A stretch of DNA of 64,000 nucleotides, taken from a virus. The notes under the pieces are model-generated. The model was not told the origin of the DNA. It was given only the letters and a program-made list of their open reading frames with translations, and made no database searches. The stretch spans positions 54,537 to 118,536 of IMG/VR virus record IMGVR_UViG_3300042305_001986; one strand, given 5' to 3'. The translations under genes were made by a program, and so were the position numbers. Shown one piece after another: positions 1-64,000 of the stretch. Position 1 is the first letter of the stretch; every line of letters starts with the position of its first letter.

Positions 1-1102
1 CAGTACTCAGAGAGGCAATTCTCGATTTGAGATAGAACTGAATGATTTTCTTGTCTTCGTCAAATAGTTCATCAGGATATGCATTTACCAATTTTTCATA
101 AATGATCGGTCCGACTCTCATATCCCAAATTTCATCTGGTAAAGTGTCTGCAACCCCCATAACCATTTCTGCCGATCTTGGATCGTCAGGTAAACCCTGA
201 GTCATAACCAAATCGTTCACACCTTTAAGTAATTCATGAATTAAAAGTGGAAACCATGTGGCCTGTGCTTTTACGGTTGGAGGATCTGTAGTTTCGTCAA
301 CTTCCTCTTTACCCATCATTCCTTCACCACTACCTGCCATATTCAACATTTGTTGGTTAGGCATAATCCAATATAGATAGTCAGCATATGACATTATAAC
401 ACCATATAATCTTACCAAATCAGGATTCAATCTATCTAATTCTGGAACTACAAGTTGATACATGTAGTGACCTTTTTTTGCACCACCCTGAATCAACGCA
501 TTTAAAATTCTTCTTTTTGCGGTTTCCGCGTTAAAATTCTCCATAGAATTCATAAATGACATAAAGTCATCTTGAAAATCTTCTTCTTCGTCCTCTTCAC
601 CTCCGAATTGTTTTTCAATTTCATCCTCATCGTACTCTTCTGGTTTAGAACTCATACCTTGTTTTGAAATTTCACCGGGACTAACTAAGTCCGCTTCAAA
701 ATTTACTTGATCTGTAATACCGGTCTCCTTCTTTACTAAATCAATTGCTAAATTTTCCAAATATTCTTTGTGACTAGATTGAATCTGTAGAATTCTATTC
801 GATGCACCCATAACCAAAGTCTGTAACTGCATCATACCATTCATTCCCGATAAATTTCTTACACCTGTAAGACGTTTCAAGTTTTCGATAACATCCTTAA
901 ATCTTTTACTCGCAATAATTTGTTCGAAAGAATCAGGTATTCCATCGTTATTTTTATCGGGAAGTGCGGGATTTTTACTATAAGGTGTTTCCCCCCTGTT
1001 AAAAAGATCTTCCAAAGAAGGATCCATTCTTTCAGGACCATCATATCTTATCGGAGCCTCTAATAAAGCCTTTCTTACTGTATTTTTTAAATCCTGTCTC
1101 AT
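1..1102 (-). CDS. Hypothetical late/virion protein, 3' end beyond window start
   Basis: Not in ORF track; ATG at 1102 overlaps the upstream stop (TAATG); open frame MRQDLKNTVRKALLEAPIRYDGPERM... runs to position 1. Confidence 0.75.
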   Translation of the reverse strand, partial: MRQDLKNTVRKALLEAPIRYDGPERMDPSLEDLFNRGETPYSKNPALPDKNNDGIPDSFEQIIASKRFKDVIENLKRLTGVRNLSGMNGMMQLQTLVMGASNRILQIQSSHKEYLENLAIDLVKKETGITDQVNFEADLVSPGEISKQGMSSKPEEYDEDEIEKQFGGEEDEEEDFQDDFMSFMNSMENFNAETAKRRILNALIQGGAKKGHYMYQLVVPELDRLNPDLVRLYGVIMSYADYLYWIMPNQQMLNMAGSGEGMMGKEEVDETTDPPTVKAQATWFPLLIHELLKGVNDLVMTQGLPDDPRSAEMVMGVADTLPDEIWDMRVGPIIYEKLVNAYPDELFDEDKKIIQFYLKSRIASLST

Positions 1103-2091
1103 TATTTCTCCGCCTTTGGTTTTGGTTTATGCTTTGGTTGAAATGGAGTTTTTCTTTCAGGTTTGGATGGTGCGACATCTGGTTTAACAGGCGCCGGTTT
1201 TGTAAATGGTTCAGATTCAAAAATTTCTGAATAACTCATCCAATCAGGTAATTCTTTTCCTGCCTTTGGTTTTGGTTTGTGTTTTGGTTGGAAAGGTGTT
1301 TTTCTTTCAGGTCTCGACGGAACAACACCAGGTTCCTTTACAGGTGCGGGTTTTGTTAAAGGTGCTTCATTAACTAATTTAACTAAGTCACCTTTGGTAA
1401 TACTCGCAGGAATATGTTTTTTAACAATTTTCATTACACTTTCCTCCAAAGATTTGAGATTATCTTCTTTCACTTTTTCGGGTAGTTTTTTGAAGTTAGT
1501 GTGTTGAGCAAATTCGTCAGCCATATTACACCATTTATTTCTTTCTTTTTTACTTAATGATTCATCGTTACATTTGGCAAAAAAGTATTTTTGTTGTGAT
1601 TTGCTTTGAAATTTTTCTTCAATTTCACCCTTTTCACCATTTGATTTTTTTGATTTAATGATGTCTAACATAAGATCAATTTCTTCATCAGATAACTCAT
1701 TCATCATTGATCTATTATTGTCCGAATCATCATCCATACCATCAGGTGCCATGTCGTCAGCATCATGTGGTCCTTGTTGACCTGTATAATCTTGTCTTGT
1801 GAGAGCAGTCAAATCATCCTGATTTTCTTTCATTTCACCCTCACCCGAAACAACAGTCAAAGATCCATCTTGACCTGGAACAACTTCACCATTATTCACA
1901 GCCAATCCTGTTCCTTTATTTTTCATAGCTTCAACTTCCCCTTTTGTATAAGTTGTTTTTTTCACAACAGAAGTTTGAGCTTCATTCAATATTTTTTTTG
2001 CCAAAATATTTCTTTGGTTTTCACTTAAAGAACGAATTGTTTTGATTGAAAAACCTTCATCAAGTAAGACTTTGATATTTTTTTTGTTCAT
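1102..2091 (-). CDS. Hypothetical virion/head-internal protein with duplicated Pro/Lys-rich C-terminal motif
   Basis: 329-aa ORF; two copies of TKPAPVK...PERKTPFQPKHKPKPKA; several (I/L/V)xE motifs. Confidence 0.7.
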   Translation of the reverse strand: MNKKNIKVLLDEGFSIKTIRSLSENQRNILAKKILNEAQTSVVKKTTYTKGEVEAMKNKGTGLAVNNGEVVPGQDGSLTVVSGEGEMKENQDDLTALTRQDYTGQQGPHDADDMAPDGMDDDSDNNRSMMNELSDEEIDLMLDIIKSKKSNGEKGEIEEKFQSKSQQKYFFAKCNDESLSKKERNKWCNMADEFAQHTNFKKLPEKVKEDNLKSLEESVMKIVKKHIPASITKGDLVKLVNEAPLTKPAPVKEPGVVPSRPERKTPFQPKHKPKPKAGKELPDWMSYSEIFESEPFTKPAPVKPDVAPSKPERKTPFQPKHKPKPKAEK

Positions 2092-2483
2092 GGTGTTTGT
2101 AATATTTTTTCCTCTGAAAGAACTATATCTCTTTCGTAAAATTTATCCTTTATTATAGAAATATCATCTCCAAATCTAAAGACCAATCTTTGGTTTCCTT
2201 CATATCCCGAATCTTCAGATTCCCAAGCCAAAGAAATGACACCATCAACGGCATCGTACATATTGAAGTAATCAGAATTACGAACAAGTTCCAACTTGAT
2301 GTCGGAACTGCTCAGTTTTAAAACACAATGAATGAACTCCAATAGGGGAGGAAATGGTCTCCCTGAGGCGGGACTTACATCCCAATCTTCACCGTAGACC
2401 TCTTCGTTTTTTGAGAAAATAAATTCGTATGTGTTATTTCCTTTATAGTCAGGTCCAAGTTCATTCACATAAACGAGTTTCAT
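2088..2483 (-). CDS. Hypothetical phage protein
   Basis: 131-aa ORF overlapping both neighbours by 4 nt. Confidence 0.7.
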   Translation of the reverse strand: MKLVYVNELGPDYKGNNTYEFIFSKNEEVYGEDWDVSPASGRPFPPLLEFIHCVLKLSSSDIKLELVRNSDYFNMYDAVDGVISLAWESEDSGYEGNQRLVFRFGDDISIIKDKFYERDIVLSEEKILQTP

Positions 2484-3724
2484 TCCAAAAATCCTTTTTG
2501 ATTAATTTTGAATTCTTCACCATTAATCTTGACAACGATATTTTTCTTGTTTGTTCTTCCGATTAACTCAACCTCTTTGAATTCCTTGATGATTTTTTTG
2601 GAAGCAACTTCTTGTTCATATGTTGTAGCCATTTTGTTGACTGACTCAATCATAAGTTGTTTCTTTTTTTCGTTTTTGATTTTGGTTTCCTGAATAACGG
2701 ATTCACTCAAGTATTTGTTAATAGTTTTTTCAACCTTCGATTCTGCAAATATTGAATCCATAATCTTATCTAAGTCACTTTTTGGTTTCTCCATCATATA
2801 ATCACCGCCCTCACCTAGCTCCTCTGTTTTTTCAGGAGATTCTGGTGTTTCTTCAGTACCCATTTCCATATCTAATTCCATATCCATTCCACCCCCATCT
2901 TCATCCGCGGTAACGTCAACAGATGTATCCTCCAAACCATAATCAATTTCACCCTCCAATCTTTCAATAACTTCATCTTTATCTTCTTCTTTGAATTTTT
3001 CTAAATCCATCGCCGAAAGAATCGAATTAATAACATATTTCATATTCGAAGAGTCCAACCCTTGGGTAGAATCCAATTCTCTTAATTTTTGAGAGAGTTT
3101 GCCTGTAATTTTTTGAATTGTTTTGAAGTCGGTTCCTTCTTCACCTGATGGTGTTTCCATTCCCATGTCAGGAGTTTTCTCTGTACCGGCGTCCATACCT
3201 AAATCGAAATCTAATTCGGATCCTGTGTCAGATCCTGCATCCATAGATGGTTCTGCCGGCATCTCCAAGTCAGTTTGAGCTTCTAATCCTGCGTCCATGC
3301 CAAGATCTGCAGATGGTTCATCATATGTTGGTTCAGGTGCGGATTTGGGTGTTTTTAAAACAAATTTCTTTTGTTCACCAAAAAGATTTGTTTCTTCATT
3401 CACACCTTGAGTATAGTTAACCTCACGAGCCAACAAATTCAATCTCTTAAGTGCTTGAGAATACGAATTATAATATCGTCTATTCTTCATAGGCTCAATG
3501 TATTCCTCAACACCTTCGTTGATAGATTTTTTTATAATATATCCAAGCTTTTCTTTGGCTATGACATACTTTACACCATCACTTAATGTTTTGGAATATT
3601 CCACGCTAGATACTTCGTTAACTACCTGCTTTGGAACTTCTTTATATCTTGCGATCTCCAAGATTCTTCTGATTTTTTCATCCCCTTGAAGTCTTTCGCT
3701 TCCTAATGGTCTCAAATCTGACAT
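2480..3724 (-). CDS. Acidic hypothetical protein, prohead core/scaffold-like
   Basis: 414-aa ORF with low-complexity D/E/M-rich middle and KIRRILEIARYKE near N-terminus; function inferred. Confidence 0.6.
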   Translation of the reverse strand: MSDLRPLGSERLQGDEKIRRILEIARYKEVPKQVVNEVSSVEYSKTLSDGVKYVIAKEKLGYIIKKSINEGVEEYIEPMKNRRYYNSYSQALKRLNLLAREVNYTQGVNEETNLFGEQKKFVLKTPKSAPEPTYDEPSADLGMDAGLEAQTDLEMPAEPSMDAGSDTGSELDFDLGMDAGTEKTPDMGMETPSGEEGTDFKTIQKITGKLSQKLRELDSTQGLDSSNMKYVINSILSAMDLEKFKEEDKDEVIERLEGEIDYGLEDTSVDVTADEDGGGMDMELDMEMGTEETPESPEKTEELGEGGDYMMEKPKSDLDKIMDSIFAESKVEKTINKYLSESVIQETKIKNEKKKQLMIESVNKMATTYEQEVASKKIIKEFKEVELIGRTNKKNIVVKINGEEFKINQKGFLE

Positions 3725-3749
3725 TTGTATTTTTTGTTAATTTTTAATT

Positions 3750-3935
3750 TTATGAATTTAACCCTCGAAAACCTCCAAGAGTAACGGCGTTACATTGATA
3801 TGCAATTTCTGTTGTATTATCTCCCTCTGTCCATAATGGAGTAGGAATTGAGTAGAAAGGAGCTGCGTCATTTCTTGCCACACTTATTCTGTTTACGTTA
3901 GCGTAGTTTGATTGAGTACAAGCGGTTATTGCCAT
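3750..3935 (-). CDS. Small hypothetical late protein
   Basis: 61-aa ORF preceded by TATTTAT on the coding strand. Confidence 0.6.
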   Translation of the reverse strand: MAITACTQSNYANVNRISVARNDAAPFYSIPTPLWTEGDNTTEIAYQCNAVTLGGFRGLNS

Positions 3936-3973
3936 TATAGTTTTTTATAAATAAATATAGAGATAAATACAAA

Positions 3974-4732
3974 TTATCTTTTTTTCCTACTATGTGATTC
4001 TAAAGAAAGTGTTTTGTCTATAATTTTATTTTTAGCATCAAATAGTTTTTGAATATATCCAGCCCTCCTCATATATTTAAAAACGAGGTTTTCATATGAT
4101 TTTTCCCCACCTTTGAGTAATCCTGCGGATCTATATTTTTTCAATTTATCTTTAAAATTATCCAATATTTCTATAGCTTTTTTGGGTTCCTCGTCATTTA
4201 AATTCAAAAATACGTCATCAAATTGTGAAATAACATTCTTAATTTTTCTCTTTAAAATATCTTTGTCAATCTGTGTTTCTTCTTTTTTGGGTATTTCAAC
4301 CCAATCATTATGTAAGATACTGTATACACCAGAAGAATGATGAGGCTCCAATATATCTTGGATATAAACTTCCACATCATGTCCATAAATTGTAATATCA
4401 TGAGTGCTGTTAAATAATGTTTTTTTGAGATTAAAATATTCTTTATATAATTCTTCGTTTCCTTCCAATTGTTTAAAATCTAAAATAAAATGTAAATCAA
4501 CATCTGATAAATCAGACCAGTTGAAATTTGCTAAGGATCCTGTCATTGTGATATCAGACAAAAATATATCAAGATCTAAATATTCAAAAAACTCTTCACT
4601 AATTTTCATGAGTTGTTTTTTGATATTTTCTTTCAAAGTTGAATTATCAGGTGTTTGAGGATTGTCCCAAAACTTGGGATTCAACTCATCCTTATATAAC
4701 AAGGTGTCAACAACCTGATTAATTGAATTCAT
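3974..4732 (-). CDS. Pol-beta superfamily nucleotidyltransferase
   Basis: TGSLANFNWSDLSDVDLH = GS...DxD motif, third acidic residue around DVEVY. Confidence 0.75.
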   Translation of the reverse strand: MNSINQVVDTLLYKDELNPKFWDNPQTPDNSTLKENIKKQLMKISEEFFEYLDLDIFLSDITMTGSLANFNWSDLSDVDLHFILDFKQLEGNEELYKEYFNLKKTLFNSTHDITIYGHDVEVYIQDILEPHHSSGVYSILHNDWVEIPKKEETQIDKDILKRKIKNVISQFDDVFLNLNDEEPKKAIEILDNFKDKLKKYRSAGLLKGGEKSYENLVFKYMRRAGYIQKLFDAKNKIIDKTLSLESHSRKKR

Positions 4733-4971
4733 TTTTTAGTATATTTGAAAGTTTTGGCGATTTCTTTATTAAAAAACGATCCTTGTGATTCTGCCATTCT
4801 AAATTTTGTATAAATTTGATGTGGAACCTCTTCATAAGAATACACCAATCCATTTTTAAATGTCACCTCAAGGTTTTGAGTTTTGGTGTCATAAATTGTT
4901 TGATTGATGTTTGAGGATTCAATCTCATTTAAAATCCTTGTTCCTTCTATTTTTTCAGATATTATTGCCAT
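4729..4971 (-). CDS. KTSC domain protein
   Basis: SSNI..YD....LEVTFKNG.VY.Y..VP...Y..F..AESQGSFFN..I matches KTSC consensus. Confidence 0.85.
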   Translation of the reverse strand: MAIISEKIEGTRILNEIESSNINQTIYDTKTQNLEVTFKNGLVYSYEEVPHQIYTKFRMAESQGSFFNKEIAKTFKYTKK

Positions 4972-5257
4972 TTTTGAAAGGTATTTCTTCTTCTATTATA
5001 TTGAATTTTGAATAAATATGCTCAAAAAATTTGTTATCGGAAATATCAAACCCATTATTTTGGATAATATTTTTAAAATTTAAAATTTCGTCCTGAATTT
5101 TGTTCAGTTGATTTCTTAATACTTCAGTATTATCTGACTCGGATGTCAGATCCACACCTTTCTCACAAAGGTCATTAAACAAAGTCCTGAAGTTTCTATA
5201 TTCGGAAAGAAGGACCGAGTCGTCCGTTGTAGAAGATAAATAATCGTTAATATTCAT
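4955..5257 (-). CDS. Hypothetical protein
   Basis: 100-aa ORF with TATTTAT just upstream of ATG. Confidence 0.6.
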   Translation of the reverse strand: MNINDYLSSTTDDSVLLSEYRNFRTLFNDLCEKGVDLTSESDNTEVLRNQLNKIQDEILNFKNIIQNNGFDISDNKFFEHIYSKFNIIEEEIPFKNGNNI

Positions 5258-5281
5258 GATTATAAATATATCAAGAATTAA

Positions 5282-5306
5282 AAACCCCTCCGTGAGGGAG
5301 GGGTTT
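5282..5306 (-). terminator. Intrinsic terminator after the UVR-motif gene
   Basis: AAACCCCTCC-GTGAG-GGAGGGGTTT hairpin with U-tract on minus strand. Confidence 0.65.
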
Positions 5307-5311
5307 CAATT

Positions 5312-5749
5312 TTACGATTTCAACTTTTTTATTTCATCCCTATATTTTATCGCCGATTCGAAATCTTGTTTGGTTACAGAATTATTCAATTTTGTTTCTA
5401 ACTCTTTGATTTTTTCTTTGTTGGATTCAATAGATTTTATTTTATCCCTCAACTTAGCCGCGGTTTCATAATCTTGTTTTTCAACAGCACTTTCAAGTTG
5501 TTTTTTGAGATCCCATCTTTCACCTGAAGGTTTACTGTTATCATCAGATGTTTTATATATTGTAGTCACCTGAAATGATCCGTCTTCTGATACAAATGAT
5601 TCTTTGGTCCAAGATCCATTTTCATCATCTCCCGATTCCACGTTCCTTTTACCTCTGATCATATAAGGTGAAGTAAATGAACCGAAATCTTCAAACAAAG
5701 AATCAAATTCAGAAAACAAATTGTTAAAGTTAATTTTTTTACGTAACAT
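5312..5749 (-). CDS. UvrB/UvrC (UVR) motif protein, candidate ClpC adaptor
   Basis: Two UVR motifs (LESAVEKQDYETAAKLRDKIK; LNNSVTKQDFESAIKYRDEIK); divergent from clpC. Confidence 0.75.
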   Translation of the reverse strand: MLRKKINFNNLFSEFDSLFEDFGSFTSPYMIRGKRNVESGDDENGSWTKESFVSEDGSFQVTTIYKTSDDNSKPSGERWDLKKQLESAVEKQDYETAAKLRDKIKSIESNKEKIKELETKLNNSVTKQDFESAIKYRDEIKKLKS

Positions 5750-5818
5750 TTTATTATTTTTTTATTAGTTTATTTCTGAAAATCACTACTTATCAAATTT
5801 GTGCCAAACTTCACAAAC

Positions 5819-5860
5819 TGACAAAATGTCATACAAATAAAAAAAACCTGACAAAATTAC
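5819..5860. promoter_or_regulatory. Putative operator between the UVR gene and clpC
   Basis: Palindrome TGACA-AAA-TGTCA (5819-5831) and partial repeat CTGACAAAATTAC (5848-5860). Confidence 0.45.
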
Positions 5861-5907
5861 AAATATTGATTTTTTCATGAAAAACATATATTCTTAAAAT
5901 AAAAAAA

Positions 5908-7926
5908 ATGATTGAAGATATCGACCCAAGCGAATCCAAAAAGGAAAGAAAACCAAAACAAAATCCAAACTCAAAAACCCCTGTATTAGATAATTTCTCA
6001 AGAGATTTATCCAAACTTGCGGAAGTTGGAGCCTTGGATCCTGTTGTAGGAAGAGATGAAGAAATTTTACGGATTGCACAAATTCTTTCAAGAAGAAAGA
6101 AAAACAATCCAATTATAATTGGTGAGCCCGGTTGTGGTAAAACCGCCATAGTTGAGGGTCTTGCTCAAAAGATTTTTGAAGGGGATTGTCCAAGAAACTT
6201 ATGTGACAAAAGAATCGTTTCTTTGGATATGACATCCATAGTTGCAGGAACAAAATACAGAGGACAATTTGAAGAGAGATTAAAGGTGATCTTGGAGGAA
6301 CTTCAGGAAACCAAAGAAGTTATCGTATTCATCGACGAGATACATAACATCGTGGGCGCGGGAAATAGTTCGGGATCTTTGGATGCTTCCAATATCTTTA
6401 AACCTGCTTTAGCTCGTGGTGAAATTCAATGTATAGGAGCTACGACATTAGATGAATATAGACAAAATATTGAAAAAGACGGAGCGTTAGAAAGGAGATT
6501 CCAAAAGGTTGTTGTTGAACCACCATCAGTGAAAGAAACGATTCAGATTCTCATGAATATCAAAGACAAATATGAGGATTTCCATAAAGTAATATATCAC
6601 GATGACGCAATAACCGCCTGTGTTCGTTTGGCGGACAGATATATTACAAATAGAGAATTTCCTGATAAGGCAATTGATATTTTGGATGAACTTGGTGCTA
6701 GAAGTCAGGTAACAACAAAACTTCCCGAGTCCATTGAAAAATTAAAAGAAGAAGCTGCGGATATCAAAAAACTAAAACTTGAAGTGGTTAAGGCTCAAAG
6801 ATATGAAGAAGCCGCAAATTTGAGGGATAGAGAGAAAAAAGTCTTGAAAGAACTTGAAGACCAAAAGAACAAGTTTGAAAAAGAACAAAACACAATAAGA
6901 AAAGAGATATCTGAAGATATGGTATATGATGTCGTTGCATCAATCACCAAGATACCAGTATCAAAATTATCGGCTGATGATGTTGACGCTCTGATAAACT
7001 TGGAAAATAATCTCAACGAAAAGGTGATTGGTCAACATGATGCGGTTGAAAAGATTTCAAAAGCAATCAGAAGAAACCGTCTTGGAATCAAAGACCCAAA
7101 CAGACCGATTGGTTCATTCATTTTCTTGGGGTCTACAGGGGTTGGAAAAACATATCTAGCAAAACAACTTGCAAAACAAGTTTTTGGTGATGCAAATTCT
7201 TTGATCAGGGTTGATATGAGTGAATTCCAAGAAAAACATTCTCTCAGTAGATTGATTGGATCACCACCGGGTTATGTCGGATACAATGAAGGTGGACAAC
7301 TAACAGAACAAGTTAAAAATAAACCATATTCTGTTATTTTGTTTGATGAAGTTGAAAAGGCTAACAAAGACATATTCTCTTTGATGTTACAAATCTTGGA
7401 TGACGGATACATCACCGACTCCACAGGACGGCACATCAACTTCAAGAATACTTTGATCATTATGACTTCCAACTTGGGTGTTAAAAAATTGATGGAATTT
7501 GGAACAGGTGTTGGTTTCAATACAGCATCAAGAGCTGCAAACACAGAGGAAATAAAAAGGGATATTCTAAAAAAAGAAGTCAAAAATTACTTTTCACCTG
7601 AGTTTTTGAATCGTGTCGATGAGATCGTTCTCTTTAATTCTCTAAATGAAAACGACATTCACAAAATTATTGAGATCGAGTTTGTTCAACTCAAAGATAG
7701 ATTAGATGAACTTGGTTATTACATCAACTTCGATGATAGTATATACAAACATATCTCAAAAATTGGATATGATGAGGAATTCGGAGCACGACCCCTAAAA
7801 AGAGCAATACAAGAACAGATTGAAGATTTTATATCCGAAAATGTGTTAAGGAAAAATATAGTTCTTGATAAAAAATACGAACTATATATGAAAGAGGACA
7901 AAGTGACCTTAAGAAAAAAGAGATAA
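5908..7926 (+). CDS. clpC: ClpC-type AAA+ unfoldase lacking the N-terminal Clp-repeat domain
   Basis: Walker A GEPGCGKT and GSTGVGKT, Walker B FIDE and [34 protein letters not shown]-type M domain. Confidence 0.93.
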
Positions 7927-7954
7927 AAAAAAGTGGGAGAAATCCCACTTTTTT
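7927..7954. terminator. Bidirectional intrinsic terminator
   Basis: AAAAAAGTGGGA-GAAA-TCCCACTTTTTT between convergent genes. Confidence 0.75.
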
Positions 7955-7956
7955 CT

Positions 7957-8742
7957 TTAGATCCTTTCACATCCTAACTTATCGTAGATTTCAATACCTG
8001 TATTAACAGCATTCTCGACTTCCTCAACAATGATATATTCATTAGGTGTATGATACCTGTGATAACCACAAGATAGATTAATCATGTTGATGTGAGGGAA
8101 TAATTCCTTAAGGGCCTTCACATCAGTATAAGGATGTTTTTGTAACTTGAATTCAGGATTGAATGTTTCACTTAAGACGGGTTCCATACGAGTAAAGAAT
8201 TCAGAGTTACGGTCAAACAATTGGACACCTGAACAATATTCACTCACCATATAGTTCGAAGGAGCGTCAAACTGAACCACATATCCGACATCGGAGAAAA
8301 AGTAATTATCCGCTTCAGAGGATCCGATACATCCGACTTCTTCGGACACAAAAAAGGCAATCTTGACGTTATCCAAAGATTCGAGTAACTTCAAACACAC
8401 ATAAATACCACACTTGTCATCACCACCAATACCGACATGTTGATCATTAAACATGGAGTACCCCTGCAAAGCAAGTTTCATCTCTCCATTATCATTTGGT
8501 AACATCTTTTCTACAACTCGGATAGGGGTCATAGAATGTACAGTATCGAGGTGGGATACAAAACAAGGATAATATTCTGCAATACCTTTGGTTACATAGA
8601 TATTTGATAAATCATCCGTGTAAAATTCATATCCTCTGCTATACAAAAAATCCGTGATGAAACTCACCATCAGATCTTCTTGATAAGTTTTAGATGGGAC
8701 ACTGAGTAGTGTTTTGAAAAAATCTAAATCTTGTTGTTTCAT
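7957..8742 (-). CDS. M20/M28-family zinc metallopeptidase-like hydrolase
   Basis: SHLDTV, GGDDKCG, SEEVG, FD and YHT metal-ligand motifs. Confidence 0.8.
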   Translation of the reverse strand: MKQQDLDFFKTLLSVPSKTYQEDLMVSFITDFLYSRGYEFYTDDLSNIYVTKGIAEYYPCFVSHLDTVHSMTPIRVVEKMLPNDNGEMKLALQGYSMFNDQHVGIGGDDKCGIYVCLKLLESLDNVKIAFFVSEEVGCIGSSEADNYFFSDVGYVVQFDAPSNYMVSEYCSGVQLFDRNSEFFTRMEPVLSETFNPEFKLQKHPYTDVKALKELFPHINMINLSCGYHRYHTPNEYIIVEEVENAVNTGIEIYDKLGCERI

Positions 8743-8828
8743 TATACAAATATATCAAAAAAAATCTATTTATTAACAAACTTGTAGAATATTTTTTTGA
8801 AAATTTGATTTTATCTAAAAAGAATATG

Positions 8829-8849
8829 TATATTTGTAGTGTTCTTTGA
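8829..8849 (+). promoter_or_regulatory. Bacteroidetes-type -7 promoter element plus boxA-like site upstream of tmRNA
   Basis: TATATTTG (8829-8836) then GTTCTTTGA (8841-8849). Confidence 0.65.
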
Positions 8850-8855
8850 TATTAT

Positions 8856-9245
8856 GGGGGCGATTTTGGATTTGACCGGTATGGTCAGGCACAGAGTGCA
8901 CGTAGTGAGATGAGATCTATCACTTTAATCTACGGTTTCAAAAACAACTGGCGAAACTTTCGCAAAACTTCAGTCTATTGGTTTGATCCAAACTGAAGAG
9001 GTTTACGCAGCCTAAGGCTCCGAAAACCTACGGGTCGGTCAGGACATATACCTATGAACAGAAGTCCACTGAAGGTTGGTTACCTTAATAACCAAAGGTT
9101 GTAGTACATCTTAAAGTATTACCACCGTGGCTGAACGGTGTGAGAATTCAGATATTTCGGATTATTGTGAATTAATAATGACCTAAACGTGTAGTACTCT
9201 CTGTTTGAGATACTAGGGACGGCGGTTCGAGTCCGCCCGCCTTCA
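8856..9245 (+). ncRNA. ssrA: tmRNA; tag ORF 8950-9015 GETFAKLQSIGLIQTEEVYAA*
   Basis: 5' GGGGGCG...GGATTTGAC and 3' GAC-GGCGG-TTCGAGT-CCGCC-CGCCTTC-A form an Ala-like acceptor with G3.U70; internal ORF ends YAA-stop. Confidence 0.92.
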
Positions 9246-9268
9246 CTAAATAAACTTAATTTTCAAAA

Positions 9269-9589
9269 ATGAAAAAAATTCTTTACATTCTCCTGTCAGT
9301 AACATTCTTAACTTCTTGCGTCGGAATTAAAAACACCGTAAATCGAGCACGTGTTGAAAAAGGTGAATCTTTTATCAAGTACGGTGTTGATGGACACCCT
9401 GATGGGATTGAGGTTTTAAAAGGAAGTGAATGTTTAAAGACAGATGCAGAGATTCGTCGATTTAACAGAAAATGGGAGAAACAAGAACGTCGACTTGAAA
9501 AAGAAAAAAACAAAGAACTGAATAAAATAAAAAGAAAAATAAAAAGAGTAACTAGACAAACCACAAGACAATTCAAAAAATCGGAATAA
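9269..9589 (+). CDS. Lipoprotein, paralog of 10414-10743
   Basis: Signal peptide with LTSC lipobox; near-identical N-terminal two thirds to 10414 gene. Confidence 0.75.
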   Translation: MKKILYILLSVTFLTSCVGIKNTVNRARVEKGESFIKYGVDGHPDGIEVLKGSECLKTDAEIRRFNRKWEKQERRLEKEKNKELNKIKRKIKRVTRQTTRQFKKSE

Positions 9590-9659
9590 CAAGTAACTGT
9601 ATTGTCAAACATTAATTTTATTATTTTGATGACTGTAAGTTCCTTCATTTATTTAAAAT

Positions 9660-10184
9660 ATGAAAAATTTAATCTGCCTTTTTTTTCTGTTGACACCAAT
9701 ATGTGTCTTTTCTCAATCTCAATCAGATATTGATTCTGTAAATTACTACTTCAATATTTTACTCAATCATGATAGAGACAGTATTCGCCTTCATCAGAGG
9801 TCTGATTTAAATAAAGTTACTATTGAGACAGATGTCACGAAATTTATTAATCCCCTTGAACACCTGGATAGATGTGTTGATGATCTTATGTACACAGGAA
9901 GTTACTTTCCTCACACAACAACAAATATTGAAAACTTTTTAGCAACATATAGTCCTTATGATTTTTCAAGTCAGTATGTTGACCCGAAACAGATTGCTTA
10001 TGAATTTTTTACTCGTTGGAAAAACTCACCAAAAGGTCACTATTATGTCATGATAAGTGATAAAAAATGGTCCAAACGAGATGATTGGGATTATCAAACT
10101 TTTATCGTACTATATAAAATGAAATATGATCCTGCAGCAAGAAACAAATGGGTCTTATGCGCGACTTTTACTGTGTTCGAATAA
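9660..10184 (+). CDS. Secreted CAP/SCP-like protein (divergent)
   Basis: Sec signal (VFSQ); ENFL...IAYEFFTRWKNSPKGHYYVM resembles CAP W.NS.GH motif. Confidence 0.55.
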   Translation: MKNLICLFFLLTPICVFSQSQSDIDSVNYYFNILLNHDRDSIRLHQRSDLNKVTIETDVTKFINPLEHLDRCVDDLMYTGSYFPHTTTNIENFLATYSPYDFSSQYVDPKQIAYEFFTRWKNSPKGHYYVMISDKKWSKRDDWDYQTFIVLYKMKYDPAARNKWVLCATFTVFE

Positions 10185-10413
10185 ATCAACCTAATTACCA
10201 ATGAGCCGTACACATTTCGTATTTACCAAAAAATAAATTAGGTACATGTATATTCTATTCAATCGAGTCTATTTTTTGATTTCTTCTCTTTGAATGAGTA
10301 ATGGAATAATTTTGGGTTTATTACTGAATCTATAAATTTTTTGATTGTCAACGTCTTGATTTGGAATAGTAGATAATATTCACTATATTTGTGAAACGAA
10401 TGAACTCATAAAA

Positions 10414-10743
10414 ATGAAAAAATTAGTTTACATCCTCCTGTCGGTAACAATCTTAACGTCTTGTGTTGGTGTTAAAAACACCGTAAATCGATCACGTGTT
10501 GATGAAGGAGAATCTTTCATCAAGTATGGTGTTGATGGGTATCCTGATGGGGTTGAGGTTTTTAAAGGAAGTGAATGTTTGATGACTGACGCAGAAATTC
10601 GTAGATTCAATAATCAGTGGGAAAGACAAGAGCGTAAAGCACGTAAACAATCCAAAAAAGAAGAAAAAGTTTTTTTGAAAGAACTTCATAGAATTACTGA
10701 GGAAACTCACAAAAATTTTTTAGAGACTTGTTGCGATGATTGA
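10414..10743 (+). CDS. Lipoprotein, paralog of 9269-9589
   Basis: LTSC lipobox; TATATTTG promoter element at 10384-10391. Confidence 0.75.
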   Translation: MKKLVYILLSVTILTSCVGVKNTVNRSRVDEGESFIKYGVDGYPDGVEVFKGSECLMTDAEIRRFNNQWERQERKARKQSKKEEKVFLKELHRITEETHKNFLETCCDD

Positions 10744-10755
10744 ATGATGAAGTTA

Positions 10756-12438
10756 TTATTTACTACCTATATAAGTAACTTTAATAAGTGAATTACTATC
10801 AACGAAAGTATATCCATTGACTCTTTCATTATCAGGAATTACACCCTCAATTTTTCCGCTGAATGTTATTTCTGCTTTTTGTCTACCTTGTTTAAAAAAG
10901 TAATATCCTCTAAATGGACCTTCAGTTATTTGTATTATCTCTCTATCTTTACCCTCACCATATAAGGTACTTAAGACATTCAAAAATTTGTCCTTCCTTT
11001 GTTCATTAACTTTGATTTCTTTATACCTAACATTTGTTTTGAGTTCTTGTCCGGGTTTTATAACATACATTTCTGAAACTCTATCAACACCTAATTTAAC
11101 ACTATAACCTTCTTCACTGTTATTCTTAACATTAAGTAGTAATATACTTCCTTCTAATTTATTACCAATTACTTTCATGACTGATTTATCTGAAACAATA
11201 TCGAACAATACGGGATTAGGGAATATTACGGTACTTTCTGTATTTTCAACTTTTTCCACAAAGTCTTGTTTTTCTTCACTCCTATAATTTTCATACCCTT
11301 CCACACCACCATATCTAGATACCATTTTCTCCGTATCGACAAGTTTATCCATTTCCTCTTTAGTTGCGGTGTAATTTTGAATTACATTACCACATTTATC
11401 CATTACTGCTAAAATTTTATTTTCTTTATTACCTCTATCAGCCTTTGGATTGACACATTGGTGATAAAGTATTTCTCCCTTTTTATTAGATAATTTGACT
11501 TCTTGTGTACTAGTATGACAATTATTTGACATACATTTAGTAAATAAAACCAATCGTTCATTATCTTGGAAGTAATAACCTTTCATTATTTGTTCTACTA
11601 AGTCAGGTGTGACTTTTAGTTTAGCAACTCTATCTCCACCCACATCTTTTCCTGAACCATTATTTAAATCAGCCACACCTATCAAAGTTTCATTTATGAA
11701 TACTTGAAACTTAGCCTCATCACATGAATGTCCCCCTCGACAAGGAAATTTACTGTCATACTTTTTATAATAACTTACATCAATCTCAAAATCAATCAAA
11801 CATGTATCTTCATATACATCTTCGGTTTTTATTGACTCCACACTGATATCGAATTTTATATATTGATCCTCTTTATATTTCGGGTCATTTGCGTTTTTTC
11901 GATCTTCTTCTTTAGTTCTATCGTACTTATGTTTTTGTGTACCTAACTCTACGTTTGTTTTAGGTTGAGGGATTATCGGTTTTGTTTTGATAATGCCATT
12001 TGTCACATAACTATCAAATATCTCATTGAGATAATTAACTAAGGTCTGTGCTCTTGCTTTTGCTAATGCGCCCGGTTCCATTCTACAACGATCAGTATAT
12101 TCTTTTGGTGGACATTTTTCTCTATCATAATTAGTAACCGCCGATTCACCAACCTCGAGGTTTATGGTTACTTTAGCGTTTGGATTTTCTTTTAAAAATC
12201 GGGCTATATTTTCTAAACCAGTTTTAATTTTTTCTTGAGACTCTGGAGATAAAGAGGTAAATTTATACTTACCTTGTTCAAAATTATTAGATCCTACGTC
12301 TATTTTTAAACTTTCTGTTGAGGTTTTTGTACTTACTTTAGTTTGTTCTTTACTTCCGAATGAGGGTTGTTGTTGCTCTGAAATCAAACCCATCATTTCT
12401 TTAATTCTACTGATTTCAACAATAATATCCTTTTTCAT
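10756..12438 (-). CDS. Late protein with OmpA-C-like (peptidoglycan-binding-like) domain
   Basis: Likely start MKKDIIVEISRIKEMMG; F..GKY.....L..I..FLKENPNAKVTI....S...N...LAKARAQTLVNYL pattern. Confidence 0.55.
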   Translation of the reverse strand: MKKDIIVEISRIKEMMGLISEQQQPSFGSKEQTKVSTKTSTESLKIDVGSNNFEQGKYKFTSLSPESQEKIKTGLENIARFLKENPNAKVTINLEVGESAVTNYDREKCPPKEYTDRCRMEPGALAKARAQTLVNYLNEIFDSYVTNGIIKTKPIIPQPKTNVELGTQKHKYDRTKEEDRKNANDPKYKEDQYIKFDISVESIKTEDVYEDTCLIDFEIDVSYYKKYDSKFPCRGGHSCDEAKFQVFINETLIGVADLNNGSGKDVGGDRVAKLKVTPDLVEQIMKGYYFQDNERLVLFTKCMSNNCHTSTQEVKLSNKKGEILYHQCVNPKADRGNKENKILAVMDKCGNVIQNYTATKEEMDKLVDTEKMVSRYGGVEGYENYRSEEKQDFVEKVENTESTVIFPNPVLFDIVSDKSVMKVIGNKLEGSILLLNVKNNSEEGYSVKLGVDRVSEMYVIKPGQELKTNVRYKEIKVNEQRKDKFLNVLSTLYGEGKDREIIQITEGPFRGYYFFKQGRQKAEITFSGKIEGVIPDNERVNGYTFVDSNSLIKVTYIGSK

Positions 12439-12509
12439 ACTGAATTTTCTCAATAAATAGTTGTATAATTATAAAAACGGTTGTATATTCGTAAAAATTT
12501 TGATAACAC

Positions 12510-13100
12510 ATGAAATTTTTGACCCTCATCCCTCTTTTGTTCTTCTCGTTATCGATGAAATCCCAAATCACAGGTATGACTCCAAAGATCTACACCTGTT
12601 TTGAATTAGAGGGGAAAGACACGATTATTGTTCCTTGTGAAGAACATCCTCACATCATCTCAAATACCCGTAACTTGGATCCTAATAAAACTAATATCGA
12701 TTCACTCTGTCATCAAATGAGTTTGAATTTTCATAACCACTTGAACAAAGTAAGGAGAGATTTGAATTTGAGTACATTATCTTATGATTCTTCTATGTTT
12801 ATCCTCTTAACTCATCCTCACAACTTATGGCAAGTTAAAAATGCAAAAGTTTCACATAGTGAAGGTAACTTAACATTATCTGAAAGATTTGAATATTACG
12901 GATACAACGGTATTGGAGAATGTGTGGCATACAATTTTAGATTTGATGAAACCCAAGAAAGTATGTTTCTAACTCAATATCGGGATAGTCCTTCTCATTG
13001 GAAAATTCTTACCGATCCAAAATACAATTATATTTCAATCTCCACCCTTTATGATCAAGATAAAAGAAGGTTTTACTCAACTGTAAATGTTAGAAAATGA
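12510..13100 (+). CDS. Secreted CAP (SCP) domain protein
   Basis: Signal peptide; LN..RR..NL..L.YD, SH, GECVA, YRDSPSHWKIL. Confidence 0.75.
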   Translation: MKFLTLIPLLFFSLSMKSQITGMTPKIYTCFELEGKDTIIVPCEEHPHIISNTRNLDPNKTNIDSLCHQMSLNFHNHLNKVRRDLNLSTLSYDSSMFILLTHPHNLWQVKNAKVSHSEGNLTLSERFEYYGYNGIGECVAYNFRFDETQESMFLTQYRDSPSHWKILTDPKYNYISISTLYDQDKRRFYSTVNVRK

Positions 13101-13621
13101 AAAAGTTATTTTTGTTAATGATTACTTGTGTTAACACCGCGTTTTCACAAGATGTTAGTTTAATTGAAAAAGAATTACTTCGACTTATCCAAGAAGAAAG
13201 GACAAAGGCGGGTTTAAATGAGGTTATTCATTTAGATATTTTGGATAGAACCGCAGATATTCAATCCGCTTATCTGTCAACTCTTAGTTATATTGGTGAT
13301 GTAACCCATTCACATCCCAATAAATCGTTGGAAGAACCTGAACAACGGTACATGAGTTTGAGAAAATATAATGATTATACTCTTATTTTTGAAAATATCA
13401 CAGTTTTCACATACCGAGCATCTGAAGGTGAACTATTAACCGCCTTACGTGCTCATAATAATTTTATGAAGTCGAAAGGTCACGCTCTTCGTGTGATGGA
13501 TGATCCAACCTGTATTTTTACCAAAGATAGATTACCTTATAATTACGGACACAGTATTGTATACGACAAAAAAAATAACTGGATTATCGTGGTTCAAGTA
13601 TTTCAAATTAGTTTTAAATAA
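13097..13621 (+). CDS. Secreted CAP (SCP) domain protein
   Basis: Signal (AFSQ); I..ER.KAGL, THSH, FENI, FMKSKGH. Confidence 0.75.
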   Translation: MKKLFLLMITCVNTAFSQDVSLIEKELLRLIQEERTKAGLNEVIHLDILDRTADIQSAYLSTLSYIGDVTHSHPNKSLEEPEQRYMSLRKYNDYTLIFENITVFTYRASEGELLTALRAHNNFMKSKGHALRVMDDPTCIFTKDRLPYNYGHSIVYDKKNNWIIVVQVFQISFK

Positions 13622-13782
13622 TTTAGATGTATTTCCAAAAACACTTGGAATGTCATTATCTATTATTAGGTGTGAAATCCTTAATAAAAGACAAAATAAG
13701 AATCTTGTAGAATAACCATTTCAATATCCACTCCTTATGACAAAGAACAAAGAAGGTTTTACTCAACTGTAAATGTTAGAAG

Positions 13783-14313
13783 ATGAAAAAGTTACTTCTG
13801 TTGATGATTACTTGTGTTCACACTGCGTTTTCACAAGATGTTAGTTTAATTGAAAAAGAATTACTTCGACTTATCCAAGAAGAAAGGACAAAGGCGGGTT
13901 TGAATGAGGTTATTCATTTAGATATCTTGGATAGAACCGCTGAGATTCAATCAACTTACTTGGCCACTCTTAGTAATATTGGTGATGTTACCCATTCACA
14001 TCCCAATAAATCGTTGGAAGAACCTGATCAACGTTACTTGAGTTTGAAAAGAGGGGATATTTCTACTTCTATTTTTGAAAATATTACAGTTTTTACGTAT
14101 CGTCCAAGTGAAGGTGAACTATTAACCGCCTTACGTGCCCATAATAATTTTATGAAGTCGAAAGGTCACTCACTAATTGTAATGAATGACCTAACTTGCG
14201 TCTTTTCTGAAAATAAACCAGAATATAATTACGGACATAGTATTATTTTTGACAAAAAAAATAATTGGATTATTGTAGTACAAATATTCCAAGGTAGATA
14301 TGAAAGATGTTGA
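13783..14313 (+). CDS. Secreted CAP domain protein, recent duplicate of 13097-13621
   Basis: Long stretches identical at DNA level to 13097-13621. Confidence 0.75.
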   Translation: MKKLLLLMITCVHTAFSQDVSLIEKELLRLIQEERTKAGLNEVIHLDILDRTAEIQSTYLATLSNIGDVTHSHPNKSLEEPDQRYLSLKRGDISTSIFENITVFTYRPSEGELLTALRAHNNFMKSKGHSLIVMNDLTCVFSENKPEYNYGHSIIFDKKNNWIIVVQIFQGRYERC

Positions 14314-14356
14314 AATCTTACTCCAATCCTTAGAAATCTATCAGTGTTAAAAAATT

Positions 14357-15610
14357 TTATCTTGCTCGATAATTAGGTTGATCGTCGGGGATATAGAAAA
14401 CAAAATAACTTTTCGATAATCTAATCATTTTTATTTGTTTTCCATCAACTACATGAACTTCTATAGCGTCATCACCACCATATCTTGTATTTTGAGTTGT
14501 CATTGGACCTACCCAATAAAAATCTCTTGGTACATTATTAAAATCAGGAGCATATTGATTTTTTGGTTCTATGGTACCAACTAAATTGTTACCTACATAA
14601 AACTTATCTTCACTTATCGAAGCTTTCATTTGACCACTCAACTTTGGTATATTTAAACTTTTTGCCAATTCATAGGAAATGAACGTACCTTCATTACCTC
14701 TCTTATCGTAGACCAAATAACCGTCAATAAATTCTCTACGACCTTCCTTGAATAATTCAACCTTGACACTTTGATTCTTCGGAAGGGTTCCAACCTCTGA
14801 TTTTTTCGTTGCTTCGTCATCTGAAGGCAGTGGCCGATTAACCACCAAAACTTCAGCGTTTGGATTGAGAACAATTGTTCTAAATTCTTCACCTCTTCTA
14901 TTTGGTTGTCCATAATAATTTATACCCGGTAAAACATTAATCTTTAAGTCAAAACCGGTAGCTTCTTTGATTTTTTCTATTAATACTTTAGCATATTCAT
15001 TAGCTCTATTATCTGCCAAATATTGGTTCATCTTTTTAGGATCTGTTTCACCATTATACGGTTTTGGATCAGGATGATCTAAAGAACTGTAACCCTGTGG
15101 GACCTTCAGTGTTGGTGTGGCAGAGTCTGCGCTTCCCTGTATCGTTACATTAGTTAATTTATTACCTCCACCCATTTTTATATATTCAGTGAATAATTTA
15201 ACAATTTGTTTAAATTTATCAAGTGCCTCAGGATACTTATCAAAGTATGGTTTAACCATATTATCCGCATATGGTAAATCACCACCTTGAAGTGTAAATT
15301 TTTCTAAAGTCATTTCCTCTGAAGGTTCCGTAATTTTTTCTGTGGAATCTTTTTTTACCTGAGAGTTATAAACATATTCTCGAACAACAAATCCCTCTTC
15401 ACCAACATAATACGCAAGAGGTTTGCCGTCCAAAACGGAAAAGTTCAAAGTACCACTATCTCTATTCTTCCAACTGTAAGGGAGATCCTTTTTTCTTCTT
15501 CTATATTTTTTAACTTTCCTTTGACCGACCACATCACCAGGAGTTTGTTCATTTACAAACCCCATCATCTCTCTAATACGATATATTTCGGATAAAACTT
15601 TCCTTTCCAT
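14357..15610 (-). CDS. Late protein with OmpA-C-like domain
   Basis: N-term MERKVLSEIYRIREMMG; VTIQGSADS...NQYLADNRA...L...R motif typical of OmpA-C fold. Confidence 0.6.
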   Translation of the reverse strand: MERKVLSEIYRIREMMGFVNEQTPGDVVGQRKVKKYRRRKKDLPYSWKNRDSGTLNFSVLDGKPLAYYVGEEGFVVREYVYNSQVKKDSTEKITEPSEEMTLEKFTLQGGDLPYADNMVKPYFDKYPEALDKFKQIVKLFTEYIKMGGGNKLTNVTIQGSADSATPTLKVPQGYSSLDHPDPKPYNGETDPKKMNQYLADNRANEYAKVLIEKIKEATGFDLKINVLPGINYYGQPNRRGEEFRTIVLNPNAEVLVVNRPLPSDDEATKKSEVGTLPKNQSVKVELFKEGRREFIDGYLVYDKRGNEGTFISYELAKSLNIPKLSGQMKASISEDKFYVGNNLVGTIEPKNQYAPDFNNVPRDFYWVGPMTTQNTRYGGDDAIEVHVVDGKQIKMIRLSKSYFVFYIPDDQPNYRAR

Positions 15611-15702
15611 ATGATTTTTCTTAATAAATACCTATGCGTTTCGAAAAAAATTTGGTTTATTGAAAAACAATTCATATATTTGTGTTCTGAAAAAACAACA
15701 AC

Positions 15703-16125
15703 ATGAAAAAGGTATTCAACTTGGGTGTTGGCAACACGATCAAAATGAACCGCAAGTTCGGAATGCAGATCAAGGAAAAATATGGATTGACCTTTTTTCC
15801 CCGAGTTGTGGATGTGGTTGGATTGGTTGACCTTGACAAAACCAACATGAACTTGGTGATCAAGCTCACCAAAGAAAATGGAAAGGTTTGCCGTTGTTGC
15901 GGGGCAACCCTCAAGACACCAATGTCACAACTCACCAGCATCGGACCGGTATGTTCCAAACACTTGGGAGTGAAGTTCCCAACCACACAGAACCAAGTTG
16001 AATCGTTCCGTCAAGAAATTGAAAACAAGATCGAATCTCTTGGTGAATTTGAAATCAAAATCCCGAAGAGTCAGATTGACAAATGGGAAGGGGATGCATC
16101 GATGCTCGTCAATGTTCTCGTTTAA
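15703..16125 (+). CDS. Early zinc-finger protein (DUF6011-like)
   Basis: CRCCG.TL..P.S....IGPVC; TATATTTG at 15675-15682. Confidence 0.65.
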   Translation: MKKVFNLGVGNTIKMNRKFGMQIKEKYGLTFFPRVVDVVGLVDLDKTNMNLVIKLTKENGKVCRCCGATLKTPMSQLTSIGPVCSKHLGVKFPTTQNQVESFRQEIENKIESLGEFEIKIPKSQIDKWEGDASMLVNVLV

Positions 16126-16559
16126 AAATTGAAAAACTTGTTGAGTTTTTTCAGAGTATAATATGAGGGAACCCATCCGTTGAAATTAAAATCCGGATCT
16201 ACCTGTTCCCTCATATTTTCTTCAAATTCTTTGGCTTCGATATTATTCTTATATGTAATACCTGAGACATATTGAATTATATCTTTTGGATGATATCCGC
16301 TCAACATACCAAAGACAACGGTCATGGGTTCACTTCCAAAAATGGATTCAAATCCTTCATCGGGAAACTTACTTAAAATAAAGGGCAACAATTCATTCAT
16401 TTCTTCACAAGCATCCTCATCATCCTCATCCAAACAGTTAATAAAAACATTCCAAAGATATTGATCATCATACGGATGAAAATCATATACATATGAAACA
16501 TTTGTTCCATATTTTTTGTCAAATTCAACCGATGGTTTTTCGTTTAGATAAAATTTCAT
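16122..16559 (-). CDS. Hypothetical protein
   Basis: 145-aa ORF with TATTTAT upstream. Confidence 0.6.
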   Translation of the reverse strand: MKFYLNEKPSVEFDKKYGTNVSYVYDFHPYDDQYLWNVFINCLDEDDEDACEEMNELLPFILSKFPDEGFESIFGSEPMTVVFGMLSGYHPKDIIQYVSGITYKNNIEAKEFEENMREQVDPDFNFNGWVPSYYTLKKLNKFFNF

Positions 16560-16582
16560 AGATAAAATTTCATAGATAAAAT
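16545..16582. repeat. 14-bp tandem repeat TAGATAAAATTTCA (about 2.7 copies) spanning a start codon
   Basis: Copies at 16545, 16559 and 16573 (partial). Confidence 0.8.
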
Positions 16583-16736
16583 GAATACTTTTTATAAATA
16601 CCTTGAGAATTATAAATCACAGAATTGGTTTATCAAAACGTTAACTTTGATGGTTTTTTTTCTTCCTGGAGGTTTGTTGCTTCTTGGAGGAATTATATTA
16701 ATCGATAACTTAATTAAGAATTTTAGAAGTTCATGA
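16581..16736 (+). CDS. Small membrane protein (51 aa)
   Basis: Below ORF-track cutoff; MNTFYKYL...TLTLMVFFLPGGLLLLGGIILI hydrophobic segment. Confidence 0.45.
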   Translation: MNTFYKYLENYKSQNWFIKTLTLMVFFLPGGLLLLGGIILIDNLIKNFRSS

Positions 16737-16765
16737 ATATTTATTAATATAAAACAAAAAAGCCC

Positions 16766-16999
16766 ATGAACACAGAAAAATTTAAATCAGTTGTAAGACA
16801 CGCTCTCACAGCTATCGGTACCTTATTGGTATTCTTTGGATTGAACAGTTATGTTCCTTTGGTTGATTATCTAACGGAGAACTTGGACGGAACAGTCCAA
16901 GCTATCGAAGTCCTTGTCGGTTTTGTATTGGTCGTCTTTGGTTTCTTGAGAAACAAAGACCGGTTCCAACTGTCGAATAAGGAAGAACAAAACGGTTAA
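16766..16999 (+). CDS. Small two-TM membrane protein, holin-like
   Basis: RHALTAIG.LLV and second hydrophobic helix, charged tail; TATTTAT at 16738. Confidence 0.55.
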   Translation: MNTEKFKSVVRHALTAIGTLLVFFGLNSYVPLVDYLTENLDGTVQAIEVLVGFVLVVFGFLRNKDRFQLSNKEEQNG

Positions 17000-17009
17000 A
17001 CACCTGAAG

Positions 17010-17039
17010 CCCTCCACCAAAAAGTGGAGGGTTTTTTTT
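17010..17039 (+). terminator. Intrinsic terminator
   Basis: CCCTCCAC-loop-GTGGAGGG followed by T8. Confidence 0.8.
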
Positions 17040-17084
17040 GATTATAAAATTAAAATAAACTATAATTCATTTAAAATTTTAATT

Positions 17085-17579
17085 ATGGAAGCTGTTTTGG
17101 TTTTAAACGCAGATTATACACCCATCAATACAACAACTTTAACGAGGGGATTCGTCTTGGTACATAAAGGAAAGGCTGAAATTTTGAAAGGAGGAGAAAA
17201 ACCCATCGCAACTTCGATCGGAAATTTTATCAGACCGTTGATCATTCGTCTTTTGCATTATGTAAGTTTTAGACCCGTGAAATCACGTATCTCAAGACAC
17301 AAGATATACAAAAGAGATAATCATGAATGTGTTTATTGTGGAACCAAAAATGATCTATCCATCGATCACGTAATTCCAAAATCAAGGGGAGGAGGGAATA
17401 CTTGGGCAAATCTTGTGACTTGTTGCAAGAAATGTAATTCAAGGAAGGGGAATAGAACTCCTGAAGAAGCAAATATGAAATTTGTAAAAAAGGTTGAAGT
17501 ACCCAAAACTTTCTGTGGGATCTTTACAGTTGAAGCAGAAAAAATGTATAATGAGTTTATGACAAGTTTCTCTTATTGA
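17085..17579 (+). CDS. HNH endonuclease family protein (McrA-like)
   Basis: RD...C.YCG...SIDHVIPKSRGG.NTW.NLVTCC.KCN..KG. Confidence 0.88.
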   Translation: MEAVLVLNADYTPINTTTLTRGFVLVHKGKAEILKGGEKPIATSIGNFIRPLIIRLLHYVSFRPVKSRISRHKIYKRDNHECVYCGTKNDLSIDHVIPKSRGGGNTWANLVTCCKKCNSRKGNRTPEEANMKFVKKVEVPKTFCGIFTVEAEKMYNEFMTSFSY

Positions 17580-17623
17580 TTTTTTTAGAATAATTCATAT
17601 ATTTATAATCAGAATTTAAAACA

Positions 17624-17707
17624 ATGCTCAACAAAAAAGGACATATCAAAGGATTTAACGGCTGTGATTGGCAGCAGGAACCACCATGTCCATTTGTTCG
17701 GGTATAA
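17624..17707 (+). CDS. Putative leader peptide MLNKKGHIKGFNGCDWQQEPPCPFVRV
   Basis: 27-codon ORF after TATTTAT (17600-17606) with A-rich start context; its 3' end carries the antiterminator strand. Confidence 0.65.
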   Translation: MLNKKGHIKGFNGCDWQQEPPCPFVRV

Positions 17708-17760
17708 AAAGTATATTTTTAAAAAAAATGTAACCCGAACAACAAAAGTTCGGGTTTTTT
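17694..17760 (+). terminator. Attenuator: intrinsic terminator with alternative antiterminator
   Basis: AACCCGAAC(17732-40)/GTTCGGGTT(17748-56)+T-run; TTGTTCGGGT(17694-703) is the exact complement of ACCCGAACAA(17733-42). Confidence 0.75.
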
Positions 17761-17764
17761 GTTG

Positions 17765-17785
17765 TATATTTGTGTTGTTCTTTGA
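17765..17785 (+). promoter_or_regulatory. Host-sigma -7 element plus boxA-like site for tRNA cluster
   Basis: TATATTTG then GTTCTTTGA. Confidence 0.6.
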
Positions 17786-17803
17786 TATATGAGGAAAAAA
17801 AAA

Positions 17804-17875
17804 GCAATGGTAGCTCAATGGTAGAGTTCCAGTCTTCCAAACTGGATGTTGTGGGTTCGAATCCCATCCATTGCT
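17804..17875 (+). tRNA. tRNA-Gly(TCC)
   Basis: GCAATGG/CCATTGC acceptor; CCAGT-CTTCCAA-ACTGG; GGTTCGAATCC. Confidence 0.92.
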
Positions 17876-17882
17876 CAAAAAT

Positions 17883-17983
17883 AGTCAGGTAGTGGATATG
17901 TAAGCGGGCTCAAGCTCGGTAAGTCGAAAAGGTATGATCCTCTTTACGAGGCCACATTGCAGGTTCGAATCCTGTCCTGACTT
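17883..17983 (+). ncRNA. Non-canonical tRNA-like RNA (acceptor + T arm, no normal D/anticodon arm)
   Basis: AGTCAGG/CCTGACT acceptor; GCAGG-TTCGAAT-CCTGT T arm; central region non-cloverleaf. Confidence 0.7.
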
Positions 17984-17989
17984 CAAAAT

Positions 17990-18065
17990 GCGTCAGTAAC
18001 TCAATTGGTAGAGTGGTTATCTCCAAAGTAACAAGTTGTGGGTTCGAGTCCTACCTGACGTGCCA
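17990..18065 (+). tRNA. tRNA-Trp(CCA), CCA end encoded
   Basis: GCGTCAG/CTGACGT; GTTAT-CTCCAAA-GTAAC. Confidence 0.9.
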
Positions 18066-18069
18066 ATAA

Positions 18070-18140
18070 GGTCGGATGTCCGAGTGGTTAGGTGAATCTC
18101 TGCAAAAGATTTAACACTGGTTCGAATCCAGTTCCGACCT
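18070..18140 (+). tRNA. tRNA-Cys(GCA)
   Basis: GGTCGGA/TCCGACC, U73; AATCT-CTGCAAA-AGATT. Confidence 0.92.
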
Positions 18141-18144
18141 CTAC

Positions 18145-18215
18145 TTCTCCATAGTATAATGGTAAAACAACGGATTTTGGTTCCGTGGTTTTAGGTTCGA
18201 GTCCTGATGGGGAAA
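18145..18215 (+). tRNA. tRNA-Gln(TTG)
   Basis: TTCTCCA/TGGGGAA; ACGGA-TTTTGGT-TCCGT. Confidence 0.88.
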
Positions 18216-18230
18216 CAATGTTATATATTA

Positions 18231-18322
18231 GGTGTGGGCATGACCACAAATAAACAAAGGCGGGTTGGTTTCCCAACTTCGGAGAAATTCGGAGAGTCTG
18301 AGTTCGATTCTCACCCACACTC
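18231..18322 (+). ncRNA. Non-canonical tRNA-like RNA, 8-bp acceptor / 4-bp T stem
   Basis: GGTGTGGG/CCCACACT; TGAG-TTCGATT-CTCA; collapsed anticodon-like hairpin GGTTGG-TTTC-CCAACT; extra arm TTCGGA-GAAA-TTCGGA. Confidence 0.6.
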
Positions 18323-18345
18323 TAATATATAATTAATTATAAAAT

Positions 18346-18417
18346 GGCCCATTCGTCTAAAAGTAAGGACATTTGGTTTTCATCCAAAAAATCTCGGAGC
18401 GTTACCGGGATGGGCTA
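18346..18417 (+). tRNA. tRNA-Glu(TTC), atypical D and T loops
   Basis: GGCCCAT/ATGGGCT; TTTGG-TTTTCAT-CCAAA; T loop AGCGTTA. Confidence 0.82.
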
Positions 18418-18425
18418 CTAATAAA

Positions 18426-18497
18426 GGTCTATTGGTGAAGTGGCTATCATACCTGCCTGTCACGCAGGAGTAGAGGGGTCGGAACCCTCATAGACCG
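18426..18497 (+). tRNA. tRNA-Asp(GTC), atypical T loop
   Basis: GGTCTAT/ATAGACC, G73; CCTGC-CTGTCAC-GCAGG; T loop GTCGGAA. Confidence 0.87.
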
Positions 18498-18595
18498 CAT
18501 TTGTTTTATTAACTCCACCGAAAAACCCACAAATCTTTAGTTTGTGGGATAAAAGGTTTGATTAAACATTTCTTAATTTAGGAATATTTATTTAC

Positions 18596-19867
18596 GTGAG
18601 AGAGCAAATACGCAAAATTCTAAAAGAATTATTTTCAGGTGACGGTTCCGTAACCTTTAGTTTTCGTGATATGAAGGCTTTTAAACCAACATACACTAAT
18701 GCTCCGTGGAGGGTATACTTTAATGGTTTAAAAATAAAAGATGGTCAATATTCACATGGTGAAAATACATATATAGATTTGATTGGAAATGATGTTGAGT
18801 TGAGAGGTATTAATCCTATAGATTTTATGAGTGATGGAAAATCGGGTTACGTTGACCTTTACAAACTTGAAGAAATAAAACCTGATATTCGTGAAATTTT
18901 GTTCGGTAGTAAGGATAGTGGAAAAGTAAAATCAGGTGTCGGTCCTGTAACCTTTAGTTTTCGTGATATGAAAGCTTATAAACCAACATACGGTCCGTGG
19001 AGGGTATACTTTAATAACTTAGAAACCAAAAAAGGCCAATATTCACATGGTAAAAATACATATATAGATTTGATTGGAAATGATGTTGAGTTGAGAGGTA
19101 TTAATCCTACAGATTTTAATTTTACGGAAGATGGAAAATCGGGTTACGTTAAGCTTTACAAACTTGAAGAAATAAAACCTGATATTCGTGAAATTTTGTT
19201 CGGTAGTAGGAATAGTGGAGAAGTAAATTCAACTTTAATTAGGAGTGCGTTAAAAAAGGCGTTTCCAAATAATTGGAAAGAACGAGATGAAATATATAGC
19301 GCAGGTATTAGAGATATAAATACAATAGGTGAAAGAACGGGTAAGGGCGAGTCATGGTCAATTATGAATTATTTTGATACAAAAAAAGAAGTACAAAAAA
19401 AAATATCACAAAAATGGAATAATGAAGGTGAAGGAGATTTAGAGGAATGGTTAGTTGATGTATTTAAAAACGACAACAATTTTATGAAAGAGTTATTGGA
19501 TATCCAATGGAGGTCAATAGAAAATGGTTATAATACTGAGATATATGCCTCAGAAGTAATTTCTAATCATATACCAGGTAATCTTGAGTTGTTCCCTCCT
19601 GGTTCTATAATTGACCGATACGGTTCAATAGACATGATTATTGGGGGTCAGAGTTTTCAAATAAAACCTTTATCTGGTCTCCTCGTAAAAGACGGTAAAT
19701 ATTTTGTTAAAACTTATGGTATGAAGAAGGACTATAAAAGTAAAAAAATTGATTATATTGTTTATGCAAAAATAGGTGGTAAGGTATATGTTTTCCCTAA
19801 TAAAAACTATGAAGTAGGTGGTGGAGGTAGTGAAGTGACACATTTTGAAAAACCTACAATCTATTAA
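18596..19867 (+). CDS. Late protein with internal tandem duplication and possible PD-(D/E)xK-like C-terminus
   Basis: GTG start after TATTTAT; two ~97-aa near-identical repeats; IDRYGSIDMIIGGQSFQIK. Confidence 0.6.
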   Translation: MREQIRKILKELFSGDGSVTFSFRDMKAFKPTYTNAPWRVYFNGLKIKDGQYSHGENTYIDLIGNDVELRGINPIDFMSDGKSGYVDLYKLEEIKPDIREILFGSKDSGKVKSGVGPVTFSFRDMKAYKPTYGPWRVYFNNLETKKGQYSHGKNTYIDLIGNDVELRGINPTDFNFTEDGKSGYVKLYKLEEIKPDIREILFGSRNSGEVNSTLIRSALKKAFPNNWKERDEIYSAGIRDINTIGERTGKGESWSIMNYFDTKKEVQKKISQKWNNEGEGDLEEWLVDVFKNDNNFMKELLDIQWRSIENGYNTEIYASEVISNHIPGNLELFPPGSIIDRYGSIDMIIGGQSFQIKPLSGLLVKDGKYFVKTYGMKKDYKSKKIDYIVYAKIGGKVYVFPNKNYEVGGGGSEVTHFEKPTIY

Positions 19868-19971
19868 CACCTTCAGTTAAAGATTAATTTACGTAGATCG
19901 AAAAAAGTCACATCAAAATTTGGAAAGATCAATCTCTTGCCATACCTTTGTGGTGTTAAAACAAACACACC

Positions 19972-20292
19972 ATGAAAAACGTCATCTCCAACCCCCAAAA
20001 ACGGATCGGCCGTGTAACCAACAACTTCGACTACGAAACCGTAGCGAAGGTCGTAAAGGCTCTGAACCGTGAGGCGATGTATACTTCTTGGTTGGAAGTG
20101 TCACCCGACTCTTTCAACGTCCAAACACTCAAGGACTATACCACCGTCGTGATGAACCAAGCATTCACTTCCTACGAACAGGAAGGAGTGACCAACTTCG
20201 GGATGGGTGGGTTCATTGTGGACATCCGAAACCACGAAGACAAGGTAAACGTAAACGTGGCTTACGTGATTGATGAGATGGACGCCTACTAA
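19972..20292 (+). CDS. Early hypothetical protein
   Basis: TACCTTTG at 19943; C-ending codon bias typical of highly expressed genes. Confidence 0.7.
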   Translation: MKNVISNPQKRIGRVTNNFDYETVAKVVKALNREAMYTSWLEVSPDSFNVQTLKDYTTVVMNQAFTSYEQEGVTNFGMGGFIVDIRNHEDKVNVNVAYVIDEMDAY

Positions 20293-20433
20293 TAGTAGGC
20301 TCCTCTCCCCTCCCCAAAAATATAGAATAGAGGGAGGGGTTGAAACTTCAGAAGATTTGTTGTATGTTTTGGGTGTTCTTTGAAATATTGAAATAGGTAT
20401 ACAAAAAATGGTAGACGAATATATTTATATATT

Positions 20434-21087
20434 ATGAAACCATATGTATATAAAATAACGGGTAAAAATAACACCTATTACTATGGTGTAAGATGGAATT
20501 ACTTCGGTAGTCCTGAAGACGACTTATTAGTAAAGTATTTTACATCATCCGATTACATAAAAGAAATTATGAGTAAAAATGGTGTTGATTTCTTTTCAGG
20601 AGAAATAATTAAAATTCTGAACACGAGAGAAGAGGCATTACAATTAGAATATGAATTAATTAAAAAGTCAATAAATGATGACTTATGTCTTAACCGTGCA
20701 ATTGGTAAATGCACTATTTGGGACGAATTTTTATTAAAAAAACTTTCTAACTCGATGCAACATAGGTGGGAGGACCCTAATTATAGATCAAAAATCGTAG
20801 AATCAAAAAAAGGCGAGAAAAATCCAAATTATATGAAACCATCTTGGAGAAATGTAAATAGTGATGTCCAATCATGGATGAAGTCTTTTCAAATATTTGA
20901 CGATTACATCAATGAAAGTTGGGATTTCACTAAATATGGATTCGGAAGACTTATGTTACAAAAAAGATATGATATCTCTCAAGGGACCTCAAGATGTCTT
21001 ATTAAAAAAATAAAAAATGGTTGGTCCCCATATAATGATATTGATTTTATAGATTTTTATAGAGAAAACACGTCCATGGCCGGATGA
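20434..21087 (+). CDS. GIY-YIG (Seg-like) homing endonuclease
   Basis: YVYKI..KNNTYYYGVR...YFTSS...E...LNR; GEKNPNY NUMOD-like motif; TATTTAT upstream. Confidence 0.75.
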   Translation: MKPYVYKITGKNNTYYYGVRWNYFGSPEDDLLVKYFTSSDYIKEIMSKNGVDFFSGEIIKILNTREEALQLEYELIKKSINDDLCLNRAIGKCTIWDEFLLKKLSNSMQHRWEDPNYRSKIVESKKGEKNPNYMKPSWRNVNSDVQSWMKSFQIFDDYINESWDFTKYGFGRLMLQKRYDISQGTSRCLIKKIKNGWSPYNDIDFIDFYRENTSMAG

Positions 21088-21163
21088 TGAAATTGGTATA
21101 CATGTTTGACTTAAAATCAAATGGACCGAAGGGTCCGTGCGGGTTCGAGCCCCGCTCCGGCTA
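21078..21163 (+). tRNA. tRNA-Leu(TAA)
   Basis: GGCCGGA/TCCGGCT; TTTGA-CTTAAAA-TCAAA; long variable arm. Confidence 0.9.
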
Positions 21164-21181
21164 CCGCAACAATTAAAACAA

Positions 21182-21742
21182 ATGAAAGTAATTTTTATGG
21201 ATCACGATGGTGTGATCTGTTTGGAATCTGAATGGGGTTCAAGATTCGATAAACAAAAGAAATATGATCCACGCCCCACCATCAAAGAAATCCCAATCTT
21301 GGATAGGTTTGACAACTTCAATCATAGTTGTGTTGAATGTCTAAATCAGGTCATCAGAGACACCGATTGTGAGATTGTAATTTCTTCTGATTGGAGAACT
21401 TGGGCAACTTTGGAAGAAATCGGTGAATATTATGAAAGTCAGGGGATCATCAAAAAACCAATCGGTTTTACCCCTTTCATCGATCGAAGTGAAGTTCCAC
21501 CTGAGTTCGAATTCAAGATGGGTCTTGGGTTAAACCAAACCCGAGTTTTGGAAATCAGAAAATGGTTGAACAACCATCCTCACGTCGTATCATGGGTCGC
21601 AATCGATGATATGAGACTTGGAGAACAGGGGTGGGGTTTGGAACATTTTGTTTTGTCAACAGATCACAAAAATGGAATTTGTAATTCCGAAGTTAAAACC
21701 TTATTGATCGAATATTTGAATCAACCGGTTCTTATATTGTGA
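21182..21742 (+). CDS. HAD-domain protein (Swiss-army-knife RNA-repair type)
   Basis: Start MKVIFMDHDGV; IVISSDWR; R..EI..WL..HP....WVAIDD. Confidence 0.8.
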   Translation: MKVIFMDHDGVICLESEWGSRFDKQKKYDPRPTIKEIPILDRFDNFNHSCVECLNQVIRDTDCEIVISSDWRTWATLEEIGEYYESQGIIKKPIGFTPFIDRSEVPPEFEFKMGLGLNQTRVLEIRKWLNNHPHVVSWVAIDDMRLGEQGWGLEHFVLSTDHKNGICNSEVKTLLIEYLNQPVLIL

Positions 21743-21751
21743 CAATAAGTT

Positions 21752-21839
21752 GGAAGGTTACCCAAGTTGGTGAAGGGGTTTGTTTGCTAAACAAATAGGG
21801 CGAGGAATCGTCGCGTGGGTTCGAGCCCCACACCTTCCA
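21752..21839 (+). tRNA. tRNA-Ser(GCT)
   Basis: GGAAGGT/ACCTTCC; TTTGT-TTGCTAA-ACAAA; long variable arm. Confidence 0.88.
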
Positions 21840-21854
21840 CAAAAAAATAATGTT

Positions 21855-22454
21855 ATGATCAAAGTACTCGGAAATATTCCAACCTCTGAATTTGGACTTG
21901 CTTGTTCGGGAGGGGTTGACTCTATGGCCGTTTTGGATTTTTTGAGAAGATCAAATTATAATCCACACGTCCTTTATTTCAATCACAATACAGAACACGG
22001 TGATGATGCTGAAAAGTTTATCACCAAATATTGTGAGGAAAACGGTTTGAGTTTGTTTGTTGGAAGGACAGATCAAAAACCAAAATCCAACAAGGAAAAG
22101 ATGTGGTCTGATTTGAGGTATGAGTTTTTTCGATCATTTGATTTTCCAATCGTAACGTGTCACCATTTGGATGATTGTGTTGAAACATATATTTTCACTA
22201 TGACGAGGGGATTTCAATCGGTCATCCCTTATCGTAAGGAGAATGTTATTCGTCCTTTTCTTTTGACTGAAAAGTCTGAGTTCGAAAGTTGGTGTAAAAG
22301 GAAAAACGTACCTTTTATTCAAGACGAATCAAATAACTCGGTGGAATATTCAAGAAATAGAATCAGACATAATATTATTCCCGAACTTCTAAAGGTCAAC
22401 CCCGGTCTTAAAACTGTTGTGAAAAAAATGATCAAAAAAGATTTGGTGAATTGA
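21855..22454 (+). CDS. tilS: tRNA(Ile)-lysidine synthetase, catalytic domain only
   Basis: SGGVDS PP-loop, HHLDD.VET, RPFL, DESN....Y.RNRIRH..IP; followed by tRNA-CAT. Confidence 0.88.
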   Translation: MIKVLGNIPTSEFGLACSGGVDSMAVLDFLRRSNYNPHVLYFNHNTEHGDDAEKFITKYCEENGLSLFVGRTDQKPKSNKEKMWSDLRYEFFRSFDFPIVTCHHLDDCVETYIFTMTRGFQSVIPYRKENVIRPFLLTEKSEFESWCKRKNVPFIQDESNNSVEYSRNRIRHNIIPELLKVNPGLKTVVKKMIKKDLVN

Positions 22455-22505
22455 GAAATATGTAATATCTTTGTGGTGTTCTTTGAAATGTCGGAATAAT
22501 AAAAC

Positions 22506-22579
22506 CCTCCCATAGCTCAATCGGTTAGAGCGTCGGACTCATAATCCGCAGGTTCTTGGTTCAAGTCCAAGTGGGAGGA
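22506..22579 (+). tRNA. tRNA-CAT, probably Ile2 (lysidine); Met possible
   Basis: CCTCCCA/TGGGAGG; loop CTCATAA; adjacent to tilS. Confidence 0.8.
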
Positions 22580-22585
22580 CTATTT

Positions 22586-22623
22586 GACTCTATATCTCAA
22601 TTGGTAGATTATTACCTTCCAAG
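22586..22623 (+). pseudogene. 5' half of a degenerate tRNA (TCC loop)
   Basis: GACTCTA-TA-TCTCAATTGGTAGA...CTTCCAA with no T arm or 3' acceptor strand. Confidence 0.4.
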
Positions 22624-22654
22624 ATTGAGAATTCAAATTTGTCTCCTTCTTACA

Positions 22655-22745
22655 GGTCGAAAGTTCTTCACCTACAGGCTTGTTGGGCCTTTCCTCTTCT
22701 GTGAAAGAGGCTTGTTGGGCCCTTCCTGGCGTGTTGAACTCGACC
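22655..22745. ncRNA. Candidate structured RNA with twin hairpins
   Basis: Closing stem GGTCGA..GTTC..CAC/GTG..GAAC-TCGACC; 20-nt direct repeat AGGCTTGTTGGGCCYTTCCT at 22676 and 22708. Confidence 0.5.
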
Positions 22746-22750
22746 CTTTT

Positions 22751-22824
22751 TCTCCCTTAGCTCAGTCGGTTAGAGCGGTTGACTGTTAATCAATAGGTCC
22801 TTGGTTCAAGCCCAAGAGGGAGAG
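22751..22824 (+). tRNA. tRNA-Asn(GTT)
   Basis: TCTCCCT/AGGGAGA, G73; GTTGA-CTGTTAA-TCAAT. Confidence 0.92.
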
Positions 22825-22851
22825 CAAAAAATAAAAATTATCTAAATCACT

Positions 22852-23055
22852 ATGAAAAAACTAATCAACATCACAGGATTTGCGTCACTCACACTCTTCA
22901 TCCTGTCATTTATTGTATTTTTAACTTGTATCCTTTGGGATGTGCCACTCGACGGTACCCTACTTCACGACCTAATCAGATACTCTCTAGTGGGTGGGTT
23001 GACCCTTAGTTACATTTGTTTTTTCATGTTTGTTTATCGAGAGTTTAAAGACTAA
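22852..23055 (+). CDS. Small two-TM membrane protein
   Basis: 67 aa, two hydrophobic helices. Confidence 0.6.
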   Translation: MKKLINITGFASLTLFILSFIVFLTCILWDVPLDGTLLHDLIRYSLVGGLTLSYICFFMFVYREFKD

Positions 23056-23061
23056 AAACAC

Positions 23062-23159
23062 AGTCAGGTGGCGGAATTGGTTAGACGCACTCCTCAAATA
23101 AGATGTGTATAGGCTACGCGCTAATCCTATACGTACAGGTTCGAGTCCTGTCCTGACTA
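23062..23159 (+). ncRNA. Non-canonical tRNA-like RNA (Leu-type D arm, degenerate anticodon arm)
   Basis: Same AGTCAGG/CCTGACT acceptor and CAGG-TTCGA-CCTGT T arm as 17883; long arm GTATAGG/CCTATAC. Confidence 0.7.
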
Positions 23160-23175
23160 CTAAAATAATAAACTA

Positions 23176-23886
23176 ATGAAAACAATCTTTATCGGAGACA
23201 TTCATGGTCGAGACATATGGAAAAAAATCGTAGAAAGTGAAAAAGCTGATCGGGTTCTTTTCATCGGGGATTATTTTGACAGTTTCGACATTGGATCAGC
23301 AGAACAACAATATAATTTCAAGGAAATTATTGAGTTCAAAGAAAAAGGTGAATGTGAGGTCATTATGTTGATTGGTAATCATGATTTCCATTATATTAAC
23401 ACTTACGAAGTGTATAGTGGATTTCAACGGAGTGCAGGACCAGCAATTCAACTTCTCATTAAAGAAAACCTACACCACTTTCAAATGTGTTATGAGATGG
23501 ATAATATTTTGTGTTCACATGCGGGTATTGGTTATGATTGGTTGGTAAATCAAAATAGATACAAGGAAGGAGAACCTATCTCTAACTTTGTAAATGAAAT
23601 TTGGAAATACAAACCACGAAATTTTGAGTTCAACGGAATATTTGATCCAACAGGTGATGATATCATGCAAACACCGATTTGGATTCGTCCAAGAAGTTTG
23701 ATGTCGGGAAATAAAAATACTTTTTTAAATGATCAATATATTCAAGTTGTAGGTCATACAGAAGTTAAAGAAATGCCAATGAAATTGATGTTGAAAAATA
23801 AATTATTTCTAATTGATGCTTTGCCCGTTGGTAATTACTTGATCTACGAGGAAAATTATTTTATGATTGGTGTTGTAAATGGGTAG
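23176..23886 (+). CDS. Calcineurin-like metallophosphoesterase
   Basis: GDIHG, GDYFD, GNHD, SHAG, GHT motifs. Confidence 0.9.
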   Translation: MKTIFIGDIHGRDIWKKIVESEKADRVLFIGDYFDSFDIGSAEQQYNFKEIIEFKEKGECEVIMLIGNHDFHYINTYEVYSGFQRSAGPAIQLLIKENLHHFQMCYEMDNILCSHAGIGYDWLVNQNRYKEGEPISNFVNEIWKYKPRNFEFNGIFDPTGDDIMQTPIWIRPRSLMSGNKNTFLNDQYIQVVGHTEVKEMPMKLMLKNKLFLIDALPVGNYLIYEENYFMIGVVNG

Positions 23887-23998
23887 GTTTGTCCGTGGTA
23901 ACGGTCTGATGGGGGAAACCCTGTCAGACTTCCTGAACTAAAATCCATCACAAGGTCCCTCTCTTGGGTGGGGTAATGGGGGAAAAAACGGTCATTTT

Positions 23999-24078
23999 GG
24001 GGGTATCGCATAGTGGCAATTGCGGCTGACTGTAAATCAGCTCCTAACGGTTCGGTGGTTCGAGTCCATCTACCCCCA
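23999..24078 (+). tRNA. tRNA-Tyr(GTA)
   Basis: GGGGGTA/TACCCCC; GCTGA-CTGTAAA-TCAGC. Confidence 0.9.
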
Positions 24079-24088
24079 CAAGTTATAT

Positions 24089-24163
24089 CGGGATATAGCG
24101 TAGTCCGGTCATCGCGCCTGCTTTGGGAGCAGGAGGTCCCAAGTTCGAATCTTGGTATCCCGA
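24089..24163 (+). tRNA. tRNA-Pro(TGG)
   Basis: CGGGATA/TATCCCG; CCTGC-TTTGGGA-GCAGG. Confidence 0.92.
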
Positions 24164-24164
24164 C

Positions 24165-24593
24165 AAGGAAGAGTTCTTTGACATTAAAAAAAATTAAAAA
24201 AATGACAATAGAATTATTAAATTTCGTGGGGGGTATGATACTATCAGGTTTTATTGGTTTGATAGTGTTTTTAGTTTCCGTGAACAAAAAAATCAAATTG
24301 TTGCAAGAAAAACAACAAGAAATAGATGACATAAGAGAACAAATGTCATACGATCATTCCAACTATGCTCGTGATCGTGAAATGATGGATAGACGTGTTT
24401 CAGAAGTTGTTGATGACTTGTCTCGTGAGCTTGACTTATCAAAAGATCACCTTCACAGACGAATCGATGAAGTTGAGATGAACTTTAATCGTGATTTGGA
24501 CAGTAGATTAGATAAACTAGAAAACCGATTGACTAATCGTTATGGGTCAATCATAATGGGTGAATAAATAAATAAACAAAAGAACTCTTCCTT
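24165..24593. repeat. 15-bp perfect inverted repeat flanking one gene
   Basis: AAGGAAGAGTTCTTT (24165-79) and AAAGAACTCTTCCTT (24579-93). Confidence 0.85.
24202..24567 (+). CDS. Membrane-anchored coiled-coil protein
   Basis: Start MTIELLNF; N-terminal TM helix then heptad-rich tail ending LDSRLDKLENRL. Confidence 0.7.
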   Translation: MTIELLNFVGGMILSGFIGLIVFLVSVNKKIKLLQEKQQEIDDIREQMSYDHSNYARDREMMDRRVSEVVDDLSRELDLSKDHLHRRIDEVEMNFNRDLDSRLDKLENRLTNRYGSIIMGE

Positions 24594-24657
24594 TTCTTTA
24601 AAATATTTGGTAATTCGGTGAATTGGTTGTATATTAGTTTCACTAAAGAAAACCGAT

Positions 24658-24942
24658 ATGGAAAACCTTTTTGATTTCTACTCTGTTGAGATTTGTTCTC
24701 CTCGCAAACGATCTATCTACAATGCGTTGGGTAAGAAAGTGAGTTATTCCGATGGTCTTAAAAGTCGTAAGGTTCTAGATAACTCTGTTTTTCCGAAATA
24801 TGAATATTCATATAATGTAGGTTTCTCTTCTATCATGAATTCTTCACCCGAAGAAGCTTCTGCAAAGGCAGATGAGATTGCAAACAAATATCGGAATATT
24901 GAAGATGTCCGAGTATTGATCAAATACCATTGTCGGGATTGA
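24658..24942 (+). CDS. Hypothetical protein
   Basis: 94-aa ORF. Confidence 0.6.
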   Translation: MENLFDFYSVEICSPRKRSIYNALGKKVSYSDGLKSRKVLDNSVFPKYEYSYNVGFSSIMNSSPEEASAKADEIANKYRNIEDVRVLIKYHCRD

Positions 24943-24968
24943 TATAAATAATAAATAAATGAAATTAA

Positions 24969-25634
24969 ATGAATATAAAACTAGTTCACATTCTAACTGA
25001 AATTGAGTCAACAAGAGAAAAAAATTCAATTTTATCTTTGTCACCGTTGGGTAATTTGGGGATTGAGTATAAACAACAAATAAATCCGAGATATCTTGGA
25101 GAGGATTGGAAGATAAGACCTGCAATTACTCAATCAGAACATACAAATCATGGTCCTGGTCATTATGGAGCTTATCAATCATTCAAGCAAGCATTCTTGG
25201 ATAATTTCACAGATGATTTGGACGCATTGATCGTGTGTGAATGTGATTGCGTTCTTACCTGTTCACCTGAGGAATTTGTTGAAAAAGTAAAAGAAGGTAT
25301 AGAATTTTCGGAAAAACATAATTTGTCACACTTTTCACTTGGATCTAATTATTGTAACGGTTTTTTACAATCGTCTTTCAAAGAAGTTTATGATGAATCA
25401 AGTTTCTATGTAACTGACAAAATTATTATGGCCCATTGTTTGGTCTTTCCAAAAAAAACCAAGAGAGTTTTGTTCGAATCATTAGAAAAATTCTCGTGGG
25501 ATACACCAGATATTTGGTTCAATGAAATTTTTTGGAGGAACGGATTGAATCGATTCGGAATCCTGAAAGAAAAAGTAACAATACAACATGAAGGTATGTC
25601 TTTGATTGATAATCATTGGAAACATAGTCAATAA
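24969..25634 (+). CDS. Glycosyltransferase-like protein (GT25-like)
   Basis: GHYGAYQS...ALIVCECD, AH.L, D.WF and GMSLID resemble GT25 motifs. Confidence 0.5.
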   Translation: MNIKLVHILTEIESTREKNSILSLSPLGNLGIEYKQQINPRYLGEDWKIRPAITQSEHTNHGPGHYGAYQSFKQAFLDNFTDDLDALIVCECDCVLTCSPEEFVEKVKEGIEFSEKHNLSHFSLGSNYCNGFLQSSFKEVYDESSFYVTDKIIMAHCLVFPKKTKRVLFESLEKFSWDTPDIWFNEIFWRNGLNRFGILKEKVTIQHEGMSLIDNHWKHSQ

Positions 25635-25642
25635 TCAAAAAT

Positions 25643-25715
25643 GACCTCTTAGCTCAGTTGGTAGAGCAATACACTTTTAATGTATGGGCCGGCGGTTCGA
25701 GCCCGCCAGGGGTCA
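25643..25715 (+). tRNA. tRNA-Lys(TTT)
   Basis: GACCTCT/AGGGGTC; ATACA-CTTTTAA-TGTAT. Confidence 0.92.
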
Positions 25716-25775
25716 CTTTTTTTTTCAAAATAATTTGTCTATTAAATTTTTTCCACATATATTTTTATAAAAAAA

Positions 25776-26363
25776 ATGCAAAGTTATAGAGTTCTTGTTA
25801 GTGGTTGGGAGAATCACTTTCGTACATTCGGGTTAGATAAATCTGATATTGAAACAATCAAAGATATTTTGATGAAAAACGACACAGATAATATTGTGTC
25901 AGTTTATGAAGAAATTGAAACCATGCTCAGTCTTGCTGGTATGGAACTTATGGATATTTCACGACCACATTTCAATCTTGAAAATCTTTGGTTCAAAGTT
26001 GAAGATTCCGATAATAATGTGGTTTGTGAATTTATCGGAACTGAAATCAACAATCATGAGGAATTTCAGGATGAAGAAGATTTGTCAGAAACTTTCGATA
26101 TTATGATGGATGAAGAATTCGAAAATGTTATGTTGTTTGTTGACGAATATAAGGGAGGTCTTTTTGAATTGAATATCGAATCCGATACAATTCCACAACC
26201 ATCGGATTTTTCATTTGTAAGCGGATCAGTGGTTGCACCAAATTTCGAGATTGATTTTATCTCCAAAATCTTCTTTAAGGGGGAAATTTGTGCACCTCAA
26301 TACACGTTGGACAACGATCATAAGGGATCCTCTGTGTATATGGTAAATGGTGATATTCTTTAA
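25776..26363 (+). CDS. Acidic hypothetical protein
   Basis: 195-aa ORF. Confidence 0.65.
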   Translation: MQSYRVLVSGWENHFRTFGLDKSDIETIKDILMKNDTDNIVSVYEEIETMLSLAGMELMDISRPHFNLENLWFKVEDSDNNVVCEFIGTEINNHEEFQDEEDLSETFDIMMDEEFENVMLFVDEYKGGLFELNIESDTIPQPSDFSFVSGSVVAPNFEIDFISKIFFKGEICAPQYTLDNDHKGSSVYMVNGDIL

Positions 26364-26415
26364 TATCGAAGTTTGACATTTTCCAAAATCGAATTATATT
26401 TTAATAACCAAATGA

Positions 26416-27153
26416 ATGAAAACCATGATTGAGAATCAAACACCATATCTTGGAAAGGTAAAATTCAGGTTCCAAAAATCTCCGAATTATATCGGGAAGA
26501 GTATCCTGAACCAAGTTCATTTGGATCTCGGATTTGTTAAGTTGGTTAGTAGGGTTTTTCCCGAAAAGGACAAGAATGGATGGATTCCGGACATTAACAA
26601 AATTTATAAGATTAACAGATTTACCGGCGGATACATCAGGAAATATTCTTGGTCTCACTCGGGAGAAACCTTTAACATTCCAAACTCATTTGTTTCTAAA
26701 GATGGAACTTTGATCGGAGATCTAAGGACAGGTTGGTCGTATTATCAAAACAATTTAAAAGTTTGTGATGATTTTCCAAAAGGTGTTGCGATCAAATACG
26801 ATGATGTTGAAAAAACAACTCATTATGCATCTCTAAAATATGGAACACCAAAAATAGTTGGATATGTAACTTCAACACATAGGGGTGAATCATTATTCAA
26901 AATCGGTGATAGATACTTTGAATCCGACTATATTCCAAACATCCAAGATTATGATGAAAATGAATGGAATAAATACAATTCCGAATTTATTCAATCTATA
27001 AAAAACGCAAAAGATTCCAACGAAAGAAAAAAGATTGAAGAAGGTGGAATCAGAAATTTCATACCATTTTCAAGGTTAGGAAAAAAAAAGATCAAGACAT
27101 TGTCTGAAGCAAAACAATCAGCAATAAATCTGTATACATATCTTTCGTCATGA
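26416..27153 (+). CDS. Hypothetical protein
   Basis: 245-aa ORF. Confidence 0.65.
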   Translation: MKTMIENQTPYLGKVKFRFQKSPNYIGKSILNQVHLDLGFVKLVSRVFPEKDKNGWIPDINKIYKINRFTGGYIRKYSWSHSGETFNIPNSFVSKDGTLIGDLRTGWSYYQNNLKVCDDFPKGVAIKYDDVEKTTHYASLKYGTPKIVGYVTSTHRGESLFKIGDRYFESDYIPNIQDYDENEWNKYNSEFIQSIKNAKDSNERKKIEEGGIRNFIPFSRLGKKKIKTLSEAKQSAINLYTYLSS

Positions 27154-27404
27154 CCAAGACTGCCGGAAATATTATAGTGGAGGAAATCAGAATTGGTGAC
27201 ATTCATTATGAATATGATGGCCCAATTGGCATCAAATGTCAAGTAATCGAAGTTCCAACACAAGATCAAAACGGAAATTGGACGTGGGTAAGTAAAAATT
27301 TAAAATCAGGTAAATTAATTCATTTTTTTGTTAGTGAACAGTATCCACAATTTTCACCGAAGCTTTATGATTATAATGCTTATGATGTAAAAGAATGGAT
27401 ATAA
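27150..27404 (+). CDS. Hypothetical protein
   Basis: 84-aa ORF, ATGA overlap with upstream gene. Confidence 0.6.
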   Translation: MTKTAGNIIVEEIRIGDIHYEYDGPIGIKCQVIEVPTQDQNGNWTWVSKNLKSGKLIHFFVSEQYPQFSPKLYDYNAYDVKEWI

Positions 27405-27486
27405 AAAATTTTATCAGAAAAATAAGAATTCTTTGGTTGAAATTTCAAAGGGAAACTTATTGGAATAAAGTCAACAAAAATTGGAG

Positions 27487-27879
27487 ATGATTAAACCACC
27501 AACCAAGATTGAGATTAAAGAATCCCTCGGTAAAGGGTGGGGTGTCTTTGCAACTGAAGACATCGAAGAAGGTGAAATAATTGAAGAATGTTTAGTCCTG
27601 ACCTTACCTATTCAAAAGGGTGAGGTCAGTTCTTTGTTTTTGGACTATCGTTTCAATTATCCACAACAAGGTGAATGGACAGAACAAGTATTAGGGATGG
27701 GATATGCATCCTACTATAACCACTCAAATAACGCAAATGCTTATTGGAGGGATCATCCGACTCTCAAAGCGTTTCAATTCATCTCAAATAGGAAAATATT
27801 TAAATATGAAGAAATTTTTGTATATTATGGTGATGATAGTTATTGGGGTGATGGAAGAACTCACGTAAATATTCTTTAA
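27487..27879 (+). CDS. SET-domain protein-lysine methyltransferase-like
   Basis: KGWGVFATEDI..GE.I, YNHS..ANA, EEIFVYYG. Confidence 0.85.
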   Translation: MIKPPTKIEIKESLGKGWGVFATEDIEEGEIIEECLVLTLPIQKGEVSSLFLDYRFNYPQQGEWTEQVLGMGYASYYNHSNNANAYWRDHPTLKAFQFISNRKIFKYEEIFVYYGDDSYWGDGRTHVNIL

Positions 27880-27922
27880 TTCTAATAACTCATTATATTT
27901 ATATAAAAATAGAATTTTATTA

Positions 27923-28813
27923 ATGAAAATTAATGGTGTAACACTTACAGGTGGATCTTCAGGAACATCAGGTTCGAGCGGAACATCAGGTTCGAGCGGA
28001 ACATCAGGTTCGAGCGGAACATCAGGTTCGAGCGGAACATCAGGTTCGAGCGGAACATCAGGTTCGAGCGGAACATCAGGAGTTGCAGGTGGTGTTAGAT
28101 ATAATTTCACCGCAACCACAACCGATACAGATCCAGGTAATGGTCTTGTGTCTTACAATAACGCAACAATTGCTTCTGTTACATTCTTGTATATTGATAA
28201 CGTAGACCAGTTAGGTAATACTCAGACTGCGTGGTTCAATACATGGGATGACAGTACAACCACAGCAACTAGAGGTGTTGTAACTCTATATAGTCGAGAC
28301 ACAGGGACAGTAGTGAATCAATTTCAAGTTACGAGTACTGTTACAGTTGCTAGTGGATATTATAAAATTCCTGTGTCTTATATAAGTGGAACTTTACCTA
28401 CTAATAATGCCGCTTTAGCTATAGACTTTAGTCGAACAGGTAATTCAGGTTCTTCAGGAACATCAGGTTCTTCAGGAACATCAGGTTCTTCAGGGATTAA
28501 CGCGTTTCCTGTGGTCAGTTACACTGCAACTTCTGTGACTTTGGGAACGGCAGATGCAAGTGATTATCTTAGGATGAATAATGCCAGTGCAATAACCGCG
28601 TCAATACCACCTCAATCTTCAGTCACTTGGGCCAATGACACCGAAATTATTATTGAACAAGCGGGAGCTGGTAAGGTAACACTTAGTGGAGGTTCAGGTG
28701 TAACATTAAATTATAGTTCTTTGAGTGCTCAAACTAGAACTCAATATTCAGTTATTGGTTTAAAAAGAGTAAGTCAAAATGTTTGGACAATATTCGGAGA
28801 TTTAACAACATGA
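27923..28813 (+). CDS. Tail-fibre/surface fibre protein with GSSGTS repeats
   Basis: Late motif upstream; (GTSGSS)n tracts; C-terminal Q.GAG.VT...W.IFGDL fibre-tip pattern. Confidence 0.65.
   Translation: MKINGVTLTGGSSGTSGSSGTSGSSGTSGSSGTSGSSGTSGSSGTSGSSGTSGVAGGVRYNFTATTTDTDPGNGLVSYNNATIASVTFLYIDNVDQLGNTQTAWFNTWDDSTTTATRGVVTLYSRDTGTVVNQFQVTSTVTVASGYYKIPVSYISGTLPTNNAALAIDFSRTGNSGSSGTSGSSGTSGSSGINAFPVVSYTATSVTLGTADASDYLRMNNASAITASIPPQSSVTWANDTEIIIEQAGAGKVTLSGGSGVTLNYSSLSAQTRTQYSVIGLKRVSQNVWTIFGDLTT
27962..28080 (+). repeat. 18-bp perfect tandem repeat GGAACATCAGGTTCGAGC x6.6
   Basis: Six identical copies plus a partial; shorter variant tract near 28445-28493. Confidence 0.95.
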
Positions 28814-29316
28814 GAACATTTTTTTATTTTTTAGATACCGGACAAATAGGTGACATTCGAGAAGGTAGGTACATGGTTGACGGTTTGCCAGGTTGGTTAC
28901 CTGATAATATTGTCGAAATTGAGTATTGTGAAGACAATACTCCGATATTTGATCACAATTTACAAACAATAGAAACAAATGAACTATTGGACTTGAATCA
29001 AAAAAAATTCTTTGTAACACATTCAGTCAGAGATCTAACACCTCAAGAAATAGAAGATAGAAAACCAAAATATAATGATTGCACACCTAGACAATTTAGG
29101 TTGGGGTTGTTAGACTACGGAATTGACCCTGATACGATTACTAACATGATTAGTCAAGTACCTGACTTGGACGAAAGAAAAAGAATTCTAATAACTTGGG
29201 AATATGCCGTTCTCATAGAAAAAAATAACCCGTTGATTGTCAATTTTGCTCAATTGTTGGGTGTCGATCAGTCAGGTATCGATGAAATATTTAGATTAGC
29301 AAATCAATATAATTAA
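28810..29316 (+). CDS. Tail-fibre assembly/chaperone-like protein
   Basis: TPRQFRLGL...I.WEYA....LG......DEIFRLA pattern common downstream of fibre genes. Confidence 0.55.
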   Translation: MRTFFYFLDTGQIGDIREGRYMVDGLPGWLPDNIVEIEYCEDNTPIFDHNLQTIETNELLDLNQKKFFVTHSVRDLTPQEIEDRKPKYNDCTPRQFRLGLLDYGIDPDTITNMISQVPDLDERKRILITWEYAVLIEKNNPLIVNFAQLLGVDQSGIDEIFRLANQYN

Positions 29317-29318
29317 AT

Positions 29319-30086
29319 ATGCCAAGTTCTATTTTTTCTGTTATACCAAAATTAAAAGGGGCATTTACTCCTTATAATTGGAGTGCTTACAATAGTAATA
29401 TGGAATGGAGAATTGACTTAACAAGTAGTGCATCGTATGTGGGAACCGGGACTTCGGTGACATCTTTAGGTCCTGGTGGTGGAACATGGACAGTTCAGGG
29501 AGATCCTCCATTTCAACAAGCAGGTTATGTAAAATATTTTAATCTTGATGGTTCAAGTGATGCTTATTATAGTAATACAAATTATACTTACAGCTCCACA
29601 TTCACATATTGGGTTTGGGGTGCTTGGGTTTGGCATGATACAACTGCAACACTGGTAAAAAGGGAAATCTTTGGGATAGAAGATTCCTCAACAGATTTAA
29701 TACAATTTACAGTTAATAGATCCGCTGGTGGTGTCTATAATATAATGGCATATATGAATAACGAATCAACTCAAATCCCTTTTAATACATCAATAAATCC
29801 TGATACTTGGAATTTTTTATGTTTTGAACACAACATGTCAACAAATGCCGTTACACTGTATAAAAATGGAGTTTCAGCATCGACTATTACGAGTCAACCA
29901 GTCATCAACGTTGCGCTTGAAAGATACGTCATAGGAGCATCGAATGGATCTGGAACTGCAGGAACGGGTAATTTTTGGTTAGGAAGAATACCCGAAGCAT
30001 TTCTTTGGAGATCTACAACTAATACAGATAGAGCTGCAATGATCTCGGCGATTTATAACGGAACAAAAGGTCGTTACGGTTTATAG
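29319..30086 (+). CDS. LamG/ConA-like beta-sandwich virion protein
   Basis: SY.GTGT...FNLDG..D, W.F.C, LYKNG, IGA, G.I, YN.TKGRYGL. Confidence 0.7.
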   Translation: MPSSIFSVIPKLKGAFTPYNWSAYNSNMEWRIDLTSSASYVGTGTSVTSLGPGGGTWTVQGDPPFQQAGYVKYFNLDGSSDAYYSNTNYTYSSTFTYWVWGAWVWHDTTATLVKREIFGIEDSSTDLIQFTVNRSAGGVYNIMAYMNNESTQIPFNTSINPDTWNFLCFEHNMSTNAVTLYKNGVSASTITSQPVINVALERYVIGASNGSGTAGTGNFWLGRIPEAFLWRSTTNTDRAAMISAIYNGTKGRYGL

Positions 30087-30106
30087 AATAAATATCATTT
30101 TATAGT

Positions 30107-30493
30107 ATGGATAGAGTTTTATTTTTAGTAAGAGGTGTACCGGGTGCTGGTAAAAGTACCCTTGCACCTTTTTTAACATCTAAACACATCGAAGCGGATA
30201 TGTATTTCACAATCAATGGTGAGTATAATTTTGACTCATCAAAACTGATCTATGCACACAAATGGTGTCAAGATACATGTGAAGACATGATGAAGTGGTC
30301 CGAACCTAAGATTGTCGTTTCAAACACCTTCTCTACAGAGTGGGAAATGAATGTATACTATGAATTGGCAGAAAAGTACGGATATAAGGTATTCAGTGTA
30401 ATTGTTGAAAATAGACACGGAAATAGTTCGGTTCACAATCCACCTGACGATGTTGTAGAAAAGATGAGAAATAGATTTGAGATAAAAATTTGA
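30107..30493 (+). CDS. P-loop kinase (AAA_33 / polynucleotide-kinase-like)
   Basis: RGVPGAGKST, EADMYF, AHKWCQ, VSNT. Confidence 0.8.
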   Translation: MDRVLFLVRGVPGAGKSTLAPFLTSKHIEADMYFTINGEYNFDSSKLIYAHKWCQDTCEDMMKWSEPKIVVSNTFSTEWEMNVYYELAEKYGYKVFSVIVENRHGNSSVHNPPDDVVEKMRNRFEIKI

Positions 30494-30561
30494 TCTCAAA
30501 ATTTGGAAAATTGAAAAATATGATATATCTTTGTGGTGTTCTTTGAATGAGGAAATAAATC

Positions 30562-30698
30562 GATTGGTTGATGACCATCACCGAAATCTAGTAAGACATC
30601 TGTTGATGTTGTGAACGAAAGTAAGCGGTCATCGTAGAACCAACATCAGACCTGACGAGGAACCTGATGAGAGTTATTATAGGAGGAGACGAACCTCC
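30562..30698 (+). ncRNA. Candidate multi-branch structured RNA
   Basis: After TATCTTTG + boxA-like site; GATGACC/GGTCATC and TTGGTT/AACCAA stems enclosing TCAC/GTGA and three short hairpins. Confidence 0.5.
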
Positions 30699-30705
30699 AA
30701 AAAAA

Positions 30706-30788
30706 GCCAGTGTCGCATAGTGGTCGATTGCACCTGATTTGTACTCAGGATCTGAAAAGACTCGGGGGTTCGAATCCCTCTACTGGCT
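30706..30788 (+). tRNA. tRNA-Thr(TGT) with long variable arm
   Basis: GCCAGTG/TACTGGC, U73; CCTGA-TTTGTAC-TCAGG; extra arm TCT-GAAA-AGA. Confidence 0.75.
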
Positions 30789-30798
30789 CTTTTAACTC

Positions 30799-30873
30799 GC
30801 CGGTGTGGCGGAATAGGTATACGCACATATTTTAGGTGTATGATAATTGTAGGTTCGAGTCCTATCACCGGTA
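30799..30873 (+). tRNA. tRNA-Leu(TAG) with short variable loop
   Basis: GCCGGTG/CACCGGT, A73; CATAT-TTTAGGT-GTATG; variable region only ATAATT. Confidence 0.8.
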
Positions 30874-30957
30874 CAAAAAGACACACATATAACAATTGTT
30901 TTTTATGTGTATGTCATTTTTTCAGTCGGATGATATTTATATTAAAAACAACTTAAT

Positions 30958-31722
30958 ATGAATAATACTGAAAAAAAAATTTATGATAACCTCTCGCTGA
31001 TAAAAAAAATGATTAGTGAAAATGATACTAAAGCAAACATATGTAGATTTTTGAATGTTAAACCTTCTACCCTTGAAAAGTATCTAAAAAAATATAATTT
31101 AAATTATTCAGGTAATCCCTCAAGAAAAGGATTACCTCATTATGAACAAAGAACTTCATATAAGGAATACACTGAAAATGGAAAGAGTATTTCATCATCA
31201 CAACTACGTTTGAAATTAATAGAACAAGGTGTTAAAGAATCAAAATGTGAAATATGTCATTTACACAAATGGATGGGGAAAAACATACCTTTAGAATTAC
31301 ATCACATTGACAATAATCATTACAATAATAAATTGGAAAATTTGATGATATTATGTCCTAATTGTCATATGTTAATACATGATTACAATAACAAAATAAA
31401 AGAACCCAAAAAATTAAATCTGAAGAATAAAGAAACCAAAATAGATCAGATTTGTAAATTTTGTAGTGAAAAATTCAATGGAAGAAAACAACAAAAATAT
31501 TGTTCAATTGAATGTAAAAATCAATCATCTAAAAAAAATATACCAAACAAAGAAATATTATTGGGAATAATAAATGAACTTAAATCTTATGTACAGGTTG
31601 GTAAGTTTTTTTCTGTCAGTGATAATACAATTAGAAAATGGTGTGAAAAATATCAAATTAATTTAACATGTGGAACGGAGAGTATGAAGATTAAAAAAGG
31701 AGTCATCTCTGACTCCTTCTAA
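30958..31722 (+). CDS. HNH homing endonuclease with HTH domains
   Basis: CEIC...LELHHIDNNHYNN.LENL.ILCPNCH; terminal HTH-like segments; directly after tRNAs. Confidence 0.85.
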   Translation: MNNTEKKIYDNLSLIKKMISENDTKANICRFLNVKPSTLEKYLKKYNLNYSGNPSRKGLPHYEQRTSYKEYTENGKSISSSQLRLKLIEQGVKESKCEICHLHKWMGKNIPLELHHIDNNHYNNKLENLMILCPNCHMLIHDYNNKIKEPKKLNLKNKETKIDQICKFCSEKFNGRKQQKYCSIECKNQSSKKNIPNKEILLGIINELKSYVQVGKFFSVSDNTIRKWCEKYQINLTCGTESMKIKKGVISDSF

Positions 31723-31789
31723 ACCAAGGTATTTTATCTCCTTTTTATTGATTGGTTTATGATGTGAGGTGGTTAGTCTCACAACACGA

Positions 31790-32806
31790 TTAAGATACCA
31801 ACTTGTTTTTGATATCGTCAAATGTCTTCTGTGTGTTCTTTAACAAATCACCATATTGAGGACAAATCTTATTTGTCAACTGTTGTTTGACCTTTGATTT
31901 GAATTCATCCTTTTTTATGTTGTCAATTATTTCAGATCTTAATAGATCTTCAATATCTTTTGGAACACCAACGACATCAAATTTTTCATCTACCATTCCT
32001 TTGACCATTGCTTCATACATCATCTCAACAACTTTATTACAATCTGTAAATAAAGCTGGTACAGAATCATTTTCTAAATCTTCAATACTTGTTTCCAAAC
32101 TCTTTTTGAATAGTTCACTTTCATTTGGTAACTTCTTCATCAACCACCCTTTGTAAGAATCTTTGATTTTTGGTATGAAAGTCGGATCATCATCATATAA
32201 AGATTTCATCAATTCTACCAATCCTTCTTTGATAAGAACGGAACTGTAATTCTGTTTTTTCAAATAACTAACTTCGGATATTAGATTTGATGCCGTCCAA
32301 GTCTTTTTGGATTCTGAAAGAATATTAAATCTTTTGGATATGATATTCTTATCATTTTCTTTTTTTTGGAATTCTTCTTTTAAAATGTTTTTCATTGTTT
32401 TATTTTTAGATTCAGATGTCTGTTTTACAGAATTTTGAATTCTTTTGAACGCCATTTGAGTTTTACTTGCGTCTTTTATGAAACTCGTAAAACTGTCCTT
32501 ATTCCAAGTCGTATTATTTGTTAATTCAGTATCACCTTCAATATTTTTTATTAATTTGATTTCATTTTTTGACTGATTGGTAGTTAAATAAATATTTTTA
32601 TCTTTTTCGGATTGATAAAACTTAATACCTTCTCTTTCGTCAACTAAAAAATCAGGTACTATACCAAAAGAATCTGATATATTTTTTAAACTAGCTTGAT
32701 CTTTAATATCTTTAAGAGAAGTATCGTTTGAGAACTCAACATACTCTGATGGTGCCTGACCATCAACATCAGGACCTTGTTCAATAATTATTTTTTTAAA
32801 ATTCAT
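31790..32806 (-). CDS. Hypothetical late protein
   Basis: 338 aa; MNFKKIIIEQ, ILKEE, ILSES, LIKEG motifs. Confidence 0.65.
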   Translation of the reverse strand: MNFKKIIIEQGPDVDGQAPSEYVEFSNDTSLKDIKDQASLKNISDSFGIVPDFLVDEREGIKFYQSEKDKNIYLTTNQSKNEIKLIKNIEGDTELTNNTTWNKDSFTSFIKDASKTQMAFKRIQNSVKQTSESKNKTMKNILKEEFQKKENDKNIISKRFNILSESKKTWTASNLISEVSYLKKQNYSSVLIKEGLVELMKSLYDDDPTFIPKIKDSYKGWLMKKLPNESELFKKSLETSIEDLENDSVPALFTDCNKVVEMMYEAMVKGMVDEKFDVVGVPKDIEDLLRSEIIDNIKKDEFKSKVKQQLTNKICPQYGDLLKNTQKTFDDIKNKLVS

Positions 32807-32814
32807 TTTAAAAA

Positions 32815-34719
32815 TTACATGTTTTCATTTATGTCATACCAAGAACCATTAGTATAAACTCTCCAAACACCATCTGATGTCTTTTTTATCGGATATTCTT
32901 TATTTCCCCAATAAATATTTTCACCATCTCTTATTAATTGATTTTCTTTTTCATCATTCATAACATCTAATAAATCTTGAGGGAATTCTTCTTGGGTACT
33001 TGTTTCATTTTCTCTTGGAGATCCATCAGGTTCTCTTTGAGGCGCTTGTTCACCTTCTTGAGGTAGACCTACTTCACCTTCAATCTTTTCGACTTCGCTA
33101 GTTTCTAAACCACATATTTTATAAATACCTTCTTCTATTCCCTCAATCGTACCTCTATCTAATGAGCTAAGTATTAAAGCAACTAAAGAGTTTTGAAAAG
33201 TTCCGAGACCACCTGGTAATAAGTTAAGAATATTTCCTAACCCCGCTTCCATATAAACTGAGTTCATTCTTTCAACGAAATCATCAATAAGTACGGTTAG
33301 AAAATTTACGATTACACTTTCTGTATTTTCTCCTTCTCTACTTATTTCAAGTTCATACGCTTCAGGTGCAAAAATATTATAAACTCCCTTAACACTAGGT
33401 TCTAAGATCCACCAAGTGGAAACAATTGTGGACATAGCCGCCTGTCCTATTATTATACCTACATTCATAGCAAAAAACGTTGCAAACGCAAATTCCGCAA
33501 ATGTTTTTTTATCCGATCTACCTCTCATTTGCACTATTCTTCTCACCCACGCACCCCATGAATCAAATTGAGCAGTAAGTAAAAACTGTGTAACTGAATT
33601 GTTCCATCTAAGTAAAGAACTGAATCTACCTCCAACAATTTCCTTAAGATCATTAGTAAATTTAGCACCTGTATTCTTAAAATTATTTATTAATCTTTGA
33701 TCTCCGTTATGAATTTCTTTCCAAGCACCAAAATAATCTCCTTCACTTTTTTCTAATTTTTCAATAATTTCCTCAGGTATGTTATACTCTCTTAATATAG
33801 TTGAAGCATCTTTTTTACTTGTAGCGATAAGAACATTTATTTCTCTATTAAAACTTAAAGCATATGCGTTAGTTAGTTCTTTTACTTTTTTATCTATTGT
33901 TTCTGGTGTATTACTAGCGTCTTTTAATATTTTTTGAAAACTTTGATAAAAACCATTGGTTAAAGATTCTATGTTTTTAATTGTAGTGTCACTTCCTTGA
34001 AACAAAACTTTAAATAAATCGTCAAAAAAAACGGTTGCTTTATCTTTAGTAATTATTCTATTAAGAGTGGCGATCTCAGTATCACTTAAGATCTTACCCG
34101 CAACATTAGAAATTTTTGGTGGGATCGTTGCCGCAAATTTACCTTGTTGTTTTAGGTTAATGTTATTTGATATCTTATCTCTCAAAATTTGTTTTAATGT
34201 GTAATCATCCTCTGTAAAAATACTATCTAATACTTCATCAATAGATTTATCCTCATCATTCATCATTTTTATTATAGCATTTAAAACTTGATCTTCGGTT
34301 TTAAAAGGTGAGTTTTGGACATTATAAATTGATTCTATAAATTTCTTGTAAATTTCATCCGTAGATCCTTCACTTTTTTTAATTATCTGCGCTAAAATAT
34401 ATTGAGTACTTTTTGGAAACCCTTTTAAAATATCTTTAAAATTTGTACTATCTACAGTTCCATTATTTACACCTTCAACTAAGGACTGTAGTTCTTCTAT
34501 TTCTTTTTTAGGATACAGAACCCCGTCTATAACATAAGCATCTTCTTTAGTATTAAAAGTTGCAATATCAACTTGATCCGACATTTTTTTAAGGACAGTA
34601 TCCCAAAGAAATCCCAAACTCTCTCTGATTGGATTAGCAATTGACTCTTTTATCAAATTTCTTCTAACACCCATCAATGTATGAATTCTGTTAATTTCAG
34701 TTATTAATGTATTTTCCAT
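32815..34719 (-). CDS. Late protein with hydrophobic segments (candidate ejected protein)
   Basis: MENTLITEINRIHTLMG; TM-like FAFATFFAMNVGIIIG. Confidence 0.65.
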   Translation of the reverse strand: MENTLITEINRIHTLMGVRRNLIKESIANPIRESLGFLWDTVLKKMSDQVDIATFNTKEDAYVIDGVLYPKKEIEELQSLVEGVNNGTVDSTNFKDILKGFPKSTQYILAQIIKKSEGSTDEIYKKFIESIYNVQNSPFKTEDQVLNAIIKMMNDEDKSIDEVLDSIFTEDDYTLKQILRDKISNNINLKQQGKFAATIPPKISNVAGKILSDTEIATLNRIITKDKATVFFDDLFKVLFQGSDTTIKNIESLTNGFYQSFQKILKDASNTPETIDKKVKELTNAYALSFNREINVLIATSKKDASTILREYNIPEEIIEKLEKSEGDYFGAWKEIHNGDQRLINNFKNTGAKFTNDLKEIVGGRFSSLLRWNNSVTQFLLTAQFDSWGAWVRRIVQMRGRSDKKTFAEFAFATFFAMNVGIIIGQAAMSTIVSTWWILEPSVKGVYNIFAPEAYELEISREGENTESVIVNFLTVLIDDFVERMNSVYMEAGLGNILNLLPGGLGTFQNSLVALILSSLDRGTIEGIEEGIYKICGLETSEVEKIEGEVGLPQEGEQAPQREPDGSPRENETSTQEEFPQDLLDVMNDEKENQLIRDGENIYWGNKEYPIKKTSDGVWRVYTNGSWYDINENM

Positions 34720-34742
34720 ATTCTATTTTATCTATAATTATA

Positions 34743-36317
34743 TCAGTTTTTTAGTTTGACATACGCATCAAGAGTTTGAGGATGAAAGGTTAATGTATCC
34801 CAAGGTTCATCACCTATCTCTGAAAGTAGTTTCCAACCATCATTAACATCAAAATTATTATTCAAGATCTCTACTTCAACATCAGGGGATTGTGTTTCTA
34901 CCATTGGTACAAAATCACCTCCATTAGATTCAACAGCGTATTTTGATAACAATTGAACGAAATTTTTAGCAGCACCCTCCGTACTAATAAGTTCTATATT
35001 CCGAGGGTTTTTGACTAAATTATACATAAGGTCTATTGTGGTTTTAACCTTATCTTTTTCTAATTGGAATACATTATACGCAAATTCAATCTGTGAATCT
35101 TCAGAAATATTTTTATTTATAAAATCAATTTTATTTTTCTCATATTCTGATTCTTCTTCGCCTATTATAGATACCAAATAAAAATATAGTAAAACACTCG
35201 CTCCGACAGTTTTCAACTCTTTACCCGTCATTCTATTCCAAAATTTTATTTCTCTAAATTTGGATATATCGGTCTTCATTTGTTGAATAATCTCTTCTTT
35301 CAGTTCGTCCTTAATTTGATTACTAATTTCTTTACCAATTAACTCAGATGATTCATCATTCTTCAAAAATGCGGATAAAAGATTTTTTTCTTCATCTGAT
35401 AACTTACCCCAAAATTCTATGTATTCATCAACTGATGACGTTTGTTTTAAACCTGACTCTGCAAATTTTCTACTTAAACTTTCACTTGTTAAAGCATTAA
35501 ATCCTTTGATTGTTTTTGAAAACTTAATAAGAGGTAAAAGACTAAAAACAACACTAAAAATTCCACTTGTTGTTTTGTTGGTTTGGAATTCTCTAACAGC
35601 AACAGGTAAACCAACTGCTAATTCAATCGCTAATTCTAGTAAAACACTTGTTGTGAATCCTAATCCCGCTACTGGTATTAACATTCCAGCAGCAATTGCC
35701 ACTGAAACTTGAACCGCAACACCCCAATCATCTACAAATCTTTCATAATCAGTTCTTTTTGATTCCCACTCAGGTTGTATATATTGAATACCGTCTTTTG
35801 TAAAATAACCAATAAACCTCCACTTACTACCTGGAAAGTCTTTTTTTCGTAATCTAGTTTTATATATGTTTCCTTTTGAGGTGAAGGATGCTACTGTTCC
35901 AGGTGGTAAAACGTCCGTAATATAATTTTTGAAATCTTCATCTTTATACTCAGTTTTTACTCTTTCTAATAATTTGATTATATTATTTTCATTCCTCCAT
36001 TCAATTGTTGAACCAGCGGGTATGTACATACCTACTATCTTTGAGGTTTCAGGTTGTGTAACAGGATATACGCAATAACCATCAATTAAACCTGATTCAC
36101 TACCACCATACTTAGGTGGTGGTTCCATTGCCTTATCAGGGTATTTACAATATTGAGGATATGTAAGTCGTTCAGTTTTGTTTGGTAATTGAACATTAAC
36201 TCTTGTGGCGTCTTGACGGACTTGAGTATCATTGGTTTGTTCCGTTAGAGGTTTAGAAGTTATAAAGTTGTTCAAAAATTTAATTCTTTGAATTTCTTTT
36301 GAAAGATTCGACGACAT
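34743..36317 (-). CDS. Late protein with hydrophobic hairpin (candidate ejected protein)
   Basis: MSSNLSKEIQRIKFL; TM-like VAIAAGMLIPVAGLG...; TATTTAT upstream. Confidence 0.65.
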   Translation of the reverse strand: MSSNLSKEIQRIKFLNNFITSKPLTEQTNDTQVRQDATRVNVQLPNKTERLTYPQYCKYPDKAMEPPPKYGGSESGLIDGYCVYPVTQPETSKIVGMYIPAGSTIEWRNENNIIKLLERVKTEYKDEDFKNYITDVLPPGTVASFTSKGNIYKTRLRKKDFPGSKWRFIGYFTKDGIQYIQPEWESKRTDYERFVDDWGVAVQVSVAIAAGMLIPVAGLGFTTSVLLELAIELAVGLPVAVREFQTNKTTSGIFSVVFSLLPLIKFSKTIKGFNALTSESLSRKFAESGLKQTSSVDEYIEFWGKLSDEEKNLLSAFLKNDESSELIGKEISNQIKDELKEEIIQQMKTDISKFREIKFWNRMTGKELKTVGASVLLYFYLVSIIGEEESEYEKNKIDFINKNISEDSQIEFAYNVFQLEKDKVKTTIDLMYNLVKNPRNIELISTEGAAKNFVQLLSKYAVESNGGDFVPMVETQSPDVEVEILNNNFDVNDGWKLLSEIGDEPWDTLTFHPQTLDAYVKLKN

Positions 36318-36394
36318 AAGAATGTTTTCAATATAAATATCATAAAAAAATCTATTTTTTTTGAATTTTAAAAAATATATAGTATATTTGTGGT

Positions 36395-36745
36395 ATGAAT
36401 AATCTAAATCTCATCGGATCAACAGTTAGATTAATTAATTCTAATGAGGTTAAAAAAATTTCTGACTATGAAACAATCTTAGATAAAGAGATTTTTTACA
36501 TGACGGATAATACTTCTTATTGTAAAGATCAACTCATATTTATTGATGAGTTTGAATCTACTCTTCATGACATCTCACAATATATTATCAATACTGATCA
36601 AGATGTTTTAGGAATCAATGATGTTGCGGAAAGATTCGTAAAAGTACTGTCACCATATTCAACCAAAATTACCCAAGTTAAAGAAACTAAACCCAAAAAA
36701 TCAATTGTTACAAAATTTTTTGATTTTTGGAAAAGTCTTTGGTAA
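36395..36745 (+). CDS. Early hypothetical protein
   Basis: TATATTTG at 36383. Confidence 0.6.
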   Translation: MNNLNLIGSTVRLINSNEVKKISDYETILDKEIFYMTDNTSYCKDQLIFIDEFESTLHDISQYIINTDQDVLGINDVAERFVKVLSPYSTKITQVKETKPKKSIVTKFFDFWKSLW

Positions 36746-36746
36746 T

Positions 36747-38834
36747 TTATACAAACTGATCCTTACCTCTCTTAAATGCGTCCTCTACGATCATAACTAT
36801 TTGATTTTGAACGTCGGAGTTTCTGAGAAGATCAACCATATTACCATTTCTATCTGTGACAGATATTGTTCCACTGACATTAACATTAATGTCTTTCACT
36901 GCCATCGTCTGTTCAATTTTCTGAACAGAAGTGGATACGTTATTATATAGATTATCTAAAACAGAGGATTGTTTTTCAATTATTGATGGTAGGTTGTTTG
37001 CAGGTTCGTAATTAGATTGTGATTTCGTACCAAACAAATCTGTACCTCCTATGATTATATCATCTTTGGAAAAAGAAATTGGTTCTTGATTTGGTCTTAA
37101 TATAAAATCTTGTTCTTCGGGATCTTTACCCTCCATAGTTTTAGTACCAGGTGCCGTGTCCTGAGTTTCAGTACCTGGTTTATTATTAATGTCTATATCC
37201 GCAATTGTTTTGGCGGCATTTTCCAATGCCGTAACAAAACTCTCAACTGCAGTTTTTGAAATTCCTACCTTATCTGCAAAATCTATTGCGTTTTTAGCTA
37301 GTGAATCAGTTGTGGTGTTTATAAGACCTTTTACTTCTTTATCATCTACTTTACCATCTTCAAATATCTTTCCGATTTCCGTTGCGGTATCTGAGAGTGT
37401 TTGTTTAACATCATTAACCGACTCTTTGAGACCTTGAATTACATCTTGAACAGGTTGAGTATCAAATGCACCTGCACCTAATTTGAGAAGAGCTTCTTTG
37501 CTTGTCAACGTATCCAAACTATCCCTTAAAGATATTAATGATTTTGTATTTTCTTTTAATACATCTTGGGGATCCATACTCTCTTCAGCCTGTTGTTCTC
37601 TCAACTTATCCATCGCCTGAGTTATTCCCGCTTCATCAGTTAGTTGTATTTCTCTCACCTCATCACCTTCTTTCAATTTAACAACCATTTCACCTTTCTC
37701 ATTAATCTCACTCATATTAGCAATGAATTGTTTGTCCTCATCGGACATCCCTGCCAAACCACTAAACTCAATCTCCTCCATCGCCATCATTTGTTTTCTC
37801 GAATTGATGGCCGCATCTGTCAATTCTCCGAAATCAAGACCCAAAAGTCTTGCTTGTTCTTTTAATTTTTGTCTTGCTTGTGATGGAATTTCGAGTTGAC
37901 CTGTTTCTTCGTTTACGGTTGCGGCAGCACTAGCAAGATCAACTAAAGAATCTTGGATCGCACCAACATCATTCAAACTGTTATACATAAGTGCAAAAGG
38001 ATCACCCAACTCTCCGATATCACCACCCAAAGTTGCAAGTTCCGCAGCAAGTTCAACTGCTTTTTCTGGTCCACCATCTAAAATTGTATCCGCAAGATTA
38101 ACAGACTGTTGAATATCAAATCTTAAAGCTTGAGCTTTGGCCACCATTTTAGCTAAACCATTAACACCCTTATCAAAACCGTATTGATTTACAAGTTTGA
38201 TACTTTGACCTATCGAATTAATAAATGTATTTACATTTAGTCCTAAATTCTGAGCTTGAACTGTCAACGATTCAATACTTTCTAACGCTGTTGAGGTACC
38301 CATCCCTAAATCAGACATTTCTGCTACCATCTTTCCGATTTCTTCAGTACCAACTCCCGCCGCCTTTGCTAAAACACCCATTCTAGTTACTTCAGTGGAT
38401 GTCAAAAGATTCATTTTTCCCATCTCCGAAGTAAATCCTTCAATACCTTTAGCCGCTTCGTCTATAGAAATACCCAATTCGAATAATTCAACGTTTGCGT
38501 CTATTAATGTCGATTGAATTGCGTCAGAAAAATATCTTGTTTGACCAAAACCTCTCACCATATCGGTGGTGGTATCTTCAACATCCATTATGGTCTTACT
38601 AAAAAGAAAAGCCAAAGCTTTACCGGCTCCGATTTCTTGGGCCAATGAAGCAAAACCTGTTCCCAAAAATCCAACCGAAGTTGCCATTTTTCCCAATATA
38701 TCACCCATACCTCCCAAATCAGGAATAAGACCGGCAATCTTATCCTTAGCGTTGGTAATATGACCTTCTAGTTCACCTGCAGATTCGGCACCTGATCTTA
38801 TTGCGTCATCTAAATCTTCTGCTAAACTTGGCAT
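36747..38834 (-). CDS. Tape-measure-like helical protein
   Basis: 695 aa, Ala/Gly/Leu-rich helical; C-terminal DFILRP..FSKDD..IGGT.L. Confidence 0.55.
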   Translation of the reverse strand: MPSLAEDLDDAIRSGAESAGELEGHITNAKDKIAGLIPDLGGMGDILGKMATSVGFLGTGFASLAQEIGAGKALAFLFSKTIMDVEDTTTDMVRGFGQTRYFSDAIQSTLIDANVELFELGISIDEAAKGIEGFTSEMGKMNLLTSTEVTRMGVLAKAAGVGTEEIGKMVAEMSDLGMGTSTALESIESLTVQAQNLGLNVNTFINSIGQSIKLVNQYGFDKGVNGLAKMVAKAQALRFDIQQSVNLADTILDGGPEKAVELAAELATLGGDIGELGDPFALMYNSLNDVGAIQDSLVDLASAAATVNEETGQLEIPSQARQKLKEQARLLGLDFGELTDAAINSRKQMMAMEEIEFSGLAGMSDEDKQFIANMSEINEKGEMVVKLKEGDEVREIQLTDEAGITQAMDKLREQQAEESMDPQDVLKENTKSLISLRDSLDTLTSKEALLKLGAGAFDTQPVQDVIQGLKESVNDVKQTLSDTATEIGKIFEDGKVDDKEVKGLINTTTDSLAKNAIDFADKVGISKTAVESFVTALENAAKTIADIDINNKPGTETQDTAPGTKTMEGKDPEEQDFILRPNQEPISFSKDDIIIGGTDLFGTKSQSNYEPANNLPSIIEKQSSVLDNLYNNVSTSVQKIEQTMAVKDINVNVSGTISVTDRNGNMVDLLRNSDVQNQIVMIVEDAFKRGKDQFV

Positions 38835-39100
38835 TAGTAAAGACTATTTGCTTTTCCTCTCGTTAATCCTGACTCCCATTTATAGTTGGGGTCATTCATA
38901 TATGTTTTTCCGAAGTTTCTTCCACTCGCCCATACAGGAACTGATGGTGCTCCACCACCTGAACTTGCCGCCGGTGCGGACGCAGCTGAATCTTCTTGTT
39001 CACCAAGTTCTTCAGTGGATTCGGTATCACCACTGAATTCAACTTCTTCAAGATCCATTAATTCTTTAATTCTTGAAATTTCTTCTCTTAAAATTTTCAT
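38834..39100 (-). CDS. Small late protein
   Basis: Start MKILREEISRIKELM after TATTTAT; ends WESGLTRGKANSL. Confidence 0.65.
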   Translation of the reverse strand: MKILREEISRIKELMDLEEVEFSGDTESTEELGEQEDSAASAPAASSGGGAPSVPVWASGRNFGKTYMNDPNYKWESGLTRGKANSLY

Positions 39101-39131
39101 CTTACCAGATAAATACTTATATTTGTGGATT

Positions 39132-39614
39132 ATGAAAAAAGTTCTATTTCTCCTCAGTAGTGTTCTCACTGGTTGTTTGGTTTATGAACAACCTTCCTAT
39201 CCTTCTTTGGACGGAACTTACGTAGTTACCTGTGTGACTATTGAATGTGATGAACTTGATATTTTTGAAGAACATTGTGAAAATACAACCGTTTTCACAC
39301 AACTACCATCCACACCTTTGGATACATTGAAAATCAACAAGACAAAGATTCATATTTCGGGTAATGAAATTTATATGAAGGACTACCTATTCAATGGTCA
39401 AGTTGAATGGTCTGAAAATTATCCATTGAGAATCAATCAAGATCTAATCACAGGTGCTTGGTCACACTTAAGCATTCTTTATCCCGGTAGAGAACCAAGA
39501 ACTTACAGAATTACGGAAGATGGTCTTGAGTATTTAATTTTGGGTTTTACTCAAGAACTCAGTTCATCGGCAACTTATAACTACATCCTTACATTTCAGA
39601 GACAAGGACCTTAA
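39132..39614 (+). CDS. Early lipoprotein (lipocalin-like)
   Basis: MKKVLFLLSSVLTGC lipobox; TATATTTG at 39118. Confidence 0.7.
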   Translation: MKKVLFLLSSVLTGCLVYEQPSYPSLDGTYVVTCVTIECDELDIFEEHCENTTVFTQLPSTPLDTLKINKTKIHISGNEIYMKDYLFNGQVEWSENYPLRINQDLITGAWSHLSILYPGREPRTYRITEDGLEYLILGFTQELSSSATYNYILTFQRQGP

Positions 39615-40093
39615 TCCTTGAGGATATCTCTGATTCTTTGAAGGTTTTGGAGGAATTTCTCTGGGTTATTATATGCCCACTCTTTGATGCTTTCAGGTAA
39701 TTCCTCCTCCTTTATTATTATTTCTATTTTTCTTTTGCCATAACTCTCAGATAACGTGTCGTCCGTTTGAAGAACGTCACCAAAAATGTTGAACAAGTGT
39801 CTCTTGAGTTTTGGTAATTGCGCCACAAAACTAACCTGATATCCATGTTCATCCGCCCATTCTTTTAATTTTTGTGTATCCAAAGTTGACTTCTCAGATA
39901 GACCAACAGAACCCCTGAGTTTTTCAGGTTTGGTGTTGATTCTAATAATTTTTAAAGAAGGTGTAATATAAATCTCTATTTTATCCAATTGCAAACCCAA
40001 AAACCTCTCTTTGGTGAGGGTAATCTTTCCGATAAGTTTTTTCAACTTATCCAAATAATCTTCTCTTTCGGGTTGATCTGAGTATGGTTTCAT
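39611..40093 (-). CDS. Hypothetical protein
   Basis: 160-aa ORF, TATTTAT upstream. Confidence 0.6.
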   Translation of the reverse strand: MKPYSDQPEREDYLDKLKKLIGKITLTKERFLGLQLDKIEIYITPSLKIIRINTKPEKLRGSVGLSEKSTLDTQKLKEWADEHGYQVSFVAQLPKLKRHLFNIFGDVLQTDDTLSESYGKRKIEIIIKEEELPESIKEWAYNNPEKFLQNLQRIRDILKD

Positions 40094-40104
40094 ACCAATA
40101 AATA

Positions 40105-40419
40105 TCAGAAAAATGTTTTTTCAGGTAGTTTTTTTGGATTAATTGTGTAATATTCATTTAGAAATGAAATCAATTCTTCCTCATCTAACATGATCCAATC
40201 TTCAGATTCTTCATCGTCTAATTCATCGGCATATTCTTCAGATTCAAACACAAAATCTTCTATCTCATCACCAATTTCTATACCATATTCGTTTAGTAAA
40301 GAAAATTCAAAGGTATCAACTCTACTTTCATCATCAGAATCTGAAGTCAACCTGAATGTGATTTCAACAGTTTTTAGTTGTTCATTCACTTCATAATGGT
40401 ATATTTCTAAAATTTCCAT
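40105..40419 (-). CDS. Highly acidic small protein
   Basis: 104 aa, D/E-rich. Confidence 0.6.
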   Translation of the reverse strand: MEILEIYHYEVNEQLKTVEITFRLTSDSDDESRVDTFEFSLLNEYGIEIGDEIEDFVFESEEYADELDDEESEDWIMLDEEELISFLNEYYTINPKKLPEKTFF

Positions 40420-40518
40420 ATGATTAATTAAATTCTTATTTATTTTTATATAAAAGAAATATCTTTGTTTTTATGAAAAACCAAATTTTAAACTAAATTA
40501 GTAGTAAAATATTCAAAA

Positions 40519-41139
40519 ATGACAATAAAAGAAACCACCATGACCAATGTTTTTCTAATAAAAGAGAACATTTATGAAGATGAACGAGGTAAATTTTTAC
40601 AAATTTGGGACGAAATATCATATTCGGATAAGAAAAATATAATCAAATTCACTCAAAATACTGATGAGTCTTTAATAACAACATATTTTGTTCAAGACAA
40701 TATTTCCTACTCGAAAGAAGGGGTTTTCAGGGGATTACACTACCAAGTTGGGGATTGGTCACAGTCGAAGCTAGTTAGGGTCTTAAAAGGTCGAGTAATT
40801 GATTTTGTGGTTGATCTAAGGGAAGACTCGGATACATTCGGTAAGTTTGAATATTTTGACCTTGATGATAAAAATGGTTTTTCATTATTTATACCTCCTT
40901 ACTTCGCACACGGATTTTTATCTTTGGAGGACGACACAATTTTTCACTACAAGTGTGGAAATCTTTATAAAAAAGAAAATGAGGGTTCAATTACCCCCTT
41001 TGATGAAATTATTAGACATGTATCTGATAATAAAACAACAATCAAAGAAGTGTTTGATTTATTTTTACAAAATACTGATCTTATTTTATCTCAAAAAGAT
41101 TTAGAATCACCAAAATTTATGGATAGAAGGATCAATTAA
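40519..41139 (+). CDS. rmlC: dTDP-4-dehydrorhamnose 3,5-epimerase
   Basis: DERG.F, FVQDN.S.S..GVFRGLHYQ, Q.KLVRV..G...D..VDLR, FAHGF. Confidence 0.92.
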   Translation: MTIKETTMTNVFLIKENIYEDERGKFLQIWDEISYSDKKNIIKFTQNTDESLITTYFVQDNISYSKEGVFRGLHYQVGDWSQSKLVRVLKGRVIDFVVDLREDSDTFGKFEYFDLDDKNGFSLFIPPYFAHGFLSLEDDTIFHYKCGNLYKKENEGSITPFDEIIRHVSDNKTTIKEVFDLFLQNTDLILSQKDLESPKFMDRRIN

Positions 41140-41882
41140 AAAGAAGAATAACATTTTTGAATAAGTTTTTTTGTGGTTGGGTTCATATCTTGTATCTTAT
41201 CCTTGATGAGGGGTATCATCTCTGCCGTAATTTTACCGTTTACTGGTACACCCAAATCTTCTTGTAATTCTTTTATTGCTTCTTCAGTTTTAGGACCGAT
41301 TTTAGGGGTATCTACCTCATCGCCCAACTTTCTAAGTCCATATTTTGTGTTCTTCAAAAAACATTTCAGTGTTTTGATTGGATCTCCAGTACTCTCTTTA
41401 TCGATAGTTTCATTTGAGGTTGGTTTTGGAGACAAACTCAAGTTCACATAATCTTCAGGGTTCACTTGAGTACCTATTGGGCTTTGAACTTCCATGTGTA
41501 AATGACAACCCGAAGTTGATGTACCAGCACCGGTCGTTCCCTTTTTTCCACCAACTTCACCAATCTTCTCTCCTTTGAAAACTTTTTCATTTACTGAAAC
41601 ACTAATTTTTTGTAAATGACAATATCTTGTACTATAACCTCCATGATCAATTTTAATTCTACCACCACATGCGTTATCTTCAAAACTCGCTTCAATTACC
41701 TTACCATTTGCGGGTGACTTTAAAACGGTACCACAACTCACGGGTATATCTATCCCAACGTGTTTTCTATCACCTCTACTATCACCCCACCCTGAAGAAA
41801 TTGTTGTAGAATTTTGTGCACCATGAACAGGATTTGGTATTTCTAACTCCAACAATATTTTACGCAAAAGTTTTTTCATCAA
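41136..41882 (-). CDS. M23 peptidase with peptidoglycan-binding domain
   Basis: HVGID, YCHL, HLHME; C-terminal GPKT..AIK.LQ..LG..V.G. Confidence 0.85.
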   Translation of the reverse strand: MMKKLLRKILLELEIPNPVHGAQNSTTISSGWGDSRGDRKHVGIDIPVSCGTVLKSPANGKVIEASFEDNACGGRIKIDHGGYSTRYCHLQKISVSVNEKVFKGEKIGEVGGKKGTTGAGTSTSGCHLHMEVQSPIGTQVNPEDYVNLSLSPKPTSNETIDKESTGDPIKTLKCFLKNTKYGLRKLGDEVDTPKIGPKTEEAIKELQEDLGVPVNGKITAEMIPLIKDKIQDMNPTTKKLIQKCYSSF

Positions 41883-42403
41883 ATCTTCATCCTTTTCATC
41901 ATTTCATGAATCTTTGACTTCTGATTTTCAAAAGATTCTTTGATTTCTTCATCAACTTTACTCTCGTAAGAACACTCACATTTTTCTTCTGTAAGACCAC
42001 AAGTAGGACAAACTCTTTCTTCTATTTTATACTTTTCAGCGACTTCAGATTCAACATAATCAAACTCATTTTCGTCTTCATATCCCGCCTCATCAAGCAT
42101 CTCTTCCAAGCTTGACATAAGTTCGGCATATTCCATATCGTCGTTTAGGTCAACGATTGGTTCCTCATCTTCAAAATCATATTCATTTAACTGATAATTT
42201 TCGTTAATTCCATAATTTTTATAAGAAGAAACCTCACCTTTGTTATTGACGGTTATCCCTCCCATATCGTTGGCATAACTTTTTTCCTCCATAGGTTGAT
42301 ATGATGATGGAACGTTTTGAACTTGGTATCCGTTATAAAATGTTTTGTGTTGAGAAAGAATTGATTGTCTTTCTTCGTCGGTCATTGTTGAATATCCTCT
42401 CAT
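41879..42403 (-). CDS. Hypothetical late protein
   Basis: EERQSILSQH N-terminus; acidic; C-terminal KIHEMMKRM. Confidence 0.65.
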   Translation of the reverse strand: MRGYSTMTDEERQSILSQHKTFYNGYQVQNVPSSYQPMEEKSYANDMGGITVNNKGEVSSYKNYGINENYQLNEYDFEDEEPIVDLNDDMEYAELMSSLEEMLDEAGYEDENEFDYVESEVAEKYKIEERVCPTCGLTEEKCECSYESKVDEEIKESFENQKSKIHEMMKRMKI

Positions 42404-42434
42404 GGTAATATTTATTTTATAAATATATTGTCAA

Positions 42435-43073
42435 ATGATATTAGAGAGTAAAAATCTTCAGGTAAGAAAAATTATATTGGAGTCGGAGAACAAAGTGACC
42501 CCTGTAAAAAAATATCTTGAGGATCTATATGAAGATGGAAAAGATTTTATCAAAGAAAAGGAAGTGGAGTTAGGTGTTGATTTGAAGTTTCTTTTGACAT
42601 TTGGAGCTGCTATTCCACCACTTAGCAAAATATTTACAGAATTTTATGAATTCAGATACCCTGAACTTGATTCAAAAGATATTACACTCTTGGTTATTTC
42701 TCTTTTGAGTTCAATTTTCTTTGAAAGAAGAGACCATAAAAAAGGTATTTACGATTCAATTGTAGAAAAAGGTCTTGAAGATGAACTAAAATCGGGAGAA
42801 GAATTTGTGGGAAAAAGAAACTTAAAGATTGAATCTTTCTTTACCAAGTTTGGAATTGGGGTTAAAAATTATTCCAATATAATTAAGTTTTCCGCTCTTG
42901 TTCCGTTGATGTCCGTGTTGACAAATATGATCCAAGAACAAGAGATGTCAACCAACGATGTTTTCAAAATATTTGCAGCAATTCTTTTGTGGTTTTCTTT
43001 TGAAAAAGGTGGAGATTTGGTAAAAGAATTCTTTTCGAATATTCTTAAATCTTCGAAAGGAGATAAGAAATAA
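42435..43073 (+). CDS. Hypothetical membrane protein
   Basis: 212 aa with several hydrophobic segments. Confidence 0.6.
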   Translation: MILESKNLQVRKIILESENKVTPVKKYLEDLYEDGKDFIKEKEVELGVDLKFLLTFGAAIPPLSKIFTEFYEFRYPELDSKDITLLVISLLSSIFFERRDHKKGIYDSIVEKGLEDELKSGEEFVGKRNLKIESFFTKFGIGVKNYSNIIKFSALVPLMSVLTNMIQEQEMSTNDVFKIFAAILLWFSFEKGGDLVKEFFSNILKSSKGDKK

Positions 43074-43638
43074 TATCTTCCACATCCTCGTCCGATAATT
43101 CATATCTCTTTTTATTCTTTTCAAAATAATTTCTCATCAATTCCTCGATAGGTTTTCCTGTGACCCTAGCTTGTCTTTGGAAACCTTTGATCTGAGCGGG
43201 AACTTCAATGGGGTGTTTGTAATATTCTTTTCCTGTTGTTTGTGAATATTCAGGATATTTTTCCAAACTCACGTCTCTATATCCATAGTTCTGATAGATA
43301 TGTTCTAACTCGTGAGCGATAAGATCATTCAAATCTCCAATTAATGTATATATTATCGATGGATAATCCTTTTTATTTATCTTGATTAAAACACCGATGG
43401 TGTCATCACCCAACAGATCGGCGTTTGTAAAATATTCAATGTCGTCTTCAATAGTAAAATCAAGAATTACATCAAAACCAAATGGTAATTGACGGAATTT
43501 ATATTCGGGGATATAATTTTCCGAAACTTCTTCAGGTAAATAATATTCACCACTCACTTGAGTTTTCACCATCTTTATGATGTCCTTAACAACTTGACGA
43601 ACTGGTTGGTCGGTGACCGCTTCAGATAAAAGACCCAT
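43045..43638 (-). CDS. Zincin-like HExxH protein
   Basis: IAHELEHIYQ...YY..PIEVPA. Confidence 0.6.
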   Translation of the reverse strand: MGLLSEAVTDQPVRQVVKDIIKMVKTQVSGEYYLPEEVSENYIPEYKFRQLPFGFDVILDFTIEDDIEYFTNADLLGDDTIGVLIKINKKDYPSIIYTLIGDLNDLIAHELEHIYQNYGYRDVSLEKYPEYSQTTGKEYYKHPIEVPAQIKGFQRQARVTGKPIEELMRNYFEKNKKRYELSDEDVEDIISYLLSKI

Positions 43639-43641
43639 CTC

Positions 43642-44493
43642 TTATAAATTTTTTAATATTTCAATTAATTTGGGGTGAGGATACATATCACTCTTGTCTT
43701 TTCTATAAGAGGTATGTGACCAAATTCCGTGACCACCCAACACAGCAAGATCGTTAAATTCAAAACCATTTATATCACCTCTTTTTGTGTCGTTATACAT
43801 CCTTTCAGCATATTTTGTGTTTCCACCCATCACCCCGTCGGTAGATAATTTCTTTCCATCCATTCCGACATATCCTTTGGAATTAAGGTATTCTTGTTTT
43901 TGTTTTACGGTCATAGATGTGAGGTTTTTCTTTTTTCCCAACACTTCTTTAAGGCCCAACTCTTTGTTGATCCCGTGTCTTTGGATTATATCTTTGATCA
44001 AAAATTCCAAAGATTCAAGTTGGTTTGGGGTATAGTTGTGCCAGTATCTGTAACCTCTAAATGGTTTTCCAAGATCCAAAACTTCTGATTGAGGAACAAC
44101 GGAGTTTACATAAGTTAAAAACTTTCCATCTTTGGTTAAGGTCAGTGGTCCGTAGTTACAAACTTCAATACCGATGGAATGTTTGTTTACATTGGCGTTG
44201 TTACTGGTTTTCATTCCGATATGGTGAGCCCAATACTTATCCTCAAACGCTTCATATATCTTTCCATCAAAATCCTGGTTTCCGTCTCTTACAGATTTTC
44301 CTCCGATCACATAAGAAGTTGCAATTCTGATGGATTCATTTTTTGATGTCTTATCTTTATCCCAACCCGAAATTGTCCAATCGGGTCTGTGACCACCGGC
44401 GGTATGGTGAAGAACCAAAATGGTCTTTTTGGTTTCGTTTTTGAAATACTCGTCTTCAGGAAGATTTTGTTTTGTTATATTGAAATCTGACAT
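43642..44493 (-). CDS. N-acetylmuramoyl-L-alanine amidase (endolysin candidate)
   Basis: VLHHTAG, WAHH.G, SIGIEVCN, SH...RKDKSD.YP; inserted PG-binding-like segment. Confidence 0.85.
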   Translation of the reverse strand: MSDFNITKQNLPEDEYFKNETKKTILVLHHTAGGHRPDWTISGWDKDKTSKNESIRIATSYVIGGKSVRDGNQDFDGKIYEAFEDKYWAHHIGMKTSNNANVNKHSIGIEVCNYGPLTLTKDGKFLTYVNSVVPQSEVLDLGKPFRGYRYWHNYTPNQLESLEFLIKDIIQRHGINKELGLKEVLGKKKNLTSMTVKQKQEYLNSKGYVGMDGKKLSTDGVMGGNTKYAERMYNDTKRGDINGFEFNDLAVLGGHGIWSHTSYRKDKSDMYPHPKLIEILKNL

Positions 44494-44561
44494 CGTATTA
44501 ATATATGGTTGTTTATTACAATAAATATAGATTAATAACTTTCTTTGAATATATTTGTGAC

Positions 44562-44939
44562 ATGGAAATGATTGTCGCCGTCAATAAGTTGGGTTATATC
44601 GGAAAAGATGGAAATCTTATGTGGAAATGTTCCGATGATTTAAAGTGGTTCAAAGAAGTCACGATGGGGAAAAAATGTCTTGTCGGACGAAAGACCTTTG
44701 AATCCCTACCCCCTCTTAAAGGAAGGGAACTTATTGTGGTAAGTAAAAGTGGACTTCAGTTGGAGGATGCTTTGAAACTAAATCCCGATATTGTAATAGG
44801 TGGGGGTGAGATCTATCGCAAAACAATTGATCTGATTGACACACTCTATCTATCGATTATTGATGATGAACAAATCGGTGATACAAAATTTCCGATTATC
44901 CCAAACAATATAAAAATTATAACAAAAAGATTCTGTTAA
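44562..44939 (+). CDS. folA: Dihydrofolate reductase
   Basis: IGKDG.L.W...DLKWFK..T.GK..LVGRKTFESL..L.GR, IGGGEIY, GDTKFP. Confidence 0.9.
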   Translation: MEMIVAVNKLGYIGKDGNLMWKCSDDLKWFKEVTMGKKCLVGRKTFESLPPLKGRELIVVSKSGLQLEDALKLNPDIVIGGGEIYRKTIDLIDTLYLSIIDDEQIGDTKFPIIPNNIKIITKRFC

Positions 44940-45355
44940 TGGACTTGATTTCAACACACCCAATCAAAAAGTCGGATTTGGGTTTTCACGGGAATTTATT
45001 TGGCGGATCATTACTTAAATGGATTGACGGAGCAGCGGCGGGTTATGCAATGCAATTATGTGACACACCAAGAATGGTGACCGTATCAATCGATAAATGT
45101 TTTTTTGAACGACCCGCCAAAGAAGGTCAATTACTTAAAATCTATGGATACCCAAGCAAACTCGGAACAACATCCATAACTCTATATATGGAAGCAAGAG
45201 CCCATAATGTATATACAGGACACCAAACCGTTGTTCTGAAAACCAATATTAGATTCGTAAGGATTGATGAAGAAGGAAATCCAATCCCGATCGGAGAGAA
45301 GGGTAGGATCCGAATTGACAAACTTTTGGAAAAACTTCAAATTGAAGGAGAATAA
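44939..45355 (+). CDS. Hotdog-fold acyl-CoA thioesterase (YciA-like)
   Basis: GNLFGG.LLKWID.AA, VTVSID...F..P, G.TS, FVRIDEEG.P. Confidence 0.85.
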   Translation: MDLISTHPIKKSDLGFHGNLFGGSLLKWIDGAAAGYAMQLCDTPRMVTVSIDKCFFERPAKEGQLLKIYGYPSKLGTTSITLYMEARAHNVYTGHQTVVLKTNIRFVRIDEEGNPIPIGEKGRIRIDKLLEKLQIEGE

Positions 45356-45414
45356 ATTTGGTTTTTTGGAAAAAATCACCTAACTTTGTCGTGTTGAAAG
45401 CATAAAAAAAATAA

Positions 45415-45486
45415 GCCCCCATAGTTAAAGGGAAATAACCGAATTCTTCTAAAGTTCTATTCCTGGTTCGAGTCCAGGTGGGGGTA
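45415..45486 (+). tRNA. tRNA-Arg(TCT)
   Basis: GCCCCCA/TGGGGGT; GAATT-CTTCTAA-AGTTC. Confidence 0.88.
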
Positions 45487-45502
45487 CTAATCTTGATCTG
45501 AT

Positions 45503-45694
45503 ATGAAATATACAATTTGGTTGTTTGGTTTGGTGATGTTGGTATTACAATCCTGTGCTTCGGGCGGATATGTATACCAAAACGGAAAACGAAAAATGGT
45601 TCGTCAACGAGACGTTCAAGTGATCCATTCGGGTCACGCACCTAAAGATTTCTTGTTCGGCAAGAAAGAAGTTCCTTGTAGTGCACATTGGTAA
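45503..45694 (+). CDS. Small lipoprotein
   Basis: LQSC lipobox. Confidence 0.6.
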   Translation: MKYTIWLFGLVMLVLQSCASGGYVYQNGKRKMVRQRDVQVIHSGHAPKDFLFGKKEVPCSAHW

Positions 45695-45698
45695 TAAT

Positions 45699-46076
45699 AT
45701 GAAAAAATATCTTCAACTTAGTGGAACCATTAGTGGTTCAGTTTTTCTCGGTCGTTACTTTCTTTCAAGTATCTTGGCATACCTTATGGGTTATGGATTA
45801 GGTTATTATATGAAACTCGAAGATTATGGACTTGTAGTAGTTTTTGCAATTCTAATGTCTTTGGCTATCTATTTTAATCTCGCTAGTGTCTTCAAAAGGG
45901 TCAATGCACTATTCCCAACCCATTTGACAGAAATTATGGTCTTTGCAATTATCGGTAATTTGACAGCCGCATTCGTGGAACAACCAGTTATTGTAGGTAT
46001 TGTGAATTTGTCTTTCTTGATTTTGAACCTAACTTTGATTTTCAAAAATTCTGATGTCGAAAAGCACGAGGGATAG
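45699..46076 (+). CDS. Membrane protein (DUF805-like)
   Basis: F.G.I-like N-terminus, four TM helices, KR.NA. Confidence 0.55.
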   Translation: MKKYLQLSGTISGSVFLGRYFLSSILAYLMGYGLGYYMKLEDYGLVVVFAILMSLAIYFNLASVFKRVNALFPTHLTEIMVFAIIGNLTAAFVEQPVIVGIVNLSFLILNLTLIFKNSDVEKHEG

Positions 46077-46218
46077 ACAGATTAAATTTTCCGAAGACAC
46101 AGCATATTATGCTATGATCGGAGTAATAACATTGACACTTTTGGTAATTTTATTTTGTTAAAGGTTTTGTTTTTTTGGATTCAAATACTTACCTTTACGT
46201 CCTCTAACAACTACCCCA

Positions 46219-46614
46219 ATGAAAAAACTACTTTGGCTCGATGATTTGAGAAATCCTTTAGATCCTAATATGAACTGGCTCTCGTTCTCACCTATTGGAA
46301 CAGATGTTGAAGTTACATGGGTTAAGAATTACAAAGAGTTTATTTCATGGATTAAGATAAATGGTCTTCCTGACGGGGTTTGTTTTGACCACGATTTGGG
46401 TGAGACCAAAAAAGAAAAGACGGGGTATGATGCGGCAATTTGGATGGTGGAGTATTGTTTGGATAATAATCTCAATCCTCCACCTTACGGAATTCAGAGT
46501 TCTAACCCCGTCGGAAGATTAAATATTTCAACACTCATAAACAACTATAAGAATCACAGAAAAGATGATAGAATTTCAAGAGTCAAAAAGATTCACAGAG
46601 GAGGGAAATGCTAA
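46219..46614 (+). CDS. Cyclic-phosphate-processing receiver-like domain protein
   Basis: LWLDDLRNP, FDHDLG, TGYD.A.W, SSNPVG. Confidence 0.78.
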   Translation: MKKLLWLDDLRNPLDPNMNWLSFSPIGTDVEVTWVKNYKEFISWIKINGLPDGVCFDHDLGETKKEKTGYDAAIWMVEYCLDNNLNPPPYGIQSSNPVGRLNISTLINNYKNHRKDDRISRVKKIHRGGKC

Positions 46615-46912
46615 AACAGCGTTCGTTGATATTGATGAAACCATTTGTTTTTATTCAGGTATTCGTCGGTATGACTTGGCAGAACCCAACTTTGACAACA
46701 TAAAAAAAATCAACAAACTCTTCGAGGAGGGTTGGATTGTAGTTTATTGGACGGCGAGGGGGTCTACCTCAGGTTTAGATTATACTGAATTTACATTGAA
46801 GCAACTTGTTGACTGGGGATGTAAGTTCAACTATCTTAAGTGTGGTGGAGAACACAAACCTCATTTCGATCTTGTGATAGACGACAAAGCAAAACGAATC
46901 GAAGAGTTGTGA
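46565..46912 (+). CDS. HAD-like phosphatase (capsule-biosynthesis type)
   Basis: FVDIDETIC, WTARG, KP..D..IDDK. Confidence 0.8.
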   Translation: MIEFQESKRFTEEGNAKTAFVDIDETICFYSGIRRYDLAEPNFDNIKKINKLFEEGWIVVYWTARGSTSGLDYTEFTLKQLVDWGCKFNYLKCGGEHKPHFDLVIDDKAKRIEEL

Positions 46913-46919
46913 TTTTTCA

Positions 46920-47006
46920 GGAGAGATGGCAGAGCGGTTCAATGCACCTGACTTGAAATCAGACGTACCTGAAAGGGTACCGGGGGTTCGAATCCCTCTC
47001 TCTCCG
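46920..47006 (+). tRNA. tRNA-Ser(TGA)
   Basis: GGAGAGA/TCTCTCC, G73; loop CTTGAAA; long variable arm. Confidence 0.92.
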
Positions 47007-47043
47007 CAAAATGGTCGGTTACAACTGACCTCTTAGTTTTAAA

Positions 47044-47439
47044 ATGAAAACATACGATATAGTAGTTATTTTTGGCGGTTTTGATCCCATCCATAGAGGA
47101 CATATCAATTTATTCAGAGCCGCAAAACATATGGGATATAAAGTCATCTTGGGATTGAATTCTGACGAATGGTTGGTTTCAAAAAATGGTAAAGTAAATT
47201 ATTGTTGGGCTGACAGGTCCCACATTCTCCGTGCAGTTAAGTACATAGATGAAGTTATTCATTTCAACGATATGGACGGAACTGCTGTAGATCTATTAAC
47301 AAAAGTCAAACAACTCTATCCAACCATGAAAATTGCATTTGCAAATGGTGGAGATATGGATGAAGATATTCTACCTGAAAAAGGTTTCTGTAATGCCTAT
47401 GGAATTGATATGTTGTGGAATGTTGGTCATAAAAAATAA
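47044..47439 (+). CDS. Cytidylyltransferase-like (HxGH) nucleotidyltransferase
   Basis: GGFDPIHRGH, GLNSD.WL..K.G, FANGGD. Confidence 0.85.
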   Translation: MKTYDIVVIFGGFDPIHRGHINLFRAAKHMGYKVILGLNSDEWLVSKNGKVNYCWADRSHILRAVKYIDEVIHFNDMDGTAVDLLTKVKQLYPTMKIAFANGGDMDEDILPEKGFCNAYGIDMLWNVGHKK

Positions 47440-47558
47440 GACGAATTGAATATAAATTCAGACGAACAAAGTTCATATACATTATCTTTTAAAACAAATT
47501 TAGTCATTTTCAAGAATTAATAAAATCCCGATATATTTATAAATAAAATTTATTGGGG

Positions 47559-48179
47559 ATGGAATTCTATGATTATTTTGTGATTTTTATGACATCAATT
47601 ACATCAATAATTGTTGCGTTGATTGGTAAAGATTATTTCAGAAAAAAAGAAGATAAGAAGAGAAAGGAAAAATCCAAAGAGGATTTGATGGAGCAGATCG
47701 AAAGAGATGAGATTATTCATTTAGCGTTAAGAGATGTAAGAAGACAATTTCACGCAGATAGAATTTATATTTGGCAATTCCATAACGGAGGAAATTTTTA
47801 TACCGAATCATCTATGCAAAAAGCATCAATCACTTATGAAAGATGTTCTGAAGGGTTAGAAAGAAAATCAGAAAAATATCAAGGTGTTCTTGTTAGTTTA
47901 TTTGCTTGGTATATGAAACAAGTTATGATGAATGAATCTTACTTTTTGGATATGGAAGAAATCGAAGATATTGGAATTCGTTCTCTATGTACAGGAAATG
48001 GAACCAAGTCCCACGTGGCAACACCGATGTTCGATGATAAGAACCATTTGATTGGTATCCTATGTATGGATTGGGTATTCAGTTCTATACCTTCAGAAAT
48101 TGTTACAGACGGAAAGTTTAATCAAGAATTTATTCAAGAAGTAACACAACTTTCAGCATCACTCAAAACATATTTGTGA
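47559..48179 (+). CDS. Single-TM GAF-like protein (T4 holin T-like architecture)
   Basis: N-terminal TM then ADRIYIWQFHNGG...LIGILCMDW; late motif upstream. Confidence 0.55.
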   Translation: MEFYDYFVIFMTSITSIIVALIGKDYFRKKEDKKRKEKSKEDLMEQIERDEIIHLALRDVRRQFHADRIYIWQFHNGGNFYTESSMQKASITYERCSEGLERKSEKYQGVLVSLFAWYMKQVMMNESYFLDMEEIEDIGIRSLCTGNGTKSHVATPMFDDKNHLIGILCMDWVFSSIPSEIVTDGKFNQEFIQEVTQLSASLKTYL

Positions 48180-48201
48180 TATTTATATTCAAATATATGT
48201 T

Positions 48202-48864
48202 ATGAATAAGAAGGTTCTTGTTAAATATTTAAATTTATTATATAGTGAAGGTCATATCACCAAAGATACTTGGAATAGTTGGGATTTATATGAAATAGAA
48301 GCTTTACCTAGTATTTTAAAATCAGTACCCTTTTGGGATGAGTGGTTTGTAGTAGCTTTATTAAAAATTAATAAAAAAAATATAATAGATGGCACTCTTT
48401 CAGAAGACAACGTAATAATTCCTGAAAAAAAACTCTATAGGTTACATTATGTTGTAAAAGAAAATCTGTATCAAGGAACTTATTATGAAGATACAGTAGA
48501 GGGTTACGATAAAGAACAAGTTGAACATTACTTTCACTCCAGTGACTTTGAATATTGGGAGGGATCTTCTTTCGATACAGAAACTTATGATTCTGTTGTT
48601 TCTGGTATTGAATTAGAGGATGTTATTCCATTAAAAAATAATAATATTAATGAATCATCGGAGGAAGTAGAGGAAAAGCCATACGGAGAATGTAATTTCT
48701 CTGCAGATGAATTCATCAACTGTGTTCAAAATCATTCTGATTTGGAAACTCTTTATATGATGAGAACAATAATAGACGATGAGATTGAAAGATTCGAAAG
48801 AATGATTTCTATTGCTAAAAATTCAGATAGAGAACCCATAGGTTTCAAATTCGGTAAAAAATAA
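48202..48864 (+). CDS. Hypothetical late protein
   Basis: 220 aa; TATTTAT at 48180. Confidence 0.6.
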   Translation: MNKKVLVKYLNLLYSEGHITKDTWNSWDLYEIEALPSILKSVPFWDEWFVVALLKINKKNIIDGTLSEDNVIIPEKKLYRLHYVVKENLYQGTYYEDTVEGYDKEQVEHYFHSSDFEYWEGSSFDTETYDSVVSGIELEDVIPLKNNNINESSEEVEEKPYGECNFSADEFINCVQNHSDLETLYMMRTIIDDEIERFERMISIAKNSDREPIGFKFGKK

Positions 48865-51003
48865 TTACCTCATTATTGTAACGTAACCTGATTTTTGAAT
48901 TGGTTTGTTATTCCAAGCAACCCCTGTAATAGTATACACATAAATTCCATCGGAAACAAAGTAGACACTTCCACTATTACTTGCGTTCCACACGGCATCG
49001 GGGTCTTCAGATTCCCAAATCAAACTGCCCCATCTGTTATAGATTTGAGTTTTCCAAGTTCTCCAACAGTCTGACTGAGTAACCACTCTCCAAACATCGT
49101 TTAATCCGTCATTGTTTGGTGTTATAACATTTGGTACGAATGTATGTAAATCCGCTTCCTCACAAATATCAATTTCATAAATACAAGTCCCATCGTCAGA
49201 GTTTGCAAATGGATCAAAGTTAAGGGCCGTTGGATCGGTACAACCAAATATAATTTCAGGATCGTATGTACAAGATCCATCTTCTATGTTCGCATTTGGG
49301 TTGTAGTTATTTGCTTCGGGATCCGTACAACCAAAAATATCATAATTACATGATCCATCATCAGTATTGGCATTTGGATCATAGTTATTTGCTAATTGGT
49401 CAGTACATCCGAAAATCAAAATTGGGTCGTAAGTACAAGAACCATCGTCAACAGTTGCGTTAGGGTTATAATTATTTGCCGATGGATCAGTACATCCAAA
49501 GACATCATATAAACAAGATCCGTCATCTGTATTTGCATCAGGATTGAAGTTATTCGCTAAAGGATCGGTACAACCAAAAACATCATAAGTACAAGAACCA
49601 TCGTCAACAGTTGCATTTGGATTATAATTATTCGCCAAAGGATCCATACAACCTGGAACGGGCATAATACAAGATCCGTCATCAACCGTTGCAAAAGGAT
49701 CATAGTTTATTGCTGAACTTATAGTACAACCATAACAAGGTAAGTCAATTATTGTTACAAAAGAATTATTCGTTACAATTACATCATTCGGTGTTTCGAT
49801 AGAGATAGAAGTAACACCATTTGATGATATACCTCCGTTTACCTCAACCACATAAGTTTGACCAGGTAAAATATTTAAATTAGAAAAACAATATTGTTCA
49901 CCAGGTATACCATCAGGAAGAATATCCAAATTCAAACAGAAATTGGTTATAGTTGTATTACCTTGGTTGGATAGTGTAATGTTCATAGCAGCATATGGTG
50001 AACCTACATCACATCCTATTATGTCGTAAGAAAAGGAATCAATAGATAAGTCAGTAACATCCACAACCGTTTGACAATTCTCATCTACACGAATTATATT
50101 ATCACCAATTGTAACTTCGAACGTATTTGGTGAAATCAAACTGGAACTATTATTTATTTGCCATAATACTACTTCATAACAATTATCGAAATTACCTTGA
50201 TTATAAGATTCTTGAAGACATGTTATTAATGGATAATTTGATGCTTGGTCTAAATCGAGAGTGATTGTATCCCCCAAAACATAATCAGGTAAATAAGATG
50301 AGGTAAAATGAAGATAAGTATGTCCTTGATTAGGAGATGGTCCACAGTTGTCTTCTAACAAACTATTTATACCAATGGTCATGTTATAAAATCCAGGATT
50401 ATTAAGGTTGAAGTTGTTCGGACCAGGTGGATATCCTACAGAAAAACAATTATAATCACTATGGACAACAACATCTAATTCCATTTCAGGTTCTGTCCTG
50501 AAATCATAGAGTTCAAAATTACAATCACAAAATTGATCCTGATTGATATTTGGACAATCATCACTCAAAGGTAGGAATGAGTTTATGGTTTGAGCATTTA
50601 TAAAACATCCATTCAAGTAAACCATCAAAGGACCATAGTTTGGGTTTGGCCAACCGTTGGGTCCTGTGATTTCATCCCAAAAAGGCCACTCTGTTGCGTT
50701 TTGGGGGGTTGGTATATCAAAAACTGGTGTAGTTATTTGTAAAGTACCATTTGGTTGAATGGGTGCGCTTAAATTGATATTCCAAACGGATTGAGGATTC
50801 ATTGGTGAATCCAACCACCCAAAAGAAAGATGGAATGTCCCGTTTTGAAAAGGTGTAGTTCCATTATTTTTTATTGTAAAACTAAACTTAACACCAGGAT
50901 CAACATCTATCTTTTGGAGTGTTCCAGGTTGGATAATAACATCACATTGGGAGTATAAATTAACACCTAATATTAAAAATAGTATGGATAGTAATATCCT
51001 CAC
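48865..51003 (-). CDS. Secreted protein with GCTDP repeats and T9SS type-B (CHU_C-like) C-terminal domain
   Basis: Signal peptide; CARDB-like domain; 7 GCxDPxAxNYxPxAxxDDGSC repeats; VPNVITPNNDGLNDVW...IYNRWG...DGIYVY...KSGYVTIMR. Confidence 0.85.
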   Translation of the reverse strand: MRILLSILFLILGVNLYSQCDVIIQPGTLQKIDVDPGVKFSFTIKNNGTTPFQNGTFHLSFGWLDSPMNPQSVWNINLSAPIQPNGTLQITTPVFDIPTPQNATEWPFWDEITGPNGWPNPNYGPLMVYLNGCFINAQTINSFLPLSDDCPNINQDQFCDCNFELYDFRTEPEMELDVVVHSDYNCFSVGYPPGPNNFNLNNPGFYNMTIGINSLLEDNCGPSPNQGHTYLHFTSSYLPDYVLGDTITLDLDQASNYPLITCLQESYNQGNFDNCYEVVLWQINNSSSLISPNTFEVTIGDNIIRVDENCQTVVDVTDLSIDSFSYDIIGCDVGSPYAAMNITLSNQGNTTITNFCLNLDILPDGIPGEQYCFSNLNILPGQTYVVEVNGGISSNGVTSISIETPNDVIVTNNSFVTIIDLPCYGCTISSAINYDPFATVDDGSCIMPVPGCMDPLANNYNPNATVDDGSCTYDVFGCTDPLANNFNPDANTDDGSCLYDVFGCTDPSANNYNPNATVDDGSCTYDPILIFGCTDQLANNYDPNANTDDGSCNYDIFGCTDPEANNYNPNANIEDGSCTYDPEIIFGCTDPTALNFDPFANSDDGTCIYEIDICEEADLHTFVPNVITPNNDGLNDVWRVVTQSDCWRTWKTQIYNRWGSLIWESEDPDAVWNASNSGSVYFVSDGIYVYTITGVAWNNKPIQKSGYVTIMR

Positions 51004-51308
51004 TTGAACATTTCTTTGGTAATTTTATAGGTTTCATCTAATTCAGCTTCAATCATTAAAACCTTTTTTGTACTATCACCCTCCTGAATATAAACTTCTC
51101 TAATTATGTAAGGAACTCCGTTAACAGTTGTGTCTACTTTACCCAACTCAATAATTGAATACCATCTATTAGCAGGAGTTTGACCATCCCATTCTAATAC
51201 GAGTACAGGTTCAATCGTCCAATCCTGTGGTTTTGATTGAATGTCTTCTAAGGTAATACAAGAAGATAGAAAAATCACTGATAACACTATCAATATAATG
51301 TTTTTCAT
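51000..51308 (-). CDS. Lipoprotein
   Basis: LSSC lipobox. Confidence 0.7.
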   Translation of the reverse strand: MKNIILIVLSVIFLSSCITLEDIQSKPQDWTIEPVLVLEWDGQTPANRWYSIIELGKVDTTVNGVPYIIREVYIQEGDSTKKVLMIEAELDETYKITKEMFK

Positions 51309-51940
51309 GATTTAATAATTTTTTCAGTTTTAACTGATCCATCTTCAAAAGTTATTTTCTTAATATAAATTCTGTTATTTTGTAAGGTTTCAAAGTTTAC
51401 TTTTATACCCAACAAGTCAAAATATTCAACAGAACTTACATGGATAACCGATGATATTGTTTCAACAGATGAAACTATTTCATCACAGAATCCATCTCCA
51501 TCATCATCAATACATCCATCTTCGTCCATATGAATTTCAACAAACAACATATTATCATTAGGATGGTCGTCGATACCAACACACGGCCCAAAGTTTGGGT
51601 TAAAGTTATTTAACGCAATAATTCTAAAGACATAAGTCCAAGAACCTTGGGGTACTGAAATCTCAGGCATTGTAAGTGTTGTAACCTCATCCGGTTGTAA
51701 CACACCCCCCCACGCCGAAGAACTGAACGGCCAAATACTTTGAGTGTCCTCCAAGAGACCCCATTGAATTTGAGCAGTTGTGATCGGTTCAGTTCCAACG
51801 TTTTTAATGGTTAGAATTGGTTGTGGATTAGTTGTTTGTGAATTGAACTCTACGTTTTGTAGATGTAAATCACAGGGTGCTTGGGACTTTAAAAAATTTG
51901 TCGCAGACACCAAAAGAATTGTAAAAATCAAATGTTTCAT
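51305..51940 (-). CDS. Secreted CARDB-like protein with T9SS type-A-like CTD
   Basis: Signal peptide; IKNVGT.PIT; C-terminal YFDLLG...IYIKK...DG...EKIIK. Confidence 0.7.
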   Translation of the reverse strand: MKHLIFTILLVSATNFLKSQAPCDLHLQNVEFNSQTTNPQPILTIKNVGTEPITTAQIQWGLLEDTQSIWPFSSSAWGGVLQPDEVTTLTMPEISVPQGSWTYVFRIIALNNFNPNFGPCVGIDDHPNDNMLFVEIHMDEDGCIDDDGDGFCDEIVSSVETISSVIHVSSVEYFDLLGIKVNFETLQNNRIYIKKITFEDGSVKTEKIIKS

Positions 51941-52042
51941 TTTGTTCCTTTTTTTATATAAATATCTGACAAAGTATGATTATATATTTTTTCCATATTA
52001 AGATTAAATCAAAATCAAAAATATTTATAAATAAAAAAGGGA

Positions 52043-52294
52043 ATGATTGAATACTTCAAAGAAATGATGAGAGACCAAGATGGTCAGTTTTCATCAAAAA
52101 GATTTGTAACAGTAGGAGCGTTTTTACTCCTGTCTGTTGCTTTTTTAGTTGACGTTTTTATGGAAATTGACATCCCTGAATATGTTTGGGATGATATGAT
52201 GTATGTAGTTGCCGCCGGTATCGGATTCACCGCATCGGAAAGATTTACAAAAGTAATGGAAAGAAAAAAAGAGGAGGAAACCCCCCCTCTTTGA
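52043..52294 (+). CDS. Small two-TM protein, holin-like
   Basis: FSSKRF motif, two TM helices; TATTTAT at 52022. Confidence 0.55.
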   Translation: MIEYFKEMMRDQDGQFSSKRFVTVGAFLLLSVAFLVDVFMEIDIPEYVWDDMMYVVAAGIGFTASERFTKVMERKKEEETPPL

Positions 52295-52316
52295 ATTATT
52301 GGAAATTAGAATCAGA

Positions 52317-54416
52317 TCAATTCAAATGAACTTTGTGAGTTCTGATTGTGCCATTTCTAAAATGTATATTAACTAAGTAAACACCTGATGATGTGATCTT
52401 GTTAATATCTATTTCTCTACCCAAAATATCATAGACAATAATTTTTTGAACAACATCCAACTTAATAAGTTCGATAATGCCAGTAACAGTATTTAATGAA
52501 CTTAAAGGTACCCCATCACAAGAATATCCAAAGATGGGATATTGACATTCAAAGTTTTCAGTTGCTTCTTCATTGTAATTACATGAGGTTGGATCCACAC
52601 AACCCAAAATTTCCAATTGGTCACAAATACCGTCAAGATCAATATCCAAGTTGCAACCACCAAAACAATCATAAACTTCACCACTGTAATAACATTCTCC
52701 TGAATCCATGTTGGCCACCGGATTAAAATTACAAGCAATAGGATCAGTACATCCTAAGATCTGTAAAATTTCGTCATAATCACAAATCCAATTAAAATTA
52801 CTATCAACACAAGTTTCAGCATCAACATCATCCAAACAAAAATTAATTACAAGTGGAGTTCCACTATTGGGTCCATAATATTGGATTGTTTGACCGTCAC
52901 CACTCAATAATTCCATAAAACCTATATCACTTAAGGGATCTTGAATTGTTAAGGTATAACAGCCAGCGGGTAGGCAATTAATTTCAAAATAAGGCAAAGT
53001 GTCGGCATTTGGATAATTCCCTCCCTCCCACACAACTTGATCATTTTCATCTGTGAATTGCCAATTTATCCAATTACCAAAATAATCAGTTGATATCACC
53101 AACGTGACTTCTTGTGATGGTTCAGAAATAAAATATTTGTCAACTTGGTTATCTTCGGTGTAAAAATCTTCAGTTACTAAACTAAAATTAATAGTTCCAC
53201 TCATATAGTCATTTGCCACCGAAGGAAAAGTCAAAATAACATAGTCACCAGTTTCAAAACTTTGATTTGATTCCCATGTCATAGTATGATTATACCCTGT
53301 CTCTGAAACATTACAAGACACTTGAAATGAATTGATTGAATTACCACCGGTATTTGTAATTCTTACTTGTGGTATAATTGATGGTGTCTCACAATGTAAA
53401 AAATATGTTGGTTCGGTAAGAGTTAAATTTGTATAGTCCAAAGGAACACATCCATCACTTTCAATTAACCCCTGTCGAGTGTAATGAAATAAACCATAAT
53501 TACTTCTCATTCTTGACTTCTGACCTTGAGTAAACATGTTTCTACAATCCTGATTGGTATAATCCATGTAGTTCTCTTTTTGTGTGATAGAACAATCACT
53601 GAAACTTGGATAACATGATGAATTACTGATGGTCGGTGGAGTATCACATACTTTATCACCCTGTACCACACAATCTGATTCATTTGATGCGTTATAACAA
53701 CTTGTGTAACCTTCGAATGTGTGATATAATCCGAAATAATGACCAACCTCATGAACAAAAACCCTACTTTTGTTGTGGGTTTCTTTTACATTACCAATCG
53801 AACCAACAACATTATGTAAAAGAACAATTCCATCTAAAATACTTGGTGTTGGGAAATACGCATACCCTTGAACTCCTCCGTTTCCATTATTCCCTTGGAT
53901 TTCCGAAACAATCCATACATTCATATACTTACTACGATCCCAACTCGTTGCCGTTTTGATCAAATTTTCTTGGGTACCAGGTTGATTAGGGGCCGAACTA
54001 ATACCATACAAAGGATAATCCACCCATTGGTTACCATTTACTCGATTAATTCCATTTGTGGGAATTCCATTCGGATCCCTCCGAGCCAAACAAAGTTCAA
54101 TTTCAGTATCAACCCCATCACCATCACCATTTGTTCCTGGTATCTTCCTTAAATCTTCATTTACAATTCTAAGAGCGTCCAATATCTGTTCATCAGAAAT
54201 GTTTGTTCCAACACCTACATCTTCACCCAAGTGGATGACATGAAACACAACAGGAATGGTGAATATTTGATCTCTATTTCCTTGGTAAGTGGGTCCATGA
54301 TACGCAACCGTATCAATCATTCCCATCATTTTAATGTGGTCAAATCCACATGGGTCTGATTGTGAAAATCCCACTAAAGAAATGAGAGTGAATAACGTAA
54401 AAAAGATTTTTTTCAT
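52317..54416 (-). CDS. Secreted M43 (pappalysin/ulilysin-like) zinc metalloprotease with T9SS type-A-like CTD
   Basis: IPVVFHVI, HEVGHYFGLYHTF, D.VCDTP, NYMDY, FT.GQ..RM; GCTDP repeats; VYDILGR...GVYLV. Confidence 0.88.
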   Translation of the reverse strand: MKKIFFTLFTLISLVGFSQSDPCGFDHIKMMGMIDTVAYHGPTYQGNRDQIFTIPVVFHVIHLGEDVGVGTNISDEQILDALRIVNEDLRKIPGTNGDGDGVDTEIELCLARRDPNGIPTNGINRVNGNQWVDYPLYGISSAPNQPGTQENLIKTATSWDRSKYMNVWIVSEIQGNNGNGGVQGYAYFPTPSILDGIVLLHNVVGSIGNVKETHNKSRVFVHEVGHYFGLYHTFEGYTSCYNASNESDCVVQGDKVCDTPPTISNSSCYPSFSDCSITQKENYMDYTNQDCRNMFTQGQKSRMRSNYGLFHYTRQGLIESDGCVPLDYTNLTLTEPTYFLHCETPSIIPQVRITNTGGNSINSFQVSCNVSETGYNHTMTWESNQSFETGDYVILTFPSVANDYMSGTINFSLVTEDFYTEDNQVDKYFISEPSQEVTLVISTDYFGNWINWQFTDENDQVVWEGGNYPNADTLPYFEINCLPAGCYTLTIQDPLSDIGFMELLSGDGQTIQYYGPNSGTPLVINFCLDDVDAETCVDSNFNWICDYDEILQILGCTDPIACNFNPVANMDSGECYYSGEVYDCFGGCNLDIDLDGICDQLEILGCVDPTSCNYNEEATENFECQYPIFGYSCDGVPLSSLNTVTGIIELIKLDVVQKIIVYDILGREIDINKITSSGVYLVNIHFRNGTIRTHKVHLN

Positions 54417-54480
54417 AACTGTGATTCTCTATAATCACAAATATACAAAAAAAAAGTAAAGGACAAAAAAAATTTTGAAA

Positions 54481-54984
54481 TTATCTCCTAACATTACCAT
54501 TGACGGTAACAAGAAGATCCACAAACTGATTGTCCAAATATTCAGGAGAGTTGACTCTCTTGGATGGATCATGATCAGGGCCATTGATAAAAGGTTTGTC
54601 CGTAACATAATTAACACCTCTTAAAAGGTCTCCTCCGTGATTCTGAAGGAACTTCTTAGTCCAATGACATCTTCTCTTTGCCATTGCGCCAGGTGGGTGA
54701 ACCTGATCTTCACCTCTAACACTAACAACGTTTGGAGTTTTGGACTCACCACCCTTGAGTTTAATGGTTACAACACCATCCTCATAACGATCTAATTCTC
54801 TTCTGATATCATCAATAAGTTCAAGAAGTTCTCTTTGATCTCTATCTTCAAGTTCGTATTGGTTAGGTTTAAAATATTTTTTGAAGTTTTTGGTCCATTT
54901 AACATCGTGCTTGTTGGACTCGGTGATGACCCTGTCAACAATTTTTCTCAAATCACTTTCGTTAAGTTTTATAACTTTTGGCAT
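54481..54984 (-). CDS. Late protein with OmpA-C-like domain
   Basis: IKLNESDLRKIVDRVITES N-term; F.PNQYEL...I.LKGGES...N...PGAMAKRR resembles the 10756 gene. Confidence 0.5.
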   Translation of the reverse strand: MPKVIKLNESDLRKIVDRVITESNKHDVKWTKNFKKYFKPNQYELEDRDQRELLELIDDIRRELDRYEDGVVTIKLKGGESKTPNVVSVRGEDQVHPPGAMAKRRCHWTKKFLQNHGGDLLRGVNYVTDKPFINGPDHDPSKRVNSPEYLDNQFVDLLVTVNGNVRR

Positions 54985-55150
54985 GACAAATCTTTTTGTT
55001 ATAAATATATTAATTCTTTGATTAAAATTTGGATTCCTAATAAATTTAGATTATATTTGTAGAAAATAAACTTACATGACAACATTCCTGATAATTTTAA
55101 TTTCTGCGGTTGCGGCACTTTTGGGATTGAAAGTTTTTTATTTTGAAAAG

Positions 55151-55346
55151 GATGAAGGTTAATATTGAAGAATCAATCAAAAACTACAAGTACAAGAAGT
55201 TTGATCATCTCGTCCCTGAAGGATTTGTTTTGATTCCTGAAACTATGCTAGAAGAGTTACAAGATTTTGATGTTTGGAAAGAATGGAAAAATAATTTAGA
55301 TTTTTTTCAACAACTAATTAGGAAACACATCGATATGATGGATTAA
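55151..55346 (+). CDS. Small hypothetical protein
   Basis: About 64-aa ORF followed by terminator. Confidence 0.5.
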
Positions 55347-55376
55347 AAAAAGGTGGTCATTTGACCACCTTTTTTT
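55345..55376. terminator. Bidirectional intrinsic terminator
   Basis: A7-GGTGGTCA-TT-TGACCACC-T7. Confidence 0.8.
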
Positions 55377-55457
55377 ATATTTTTTTAAACTATTAAATCC
55401 ATTGTTAAAAATACAACACTCTAAACATTTGATATAAAAATCGACATATTCTTTTTC

Positions 55458-56234
55458 CTAAATTCTCATCCAAGAGTCAATATACACATCCTCAAAATCT
55501 TTAGGACCCTCGTAATTAAACCACTTATTTGGACATATGGTTACCCCTTTTTTTTTAGATAACCAACTTCCCCACCACCCAAAACTACTATTAGATATTA
55601 TTTTATTATCACAATTTGAAATAAGACACAGGTCGGTTATTTCATCCACAAACGGACTATAACTTATATTATCACCAATAAAATTTTTTTTACACCATTC
55701 AATATCATCAGATACGAAAATAAAATGAGTATCTGATCCAATTATATTCATAGCTTTTTCGTAAAAACTCTTATCACAAACCATGTGATAATTACTTAAT
55801 TTAAGATAATCTCCCCGTCTTACTTGAATCACACAAGTATTTCCATCGAAAGAATTCAAATAAGTTTCTACCACTTTTGTTATTGATTCTTGATGTTCAA
55901 AAAGATTTTTTATAATATCTTTTATATTGAAAAAATATTTTTCAGACTGAAAATATCCTACAAGACAGATATTATCTTCTTTTGGTAACTCTTGATACGA
56001 AAACGTATTTTCTCTATAAAATTTAATATTTGGTATGGAGTGTATACTTTCGATCGTTTTAACTTTTTTATAAAAGTTGTCTTTGTATTTATTAGCCGTT
56101 TTTCCTTGTTGTGGAGTATGACAGTGATTCAAATCAAAACCATATTCCATACCGTATTTGATTGCGTGACCCATAGTCGACGCTATTTGAAACATCTGAT
56201 TACCTAGTCCACCCTGTAATTGACATGTGATCAT
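55458..56234 (-). CDS. GT11 alpha-1,2-fucosyltransferase-like
   Basis: GGLGNQMFQ, GYFQSEKYF, VRRGDY, NSSFGWWG. Confidence 0.88.
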   Translation of the reverse strand: MITCQLQGGLGNQMFQIASTMGHAIKYGMEYGFDLNHCHTPQQGKTANKYKDNFYKKVKTIESIHSIPNIKFYRENTFSYQELPKEDNICLVGYFQSEKYFFNIKDIIKNLFEHQESITKVVETYLNSFDGNTCVIQVRRGDYLKLSNYHMVCDKSFYEKAMNIIGSDTHFIFVSDDIEWCKKNFIGDNISYSPFVDEITDLCLISNCDNKIISNSSFGWWGSWLSKKKGVTICPNKWFNYEGPKDFEDVYIDSWMRI

Positions 56235-57085
56235 TTGTAATAGTGTTCCATTATTTTTTTTAATATTTGTTCGGGATATTCTCTACTAATATCTACTTTA
56301 ATCAACTTACCTCTAAAAAATGGATCTGTTTCAGATTCAATATTTTTGGCTATATTATTTTTATAATGAGAGTTATTAAATTCCTGATGAGAATAGGATT
56401 CTATTTTTTCAATAATAGTATCAACACCTCCAAAAAAACTGAAATGCCAACCACCATCGTCTATCACTTTATTAGTATATTTGTTTTGTCTGAGATGATT
56501 AAGACTTATATTTTTTAAATTTTTGTATTCACATATTTTAGAACCTGACCAATTATATTCCTTAAATAGATCAAATTGATAACAATACATTTTTTGTTTT
56601 AATTCTATAAAATTATCTTTTGATTCTTGTTTTAAATTATCAAAAATATTAGGATTAGGTATTTCATCCAGGTCTGAAATAATAATAATATCCTGATCAT
56701 TACAATCAATTAATCCTCTCAAAATACACTCTCTTTGGTAAATTTCAACACCCCATTGTATTTGGTTTCTTGACCATCCAGTGGATTCATTCACATATTT
56801 GAAAATCTTATTATTAATAATATCTATATCACAAACTGTATCAGATAAAATAATATTATTAAAATCTGATGGGGTGTCAGTTACTTTTACATATATAATT
56901 TTATCAAGATATTTCTTATATCTTTTTTTATTCAGCTCAAAATTGAATTTTTTATCTTTTGATGTGAAAGTTTTATTAGATTCTACAATAACAAAATAAT
57001 CCACATATTCATTTAAGATGTCTAATCTTAAGTCTAAAATATCTAATTCATTAAAAAAATTAAAACAATCGTATATCTTACTCAT
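56231..57085 (-). CDS. GT17-family glycosyltransferase
   Basis: YDCF.FFNELD.L, VD.FVIVES..TF, SDLDEIP, GGWHFS. Confidence 0.85.
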   Translation of the reverse strand: MSKIYDCFNFFNELDILDLRLDILNEYVDYFVIVESNKTFTSKDKKFNFELNKKRYKKYLDKIIYVKVTDTPSDFNNIILSDTVCDIDIINNKIFKYVNESTGWSRNQIQWGVEIYQRECILRGLIDCNDQDIIIISDLDEIPNPNIFDNLKQESKDNFIELKQKMYCYQFDLFKEYNWSGSKICEYKNLKNISLNHLRQNKYTNKVIDDGGWHFSFFGGVDTIIEKIESYSHQEFNNSHYKNNIAKNIESETDPFFRGKLIKVDISREYPEQILKKIMEHYYK

Positions 57086-57993
57086 ATTATGTTTTTTTGT
57101 GTATAATAATTTAACGCCTCTTTTTTACATTCATCATATGAAAATAAATTACCTTCTCTATCCAAATACATAAAAGGTCTACTATATGAATCGCCAGTTG
57201 CCCAATATCCATCACTTACATTATGTCTAGCCCAGTATTTAGGCGCAATAATAAAATCACTATTGGTGTTTAACCAAGCCGCCCACCATCCAAATGTGGA
57301 ATTAGATATAATTAAGTTTTTAGCTTGATTTACAACATAAAAATCAAATCCAATGTCTACGTGTAGTATGGGTATATCAAATGGCATGTATCTTTTTGCA
57401 GTACTTGGGTCGTCACTAATAACTAAAAATTTCATCTTAGGGTTTTTACCTTTCATAAGATTTATAGCATCTGACCAATATTTGGGGTTTAATATTACAT
57501 TCGGTATTGATCTATATTCTCCTCCTCTGAAATTAATTACACACAAATTTTCATCTATGGAAATATTCATAGATTGTAATTTTTTATCGTAATCAACTTT
57601 GAATTCTTCTTTTATTTTAAACCATTTTAGAATATCGTTTTTTCTATCTATCAAATAATCTTCTGATTGGTATAAACCACCTTCAGCACCATTGTACCCA
57701 ATTAGTCTTGTATTGTCATTTATTTCATAAACTCGTTTATCTAACATCGTTATATTAACATCGTCAACATGACGATAATGAATCCATTTTTCATGAAAAT
57801 TATTGAAATGTCCTTCAGGAAATTTTCCAAAATCCACATCCATAAAATACATTTGATTCATTCCTGCATGATAGTCGTGTGTTGGTGAAGGGTTGATCCC
57901 CCACTCGTAACCAAGTTTTTCAGCAATAACTCTACATACCGAATATTGCCACATATGGTTACCCAAGTTACCTGTTAAATTTGTTGTTATCAA
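57082..57993 (-). CDS. GT11-family glycosyltransferase
   Basis: GNLGNHMWQY, NFRGGEY, SNSTFGWWAAWL. Confidence 0.8.
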   Translation of the reverse strand: MITTNLTGNLGNHMWQYSVCRVIAEKLGYEWGINPSPTHDYHAGMNQMYFMDVDFGKFPEGHFNNFHEKWIHYRHVDDVNITMLDKRVYEINDNTRLIGYNGAEGGLYQSEDYLIDRKNDILKWFKIKEEFKVDYDKKLQSMNISIDENLCVINFRGGEYRSIPNVILNPKYWSDAINLMKGKNPKMKFLVISDDPSTAKRYMPFDIPILHVDIGFDFYVVNQAKNLIISNSTFGWWAAWLNTNSDFIIAPKYWARHNVSDGYWATGDSYSRPFMYLDREGNLFSYDECKKEALNYYTQKNII

Positions 57994-58059
57994 TTTTAAT
58001 TATTATTTGTAAAAATTTATTAAAAAAATTTTATATAGGTATCTTTATTACTTTGATTT

Positions 58060-58779
58060 TTAACTCACTTCATGTATTGGATATAAATTACTGTTAAAAA
58101 TATAACATTCTAAACGTTCAATATTCCAAGGGGCGTTTAGGTCCCTTTCCAAAATATGAATTATTTTTTCATAAAACTTTTTTTCACGTTTTTGTACACA
58201 TTCTTTAGTAATCGCAAAATGTCCACCTGGTACAAATTCATATCTATTTAGTGCGTGTGGGGAATTAAAAAGCTCCGTAAAAATAGTATTCACATTCACA
58301 TTATTTCCTAAATCATGTGGTGAACCATTAGAGTTACATACCAATACTCGACCACCATAATGATCTTTTGAGATTTCAAGATTCCACATTTTACCACCTA
58401 AGTTCGATATTAAAGGCCAATTGGGTACAAAATTAGGAGTATTAATCGAGTTGTAATGAAATCCATAATATCCATCGAATTTAACACAAGCATTCTCCTC
58501 CCATGTTTTTTTATTTATCACCTCTATTATATTTTCAAAATGATCAAAAGGGTAATCTTGAGAAAAAAAAGTTAAATCACTTAAATTTTCATAGTTTTTT
58601 ACTATGTGATAAAAAAAGGTATGAACATCTCTACCTATATTTTTTTCTATCATTATTTCAGAATCTGAAGTTTCAAATTCATTTCCCTTTCTGTAGATTG
58701 TTATTTTTGTTTTGTCATCTAACAAATTTAACCAATCCAAAGGTTTATCATATGCCGATATTACAATTTCTAAATTCAT
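58060..58779 (-). CDS. DUF3431-like protein
   Basis: NIGRD.HTF.YHIV.NY.NL...TFF.Q..PFDH, F.PGG.F. Confidence 0.7.
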   Translation of the reverse strand: MNLEIVISAYDKPLDWLNLLDDKTKITIYRKGNEFETSDSEIMIEKNIGRDVHTFFYHIVKNYENLSDLTFFSQDYPFDHFENIIEVINKKTWEENACVKFDGYYGFHYNSINTPNFVPNWPLISNLGGKMWNLEISKDHYGGRVLVCNSNGSPHDLGNNVNVNTIFTELFNSPHALNRYEFVPGGHFAITKECVQKREKKFYEKIIHILERDLNAPWNIERLECYIFNSNLYPIHEVS

Positions 58780-58795
58780 TCTGTTTATTTATTAA

Positions 58796-59548
58796 TTAAT
58801 AATAGTTATTGTTGTGAATGTAATAATTATCTCCCTTAAATATGCAATTACACACATCGTTCGAAACTTGGTAAGCAACCATTCTTTTTTCAAACGAATT
58901 ACCGCCATATTCAGGTCCTCTATATATTCTCTCAGATTCTGATTCAGGGATATTAAAATTTATTTTTTTCAGGGTGTCAACTGATCCCATAAACAATTGA
59001 TCGGTAAATCCGAATGTGTAATTAAAATTTTTTGATTCCTCATATTCTCTATCAAGTAATTTGAATGTATTAATGTTTTCCCATTCGCCAACTGTAAAAC
59101 CGTTTGAAAGCTTTCTATTGTTTTTTGTCCATCCGACCATAGTTATATTACATTTTTTGTTGTTTTTTAATTCCGTAATTGATTTCTCAAGATACTCATC
59201 ATTCAGGAAGATGTCTTTCATACAGTCGGTCGCAACATTCAAAAGATATTCAGTTTCAACATTATCGATAGTGACAAAATATGGTATTGTGTAAAGAAAT
59301 CCGTGGGTTTTATCAGTAATATTCAAATGATATTTGTCATTTAAATCATCGATTTTAATTTTTTCGACTTGAAAAAAACAATAGTCATTAAATTTTTCTT
59401 TCAATAATATATTATTTTCTTTAGAAAGGTTATTAATCGTGATTGTTTTTTTGGTTATAAAATGAGATTCAAATTTATGAAACCAAAAATTTTCATCCAG
59501 AATATCTCGAATATTTCCATCATAAATTATGGTATTAAGTGTAATCAT
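58796..59548 (-). CDS. Hypothetical protein in glycosylation operon
   Basis: 250-aa ORF coupled to neighbours. Confidence 0.6.
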   Translation of the reverse strand: MITLNTIIYDGNIRDILDENFWFHKFESHFITKKTITINNLSKENNILLKEKFNDYCFFQVEKIKIDDLNDKYHLNITDKTHGFLYTIPYFVTIDNVETEYLLNVATDCMKDIFLNDEYLEKSITELKNNKKCNITMVGWTKNNRKLSNGFTVGEWENINTFKLLDREYEESKNFNYTFGFTDQLFMGSVDTLKKINFNIPESESERIYRGPEYGGNSFEKRMVAYQVSNDVCNCIFKGDNYYIHNNNYY

Positions 59549-60198
59549 AGTAATTGATATCTTAAATTATGTTTACCATGAAAACCAAACGTCATTATTC
59601 CTAAACTTTCAGGGACATCATTTTCTATCGAAAATTTTACAGCAACATCGATGGGAGCAAAAACACAACCATTATTTTCATAAATAAATCTATTATGAAC
59701 ACAATAGAATCCATCTTCATTCCAAAACCCATGATAAGATTTCCAAGGTAAATTTAATTCACTAGCTAATGATAATAATTTTTTACTTCTAAAACTAAAA
59801 CCACCATTACCTACCCGTATCAGATTATCAAATGGATCACGATAGGATATTTTATCATTTAGTTTTGGTATTGGAAATGGAGCACCAATATAGTCGTAAT
59901 TAAAAAAATTATTATCCCACATCTGTGGATTAATTACAAAACCGTCCGATTGAATAATTAAAACGTAATCTGTTTTAATATATTTATATAATTCATAAAC
60001 AATAAAATGACTATACCCTATATAATCTAATTTAGGTATTTTAATGACTGAAATATCACTTATTTCCAATTCCTTATCTGTGAATAATATACTTGAATTG
60101 AATATTATTCCTTTTTTAGAATATTTTAAAGCTTTAATTGATTTATCAATATCAACAGAAGTAACACAAACCAATGTTACATTTGGTAATTCAACCAT
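59545..60198 (-). CDS. DUF5672-like glycosyltransferase-related protein
   Basis: Q.DGFV.NP, YDYIGAP, VGNGGFS.RS, NED, FGFH. Confidence 0.75.
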   Translation of the reverse strand: MVELPNVTLVCVTSVDIDKSIKALKYSKKGIIFNSSILFTDKELEISDISVIKIPKLDYIGYSHFIVYELYKYIKTDYVLIIQSDGFVINPQMWDNNFFNYDYIGAPFPIPKLNDKISYRDPFDNLIRVGNGGFSFRSKKLLSLASELNLPWKSYHGFWNEDGFYCVHNRFIYENNGCVFAPIDVAVKFSIENDVPESLGIMTFGFHGKHNLRYQLL

Positions 60199-60889
60199 AT
60201 TTTTTTTTCATTACTTGAAATTCTTTATTTTTGAGCTCGAAACCAATTGTATCTGTCAACCTATTACCCCATGTTCGATTTACTACTGTAATTTCATCTA
60301 AAACTTCAGGATTACCGTGTTTTATGTACATTCTTTGATAAAAATCACAATCCATTAACCAATTAAGATTTTCATCAAATAAAAAGACTTCTTCATTTTT
60401 TATCGTGAGACCGCTTGGACACCCCAAAGTATTATTACCTGTCCAAACAGTATTATTCCATTTTGGGGTGTATAAATTATAAAATGATTTTCCATCATTA
60501 CTATGATAAAATTTAGAAAAAAACCAAATTAAATTTTTTTTTTCATCTATAAATTTTTTTTGTTTTTCTAACGATATATTATCATATAAAAAATCGTCTT
60601 GAAATAATATTTTTATCCATTTTCCATTACATCTCTTGATTGCCTCATTAATATTTGGTGAGATGACACCTCTACCCCTAACATTAAATTCATGTTTTAT
60701 ATCAATCTTATTTGACCATTTATCACAAATTTCCTTTATAGTATTATCGATACTATGGTCGGATACAATAATTTCAAAGCCCTGAAAAGTCTGTAAATGT
60801 AATTTTTCAAGACTGAATTCTAAAAATTCCCCACCTTTACCATCGTAACCATAAGTAGGTATTGCTATTGAAAAAAATGGATTATTCAT
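60191..60889 (-). CDS. GT2-family glycosyltransferase
   Basis: SIAIPTY, EIIVSD, LFQDD, FDENL..LMDCD. Confidence 0.85.
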   Translation of the reverse strand: MNNPFFSIAIPTYGYDGKGGEFLEFSLEKLHLQTFQGFEIIVSDHSIDNTIKEICDKWSNKIDIKHEFNVRGRGVISPNINEAIKRCNGKWIKILFQDDFLYDNISLEKQKKFIDEKKNLIWFFSKFYHSNDGKSFYNLYTPKWNNTVWTGNNTLGCPSGLTIKNEEVFLFDENLNWLMDCDFYQRMYIKHGNPEVLDEITVVNRTWGNRLTDTIGFELKNKEFQVMKKKYG

Positions 60890-61559
60890 TTAAATCAGTT
60901 AATAATTTACTAATGTCAATTGACGTATTTTTGGGTATATTATTAGGTACAAAAGACTTACCAACATTAATAGTTTTTGAAGCTAATTCGAACATTGTCT
61001 TGGTTTCCGTACCAATATTATACAAACCACACAAACCTTTAGTAATAGATTTAATGATTAGATTGGCAATTACATCTACATAATCAAAATTACCTACTTG
61101 ATCAATCCAAGCGTTTTTATACGGAAATGGAGTCGGTTTGAAAGTACACCTTATTAGTAAATAATTTTTCGACCTGAGTTGTACTATAGCATCAGATACT
61201 AATTTTGTGTACCCATACCATGTATTACAATGAACAGGTACACTTTCTTCTGATGCGTTAGATTCAGAACCCGAATAAACATAGTCGGTAGAAATATGTA
61301 CAAGTTTTATGTTCTTATCATTACAATAATCAATTAACTTATCAACAAATTTTACATTAACATTCCAATGACTTTCTCTATCTTCTGAATATGTGTTGGT
61401 ATTTGCAATACAATTTATTATTATATCGTAATCTGAATTTATATATGATTTGAAATTATCAATATTAAAACTGTGGGACTTTCTGGAGAGAAAGTCCCAT
61501 CCAGTGATTTTAATCAATTCAGAACCCAATAATCCGTCACCTAAAATCAAAACTTTCAT
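60882..61559 (-). CDS. dTDP-4-dehydrorhamnose reductase-like (RmlD)
   Basis: G.GLLG, HISTDYVY.G, YGYTK. Confidence 0.8.
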   Translation of the reverse strand: MKVLILGDGLLGSELIKITGWDFLSRKSHSFNIDNFKSYINSDYDIIINCIANTNTYSEDRESHWNVNVKFVDKLIDYCNDKNIKLVHISTDYVYSGSESNASEESVPVHCNTWYGYTKLVSDAIVQLRSKNYLLIRCTFKPTPFPYKNAWIDQVGNFDYVDVIANLIIKSITKGLCGLYNIGTETKTMFELASKTINVGKSFVPNNIPKNTSIDISKLLTDLNE

Positions 61560-62701
61560 TGTGGTTCAAAAAACTCTTTTATTTTACCACACACATAATC
61601 AACATCATCAATAGTCATCCCATGATGTGCACCGAGCAAAAATCCGTTCTTCATTATAATATCTGAATTTTGAAACTCTTGTAAATATTTTCGATATACG
61701 GGGTGTCTAGTGACATTACCTGCGAAAGTAACTCTTGTTTGTATATTGTTATTTTCTAAAAAGGTTAACAATTCAAATCTTTTTTCTGTTTGTAATGGTA
61801 TTGCTAACCAATTTGGTTTGATAGAGTCATCGGGTAGAACTAAGTCCCCTACACCTTCCAAGTTTTCAAGATATCTTTCGAAATTATTTCTTCTAATTTG
61901 TGAGAATTTCTTAAATCTTTCCAATTGCACTAAACCAAACGCGGCATTCATTTCACACGCCTTCATATGATACCCTAATACTGAATATAAAAACTTGTGA
62001 TCATAAGGGATACCATCAACACTATGATTAAATCTATCATCTATTATTTCAGAATCATCACCCAAACGACCCCAGTCTCGGTATTGTAGACATTTACTTA
62101 CATGTTTTTCATCGTTGAACATCACCATACCACCAATACCTCCCGCGGTAATTACATGAGAAGCGTAAAAACTAGTGGTTGCAACATCTGTTTCAATAGT
62201 TTCTGTTAAGGTGTCTGCCGAATCTTCAATTAAATATATATCATTTCTACCCAATAATTTTAATTCAGTTTTTAATCTTTTCCAATCAGGTTTATTACCA
62301 ATTAAATTAGGTAACATTATAACCTTAACTTCCGGAGTTATTTTACTCAAAACTTCATCTATGTTTGCCACATAATCAGTCAAACCAACATCAACGAAAA
62401 CAGGTTCAAAACCTAATTGAATAATTGGCGACAAGGTGGTTGAAAATGTACATGCTGGTGTGATCACTTTAACTCCTTCTATTAAGTCTAAAGATGCTAA
62501 AGCCAATAAACACGCTGAAGAGCCTGAATTAACAAAAACACCAAATTTTTTACCAAATCGTTTTGCAATAGCTTTTTCAAATTCAACAGATTTAGGACCC
62601 TGTCCTCCAAGCCATCCACTCCGTAATGACTCTTCGACCGCTTTTATTTCTTCTTCTCCGTATGATTCAAATTTATACGGTGCATACCAAACTTTTTTCA
62701 T
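61556..62701 (-). CDS. DegT/DnrJ/EryC1/StrS PLP-dependent sugar aminotransferase/dehydrase
   Basis: VNSGSSA, PVFVDV, IEDSAD, SFYASHVIT (His at the catalytic Lys position, RfbH/ColD-like). Confidence 0.85.
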   Translation of the reverse strand: MKKVWYAPYKFESYGEEEIKAVEESLRSGWLGGQGPKSVEFEKAIAKRFGKKFGVFVNSGSSACLLALASLDLIEGVKVITPACTFSTTLSPIIQLGFEPVFVDVGLTDYVANIDEVLSKITPEVKVIMLPNLIGNKPDWKRLKTELKLLGRNDIYLIEDSADTLTETIETDVATTSFYASHVITAGGIGGMVMFNDEKHVSKCLQYRDWGRLGDDSEIIDDRFNHSVDGIPYDHKFLYSVLGYHMKACEMNAAFGLVQLERFKKFSQIRRNNFERYLENLEGVGDLVLPDDSIKPNWLAIPLQTEKRFELLTFLENNNIQTRVTFAGNVTRHPVYRKYLQEFQNSDIIMKNGFLLGAHHGMTIDDVDYVCGKIKEFFEPQ

Positions 62702-63420
62702 TTTCTATCTAATTTTTTATACGGTGATTTATTTCTTATTTTTACCGCAATTTCATTAACCAAAGACAAGTCTACTTTATGATCATTAATAGGATTTTGT
62801 TCATTATAAATATAATTTATATCTTCCATAAAAACATAATGTTCTTCTCCCGACATTTCGATCATGGGATACATAAATGATAAATCACCTGTCATTTTCC
62901 AATATACACCTTCTTCATCTTTCAAATCCAATATATCAATATTTCTCCAAAGAAATGCCCTCCATGTTCTTATATGTGATGCGGTAAATCTTTGATTTCT
63001 GATCGATTCAAAATTTGTTTGTTTTTGTGAGAACCCATCTAAACCTGATGAATATTTGAATCTTCCATTCGCAATCCATACATTATCGTTAGAATAAACA
63101 TTATTAATTCTTTCTAATGTTTTAGAATCAGGTAACCAATCATCACCATCAACCTCAACACAGATTTCATTATCATCAATCAACGGATTACTTCTTATCA
63201 CTTGATCATAGTTTCCAGGTTGGTAATATTTTTGTTTATTTTCAATAAGAATAAATCTATCGTCATTACTTATAGTTTTTTTAACAATATTTACACTATT
63301 ATCGGTAGACATATCATCAGTGATGTAACATTTGAAATCTTTAAATGTCTGATTTTTAATCGAATAAATACACTTCTCTATGTAGTCTTGAGAATTATAT
63401 AATGTAGTTAATATTACCAT
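62698..63420 (-). CDS. GT2-family glycosyltransferase
   Basis: YN...YIEKCI.SI..Q, DDMSTD, VDGDDWL. Confidence 0.85.
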   Translation of the reverse strand: MVILTTLYNSQDYIEKCIYSIKNQTFKDFKCYITDDMSTDNSVNIVKKTISNDDRFILIENKQKYYQPGNYDQVIRSNPLIDDNEICVEVDGDDWLPDSKTLERINNVYSNDNVWIANGRFKYSSGLDGFSQKQTNFESIRNQRFTASHIRTWRAFLWRNIDILDLKDEEGVYWKMTGDLSFMYPMIEMSGEEHYVFMEDINYIYNEQNPINDHKVDLSLVNEIAVKIRNKSPYKKLDRK

Positions 63421-63421
63421 T

Positions 63422-64000
63422 TTATAAACCTAATATTTTTTTCCAATTTTTAAATATTTCATCATTAGATAATGATTTTGCATCATTATCTATGTTAGAA
63501 TTTCCGTTAAACTTTGTTCCTGTCATTTCACATTCATCCTTCACCAAGGATGCGACTTCACTTAGAGAAGACTGGTAGACACATTCTATCATGGAATACA
63601 TTTTTGATTTATCATTAATAAAACCATATTCAATAACTGTTTTACCATCGATCAAAGGTTTTACATAACTTTCATAATAGTTTACATCCGTAACACCACC
63701 AAAAAGAATTACTTTCTTGTATCCATCACTTAGTGCTCTTTCAATAGATATATGAGTTTGTTTATTATAATCAATAGAACCAATTATACCTGCAACACCA
63801 ATGCTTTCATCTGATTTAACAACTTCAAAATAGTCTGAAAAGTTAGGTATGATTGAGTATTCACCATTGTATCCACTATGATAATCTCGTTGTTTTTTAT
63901 TTAAAAAGACAACTTCATCCCAATATCTATCTAATTTAGAAATCTCAAAAATATTTTTTTCGTGACAAGAAAGTACGACTTTCTTTACATTAGGTCTTTG
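63422..64000 (-). CDS. Glycosyltransferase-like protein (GT4-like), 5' end beyond window
   Basis: Frame open to window end: LSCHEK...IIPN...GIIGSID.NKQ...SSLSE.ASLVKDEC. Confidence 0.55.
   Translation of the reverse strand, partial: QRPNVKKVVLSCHEKNIFEISKLDRYWDEVVFLNKKQRDYHSGYNGEYSIIPNFSDYFEVVKSDESIGVAGIIGSIDYNKQTHISIERALSDGYKKVILFGGVTDVNYYESYVKPLIDGKTVIEYGFINDKSKMYSMIECVYQSSLSEVASLVKDECEMTGTKFNGNSNIDNDAKSLSNDEIFKNWKKILGL

What the first reader, a model, noticed from the sequence alone, without database searches (positions are those of the whole stretch)
17600..18497. Leader-peptide attenuator whose codons match the downstream phage tRNA cluster
Seen: late motif TATTTAT (17600), then a 27-codon ORF MLNKKGHIKGFNGCDWQQEPPCPFVRV (17624-17707), an intrinsic terminator (17732-17760) and the tRNA cluster. 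The ORF's last codons (TTGTTCGGGT, 17694-703) are a perfect 10-nt complement of the terminator 5' arm (ACCCGAACAA), so two mutually exclusive folds exist. The block GGC-TGT-GAT-TGG-CAG-CAG-GAA (G-C-D-W-Q-Q-E) uses only, and all six of, the amino acids of the six canonical tRNAs immediately downstream (Gly, Trp, Cys, Gln, Glu, Asp). The next CCA codons match tRNA-Pro(TGG) further along. Established: this is trp/his-type attenuator geometry. Inference: a ribosome reaching the stop masks the antiterminator and transcription terminates. A ribosome stalled on the block, when tRNAs are depleted or cleaved by host anticodon nucleases, frees it and RNAP reads into the tRNA genes. This would be a feedback sensor of multi-tRNA availability that turns on phage tRNA supply; I know of no description of one. 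Caveats: a separate host-sigma promoter element (17765) lies just past the terminator, and the leader uses many amino acids, so part of the match could be chance.
Basis: partly seen in the sequence, partly recalled or inferred. Interest (0 to 1): 0.92.

Follow-up and report, generated by a model that had tools for sequence, protein, structure and literature searches.

The report
Leader-peptide attenuator gating phage tRNA genes
A large uncultured phage places a tiny test gene and a switchable transcription stop in front of six tRNA genes, and the test gene is written in the amino acids those tRNAs carry, so the phage probably makes more of these tRNAs when ribosomes read those codons slowly.

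Summary
There is a 27-codon ORF (17624-17707) and an intrinsic terminator (17732-17756 plus a T run). A 10-nt stretch at the ORF's 3' end pairs with the terminator's 5' arm. Six tRNA genes (Gly, Trp, Cys, Gln, Glu, Asp) follow.

The element is not a one-off. An automatic search of 193 fetched sources, nearly all viral contigs, found 54 such units in 23 peptide groups.
- Leaders contain 123 of 126 amino acids of the tRNAs behind them. Shuffled pairings give a mean of 100.1, and 0 of 20000 reach 123.
- In four contigs with two units each, leaders match their own unit (131/224 residues), not the other unit (40/224).
- The ORF-end stretch covaries with each terminator (0 of 20000 shuffles).

The best reading is ribosome-mediated attenuation that senses how fast the unit's codons are decoded.

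Three points weaken or qualify this:
- In this window a second promoter-like box (17765) lies after the terminator, so the gate is probably partial.
- Nothing here is experimental.
- The "late motif" and Pro-codon claims are not supported.

This scan has reported the same design on other phage DNA. Eight literature searches found no paper describing it.

The parts
17576..17605 (+). Promoter P1 of the leader: -33 TTGATT (17576-17581), 16-nt spacer, -7 box TATATTTA (17598-17605)
   Evidence: One search lists TTGATT-16-TATATT. In the 4-sequence alignment TTGA and the -7 box are invariant while the flanks diverge. In L004/L076 the upstream DNA is non-homologous (a 1.2-kb insertion) yet still carries TTGAAT-N16-TATATTTA. 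A -7-type box (TAnnTTT[G/A]), usually preceded by a TTGAnn -33 element, precedes most of the 23 group leaders.
17624..17707 (+). Leader ORF, 27 codons plus stop: MLNKKGHIKGFNGCDWQQEPPCPFVRV
   Evidence: It is open and of the same length in 4 of 4 close relatives. No Pfam family matches. It resembles the leaders of related phages through a shared C-[DQN]-x-W motif (by eye).
17660..17680 (+). Regulatory codon block GGC TGT GAT TGG CAG CAG GAA (G C D W Q Q E)
   Evidence: It uses all six amino acids of the six tRNAs downstream, and only those. Chance is 1.2-1.6e-5. It lies 16-34 nt before the antiterminator stretch, the distance class with the highest share of matched codons family-wide (0.79). 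It is invariant in the 4 close relatives.
17624..17635 (+). Segment 1 (start-codon region), predicted to pair with segment 2 when the leader is not being translated
   Evidence: It forms in the MFE fold. As an isolated duplex it scores -9.9 kcal/mol. It is not a conserved feature of the family: own mean -7.71 against swapped -7.37, with 4372 of 20000 shuffles as good.
17694..17703 (+). Segment 2, the antiterminator 5' strand (TTGTTCGGGT), lying in the last codons of the leader
   Evidence: It is the exact 10-nt complement of 17733-17742. The duplex scores -16.0 kcal/mol. Across 23 groups, own segment 2 against own arm averages -10.88 against -7.55 for swapped pairs, with 0 of 20000 shuffles as good.
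17712..17732 (+). A+U hairpin enclosed by the antiterminator helix
   Evidence: It is present in both predicted states.
17732..17760 (+). Intrinsic terminator: AACCCGAAC / loop AACAAAA / GTTCGGGTT plus T run. Its 5' arm is segment 3 and its 3' arm is segment 4.
   Evidence: 9 pairs, 5 G-C, loop of 7, T-rich tail. It forms in the MFE fold.
17765..17772 (+). Second promoter-like -7 box, TATATTTG (P2), after the terminator
   Evidence: The 26-nt stretch 17763-17788 recurs at 92% identity just upstream of the tmRNA gene. A TAnnTTTG box between terminator and first tRNA is present in 9 of 23 groups.
17777..17794 (+). boxA-like motif GTTCTTTGATATATGAGG, a probable Nus-factor antitermination signal
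   Evidence: One search finds two sites in the window, here and at 8841 before the tmRNA. The related 19-mer hits more than 111 viral contigs, usually 26-31 nt before the first tRNA of a unit. It also hits 123 sites in bacterial contigs, and 47 of those lie within 500 nt upstream of a 23S rRNA start. Its core resembles the boxA consensus printed in PMC13753749.
17804..18498 (+). Regulated unit: tRNA-Gly(tcc), a tRNA-like element, Trp(cca), Cys(gca), Gln(ttg), a second tRNA-like element, Glu(ttc), Asp(gtc)
   Evidence: ARAGORN. Rfam tRNA scores 44-72 bits for the six tRNAs and 24.4 bits (below the gathering score) for 17883-17983.

Best explanation
This is a ribosome-mediated (leader-peptide) transcription attenuator placed in front of a phage tRNA unit.

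Inferred steps of the mechanism:
1. RNA polymerase starts at P1 (17576-17605) and transcribes the 27-codon leader.
2. A ribosome translates the leader while the polymerase moves on.
3. If the ribosome runs smoothly to the stop codon, it covers the last codons (segment 2, 17694-17703). The terminator hairpin (17732-17756) then forms and the transcript ends before the tRNA genes.
4. If the ribosome lingers on the G-C-D-W-Q-Q-E block, segment 2 stays free. That happens when charged Gly, Cys, Asp, Trp, Gln or Glu tRNA is scarce.
5. Free segment 2 pairs with the terminator's 5' arm, the terminator cannot form, and the polymerase reads on.
6. The polymerase then picks up the boxA-like signal and transcribes the six tRNA genes.

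The result is negative feedback on the supply of exactly the tRNAs the unit encodes.

Shown here: the sequence parts, the two alternative folds, their conservation and covariation, and the match between leader and tRNA set. Inferred: translation of the leader, stalling, and readthrough.

In this window a second promoter-like box after the terminator probably gives a basal level, so the attenuator adds a regulated share.
For: 1. Anatomy at the stated coordinates.

2. Two nearly isoenergetic folds: the terminator state at -40.1 kcal/mol and the antiterminator state at -37.7.
- Before segment 4 is transcribed, the antiterminator is the MFE fold.
- With a 30-nt footprint, A-site codons 2-12 and 18-19 give the full antiterminator (10/10 pairs) and codon 20 gives 8/10.
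- From codon 21-22 to the stop, the terminator forms.

3. The module travels with the tRNA unit. In L004/L076 a 1.2-kb insertion separates it from the HNH gene, and homology resumes at the -7 box.

4. Family-level evidence, from detection that did not use amino-acid content:
- 58 strong terminators lie within 160 nt upstream of a tRNA, and 54 have a 15-60-codon ATG ORF ending 5-50 nt before them. Shuffles give 19%.
- These form 23 groups at 50% peptide identity.
- Unit amino acids present in the leader: 123/126. Permuted pairings average 100.1 (sd 4.8), and 0 of 20000 reach 123.
- Leader residues in the unit set: 265/707 against 189.9 (sd 13.7), 0 of 20000 (tRNA gap up to 400 nt). With gaps up to 1000 nt the figures are 205/215 and 436/707, both 0 of 20000.
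- Cochran-Mantel-Haenszel test stratified by amino acid: p = 8e-10 and 9e-18.

5. Same-genome control. In four contigs with two units each, own unit scores 131/224 residues and 59/60 coverage. The other unit scores 40/224 and 27/60.

6. Covariation. Segment 2 against own terminator arm averages -10.88 kcal/mol against -7.55 for swapped pairs, 0 of 20000. Examples are GGAGATGG with CCATCTCC, GGTTCAG with CTGAACC, and TTCCGGA with TCCGGAA. In most groups segment 2 ends within about 20 nt upstream of the leader's stop codon.

7. Matched codons peak 15-30 nt before segment 2 (0.79) and fall to 0.49 inside or after it.

8. In 14 of 23 groups no TAnnTTTG box lies between terminator and first tRNA.

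9. One metatranscriptome contig (run X3, 164 nt) spans 17632-17793, which crosses the terminator.
Against: - Nothing is experimental. Translation of the leader, stalling and regulated readthrough are inferred.
- In this window a -7 box (TATATTTG, 17765) follows the terminator. The same box precedes the tmRNA gene, so the tRNAs may be made largely without passing the gate.
- Only 10 of 26 leader residues are in the six-amino-acid set. The others (K, N, H, I, F, L, P, V, R) have no tRNA in this unit.
- The GGC codon is not read by tRNA-Gly(UCC) under standard wobble rules.
- The isoacceptor-class codon test is only suggestive: odds ratio 2.9, p = 0.11 with gaps up to 400 nt, and 4.5, p = 0.007 with gaps up to 1000 nt.
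- With the A site on codons 13-17 (G, C, D, W, Q), the thermodynamic model still gives the terminator. For codons 15-17 blocking segment 1 yields a partial antiterminator; codons 13-14 were not run with segment 1 blocked.
- The segment 1:2 pairing is not conserved across the family.
- The 23 groups share ancestry, so the permutation and CMH p-values are overstated.
- The four close relatives are 95% identical and carry no substitutions in the stems.
- The RNA-library contig could be contaminating DNA, and contigs show neither ends nor strand.
Confidence: 0.72

Rival explanations
1. Ordinary gene boundary. The hairpin simply ends transcripts coming from the HNH gene and P1, the tRNAs are made from the promoter-like box at 17765, and the small ORF is idle or encodes a micro-protein. 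The match to the tRNAs would be coincidence.
For: No terminator lies between the HNH stop (17579) and the leader, so upstream transcripts do reach this hairpin. An RNA-library contig spans 17400-17639. P2 resembles the tmRNA promoter. Only 10 of 26 residues match.
Against: The block has a chance of 1.2-1.6e-5. The module stays with the tRNA unit when the HNH gene is moved away and has its own terminator. The same design recurs in 23 groups with leader-to-unit tracking and segment 2 covariation. Fourteen of 23 groups lack a box after the terminator.
Confidence: 0.08
2. The attenuator is real but reads general translation capacity, or a nascent-peptide arrest, rather than the supply of the specific tRNAs. 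The terminator would form only when ribosomes are plentiful and fast. Any global slowdown, such as host shut-off, ribosome-targeting toxins or starvation, would open all tRNA units.
For: Many leader residues fall outside the unit set. By eye, many leaders share an N-terminal M-K-x-x-x-x-H-[IM] pattern and the Phe-unit clade shares C-x-x-W-[YF]-x-R, which could act through the peptide. There is no conserved segment 1, so an untranslated leader would default to readthrough in most members.
Against: A general sensor would not need its composition to follow the unit behind it. Yet leaders in the same genome differ and match their own unit: 131/224 against 40/224 residues, and 59/60 against 27/60 coverage. 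The conserved C, W, Y and R residues are themselves amino acids of tRNAs in those units.
Confidence: 0.12
3. The 140-nt terminated transcript is itself the product: a structured small RNA, or a small-protein mRNA, that acts in trans. A precedent is the attenuator-derived rnTrpL/peTrpL of Sinorhizobium (PMC6614838 and PMC7298713, abstracts seen in search listings).
For: The fold is strong (z = -3.58). The element has its own promoter and terminator. Substitutions among close relatives fall in unpaired positions or keep a G-U pair (by eye; only 6 variable sites).
Against: No Rfam family matches. The best leader-type hit, Thr_leader, scores 17-19 bits against a gathering score of 55. A trans role explains neither the tRNA-matched composition nor the fixed position directly upstream of tRNA units. 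It could coexist with attenuation.
Confidence: 0.05

Closest known systems
Multivalent leader-peptide attenuators of enterobacterial amino-acid operons (thrL for Thr and Ile; ilvL/ivbL for Ile, Leu and Val; also trpL, hisL, pheL, leuL). Named from my own knowledge; general mechanism as in PMC1183508 (abstract seen).
   Same: A short leader ORF carries regulatory codons. An intrinsic terminator has a 5' arm that can instead pair with an upstream stretch. A ribosome that reaches the stop masks that stretch. More than one amino acid is sensed in a single leader.
   Different: The regulated genes are tRNA genes, not biosynthetic enzymes. The system sits in a phage. One leader lists up to 12-13 different amino acids, mostly once or twice each, rather than as runs. 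A boxA-like element follows the terminator. No conserved 1:2 hairpin is present. There is no sequence or Rfam relationship.
T-box riboswitches (direct sensing of uncharged tRNA upstream of aminoacyl-tRNA synthetase and amino-acid genes; recalled)
   Same: They read the state of a specific tRNA pool and decide between terminator and antiterminator.
   Different: T-boxes bind the tRNA directly and need no translation. Here there is an ORF, no specifier or T-box motif, and no Rfam T-box match even at E up to 10. T-boxes sense one tRNA each.
rrn boxA / Nus-factor antitermination (PMC13753749, passages read; PMC4807359, abstract seen)
   Same: The motif GTTCTTTGA(Y)AT after the attenuator resembles the boxA consensus printed for E. 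coli and B. subtilis. In Bacteroidota genomes it lies upstream of 23S rRNA.
   Different: It is a companion element, not the sensor. Here it sits in phage tRNA and tmRNA leaders. Binding to NusB/S10 is untested.
The same design reported earlier by this scan on other phage contigs (e1-3411523, e1-5368892, e1-6097466, e1-5806396, e1-5968842, e1-5890974, e1-5996116)
   Same: A leader ORF written in the amino acids of the tRNA block behind it, followed by a switchable terminator, in uncultured Bacteroidota-type phages.
   Different: This window has a single such unit with a short six-tRNA block, a compact 7-codon checklist and a promoter-like box after the terminator. Those notes are unchecked AI notes on other DNA.

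Membership tests
Ribosome-mediated (leader-peptide) transcription attenuator | Short translatable ORF in the 5' leader, conserved among relatives | tested here: met
   The 27-codon ORF is open in 4 of 4 close relatives. Fifty-four of 58 strong terminators upstream of tRNAs have such an ORF, against 19% in shuffles.
Ribosome-mediated (leader-peptide) transcription attenuator | Regulatory codons correspond to what the regulated genes supply | tested here: met
   Window: 6 of 6 tRNA amino acids in a 7-codon block. Family: 123/126 against a permuted mean of 100.1, 0 of 20000. CMH p = 8e-10. Same-genome control 131/224 against 40/224.
Ribosome-mediated (leader-peptide) transcription attenuator | Intrinsic terminator between the leader ORF and the regulated genes | tested here: met
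   Stem 17732-17756 followed by TTTT, 47 nt before tRNA-Gly.
Ribosome-mediated (leader-peptide) transcription attenuator | Antiterminator helix mutually exclusive with the terminator and maintained by compensatory change | tested here: met
   A 10-bp helix pairs 17694-17703 with 17733-17742. The two states score -37.7 and -40.1 kcal/mol. Own against swapped duplex energy is -10.88 against -7.55, 0 of 20000.
Ribosome-mediated (leader-peptide) transcription attenuator | Geometry: a ribosome at the stop masks the antiterminator strand, and one stalled on the regulatory codons leaves it free | tested here: met
   The stop codon lies 1 nt after segment 2. In the footprint model the switch occurs at codon 21-22. 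In most groups segment 2 ends within about 20 nt upstream of the stop. Matched codons peak 15-30 nt upstream. Codons 13-17 give the terminator unless segment 1 is blocked; blocking was run only for codons 15-17 and gave a partial antiterminator.
Ribosome-mediated (leader-peptide) transcription attenuator | 1:2 pause or anti-antiterminator hairpin | tested here: inconclusive
   It is predicted in the window but is not stronger than swapped pairs across the family (4372 of 20000).
Ribosome-mediated (leader-peptide) transcription attenuator | Regulated genes are transcribed only through the attenuator, with no promoter in between | tested here: inconclusive
   The window has TATATTTG at 17765, shared with the tmRNA upstream region. 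Nine of 23 groups have such a box and 14 of 23 do not. Promoter activity is untested.
Ribosome-mediated (leader-peptide) transcription attenuator | The leader is translated and readthrough responds to charged-tRNA supply | not testable with these tools
   Only contigs of RNA libraries were available. One spans the terminator (17632-17793), but it shows neither ends nor strand nor the absence of DNA.
Amino-acid-operon attenuators (trpL, hisL, thrL and similar) as families | Regulated genes are amino-acid biosynthesis genes, with sequence or structure homology to a curated leader family | tested here: not met
   The downstream genes are tRNAs. The best Rfam leader hit, Thr_leader, scores 17.3-18.8 bits against a gathering score of 55.
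T-box riboswitch | Specifier loop and T-box sequence, no ORF needed | tested here: not met
   No T-box match at E up to 10 in 17400-18700.
boxA (Nus-factor antitermination signal), for the motif at 17777-17794 | Conserved core resembling boxA, located in leaders or spacers of stable-RNA operons | tested here: met
   The core TTCTTTGA was compared with the consensus printed in PMC13753749. Forty-seven of 123 bacterial sites lie within 500 nt upstream of a 23S start, 14 loci are cut, and 62 are other or unresolved. L195 has the motif 130 nt before the 23S gene.
boxA (Nus-factor antitermination signal), for the motif at 17777-17794 | Binds NusB/S10 and confers terminator resistance | not testable with these tools

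The most novel reading that the evidence does not exclude
Each tRNA block of these phages is individually gated by its own 'checklist' leader. Together they form a tRNA-supply surveillance system that switches on phage tRNA synthesis when the host pool fails. Triggers would include cleavage of host tRNAs by anticodon nucleases or other tRNA-targeting defences, which would make the attenuator a counter-defence sensor rather than only a homeostat.
Probability: 0.25. Interest if true: 0.95.

Novelty: new variant of a known kind. Interest (0 to 1): 0.85.

Why it matters
Why phages carry tRNA genes, and when they use them, is debated. Proposed reasons include codon-usage compensation, replacing a degraded host pool, and escaping tRNA-cleaving defences.

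A cis-acting sensor whose codons list the tRNAs behind it would mean the phage measures decoding speed codon by codon and makes tRNAs on demand. That turns the debate into a testable question: which shortage opens which unit.

It would also extend leader-peptide attenuation in three ways:
- from metabolic operons to genes of the translation machinery;
- from one to three sensed amino acids to a dozen in one leader;
- to Bacteroidota-type phages, where this kind of control is little documented.

The leaders could also serve as natural, modular reporters of the supply of individual tRNAs.

Tried and rejected
- blastn of 17000-18600 against annotated phage records found only short tRNA-level matches (at most 5% of the query) and no annotated relative.
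- The search for related loci with the 423-aa downstream protein gave only 2 loci.
- The exact tRNA-Gly pattern gave only the three close relatives.
- Rfam at E up to 10 showed no family for the leader. Weak hits (Thr_leader, MicC and others) are far below gathering scores and rest on the terminator hairpin.
- The isoacceptor-class codon test (Leu, Arg, Ser, Ile boxes) is suggestive only: p = 0.11 and p = 0.007 under the two unit definitions.
- Conservation of the segment 1:2 hairpin is not supported.
- Both tRNA-like elements (17883-17983 and about 18217-18322) are missed by ARAGORN at default settings. They are called only at lowered thresholds with forced introns, as 'Ala(cgc)' and 'Gln(ttg)'. 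I do not trust those identities.
- RNA evidence. The five RNA runs listed hold 4-7% of the sampled words. I laid four of them (X1, X2, X3, X5) and only contigs were available. Stretches without cover say nothing. Starts, ends, strand and level cannot be read, and DNA in the libraries is not excluded.
- Recalled precedent. I remembered a leader peptide in front of the E. coli tRNA-Phe genes pheU/pheV, but could not support it. The passages of PMC7049720 that I read describe pheU and pheV as monocistronic with 3-4-nt leaders. Two searches and the passages of PMC3082878 showed nothing of the kind. I dropped it.
- The first crude test of the boxA idea used a 16S 5' primer-like motif, a 16S 3' end motif and tRNA proximity. 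It resolved only 29 of 123 sites. It was replaced by BLAST with the 23S 5' part of L195.
- The pair counts printed were mis-indexed by one base. They were redone, and only one search is cited for counts.
- Literature. Eight full-text searches returned no paper describing leader-peptide attenuation of tRNA genes in phages. I saw only listings and abstracts, apart from passages of PMC3082878, PMC7049720 and PMC13753749. Supplementary files were not consulted. Subscription-only papers are not in the library.
Full report
**1. What is in the sequence**

The window is the last 64 kb of a 118.5-kb IMG/VR viral record. The record is estimated 39% complete and has 33.6% G+C. It carries a tmRNA gene and 17 tRNA genes, all on the + strand.

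- An HNH endonuclease gene ends at 17579 (Pfam HNH_5, E = 1.8e-18).
- A 27-codon ORF runs from 17624 to 17707.
- A hairpin AACCCGAAC/GTTCGGGTT (17732-17756) is followed by a T run.
- TATATTTG lies at 17765.
- tRNA-Gly starts at 17804, followed by Trp, Cys, Gln, Glu and Asp up to 18498.
- The ORF's last codons (TTGTTCGGGT, 17694-17703) are the exact complement of 17733-17742.
- The region folds far better than shuffles (z = -3.58).

**2. Close relatives**

Three viral contigs carry the same module at 95% identity. In one of them (L004/L076), 1.2 kb of opposite-strand genes has been inserted between the HNH gene and the module. Homology resumes exactly at the -7 box. A new TTGAAT sits at the same 16-nt spacing.

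So the module belongs with the tRNA unit and has its own Bacteroidota-type promoter, TTGATT-N16-TATATTTA at 17576-17605. I found nothing that speaks to timing.

The few substitutions in the leader:
- two are synonymous;
- K5T;
- P21 to S or L;
- P23 to S.

The G-C-D-W-Q-Q-E block and all stems are invariant. The two CCA Pro codons are therefore not conserved, and tRNA-Pro lies 6.3 kb away. That part of the reading fails.

**3. A wider family**

A pattern made of the three copies of the stem motif found 16 stretches in viral contigs. Twelve of these were loci I had not fetched before. All have a promoter, a leader of about 30 codons, small hairpins and the terminator. A tRNA cluster follows 35-116 nt downstream.

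In most of these, the cluster is Phe, Ile, Gln, Lys, Val, Tyr, Cys, His, Arg, Trp, Leu, Asn. The leader reads MKLVNKQIVKHVIQFCQNWYLRVF..., which uses all twelve of those amino acids and, up to residue 24, no others.

The motif that follows the terminator, GTTCTTTGAYRTRTTGGTA, retrieved more than 111 further viral stretches. Many of these have unrelated terminator stems and unrelated leaders.

**4. Unbiased detection and statistics**

I scanned both strands of the 193 sources held at that point: 190 fetched viral loci, two loci from the 423-aa protein search and the window's own record. The criteria were:
- a hairpin of at least 9 pairs plus a T run, within 160 nt upstream of a tRNA;
- the longest ATG ORF of 15-60 codons ending 5-50 nt before that hairpin.

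Neither criterion uses amino-acid content.

Detection results:
- 58 strong terminators were found, and 54 have such an ORF. Mononucleotide shuffles give 19%.
- One of the four misses (L084) is a technical miss, because an in-frame upstream ATG extends the ORF to 100 codons.
- The 54 elements carry 38 distinct peptides and fall into 23 groups at 50% identity.

I took one representative per group. I defined a unit as the same-strand tRNAs up to the first gap of more than 400 nt, or up to the next leader.

| Measure | Observed | Permuted pairings | Reaching observed |
|---|---|---|---|
| Unit amino acids found in the leader (gap up to 400 nt) | 123/126 | mean 100.1, sd 4.8 | 0 of 20000 |
| Leader residues in the unit set (gap up to 400 nt) | 265/707 | mean 189.9, sd 13.7 | 0 of 20000 |
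| Unit amino acids found in the leader (gap up to 1000 nt) | 205/215 | mean 171.6 | 0 of 20000 |
| Leader residues in the unit set (gap up to 1000 nt) | 436/707 | mean 326.6 | 0 of 20000 |

Stratifying by amino acid gives CMH p = 8e-10 and 9e-18.

The groups share ancestry, so these p-values are too small. A control that does not depend on that uses the four contigs with two units each. There, leaders match their own unit (131/224 residues, 59/60 coverage). They do not match the other unit of the same genome (40/224, 27/60). This rules out genome-wide codon bias as the cause.

For the window's own leader:
- Containing all six amino acids has a chance of 0.02-0.03.
- The compact 7-codon block has a chance of 1.2-1.6e-5.

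**5. Structure**

Across the 23 groups, the stretch that best pairs with the terminator's 5' arm generally ends within about 20 nt upstream of the leader's stop codon, and it changes with the arm. Examples are GGAGATGG with CCATCTCC, GGTTCAG with CTGAACC, TTCCGGA with TCCGGAA, and ATCTCGG with CCGAGAT. Own pairs average -10.88 kcal/mol and swapped pairs -7.55, with 0 of 20000 shuffles as good.

In the window:
- The terminator state scores -40.1 kcal/mol and the antiterminator state -37.7.
- Before segment 4 is made, the antiterminator is the MFE fold.
- With a ribosome footprint, A-site codons 2-12 and 18-19 give the full antiterminator, and codon 20 gives 8 of 10 pairs.
- Codons 21-22 onward, including the stop, give the terminator.
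- With the A site on codons 13-17, the model lets the start-codon region (segment 1) re-pair with segment 2 behind the ribosome, which gives the terminator. For codons 15-17, keeping segment 1 occupied gave a partial antiterminator (6 of 10 pairs); codons 13-14 were not run with segment 1 blocked.
- Segment 1:2 pairing is not conserved family-wide. In most members an untranslated leader should therefore default to readthrough.

Matched codons are most frequent 15-30 nt upstream of segment 2 (0.79) and least frequent inside or after it (0.49). The window's block sits 16-34 nt upstream, the place where a stalled ribosome is closest without masking segment 2.

**6. What follows the terminator**

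The motif at 17777-17794 also precedes the tmRNA gene, at 8841. A close variant precedes tRNA-Met at 22506.

In bacterial genomes the 19-mer occurs mainly in Bacteroidota:
- 47 of 123 sites lie within 500 nt upstream of a 23S rRNA start;
- 14 loci are cut too short to tell;
- 62 are other or unresolved.

In L195 the motif lies 130 nt before the 23S gene. Its core resembles the boxA consensus printed in PMC13753749 (passages read). I therefore read it as a boxA-like antitermination signal. It is sensibly placed after the decision point, so that only polymerases that passed the gate become termination-resistant. This is inference.

The box at 17765 (TATATTTG) is shared with the tmRNA upstream region. 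It may be a second promoter feeding the unit without the gate. Nine of 23 groups have such a box and 14 do not. For this window the attenuator is thus probably an add-on to a basal level.

**7. Expression**

Only contigs of freshwater metatranscriptome runs could be laid.
- One 164-nt contig (run X3) covers 17632-17793, which is the leader across the terminator into the boxA-like motif.
- Another (X1) spans 17400-17639.

These are compatible with readthrough and with upstream transcripts entering the leader. They do not exclude DNA and show no ends.

**8. Comparison and novelty**

The mechanism class is classical ribosome-mediated attenuation, closest to the multivalent thr and ilv leaders (recalled).

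It differs from those in:
- the regulated genes, which are tRNAs;
- the carrier, which is a phage;
- the 'checklist' style of up to a dozen amino acids in one leader;
- the boxA companion element.

It is not a T-box, and it matches no Rfam leader family.

Eight full-text searches found no description. My recollection of a pheU/pheV leader peptide could not be supported.

Earlier notes of this scan describe the same design on other phage contigs. I reached the reading, before consulting those notes, and tested it on my own loci. They are not independent evidence.

**9. Verdict**

I put about 0.72 on ribosome-mediated, tRNA-supply-sensing attenuation for this element.

The main reservations are the promoter-like box after the terminator, the modest fraction of matched residues in this particular leader, and the complete lack of experimental data.

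Whether shortage caused by host tRNA-cleaving defences is the natural trigger remains open.

Noticed in passing
window 17777-17794, 8841-8858 and about 22478-22494; loci L090-L193; L195 onward: The motif GTTCTTTGAYRTRTTGGTA precedes phage tRNA units and the tmRNA gene. It also occurs in Bacteroidota chromosomes, often upstream of 23S rRNA (47 of 123 sites), so it is a probable boxA-type Nus antitermination signal borrowed by phages. In some viral contigs (for example L090, L098, L311) it follows a conserved G+C-rich structured stretch and no tRNA follows.
   Followed up: partly
window 17883-17983 and about 18217-18322: Two roughly 100-nt tRNA-like elements lie inside the cluster, each with an acceptor stem and a T arm but an oversized body. 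Rfam tRNA scores 24.4 bits (below gathering) for the first. ARAGORN calls them only at lowered thresholds with forced introns. The spacing is the same in the close relatives.
   Followed up: partly
window 8856-9246: A phage-encoded tmRNA with an unusually long tag, GETFAKLQSIGLIQTEEVYAA. Similar tags occur in related contigs (L007, L011, L064, L067). It is preceded by the same promoter box plus boxA-like motif as the tRNA unit.
   Followed up: no
window 17085-17579: This HNH endonuclease gene has relatives at 51-61% identity in about 60 viral contigs, many of them near tRNA clusters. That is unusually well conserved for a presumed homing nuclease.
   Followed up: no
window 18596-19867: A 423-aa protein with two tandem copies of a roughly 100-aa repeat (SVTFSFRDMKA.KPTY...YKLEEIKPDIREILFGS) and no Pfam match. 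Only two related loci were found.
   Followed up: no
window 20434-21087: A 217-aa ORF with a weak NUMOD3 hit (E = 0.006, below the cut-off) ends inside the start of tRNA-Leu(taa) at 21078. It is probably a homing-endonuclease-type gene lodged among the scattered tRNAs.
   Followed up: no
L081 (oriented), 229 nt upstream of its leader element: ARAGORN calls a tRNA with anticodon CTA (labelled 'Pyl'), a possible amber-reading tRNA, next to a tRNA-Cys just upstream of the Phe-unit leader in a related phage.
   Followed up: no
L004 4560-5700: The 1.2-kb insertion between the HNH gene and the leader in one close relative carries opposite-strand ORFs rich in a GTTGAGGTTGAG-type repeat. It brings its own bidirectional terminator next to the HNH stop.
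   Followed up: no
leaders of the 23 groups: By eye, many otherwise unrelated leaders start M-K-x-x-x-x-H-[I/M]. This may reflect common descent of the leader's 5' end or a requirement for initiation or early elongation.
   Followed up: no

What the first reader, a model, noticed from the sequence alone, without database searches (positions are those of the whole stretch)
17883..23159. Two tRNA-like RNAs share acceptor and T arms but lack a usable anticodon arm
Seen: 17883-17983 and 23062-23159 have the same acceptor stem AGTCAGG/CCTGACT and T arm (R)CAGG-TTCGA(R)T-CCTGT, but unrelated middles. The first has no D arm (GTGG/CCAC stem enclosing two hairpins); the second has a Leu-type D arm, a non-pairing anticodon arm and a long extra stem. 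Both contain CTCAA. Inference: conserved top halves with free lower halves suggest selection for a non-decoding role, such as decoy for tRNA-targeting defences, aminoacyl donor, or RNase P/Z processing punctuation.
Basis: partly seen in the sequence, partly recalled or inferred. Interest (0 to 1): 0.7.

Follow-up and report, generated by a model that had tools for sequence, protein, structure and literature searches.

The report
Phage leucine-tRNA shells carrying cargo RNAs
The two odd tRNA look-alikes are real genes of a very large family, found almost only in uncultured phages, that keeps the top half of a leucine tRNA and puts a different folded RNA where the codon-reading arm should be; what the inserts do is still unknown.

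Summary
17883-17983 (E1) and 23062-23159 (E2) share the acceptor stem AGTCAGG/CCTGACT and a T arm, have unrelated middles and lack an anticodon arm.

They are not a local oddity. The shared 3' half occurs in at least 120 viral contigs (165 copies, scan stopped at its limit). It occurs in only 20 contigs of 185,579 species genomes, all of them MAG contigs.

Family members keep a leucine-type D arm, U48, the T arm and mostly A73. In place of the anticodon and variable arms they carry hypervariable structured inserts: 312 distinct elements, 198 with a one-off insert.

Both inserts of this window are conserved in related phages, with compensatory base-pair changes. The middles are therefore selected cargo, not free filler.

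Best reading: a tRNA-Leu-derived chassis gets small cargo RNAs cut out and stabilised by the tRNA maturation machinery. The cargo is the effector, and its target is unknown.

E2 keeps every element that E. coli LeuRS needs, so it may also be leucylated. E1 (U73, D loop replaced) probably is not.

This scan found the same family at least five times before on other DNA. Seven literature searches found no description of it. The closest known are the phage T5 'tRNA-like stable RNAs' RNA1 and RNA2, whose function is also unknown.

The parts
17883..17983 (+). E1: anticodon-less tRNA-shaped RNA gene, 101 nt including the discriminator U at 17983. It lies 6 nt after tRNA-Gly and 6 nt before tRNA-Trp.
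   Evidence: Family model R1 scores it 45.9 bits, above every real tRNA of the window.
17883..17889 (+). E1 acceptor stem, 5' strand AGTCAGG. It pairs with 17976-17982 (CCTGACT).
   Evidence: 7 of 7 pairs kept in all 5 distinct relatives.
17892..17955 (+). E1 cargo domain. A D-stem-like GTGG/CCAC stem encloses an inner stem GUAA/UUAC and two hairpins; the first hairpin has the loop UCAA.
   Evidence: Consensus fold and covariation: 3 pairs changed on both sides, 100% of cells paired.
17959..17975 (+). E1 T arm: GCAGG-TTCGAAT-CCTGT.
   Evidence: G49-U65 becomes G49-C65 in relatives.
23062..23159 (+). E2: anticodon-less Leu-type tRNA-shaped RNA gene, 98 nt including A73 at 23159. It lies between a 67-aa ORF (stop at 23055) and the metallophosphatase gene (start at 23176).
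   Evidence: R1 scores it 61.4 bits, E 5e-15.
23069..23088 (+). E2 positions U8 and G9 plus the Leu-type D arm (GGCGGAAUUGGUUAGACGC, with A14, A15 and G18G19).
   Evidence: It matches the family consensus.
23089..23106 (+). E2 unpaired linker in place of the anticodon arm. It contains AAUAAGA, which is conserved in relatives.
23107..23132 (+). E2 cargo hairpin at the variable-arm position: 7-bp stem GUAUAGG/CCUAUAC and 12-nt loop CUACGCGCUAAU.
   Evidence: The loop motif CUACRCGYURAU is kept while the stem covaries: pair 46:71 reads CG in 6, UA in 4 and UG in 1.
23135..23158 (+). E2 T arm (ACAGG-TTCGAGT-CCTGT) and the acceptor 3' strand CCTGACT.
17775..17788 (+). Promoter-like motif TTGTTCTTTGATAT upstream of the tRNA-Gly/E1/Trp/Cys/Gln operon. 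It is one of four copies in the window.
   Evidence: 4 matches against 0.19 expected. The other copies lie upstream of the tmRNA, of ORF 20434 and of tRNA-Met.

Best explanation
E1 and E2 are functional, non-decoding RNA genes of a large phage family built on a tRNA-Leu chassis.

Shown: the chassis consists of the 7-bp acceptor stem AGUCAGG/CCUGACU, the T arm, U48 and, in most members, the Leu-type D arm. It keeps the L-shaped 'top half' and elbow of a tRNA.

Inferred steps:
1. The element is transcribed inside tRNA or mRNA operons.
2. RNase P cuts it at its 5' end.
3. It is trimmed and given CCA at its 3' end like its tRNA neighbours.
4. It then survives as a stable RNA of about 100 nt.

Where the anticodon and variable arms would be (in E1, inside the D loop) it displays a folded cargo RNA. 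That cargo is the working part and differs from gene to gene.

E1 and E2 carry two different cargos, each conserved in related lake phages. The cargo targets are unknown. I infer binding to a host or phage protein or RNA, not base-pairing to the phage's own genome.
For: Family:
- 160 of 165 copies have the matching 5' strand.
- U8 is present in 142/160, A14 in 124/160 and A15 in 133/160.
- U48 is present in 156/168.

RNA-level selection on the chassis:
- In a sample anchored on the 5' half (107 distinct elements), 12 have T stems with pairs changed on both sides and still paired.
- 84 of the 107 keep CCTGACT exactly.

Not a host tRNA:
- Only 20 hits in 185,579 species genomes, all on MAG contigs.
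- No hit in 50,697 GenBank phage records.

Cargo is selected:
- E1 relatives: 5 distinct sequences in 9 loci, 3 pairs changed on both sides, 100% of cells paired; 3 of 500 shuffles reach the covariation score and the slid controls give 0-1.
- The stem of the E2 hairpin covaries while its loop is kept.
- Across 168 cargo representatives the mean folding z-score is -0.95, t-test p about 1e-9.
- 45 cargo clusters recur across contigs.

Handled like a tRNA gene:
- E1 sits 6 nt from tRNA-Gly and 6 nt from tRNA-Trp.
- The base after the discriminator is C in 150/165 elements and in 521/532 real tRNAs of the same loci.
- E1-like genes abut tRNA-Gly or tRNA-Thr, or lie about 100 nt after tRNA-Met, in different phages.

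Model: family model R1 ranks E2 (61.4 bits) and E1 (45.9) above all 17 real tRNAs of the window; the best of those scores 42.6.
Against: - Processing, CCA addition and accumulation of E1 or E2 were not shown. The four metatranscriptome runs are contigs, and none covers either cargo.
- No cargo matched any Rfam family, so no cargo function is known.
- The E1 and E2 alignments hold only 5 and 6 distinct sequences of close kin, so the covariation counts are small.
- No protein partner recurs near the elements: the commonest neighbour cluster is in 16 of about 160 loci.
- The acceptor stem is nearly invariant in sequence, more than folding alone requires. This hints at a sequence-specific reader, or at copying between genes, which this explanation does not name.
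- One relative (L148) has a broken acceptor stem.
Confidence: 0.6

Rival explanations
1. Leucine-accepting tRNA mimics. The family keeps exactly the part of tRNA-Leu that LeuRS reads, so the RNAs are charged with leucine and act through the charged end. They could be an aminoacyl donor for a non-ribosomal transferase, or a sink for LeuRS or EF-Tu. The cargo would modulate or target that activity. This reading can coexist with the scaffold reading.
For: - A73 is present in 152/165 elements and 89/107, against 355/532 real tRNAs of the same loci.
- The D arm UGGCGGAAUUGGUAGACGC carries A14, A15 and G18G19, and U48 is present in 156/168.
- Passages of the review PMC9976931 state that E. coli LeuRS needs A73, A15-U48, G18G19 and A20a. 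[quoted passage not shown]
- E2 has all of these elements.
Against: - E1 has U73, and its relatives have G or A. Its D loop is replaced, so at least this subfamily is not built for LeuRS.
- A73 is also the commonest discriminator in general.
- The identity rules come from E. coli, whereas the hosts here are probably Bacteroidota.
- I found no aminoacyl-tRNA-using transferase among the 41 distinct window proteins scanned; most of the genome was not scanned.
Confidence: 0.2
2. Decoys for host defences that attack tRNAs. Many copies of a tRNA top half would soak up nucleases or transferases that act on the acceptor end or the elbow.
For: - The elements lie in an accessory region that also holds RNA-repair-type genes (HAD_SAK_2, metallophosphatase) and a Tad6-like Thoeris inhibitor gene.
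- The acceptor stem is nearly invariant, and some phages carry up to 7 copies.
Against: - There is no anticodon loop, so anticodon nucleases have nothing to cut.
- A decoy needs no conserved, covarying cargo.
- No defence system is known to read this acceptor sequence.
Confidence: 0.1
3. Pure processing punctuation. The elements exist only to give RNase P and the 3' processing enzymes a place to cut polycistronic transcripts.
For: - E2 sits between two protein genes (7 nt after a stop codon, 16 nt before a start codon), and E1 sits between tRNAs.
- Minimal members of 44-54 nt exist.
Against: - Cargo of 30 to more than 100 nt is conserved and covaries.
- Real tRNAs on both sides of E1 already give cutting sites.
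Confidence: 0.06
4. Decaying tRNA-Leu pseudogenes, or E2 as a real tRNA-Leu(CAA) with a short intron.
For: - With introns allowed, ARAGORN calls E2 tRNA-Leu(caa) with a 7-nt intron.
- The region shows tRNA gene turnover: 22581-22750 is a degenerate tRNA-like stretch, where close relatives have tRNA-Thr directly after tRNA-Met.
- L148 has a broken acceptor stem.
Against: - The stems are kept, with compensatory changes, in hundreds of copies.
- No anticodon stem can form in E2.
- No group I intron or other intron family was found.
- The same cargo is kept in different phages and array contexts.
Confidence: 0.04

Closest known systems
Phage T5 RNA1 and RNA2 (AY543070.1, 30501-30644 and 32959-33083, annotated 'tRNA-like stable RNA with unknown functions')
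   Same: - They lie in the phage tRNA gene region among tRNAs and homing endonuclease genes.
- As I read the sequence, RNA1 has a Leu-type D arm (GGAATTGGTAGAC) and a T arm separated by about 75 nt of other sequence.
- RNA2 ends with the T arm GCAGG-TTCGAAT-CCTGT, identical to that of E1, and starts with an A1-U72 pair.
- Their function is also unknown.
   Different: - The acceptor stems differ.
- Family model R1 gives only 13.3 bits (RNA1) and 27.5 bits (part of RNA2), below T5 tRNA-Lys at 34.4 bits.
- blastn of E2 finds nothing in GenBank phages.
- T5 has single genes, not a many-cargo family on one fixed chassis.
Engineered 'tRNA scaffold' for expressing recombinant RNA in E. coli (Ponchon and Dardel; PMC3753655, seen as search listing and abstract only)
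   Same: A tRNA body with the anticodon arm replaced by an RNA of interest, so that the cell processes and protects it like a tRNA. This is the same design principle.
   Different: It is man-made. My recollection that it is usually based on tRNA-Lys or tRNA-Met comes from no call. Here the design is natural, Leu-based and present in hundreds of versions.
tmRNA (Rfam RF00023)
   Same: A tRNA top half (acceptor stem and T arm, no anticodon arm) with a large domain inserted at the anticodon side. It is processed by RNase P and is carried by phages; this window has one at 8856-9246.
   Different: The elements have no G3-U70 alanine identity pair (they have U3-A70), no tag reading frame and no pseudoknot ring, and they give no Rfam tmRNA hit. 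They are also far shorter.
Minimal tRNA-Leu substrates of E. coli LeuRS (Larkin et al. 2002, as summarised in PMC9976931, passages read)
   Same: They lack the anticodon and variable arms and keep A73 and the D/T-loop tertiary contacts. This is the same set of parts that E2 and most family members keep.
   Different: They are laboratory constructs. Charging of the phage RNAs is untested, and E1 lacks A73 and the D loop.
YrlA / bacterial Y RNA-like tRNA mimics (Rfam RF02553)
   Same: Non-decoding RNAs with a tRNA-like module, some of them in phages.
   Different: The weak hit of 26.1 bits against a gathering score of 69 spans the end of E1 and the start of tRNA-Trp. As I recall, and from no call, in YrlA the tRNA-like part is internal to a Ro-binding stem; here the RNA ends form the acceptor stem.

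Membership tests
Canonical decoding tRNA (Rfam RF00005, ARAGORN) | 7-bp acceptor stem and 5-bp T stem with a TTCRANY loop | tested here: met
   Both elements have them.
Canonical decoding tRNA (Rfam RF00005, ARAGORN) | Anticodon stem of 5 bp with a 7-nt loop carrying U33 | tested here: not met
   E1 has a tetraloop hairpin and a second hairpin instead. In E2 the 18 nt after the D arm do not pair.
Canonical decoding tRNA (Rfam RF00005, ARAGORN) | Called by the standard tRNA finders | tested here: inconclusive
   ARAGORN with default settings calls neither. Rfam scores E2 at 37.4 bits (above the gathering score of 29) and E1 at 24.4 bits (below it). ARAGORN calls E2 only if an intron is allowed.
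Phage Leu-tRNA-shell family (unnamed; defined here and in earlier notes of this scan) | Acceptor stem AGUCAGG/CCUGACU and T arm RCAGG-UUCRANU-CCUGY | tested here: met
   Both E1 and E2 have them.
Phage Leu-tRNA-shell family (unnamed; defined here and in earlier notes of this scan) | Leu-type D arm UGGCGGAAU(U)GGUAGACGC | tested here: inconclusive
   E2 has it. E1 does not: a GUGG/CCAC stem with a 56-nt insert takes its place. Other members also carry D-loop inserts (L026, L062, L117).
Phage Leu-tRNA-shell family (unnamed; defined here and in earlier notes of this scan) | A73, and U48 before the T stem | tested here: inconclusive
   E2 has A73 and U48. E1 has U73 and U48. In the family A73 is present in 152/165 and U48 in 156/168.
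Phage Leu-tRNA-shell family (unnamed; defined here and in earlier notes of this scan) | Scores above real tRNAs with a covariance model of the chassis | tested here: met
   With model R1, E2 scores 61.4 bits and E1 45.9 bits; the best real tRNA of the window scores 42.6.
Phage T5 RNA1/RNA2 tRNA-like stable RNAs | Lies in a phage tRNA gene cluster and is tRNA-like at its ends | tested here: met
Phage T5 RNA1/RNA2 tRNA-like stable RNAs | Sequence or profile homology | tested here: inconclusive
   R1 gives 13.3 and 27.5 bits on the T5 RNAs, below a T5 tRNA at 34.4. blastn gives no hit. The RNA2 T arm is identical to that of E1.
Phage T5 RNA1/RNA2 tRNA-like stable RNAs | Accumulates as a stable processed RNA | not testable with these tools
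   The RNA runs were available only as contigs, and none covers the cargo of E1 or E2.
tmRNA | G3-U70 pair, tag reading frame, Rfam RF00023 match | tested here: not met
   Pair 3:70 is U-A. There is no RF00023 match at either element.
LeuRS substrate (E. coli identity set) | A73, A15-U48, G18G19 and intact D/T-loop contacts | tested here: inconclusive
   E2 has them all and E1 does not. The rules come from PMC9976931.
LeuRS substrate (E. coli identity set) | Is actually aminoacylated with leucine | not testable with these tools
   This needs an in vitro charging assay.

The most novel reading that the evidence does not exclude
Phages use one fixed leucine-tRNA chassis as a natural display and expression platform for a fast-turning library of small structured RNAs, such as aptamer-like inhibitors of host defence or host regulators. 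New cargos would be swapped in by recombination at the invariant ends. Members with the full leucine identity set would in addition be charged by LeuRS. That would make this an RNA counterpart of the protein anti-defence gene islands.
Probability: 0.2. Interest if true: 0.9.

Novelty: new variant of a known kind. Interest (0 to 1): 0.7.

Why it matters
If the reading holds, phages invented the 'tRNA scaffold' trick long before biotechnology did, and they use it at scale. The contigs fetched here alone hold hundreds of different small structured RNAs, each on the same chassis. None has a known function and none is in Rfam.

That would open a large, easily recognised class of phage non-coding RNAs to experiment. 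It would also give a ready-made natural chassis for RNA expression.

It could finally assign a role to the T5-type 'tRNA-like stable RNAs', which are still annotated in the T5 record as of unknown function.

The retained LeuRS identity set also makes a clear question testable: are anticodon-less RNAs charged in vivo, and what for?

Tried and rejected
**Expression of E1 and E2**
- Four metatranscriptome runs were laid at 90% likeness. They are contigs, and none covers either cargo.
- They do hold contigs with the family's chassis ends and other middles (joints 23077/23078 to 23134 in 3 runs, sides 18-24 nt).
- They also hold contigs about 99% identical to nearby phage genes (19952-20275, 21335-21628).
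- DNA carry-over cannot be excluded, so neither expression nor its absence can be claimed.

**Antisense targets**
- The longest exact complementary match of either cargo to the 118.5-kb contig is 11 nt, within the range given by shuffled cargos.
- A cargo-versus-loci blastn gave only hits to other family members and a few 16-18-nt matches at E 0.001-0.01.

**Known RNA families in the cargos**
- Rfam at E up to 10 on the window stretch, and up to 0.05 on 20 loci, gave only tRNA, tmRNA, GOLLD and freshwater-1 beside the elements.

**A recurrent protein partner**
- 1,767 ORFs from about 160 loci were clustered. The top cluster is in 16 loci (DUF932); then come terminases, VRR-NUC, a methylase and a sigma factor. 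There is no partner in the flanks; whole genomes were not available.

**Host tRNA mimicry**
- The 3' half is not found in any isolate genome.

**Single-sequence folding**
- This was weak: z = -1.85 for E1 and -0.73 for E2.

**Third element**
- 18231-18316 is not a member by model R1.

**Literature**
- Seven searches found no description of the family.
- The catalogue of Fremin and Bhatt, PMC10690425 (passages read), lists 'tRNA or tRNA-like' candidates from IMG/VR. Some of these may overlap the family; its supplementary tables could not be seen.

Full report
**What is in the window**

The window is the last 64 kb of a 118.5-kb phage-like contig. ARAGORN finds 17 tRNA genes and a tmRNA in it.

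- E1 (17883-17983) and E2 (23062-23159) share the acceptor stem AGTCAGG/CCTGACT.
- Their T arms are GCAGG-TTCGAAT-CCTGT and ACAGG-TTCGAGT-CCTGT.
- The joint pattern hits only these two places; 100 shuffles gave none.
- ARAGORN with default settings calls neither.
- Rfam tRNA gives E2 37.4 bits (gathering score 29) and E1 24.4 bits.
- With introns allowed, ARAGORN forces E2 into a tRNA-Leu(CAA) with a 7-nt intron. No anticodon stem can form there.

**They belong to a very large family**

I scanned IMG/VR with the 23-nt 3' half. These hold 165 copies, up to 7 in one 5-kb stretch.

- In 160 of the 165 copies the matching 5' strand lies upstream.
- In most it is followed by UGGCGGAAU(U)GGUAGACGC, the classic tRNA-Leu D arm.
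- Then comes an insert of very variable length and sequence. Whole elements are 44-190 nt long, median 98.
- Then come U48 and the T arm.

Pooling all fetched loci, I counted 347 elements in 234 loci. They make 312 distinct sequences: 198 have a one-off insert, and the rest form 45 insert clusters that recur across contigs.

Inserts are hairpins or multi-helix domains, not anticodon arms. As a class they fold better than shuffled versions: mean z -0.95 for 168 representatives, p about 1e-9.

**The chassis is selected as RNA**

A second scan was anchored on the 5' half and left the 3' half free. Among its 107 distinct elements:
- 84 keep CCTGACT exactly.
- 52 keep the commonest T arm.
- 12 have T stems in which one or more pairs changed on both sides and still pair.
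- 89 have A as the discriminator.

Real tRNAs of the same loci (532 scored) have A73 in 355. In 521 of them C follows the discriminator, as it does in 150/165 family elements. The 3' gene style is therefore that of the neighbouring tRNAs.

**It is not a host tRNA**

The same 23-mer occurs in only 20 contigs of 185,579 species genomes. All 20 are MAG contigs. By my reading of their titles, 11 are binned to Bacteroidota lineages. GenBank phages give no match to E2.

Contigs that carry the family range from fragments to more than 340 kb. The stretch around the elements is held at 74-97% of its sampled words by 15 lake-water metagenome runs, one of which may be the source.

**Both cargos of this window are conserved**

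E1-type elements were found in 8 further loci, giving 5 distinct sequences in all. The consensus fold has these parts:
- the acceptor stem;
- a GUGG/CCAC stem at the D-stem position;
- an inner GUAA/UUAC stem;
- two hairpins;
- the T arm.

All 145 cells pair, and 3 pairs changed on both sides. 3 of 500 shuffles reach the covariation score, and the slid controls give 0-1 pairs. These are few and closely related sequences, so this is modest evidence.

E1-type genes abut tRNA-Gly here and tRNA-Thr in other phages, and lie about 100 nt after tRNA-Met in others. The element is therefore a discrete gene that is kept while its neighbours change. Its discriminator is U, G or A.

E2-type cargo was found in 14 loci; 10 of them were aligned with E2. 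The AAUAAGA linker and the 12-nt loop CUACRCGYURAU are kept, while the hairpin stem changes with compensation: pair 46:71 reads CG in 6, UA in 4 and UG in 1. One relative, L148, has a damaged acceptor stem.

A covariance model of the chassis built from 25 short members ranks E2 (61.4 bits) and E1 (45.9) above every real tRNA of the window, whose best score is 42.6. It finds no third member.

**Context**

E1 lies in a tight operon of tRNA-Gly, E1, Trp, Cys and Gln with 3-6-nt spacers, followed after a 129-nt gap by Glu and Asp. A promoter-like motif precedes the operon. The motif occurs four times in the window against 0.19 expected, including upstream of the tmRNA.

E2 lies between a 67-aa ORF and a metallophosphatase gene. 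Nearby genes include:
- HNH and GIY-YIG-type homing endonucleases;
- a HAD_SAK_2 'RNA repair' domain protein;
- a TilS catalytic-domain protein;
- a Tad6-like Thoeris inhibitor.

At the matching position, one 66%-identical relative has a family member with a different cargo and a compensated T stem (ACAAG/CUUGU). Another relative has none.

**How it most likely works**

Shown:
- The elements keep the parts that give a tRNA its top half and elbow.
- They are embedded like tRNA genes.
- They carry cargo that is itself under selection.

Inferred:
- RNase P and the 3' maturation enzymes release them, and the tRNA-like fold stabilises them.
- The cargo acts on some host or phage component.

E2 and most of the family also keep the full set of elements that E. 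coli LeuRS needs. The missing arms are exactly the ones LeuRS can do without (PMC9976931, passages read). Leucylation is therefore a live additional possibility for E2-type members, but not for E1.

What I could not find:
- targets by complementarity;
- known RNA families in the cargo;
- a recurrent neighbouring protein;
- direct evidence that E1 or E2 is expressed.

**Comparison with what is known**

The T5 record annotates RNA1 and RNA2 as 'tRNA-like stable RNA with unknown functions' within its tRNA region.

- Reading the sequences, RNA1 has a Leu-type D arm and a T arm about 75 nt apart.
- RNA2 ends in the same T arm as E1.
- The chassis model scores them at or below T5's real tRNAs.

They therefore share the architecture, but membership is not shown. 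The engineered tRNA scaffold, tmRNA and minimal LeuRS substrates each share one aspect.

Seven literature searches found no description of this family. Supplementary tables of the IMG/VR structured-RNA catalogue (PMC10690425) could not be seen and may list some members.

**Earlier notes of this scan**

Notes from other genomes describe the same family at least five times, with the same 'job unknown' verdict and the T5 comparison. I reached the family reading, before reading them. I took the T5 lead from them and checked it.

**Verdict**

The elements are real and under selection, and they do not decode. The 'free lower halves' idea is wrong, because the lower halves are the cargo. The function remains open.

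Noticed in passing
window 18231-18316: A third tRNA-shaped stretch lies between tRNA-Gln and tRNA-Glu. It has a different acceptor stem (GGTGTGG/CCACACT), a 4-bp T stem with the loop TTCGATT, and a 59-nt middle with two hairpins. Neither Rfam tRNA (E up to 10) nor chassis model R1 hits it. I found it only in two near-identical relatives.
   Followed up: partly
window 22581-22750: A degenerate tRNA-like stretch and a direct repeat (AGGCTTGTTGGGCC, twice) lie between tRNA-Met and tRNA-Asn. In two very close relatives (L161, L162) a tRNA-Thr(tgt) follows tRNA-Met directly, so a tRNA gene seems to have been lost or replaced here.
   Followed up: partly
window 8839, 17775, 20373, 22476: The promoter-like motif GTGTTCTTTGAWAT occurs four times against 0.19 expected. 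Each copy lies 15-60 nt upstream of a stable-RNA operon (tmRNA, tRNA-Gly, tRNA-Met) or of the homing endonuclease gene.
   Followed up: no
window 21780-22454 and 22506-22580: The phage encodes a short protein that matches the catalytic N-domain of tRNA lysidine synthetase TilS (TIGR02432, 120.5 bits, cut-off 93.6). It lies just upstream of a tRNA with the anticodon CAT, which may therefore be a tRNA-Ile2 and not a tRNA-Met.
   Followed up: partly
window 21137-21742, 23176-23886, 26416-27153: A HAD_SAK_2 ('Swiss Army Knife RNA repair') domain protein, a calcineurin-like phosphoesterase and a Tad6-like Thoeris inhibitor (33 bits, cut-off 27) lie among the tRNA genes. The region looks like an RNA-repair and anti-defence accessory region.
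   Followed up: no
window 5908-7926 and 8856-9246: A ClpB/ClpA-type double AAA+ protein gene lies about 0.9 kb upstream of the phage tmRNA gene, with an aminopeptidase-like gene on the opposite strand between them. The tmRNA tag peptide is GETFAKLQSIGLIQTEEVYAA.
   Followed up: no
window 18596-19867: The 423-aa ORF after the first tRNA block has no Pfam or PHROG match. It contains a direct repeat of about 300 nt (compare 18640-18900 with 18940-19200).
   Followed up: no
L048:13032-13101 (- strand): One family member on the AGTCAGG chassis carries what looks like a proper tRNA-Lys anticodon arm (stem CCGAT/ATCGG, loop CTTTTAA) and is 70 nt long. The chassis can therefore also host a decoding arm.
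   Followed up: no
L169 and L171 (5' half at 1912 and 5114); L026, L062, L117: Cargo is not always at the anticodon position. Two members have a 50-85-nt insert inside the 3' strand of the acceptor stem, and several have inserts inside the D loop, as E1 does.
   Followed up: no
L156, about 8 nt downstream of its E1-like element: ARAGORN calls a 75-nt tRNA with the anticodon TCA (labelled SeC) next to the E1-type gene. This hints that this related phage may read UGA.
   Followed up: no
L031:1477-1884, L017:4124-4186: A GOLLD RNA (298.8 bits) and a near-threshold freshwater-1 RNA (70.1 bits, gathering score 72) lie in the same tRNA regions as family members in other lake phages.
   Followed up: no
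window 19952-20275: The 106-aa ORF 19972-20292 is covered by RNA-library contigs in three metatranscriptome runs of three studies, with 2-3 differences in 268-324 nt. This phage or a very close relative is therefore present in those RNA samples.
   Followed up: no
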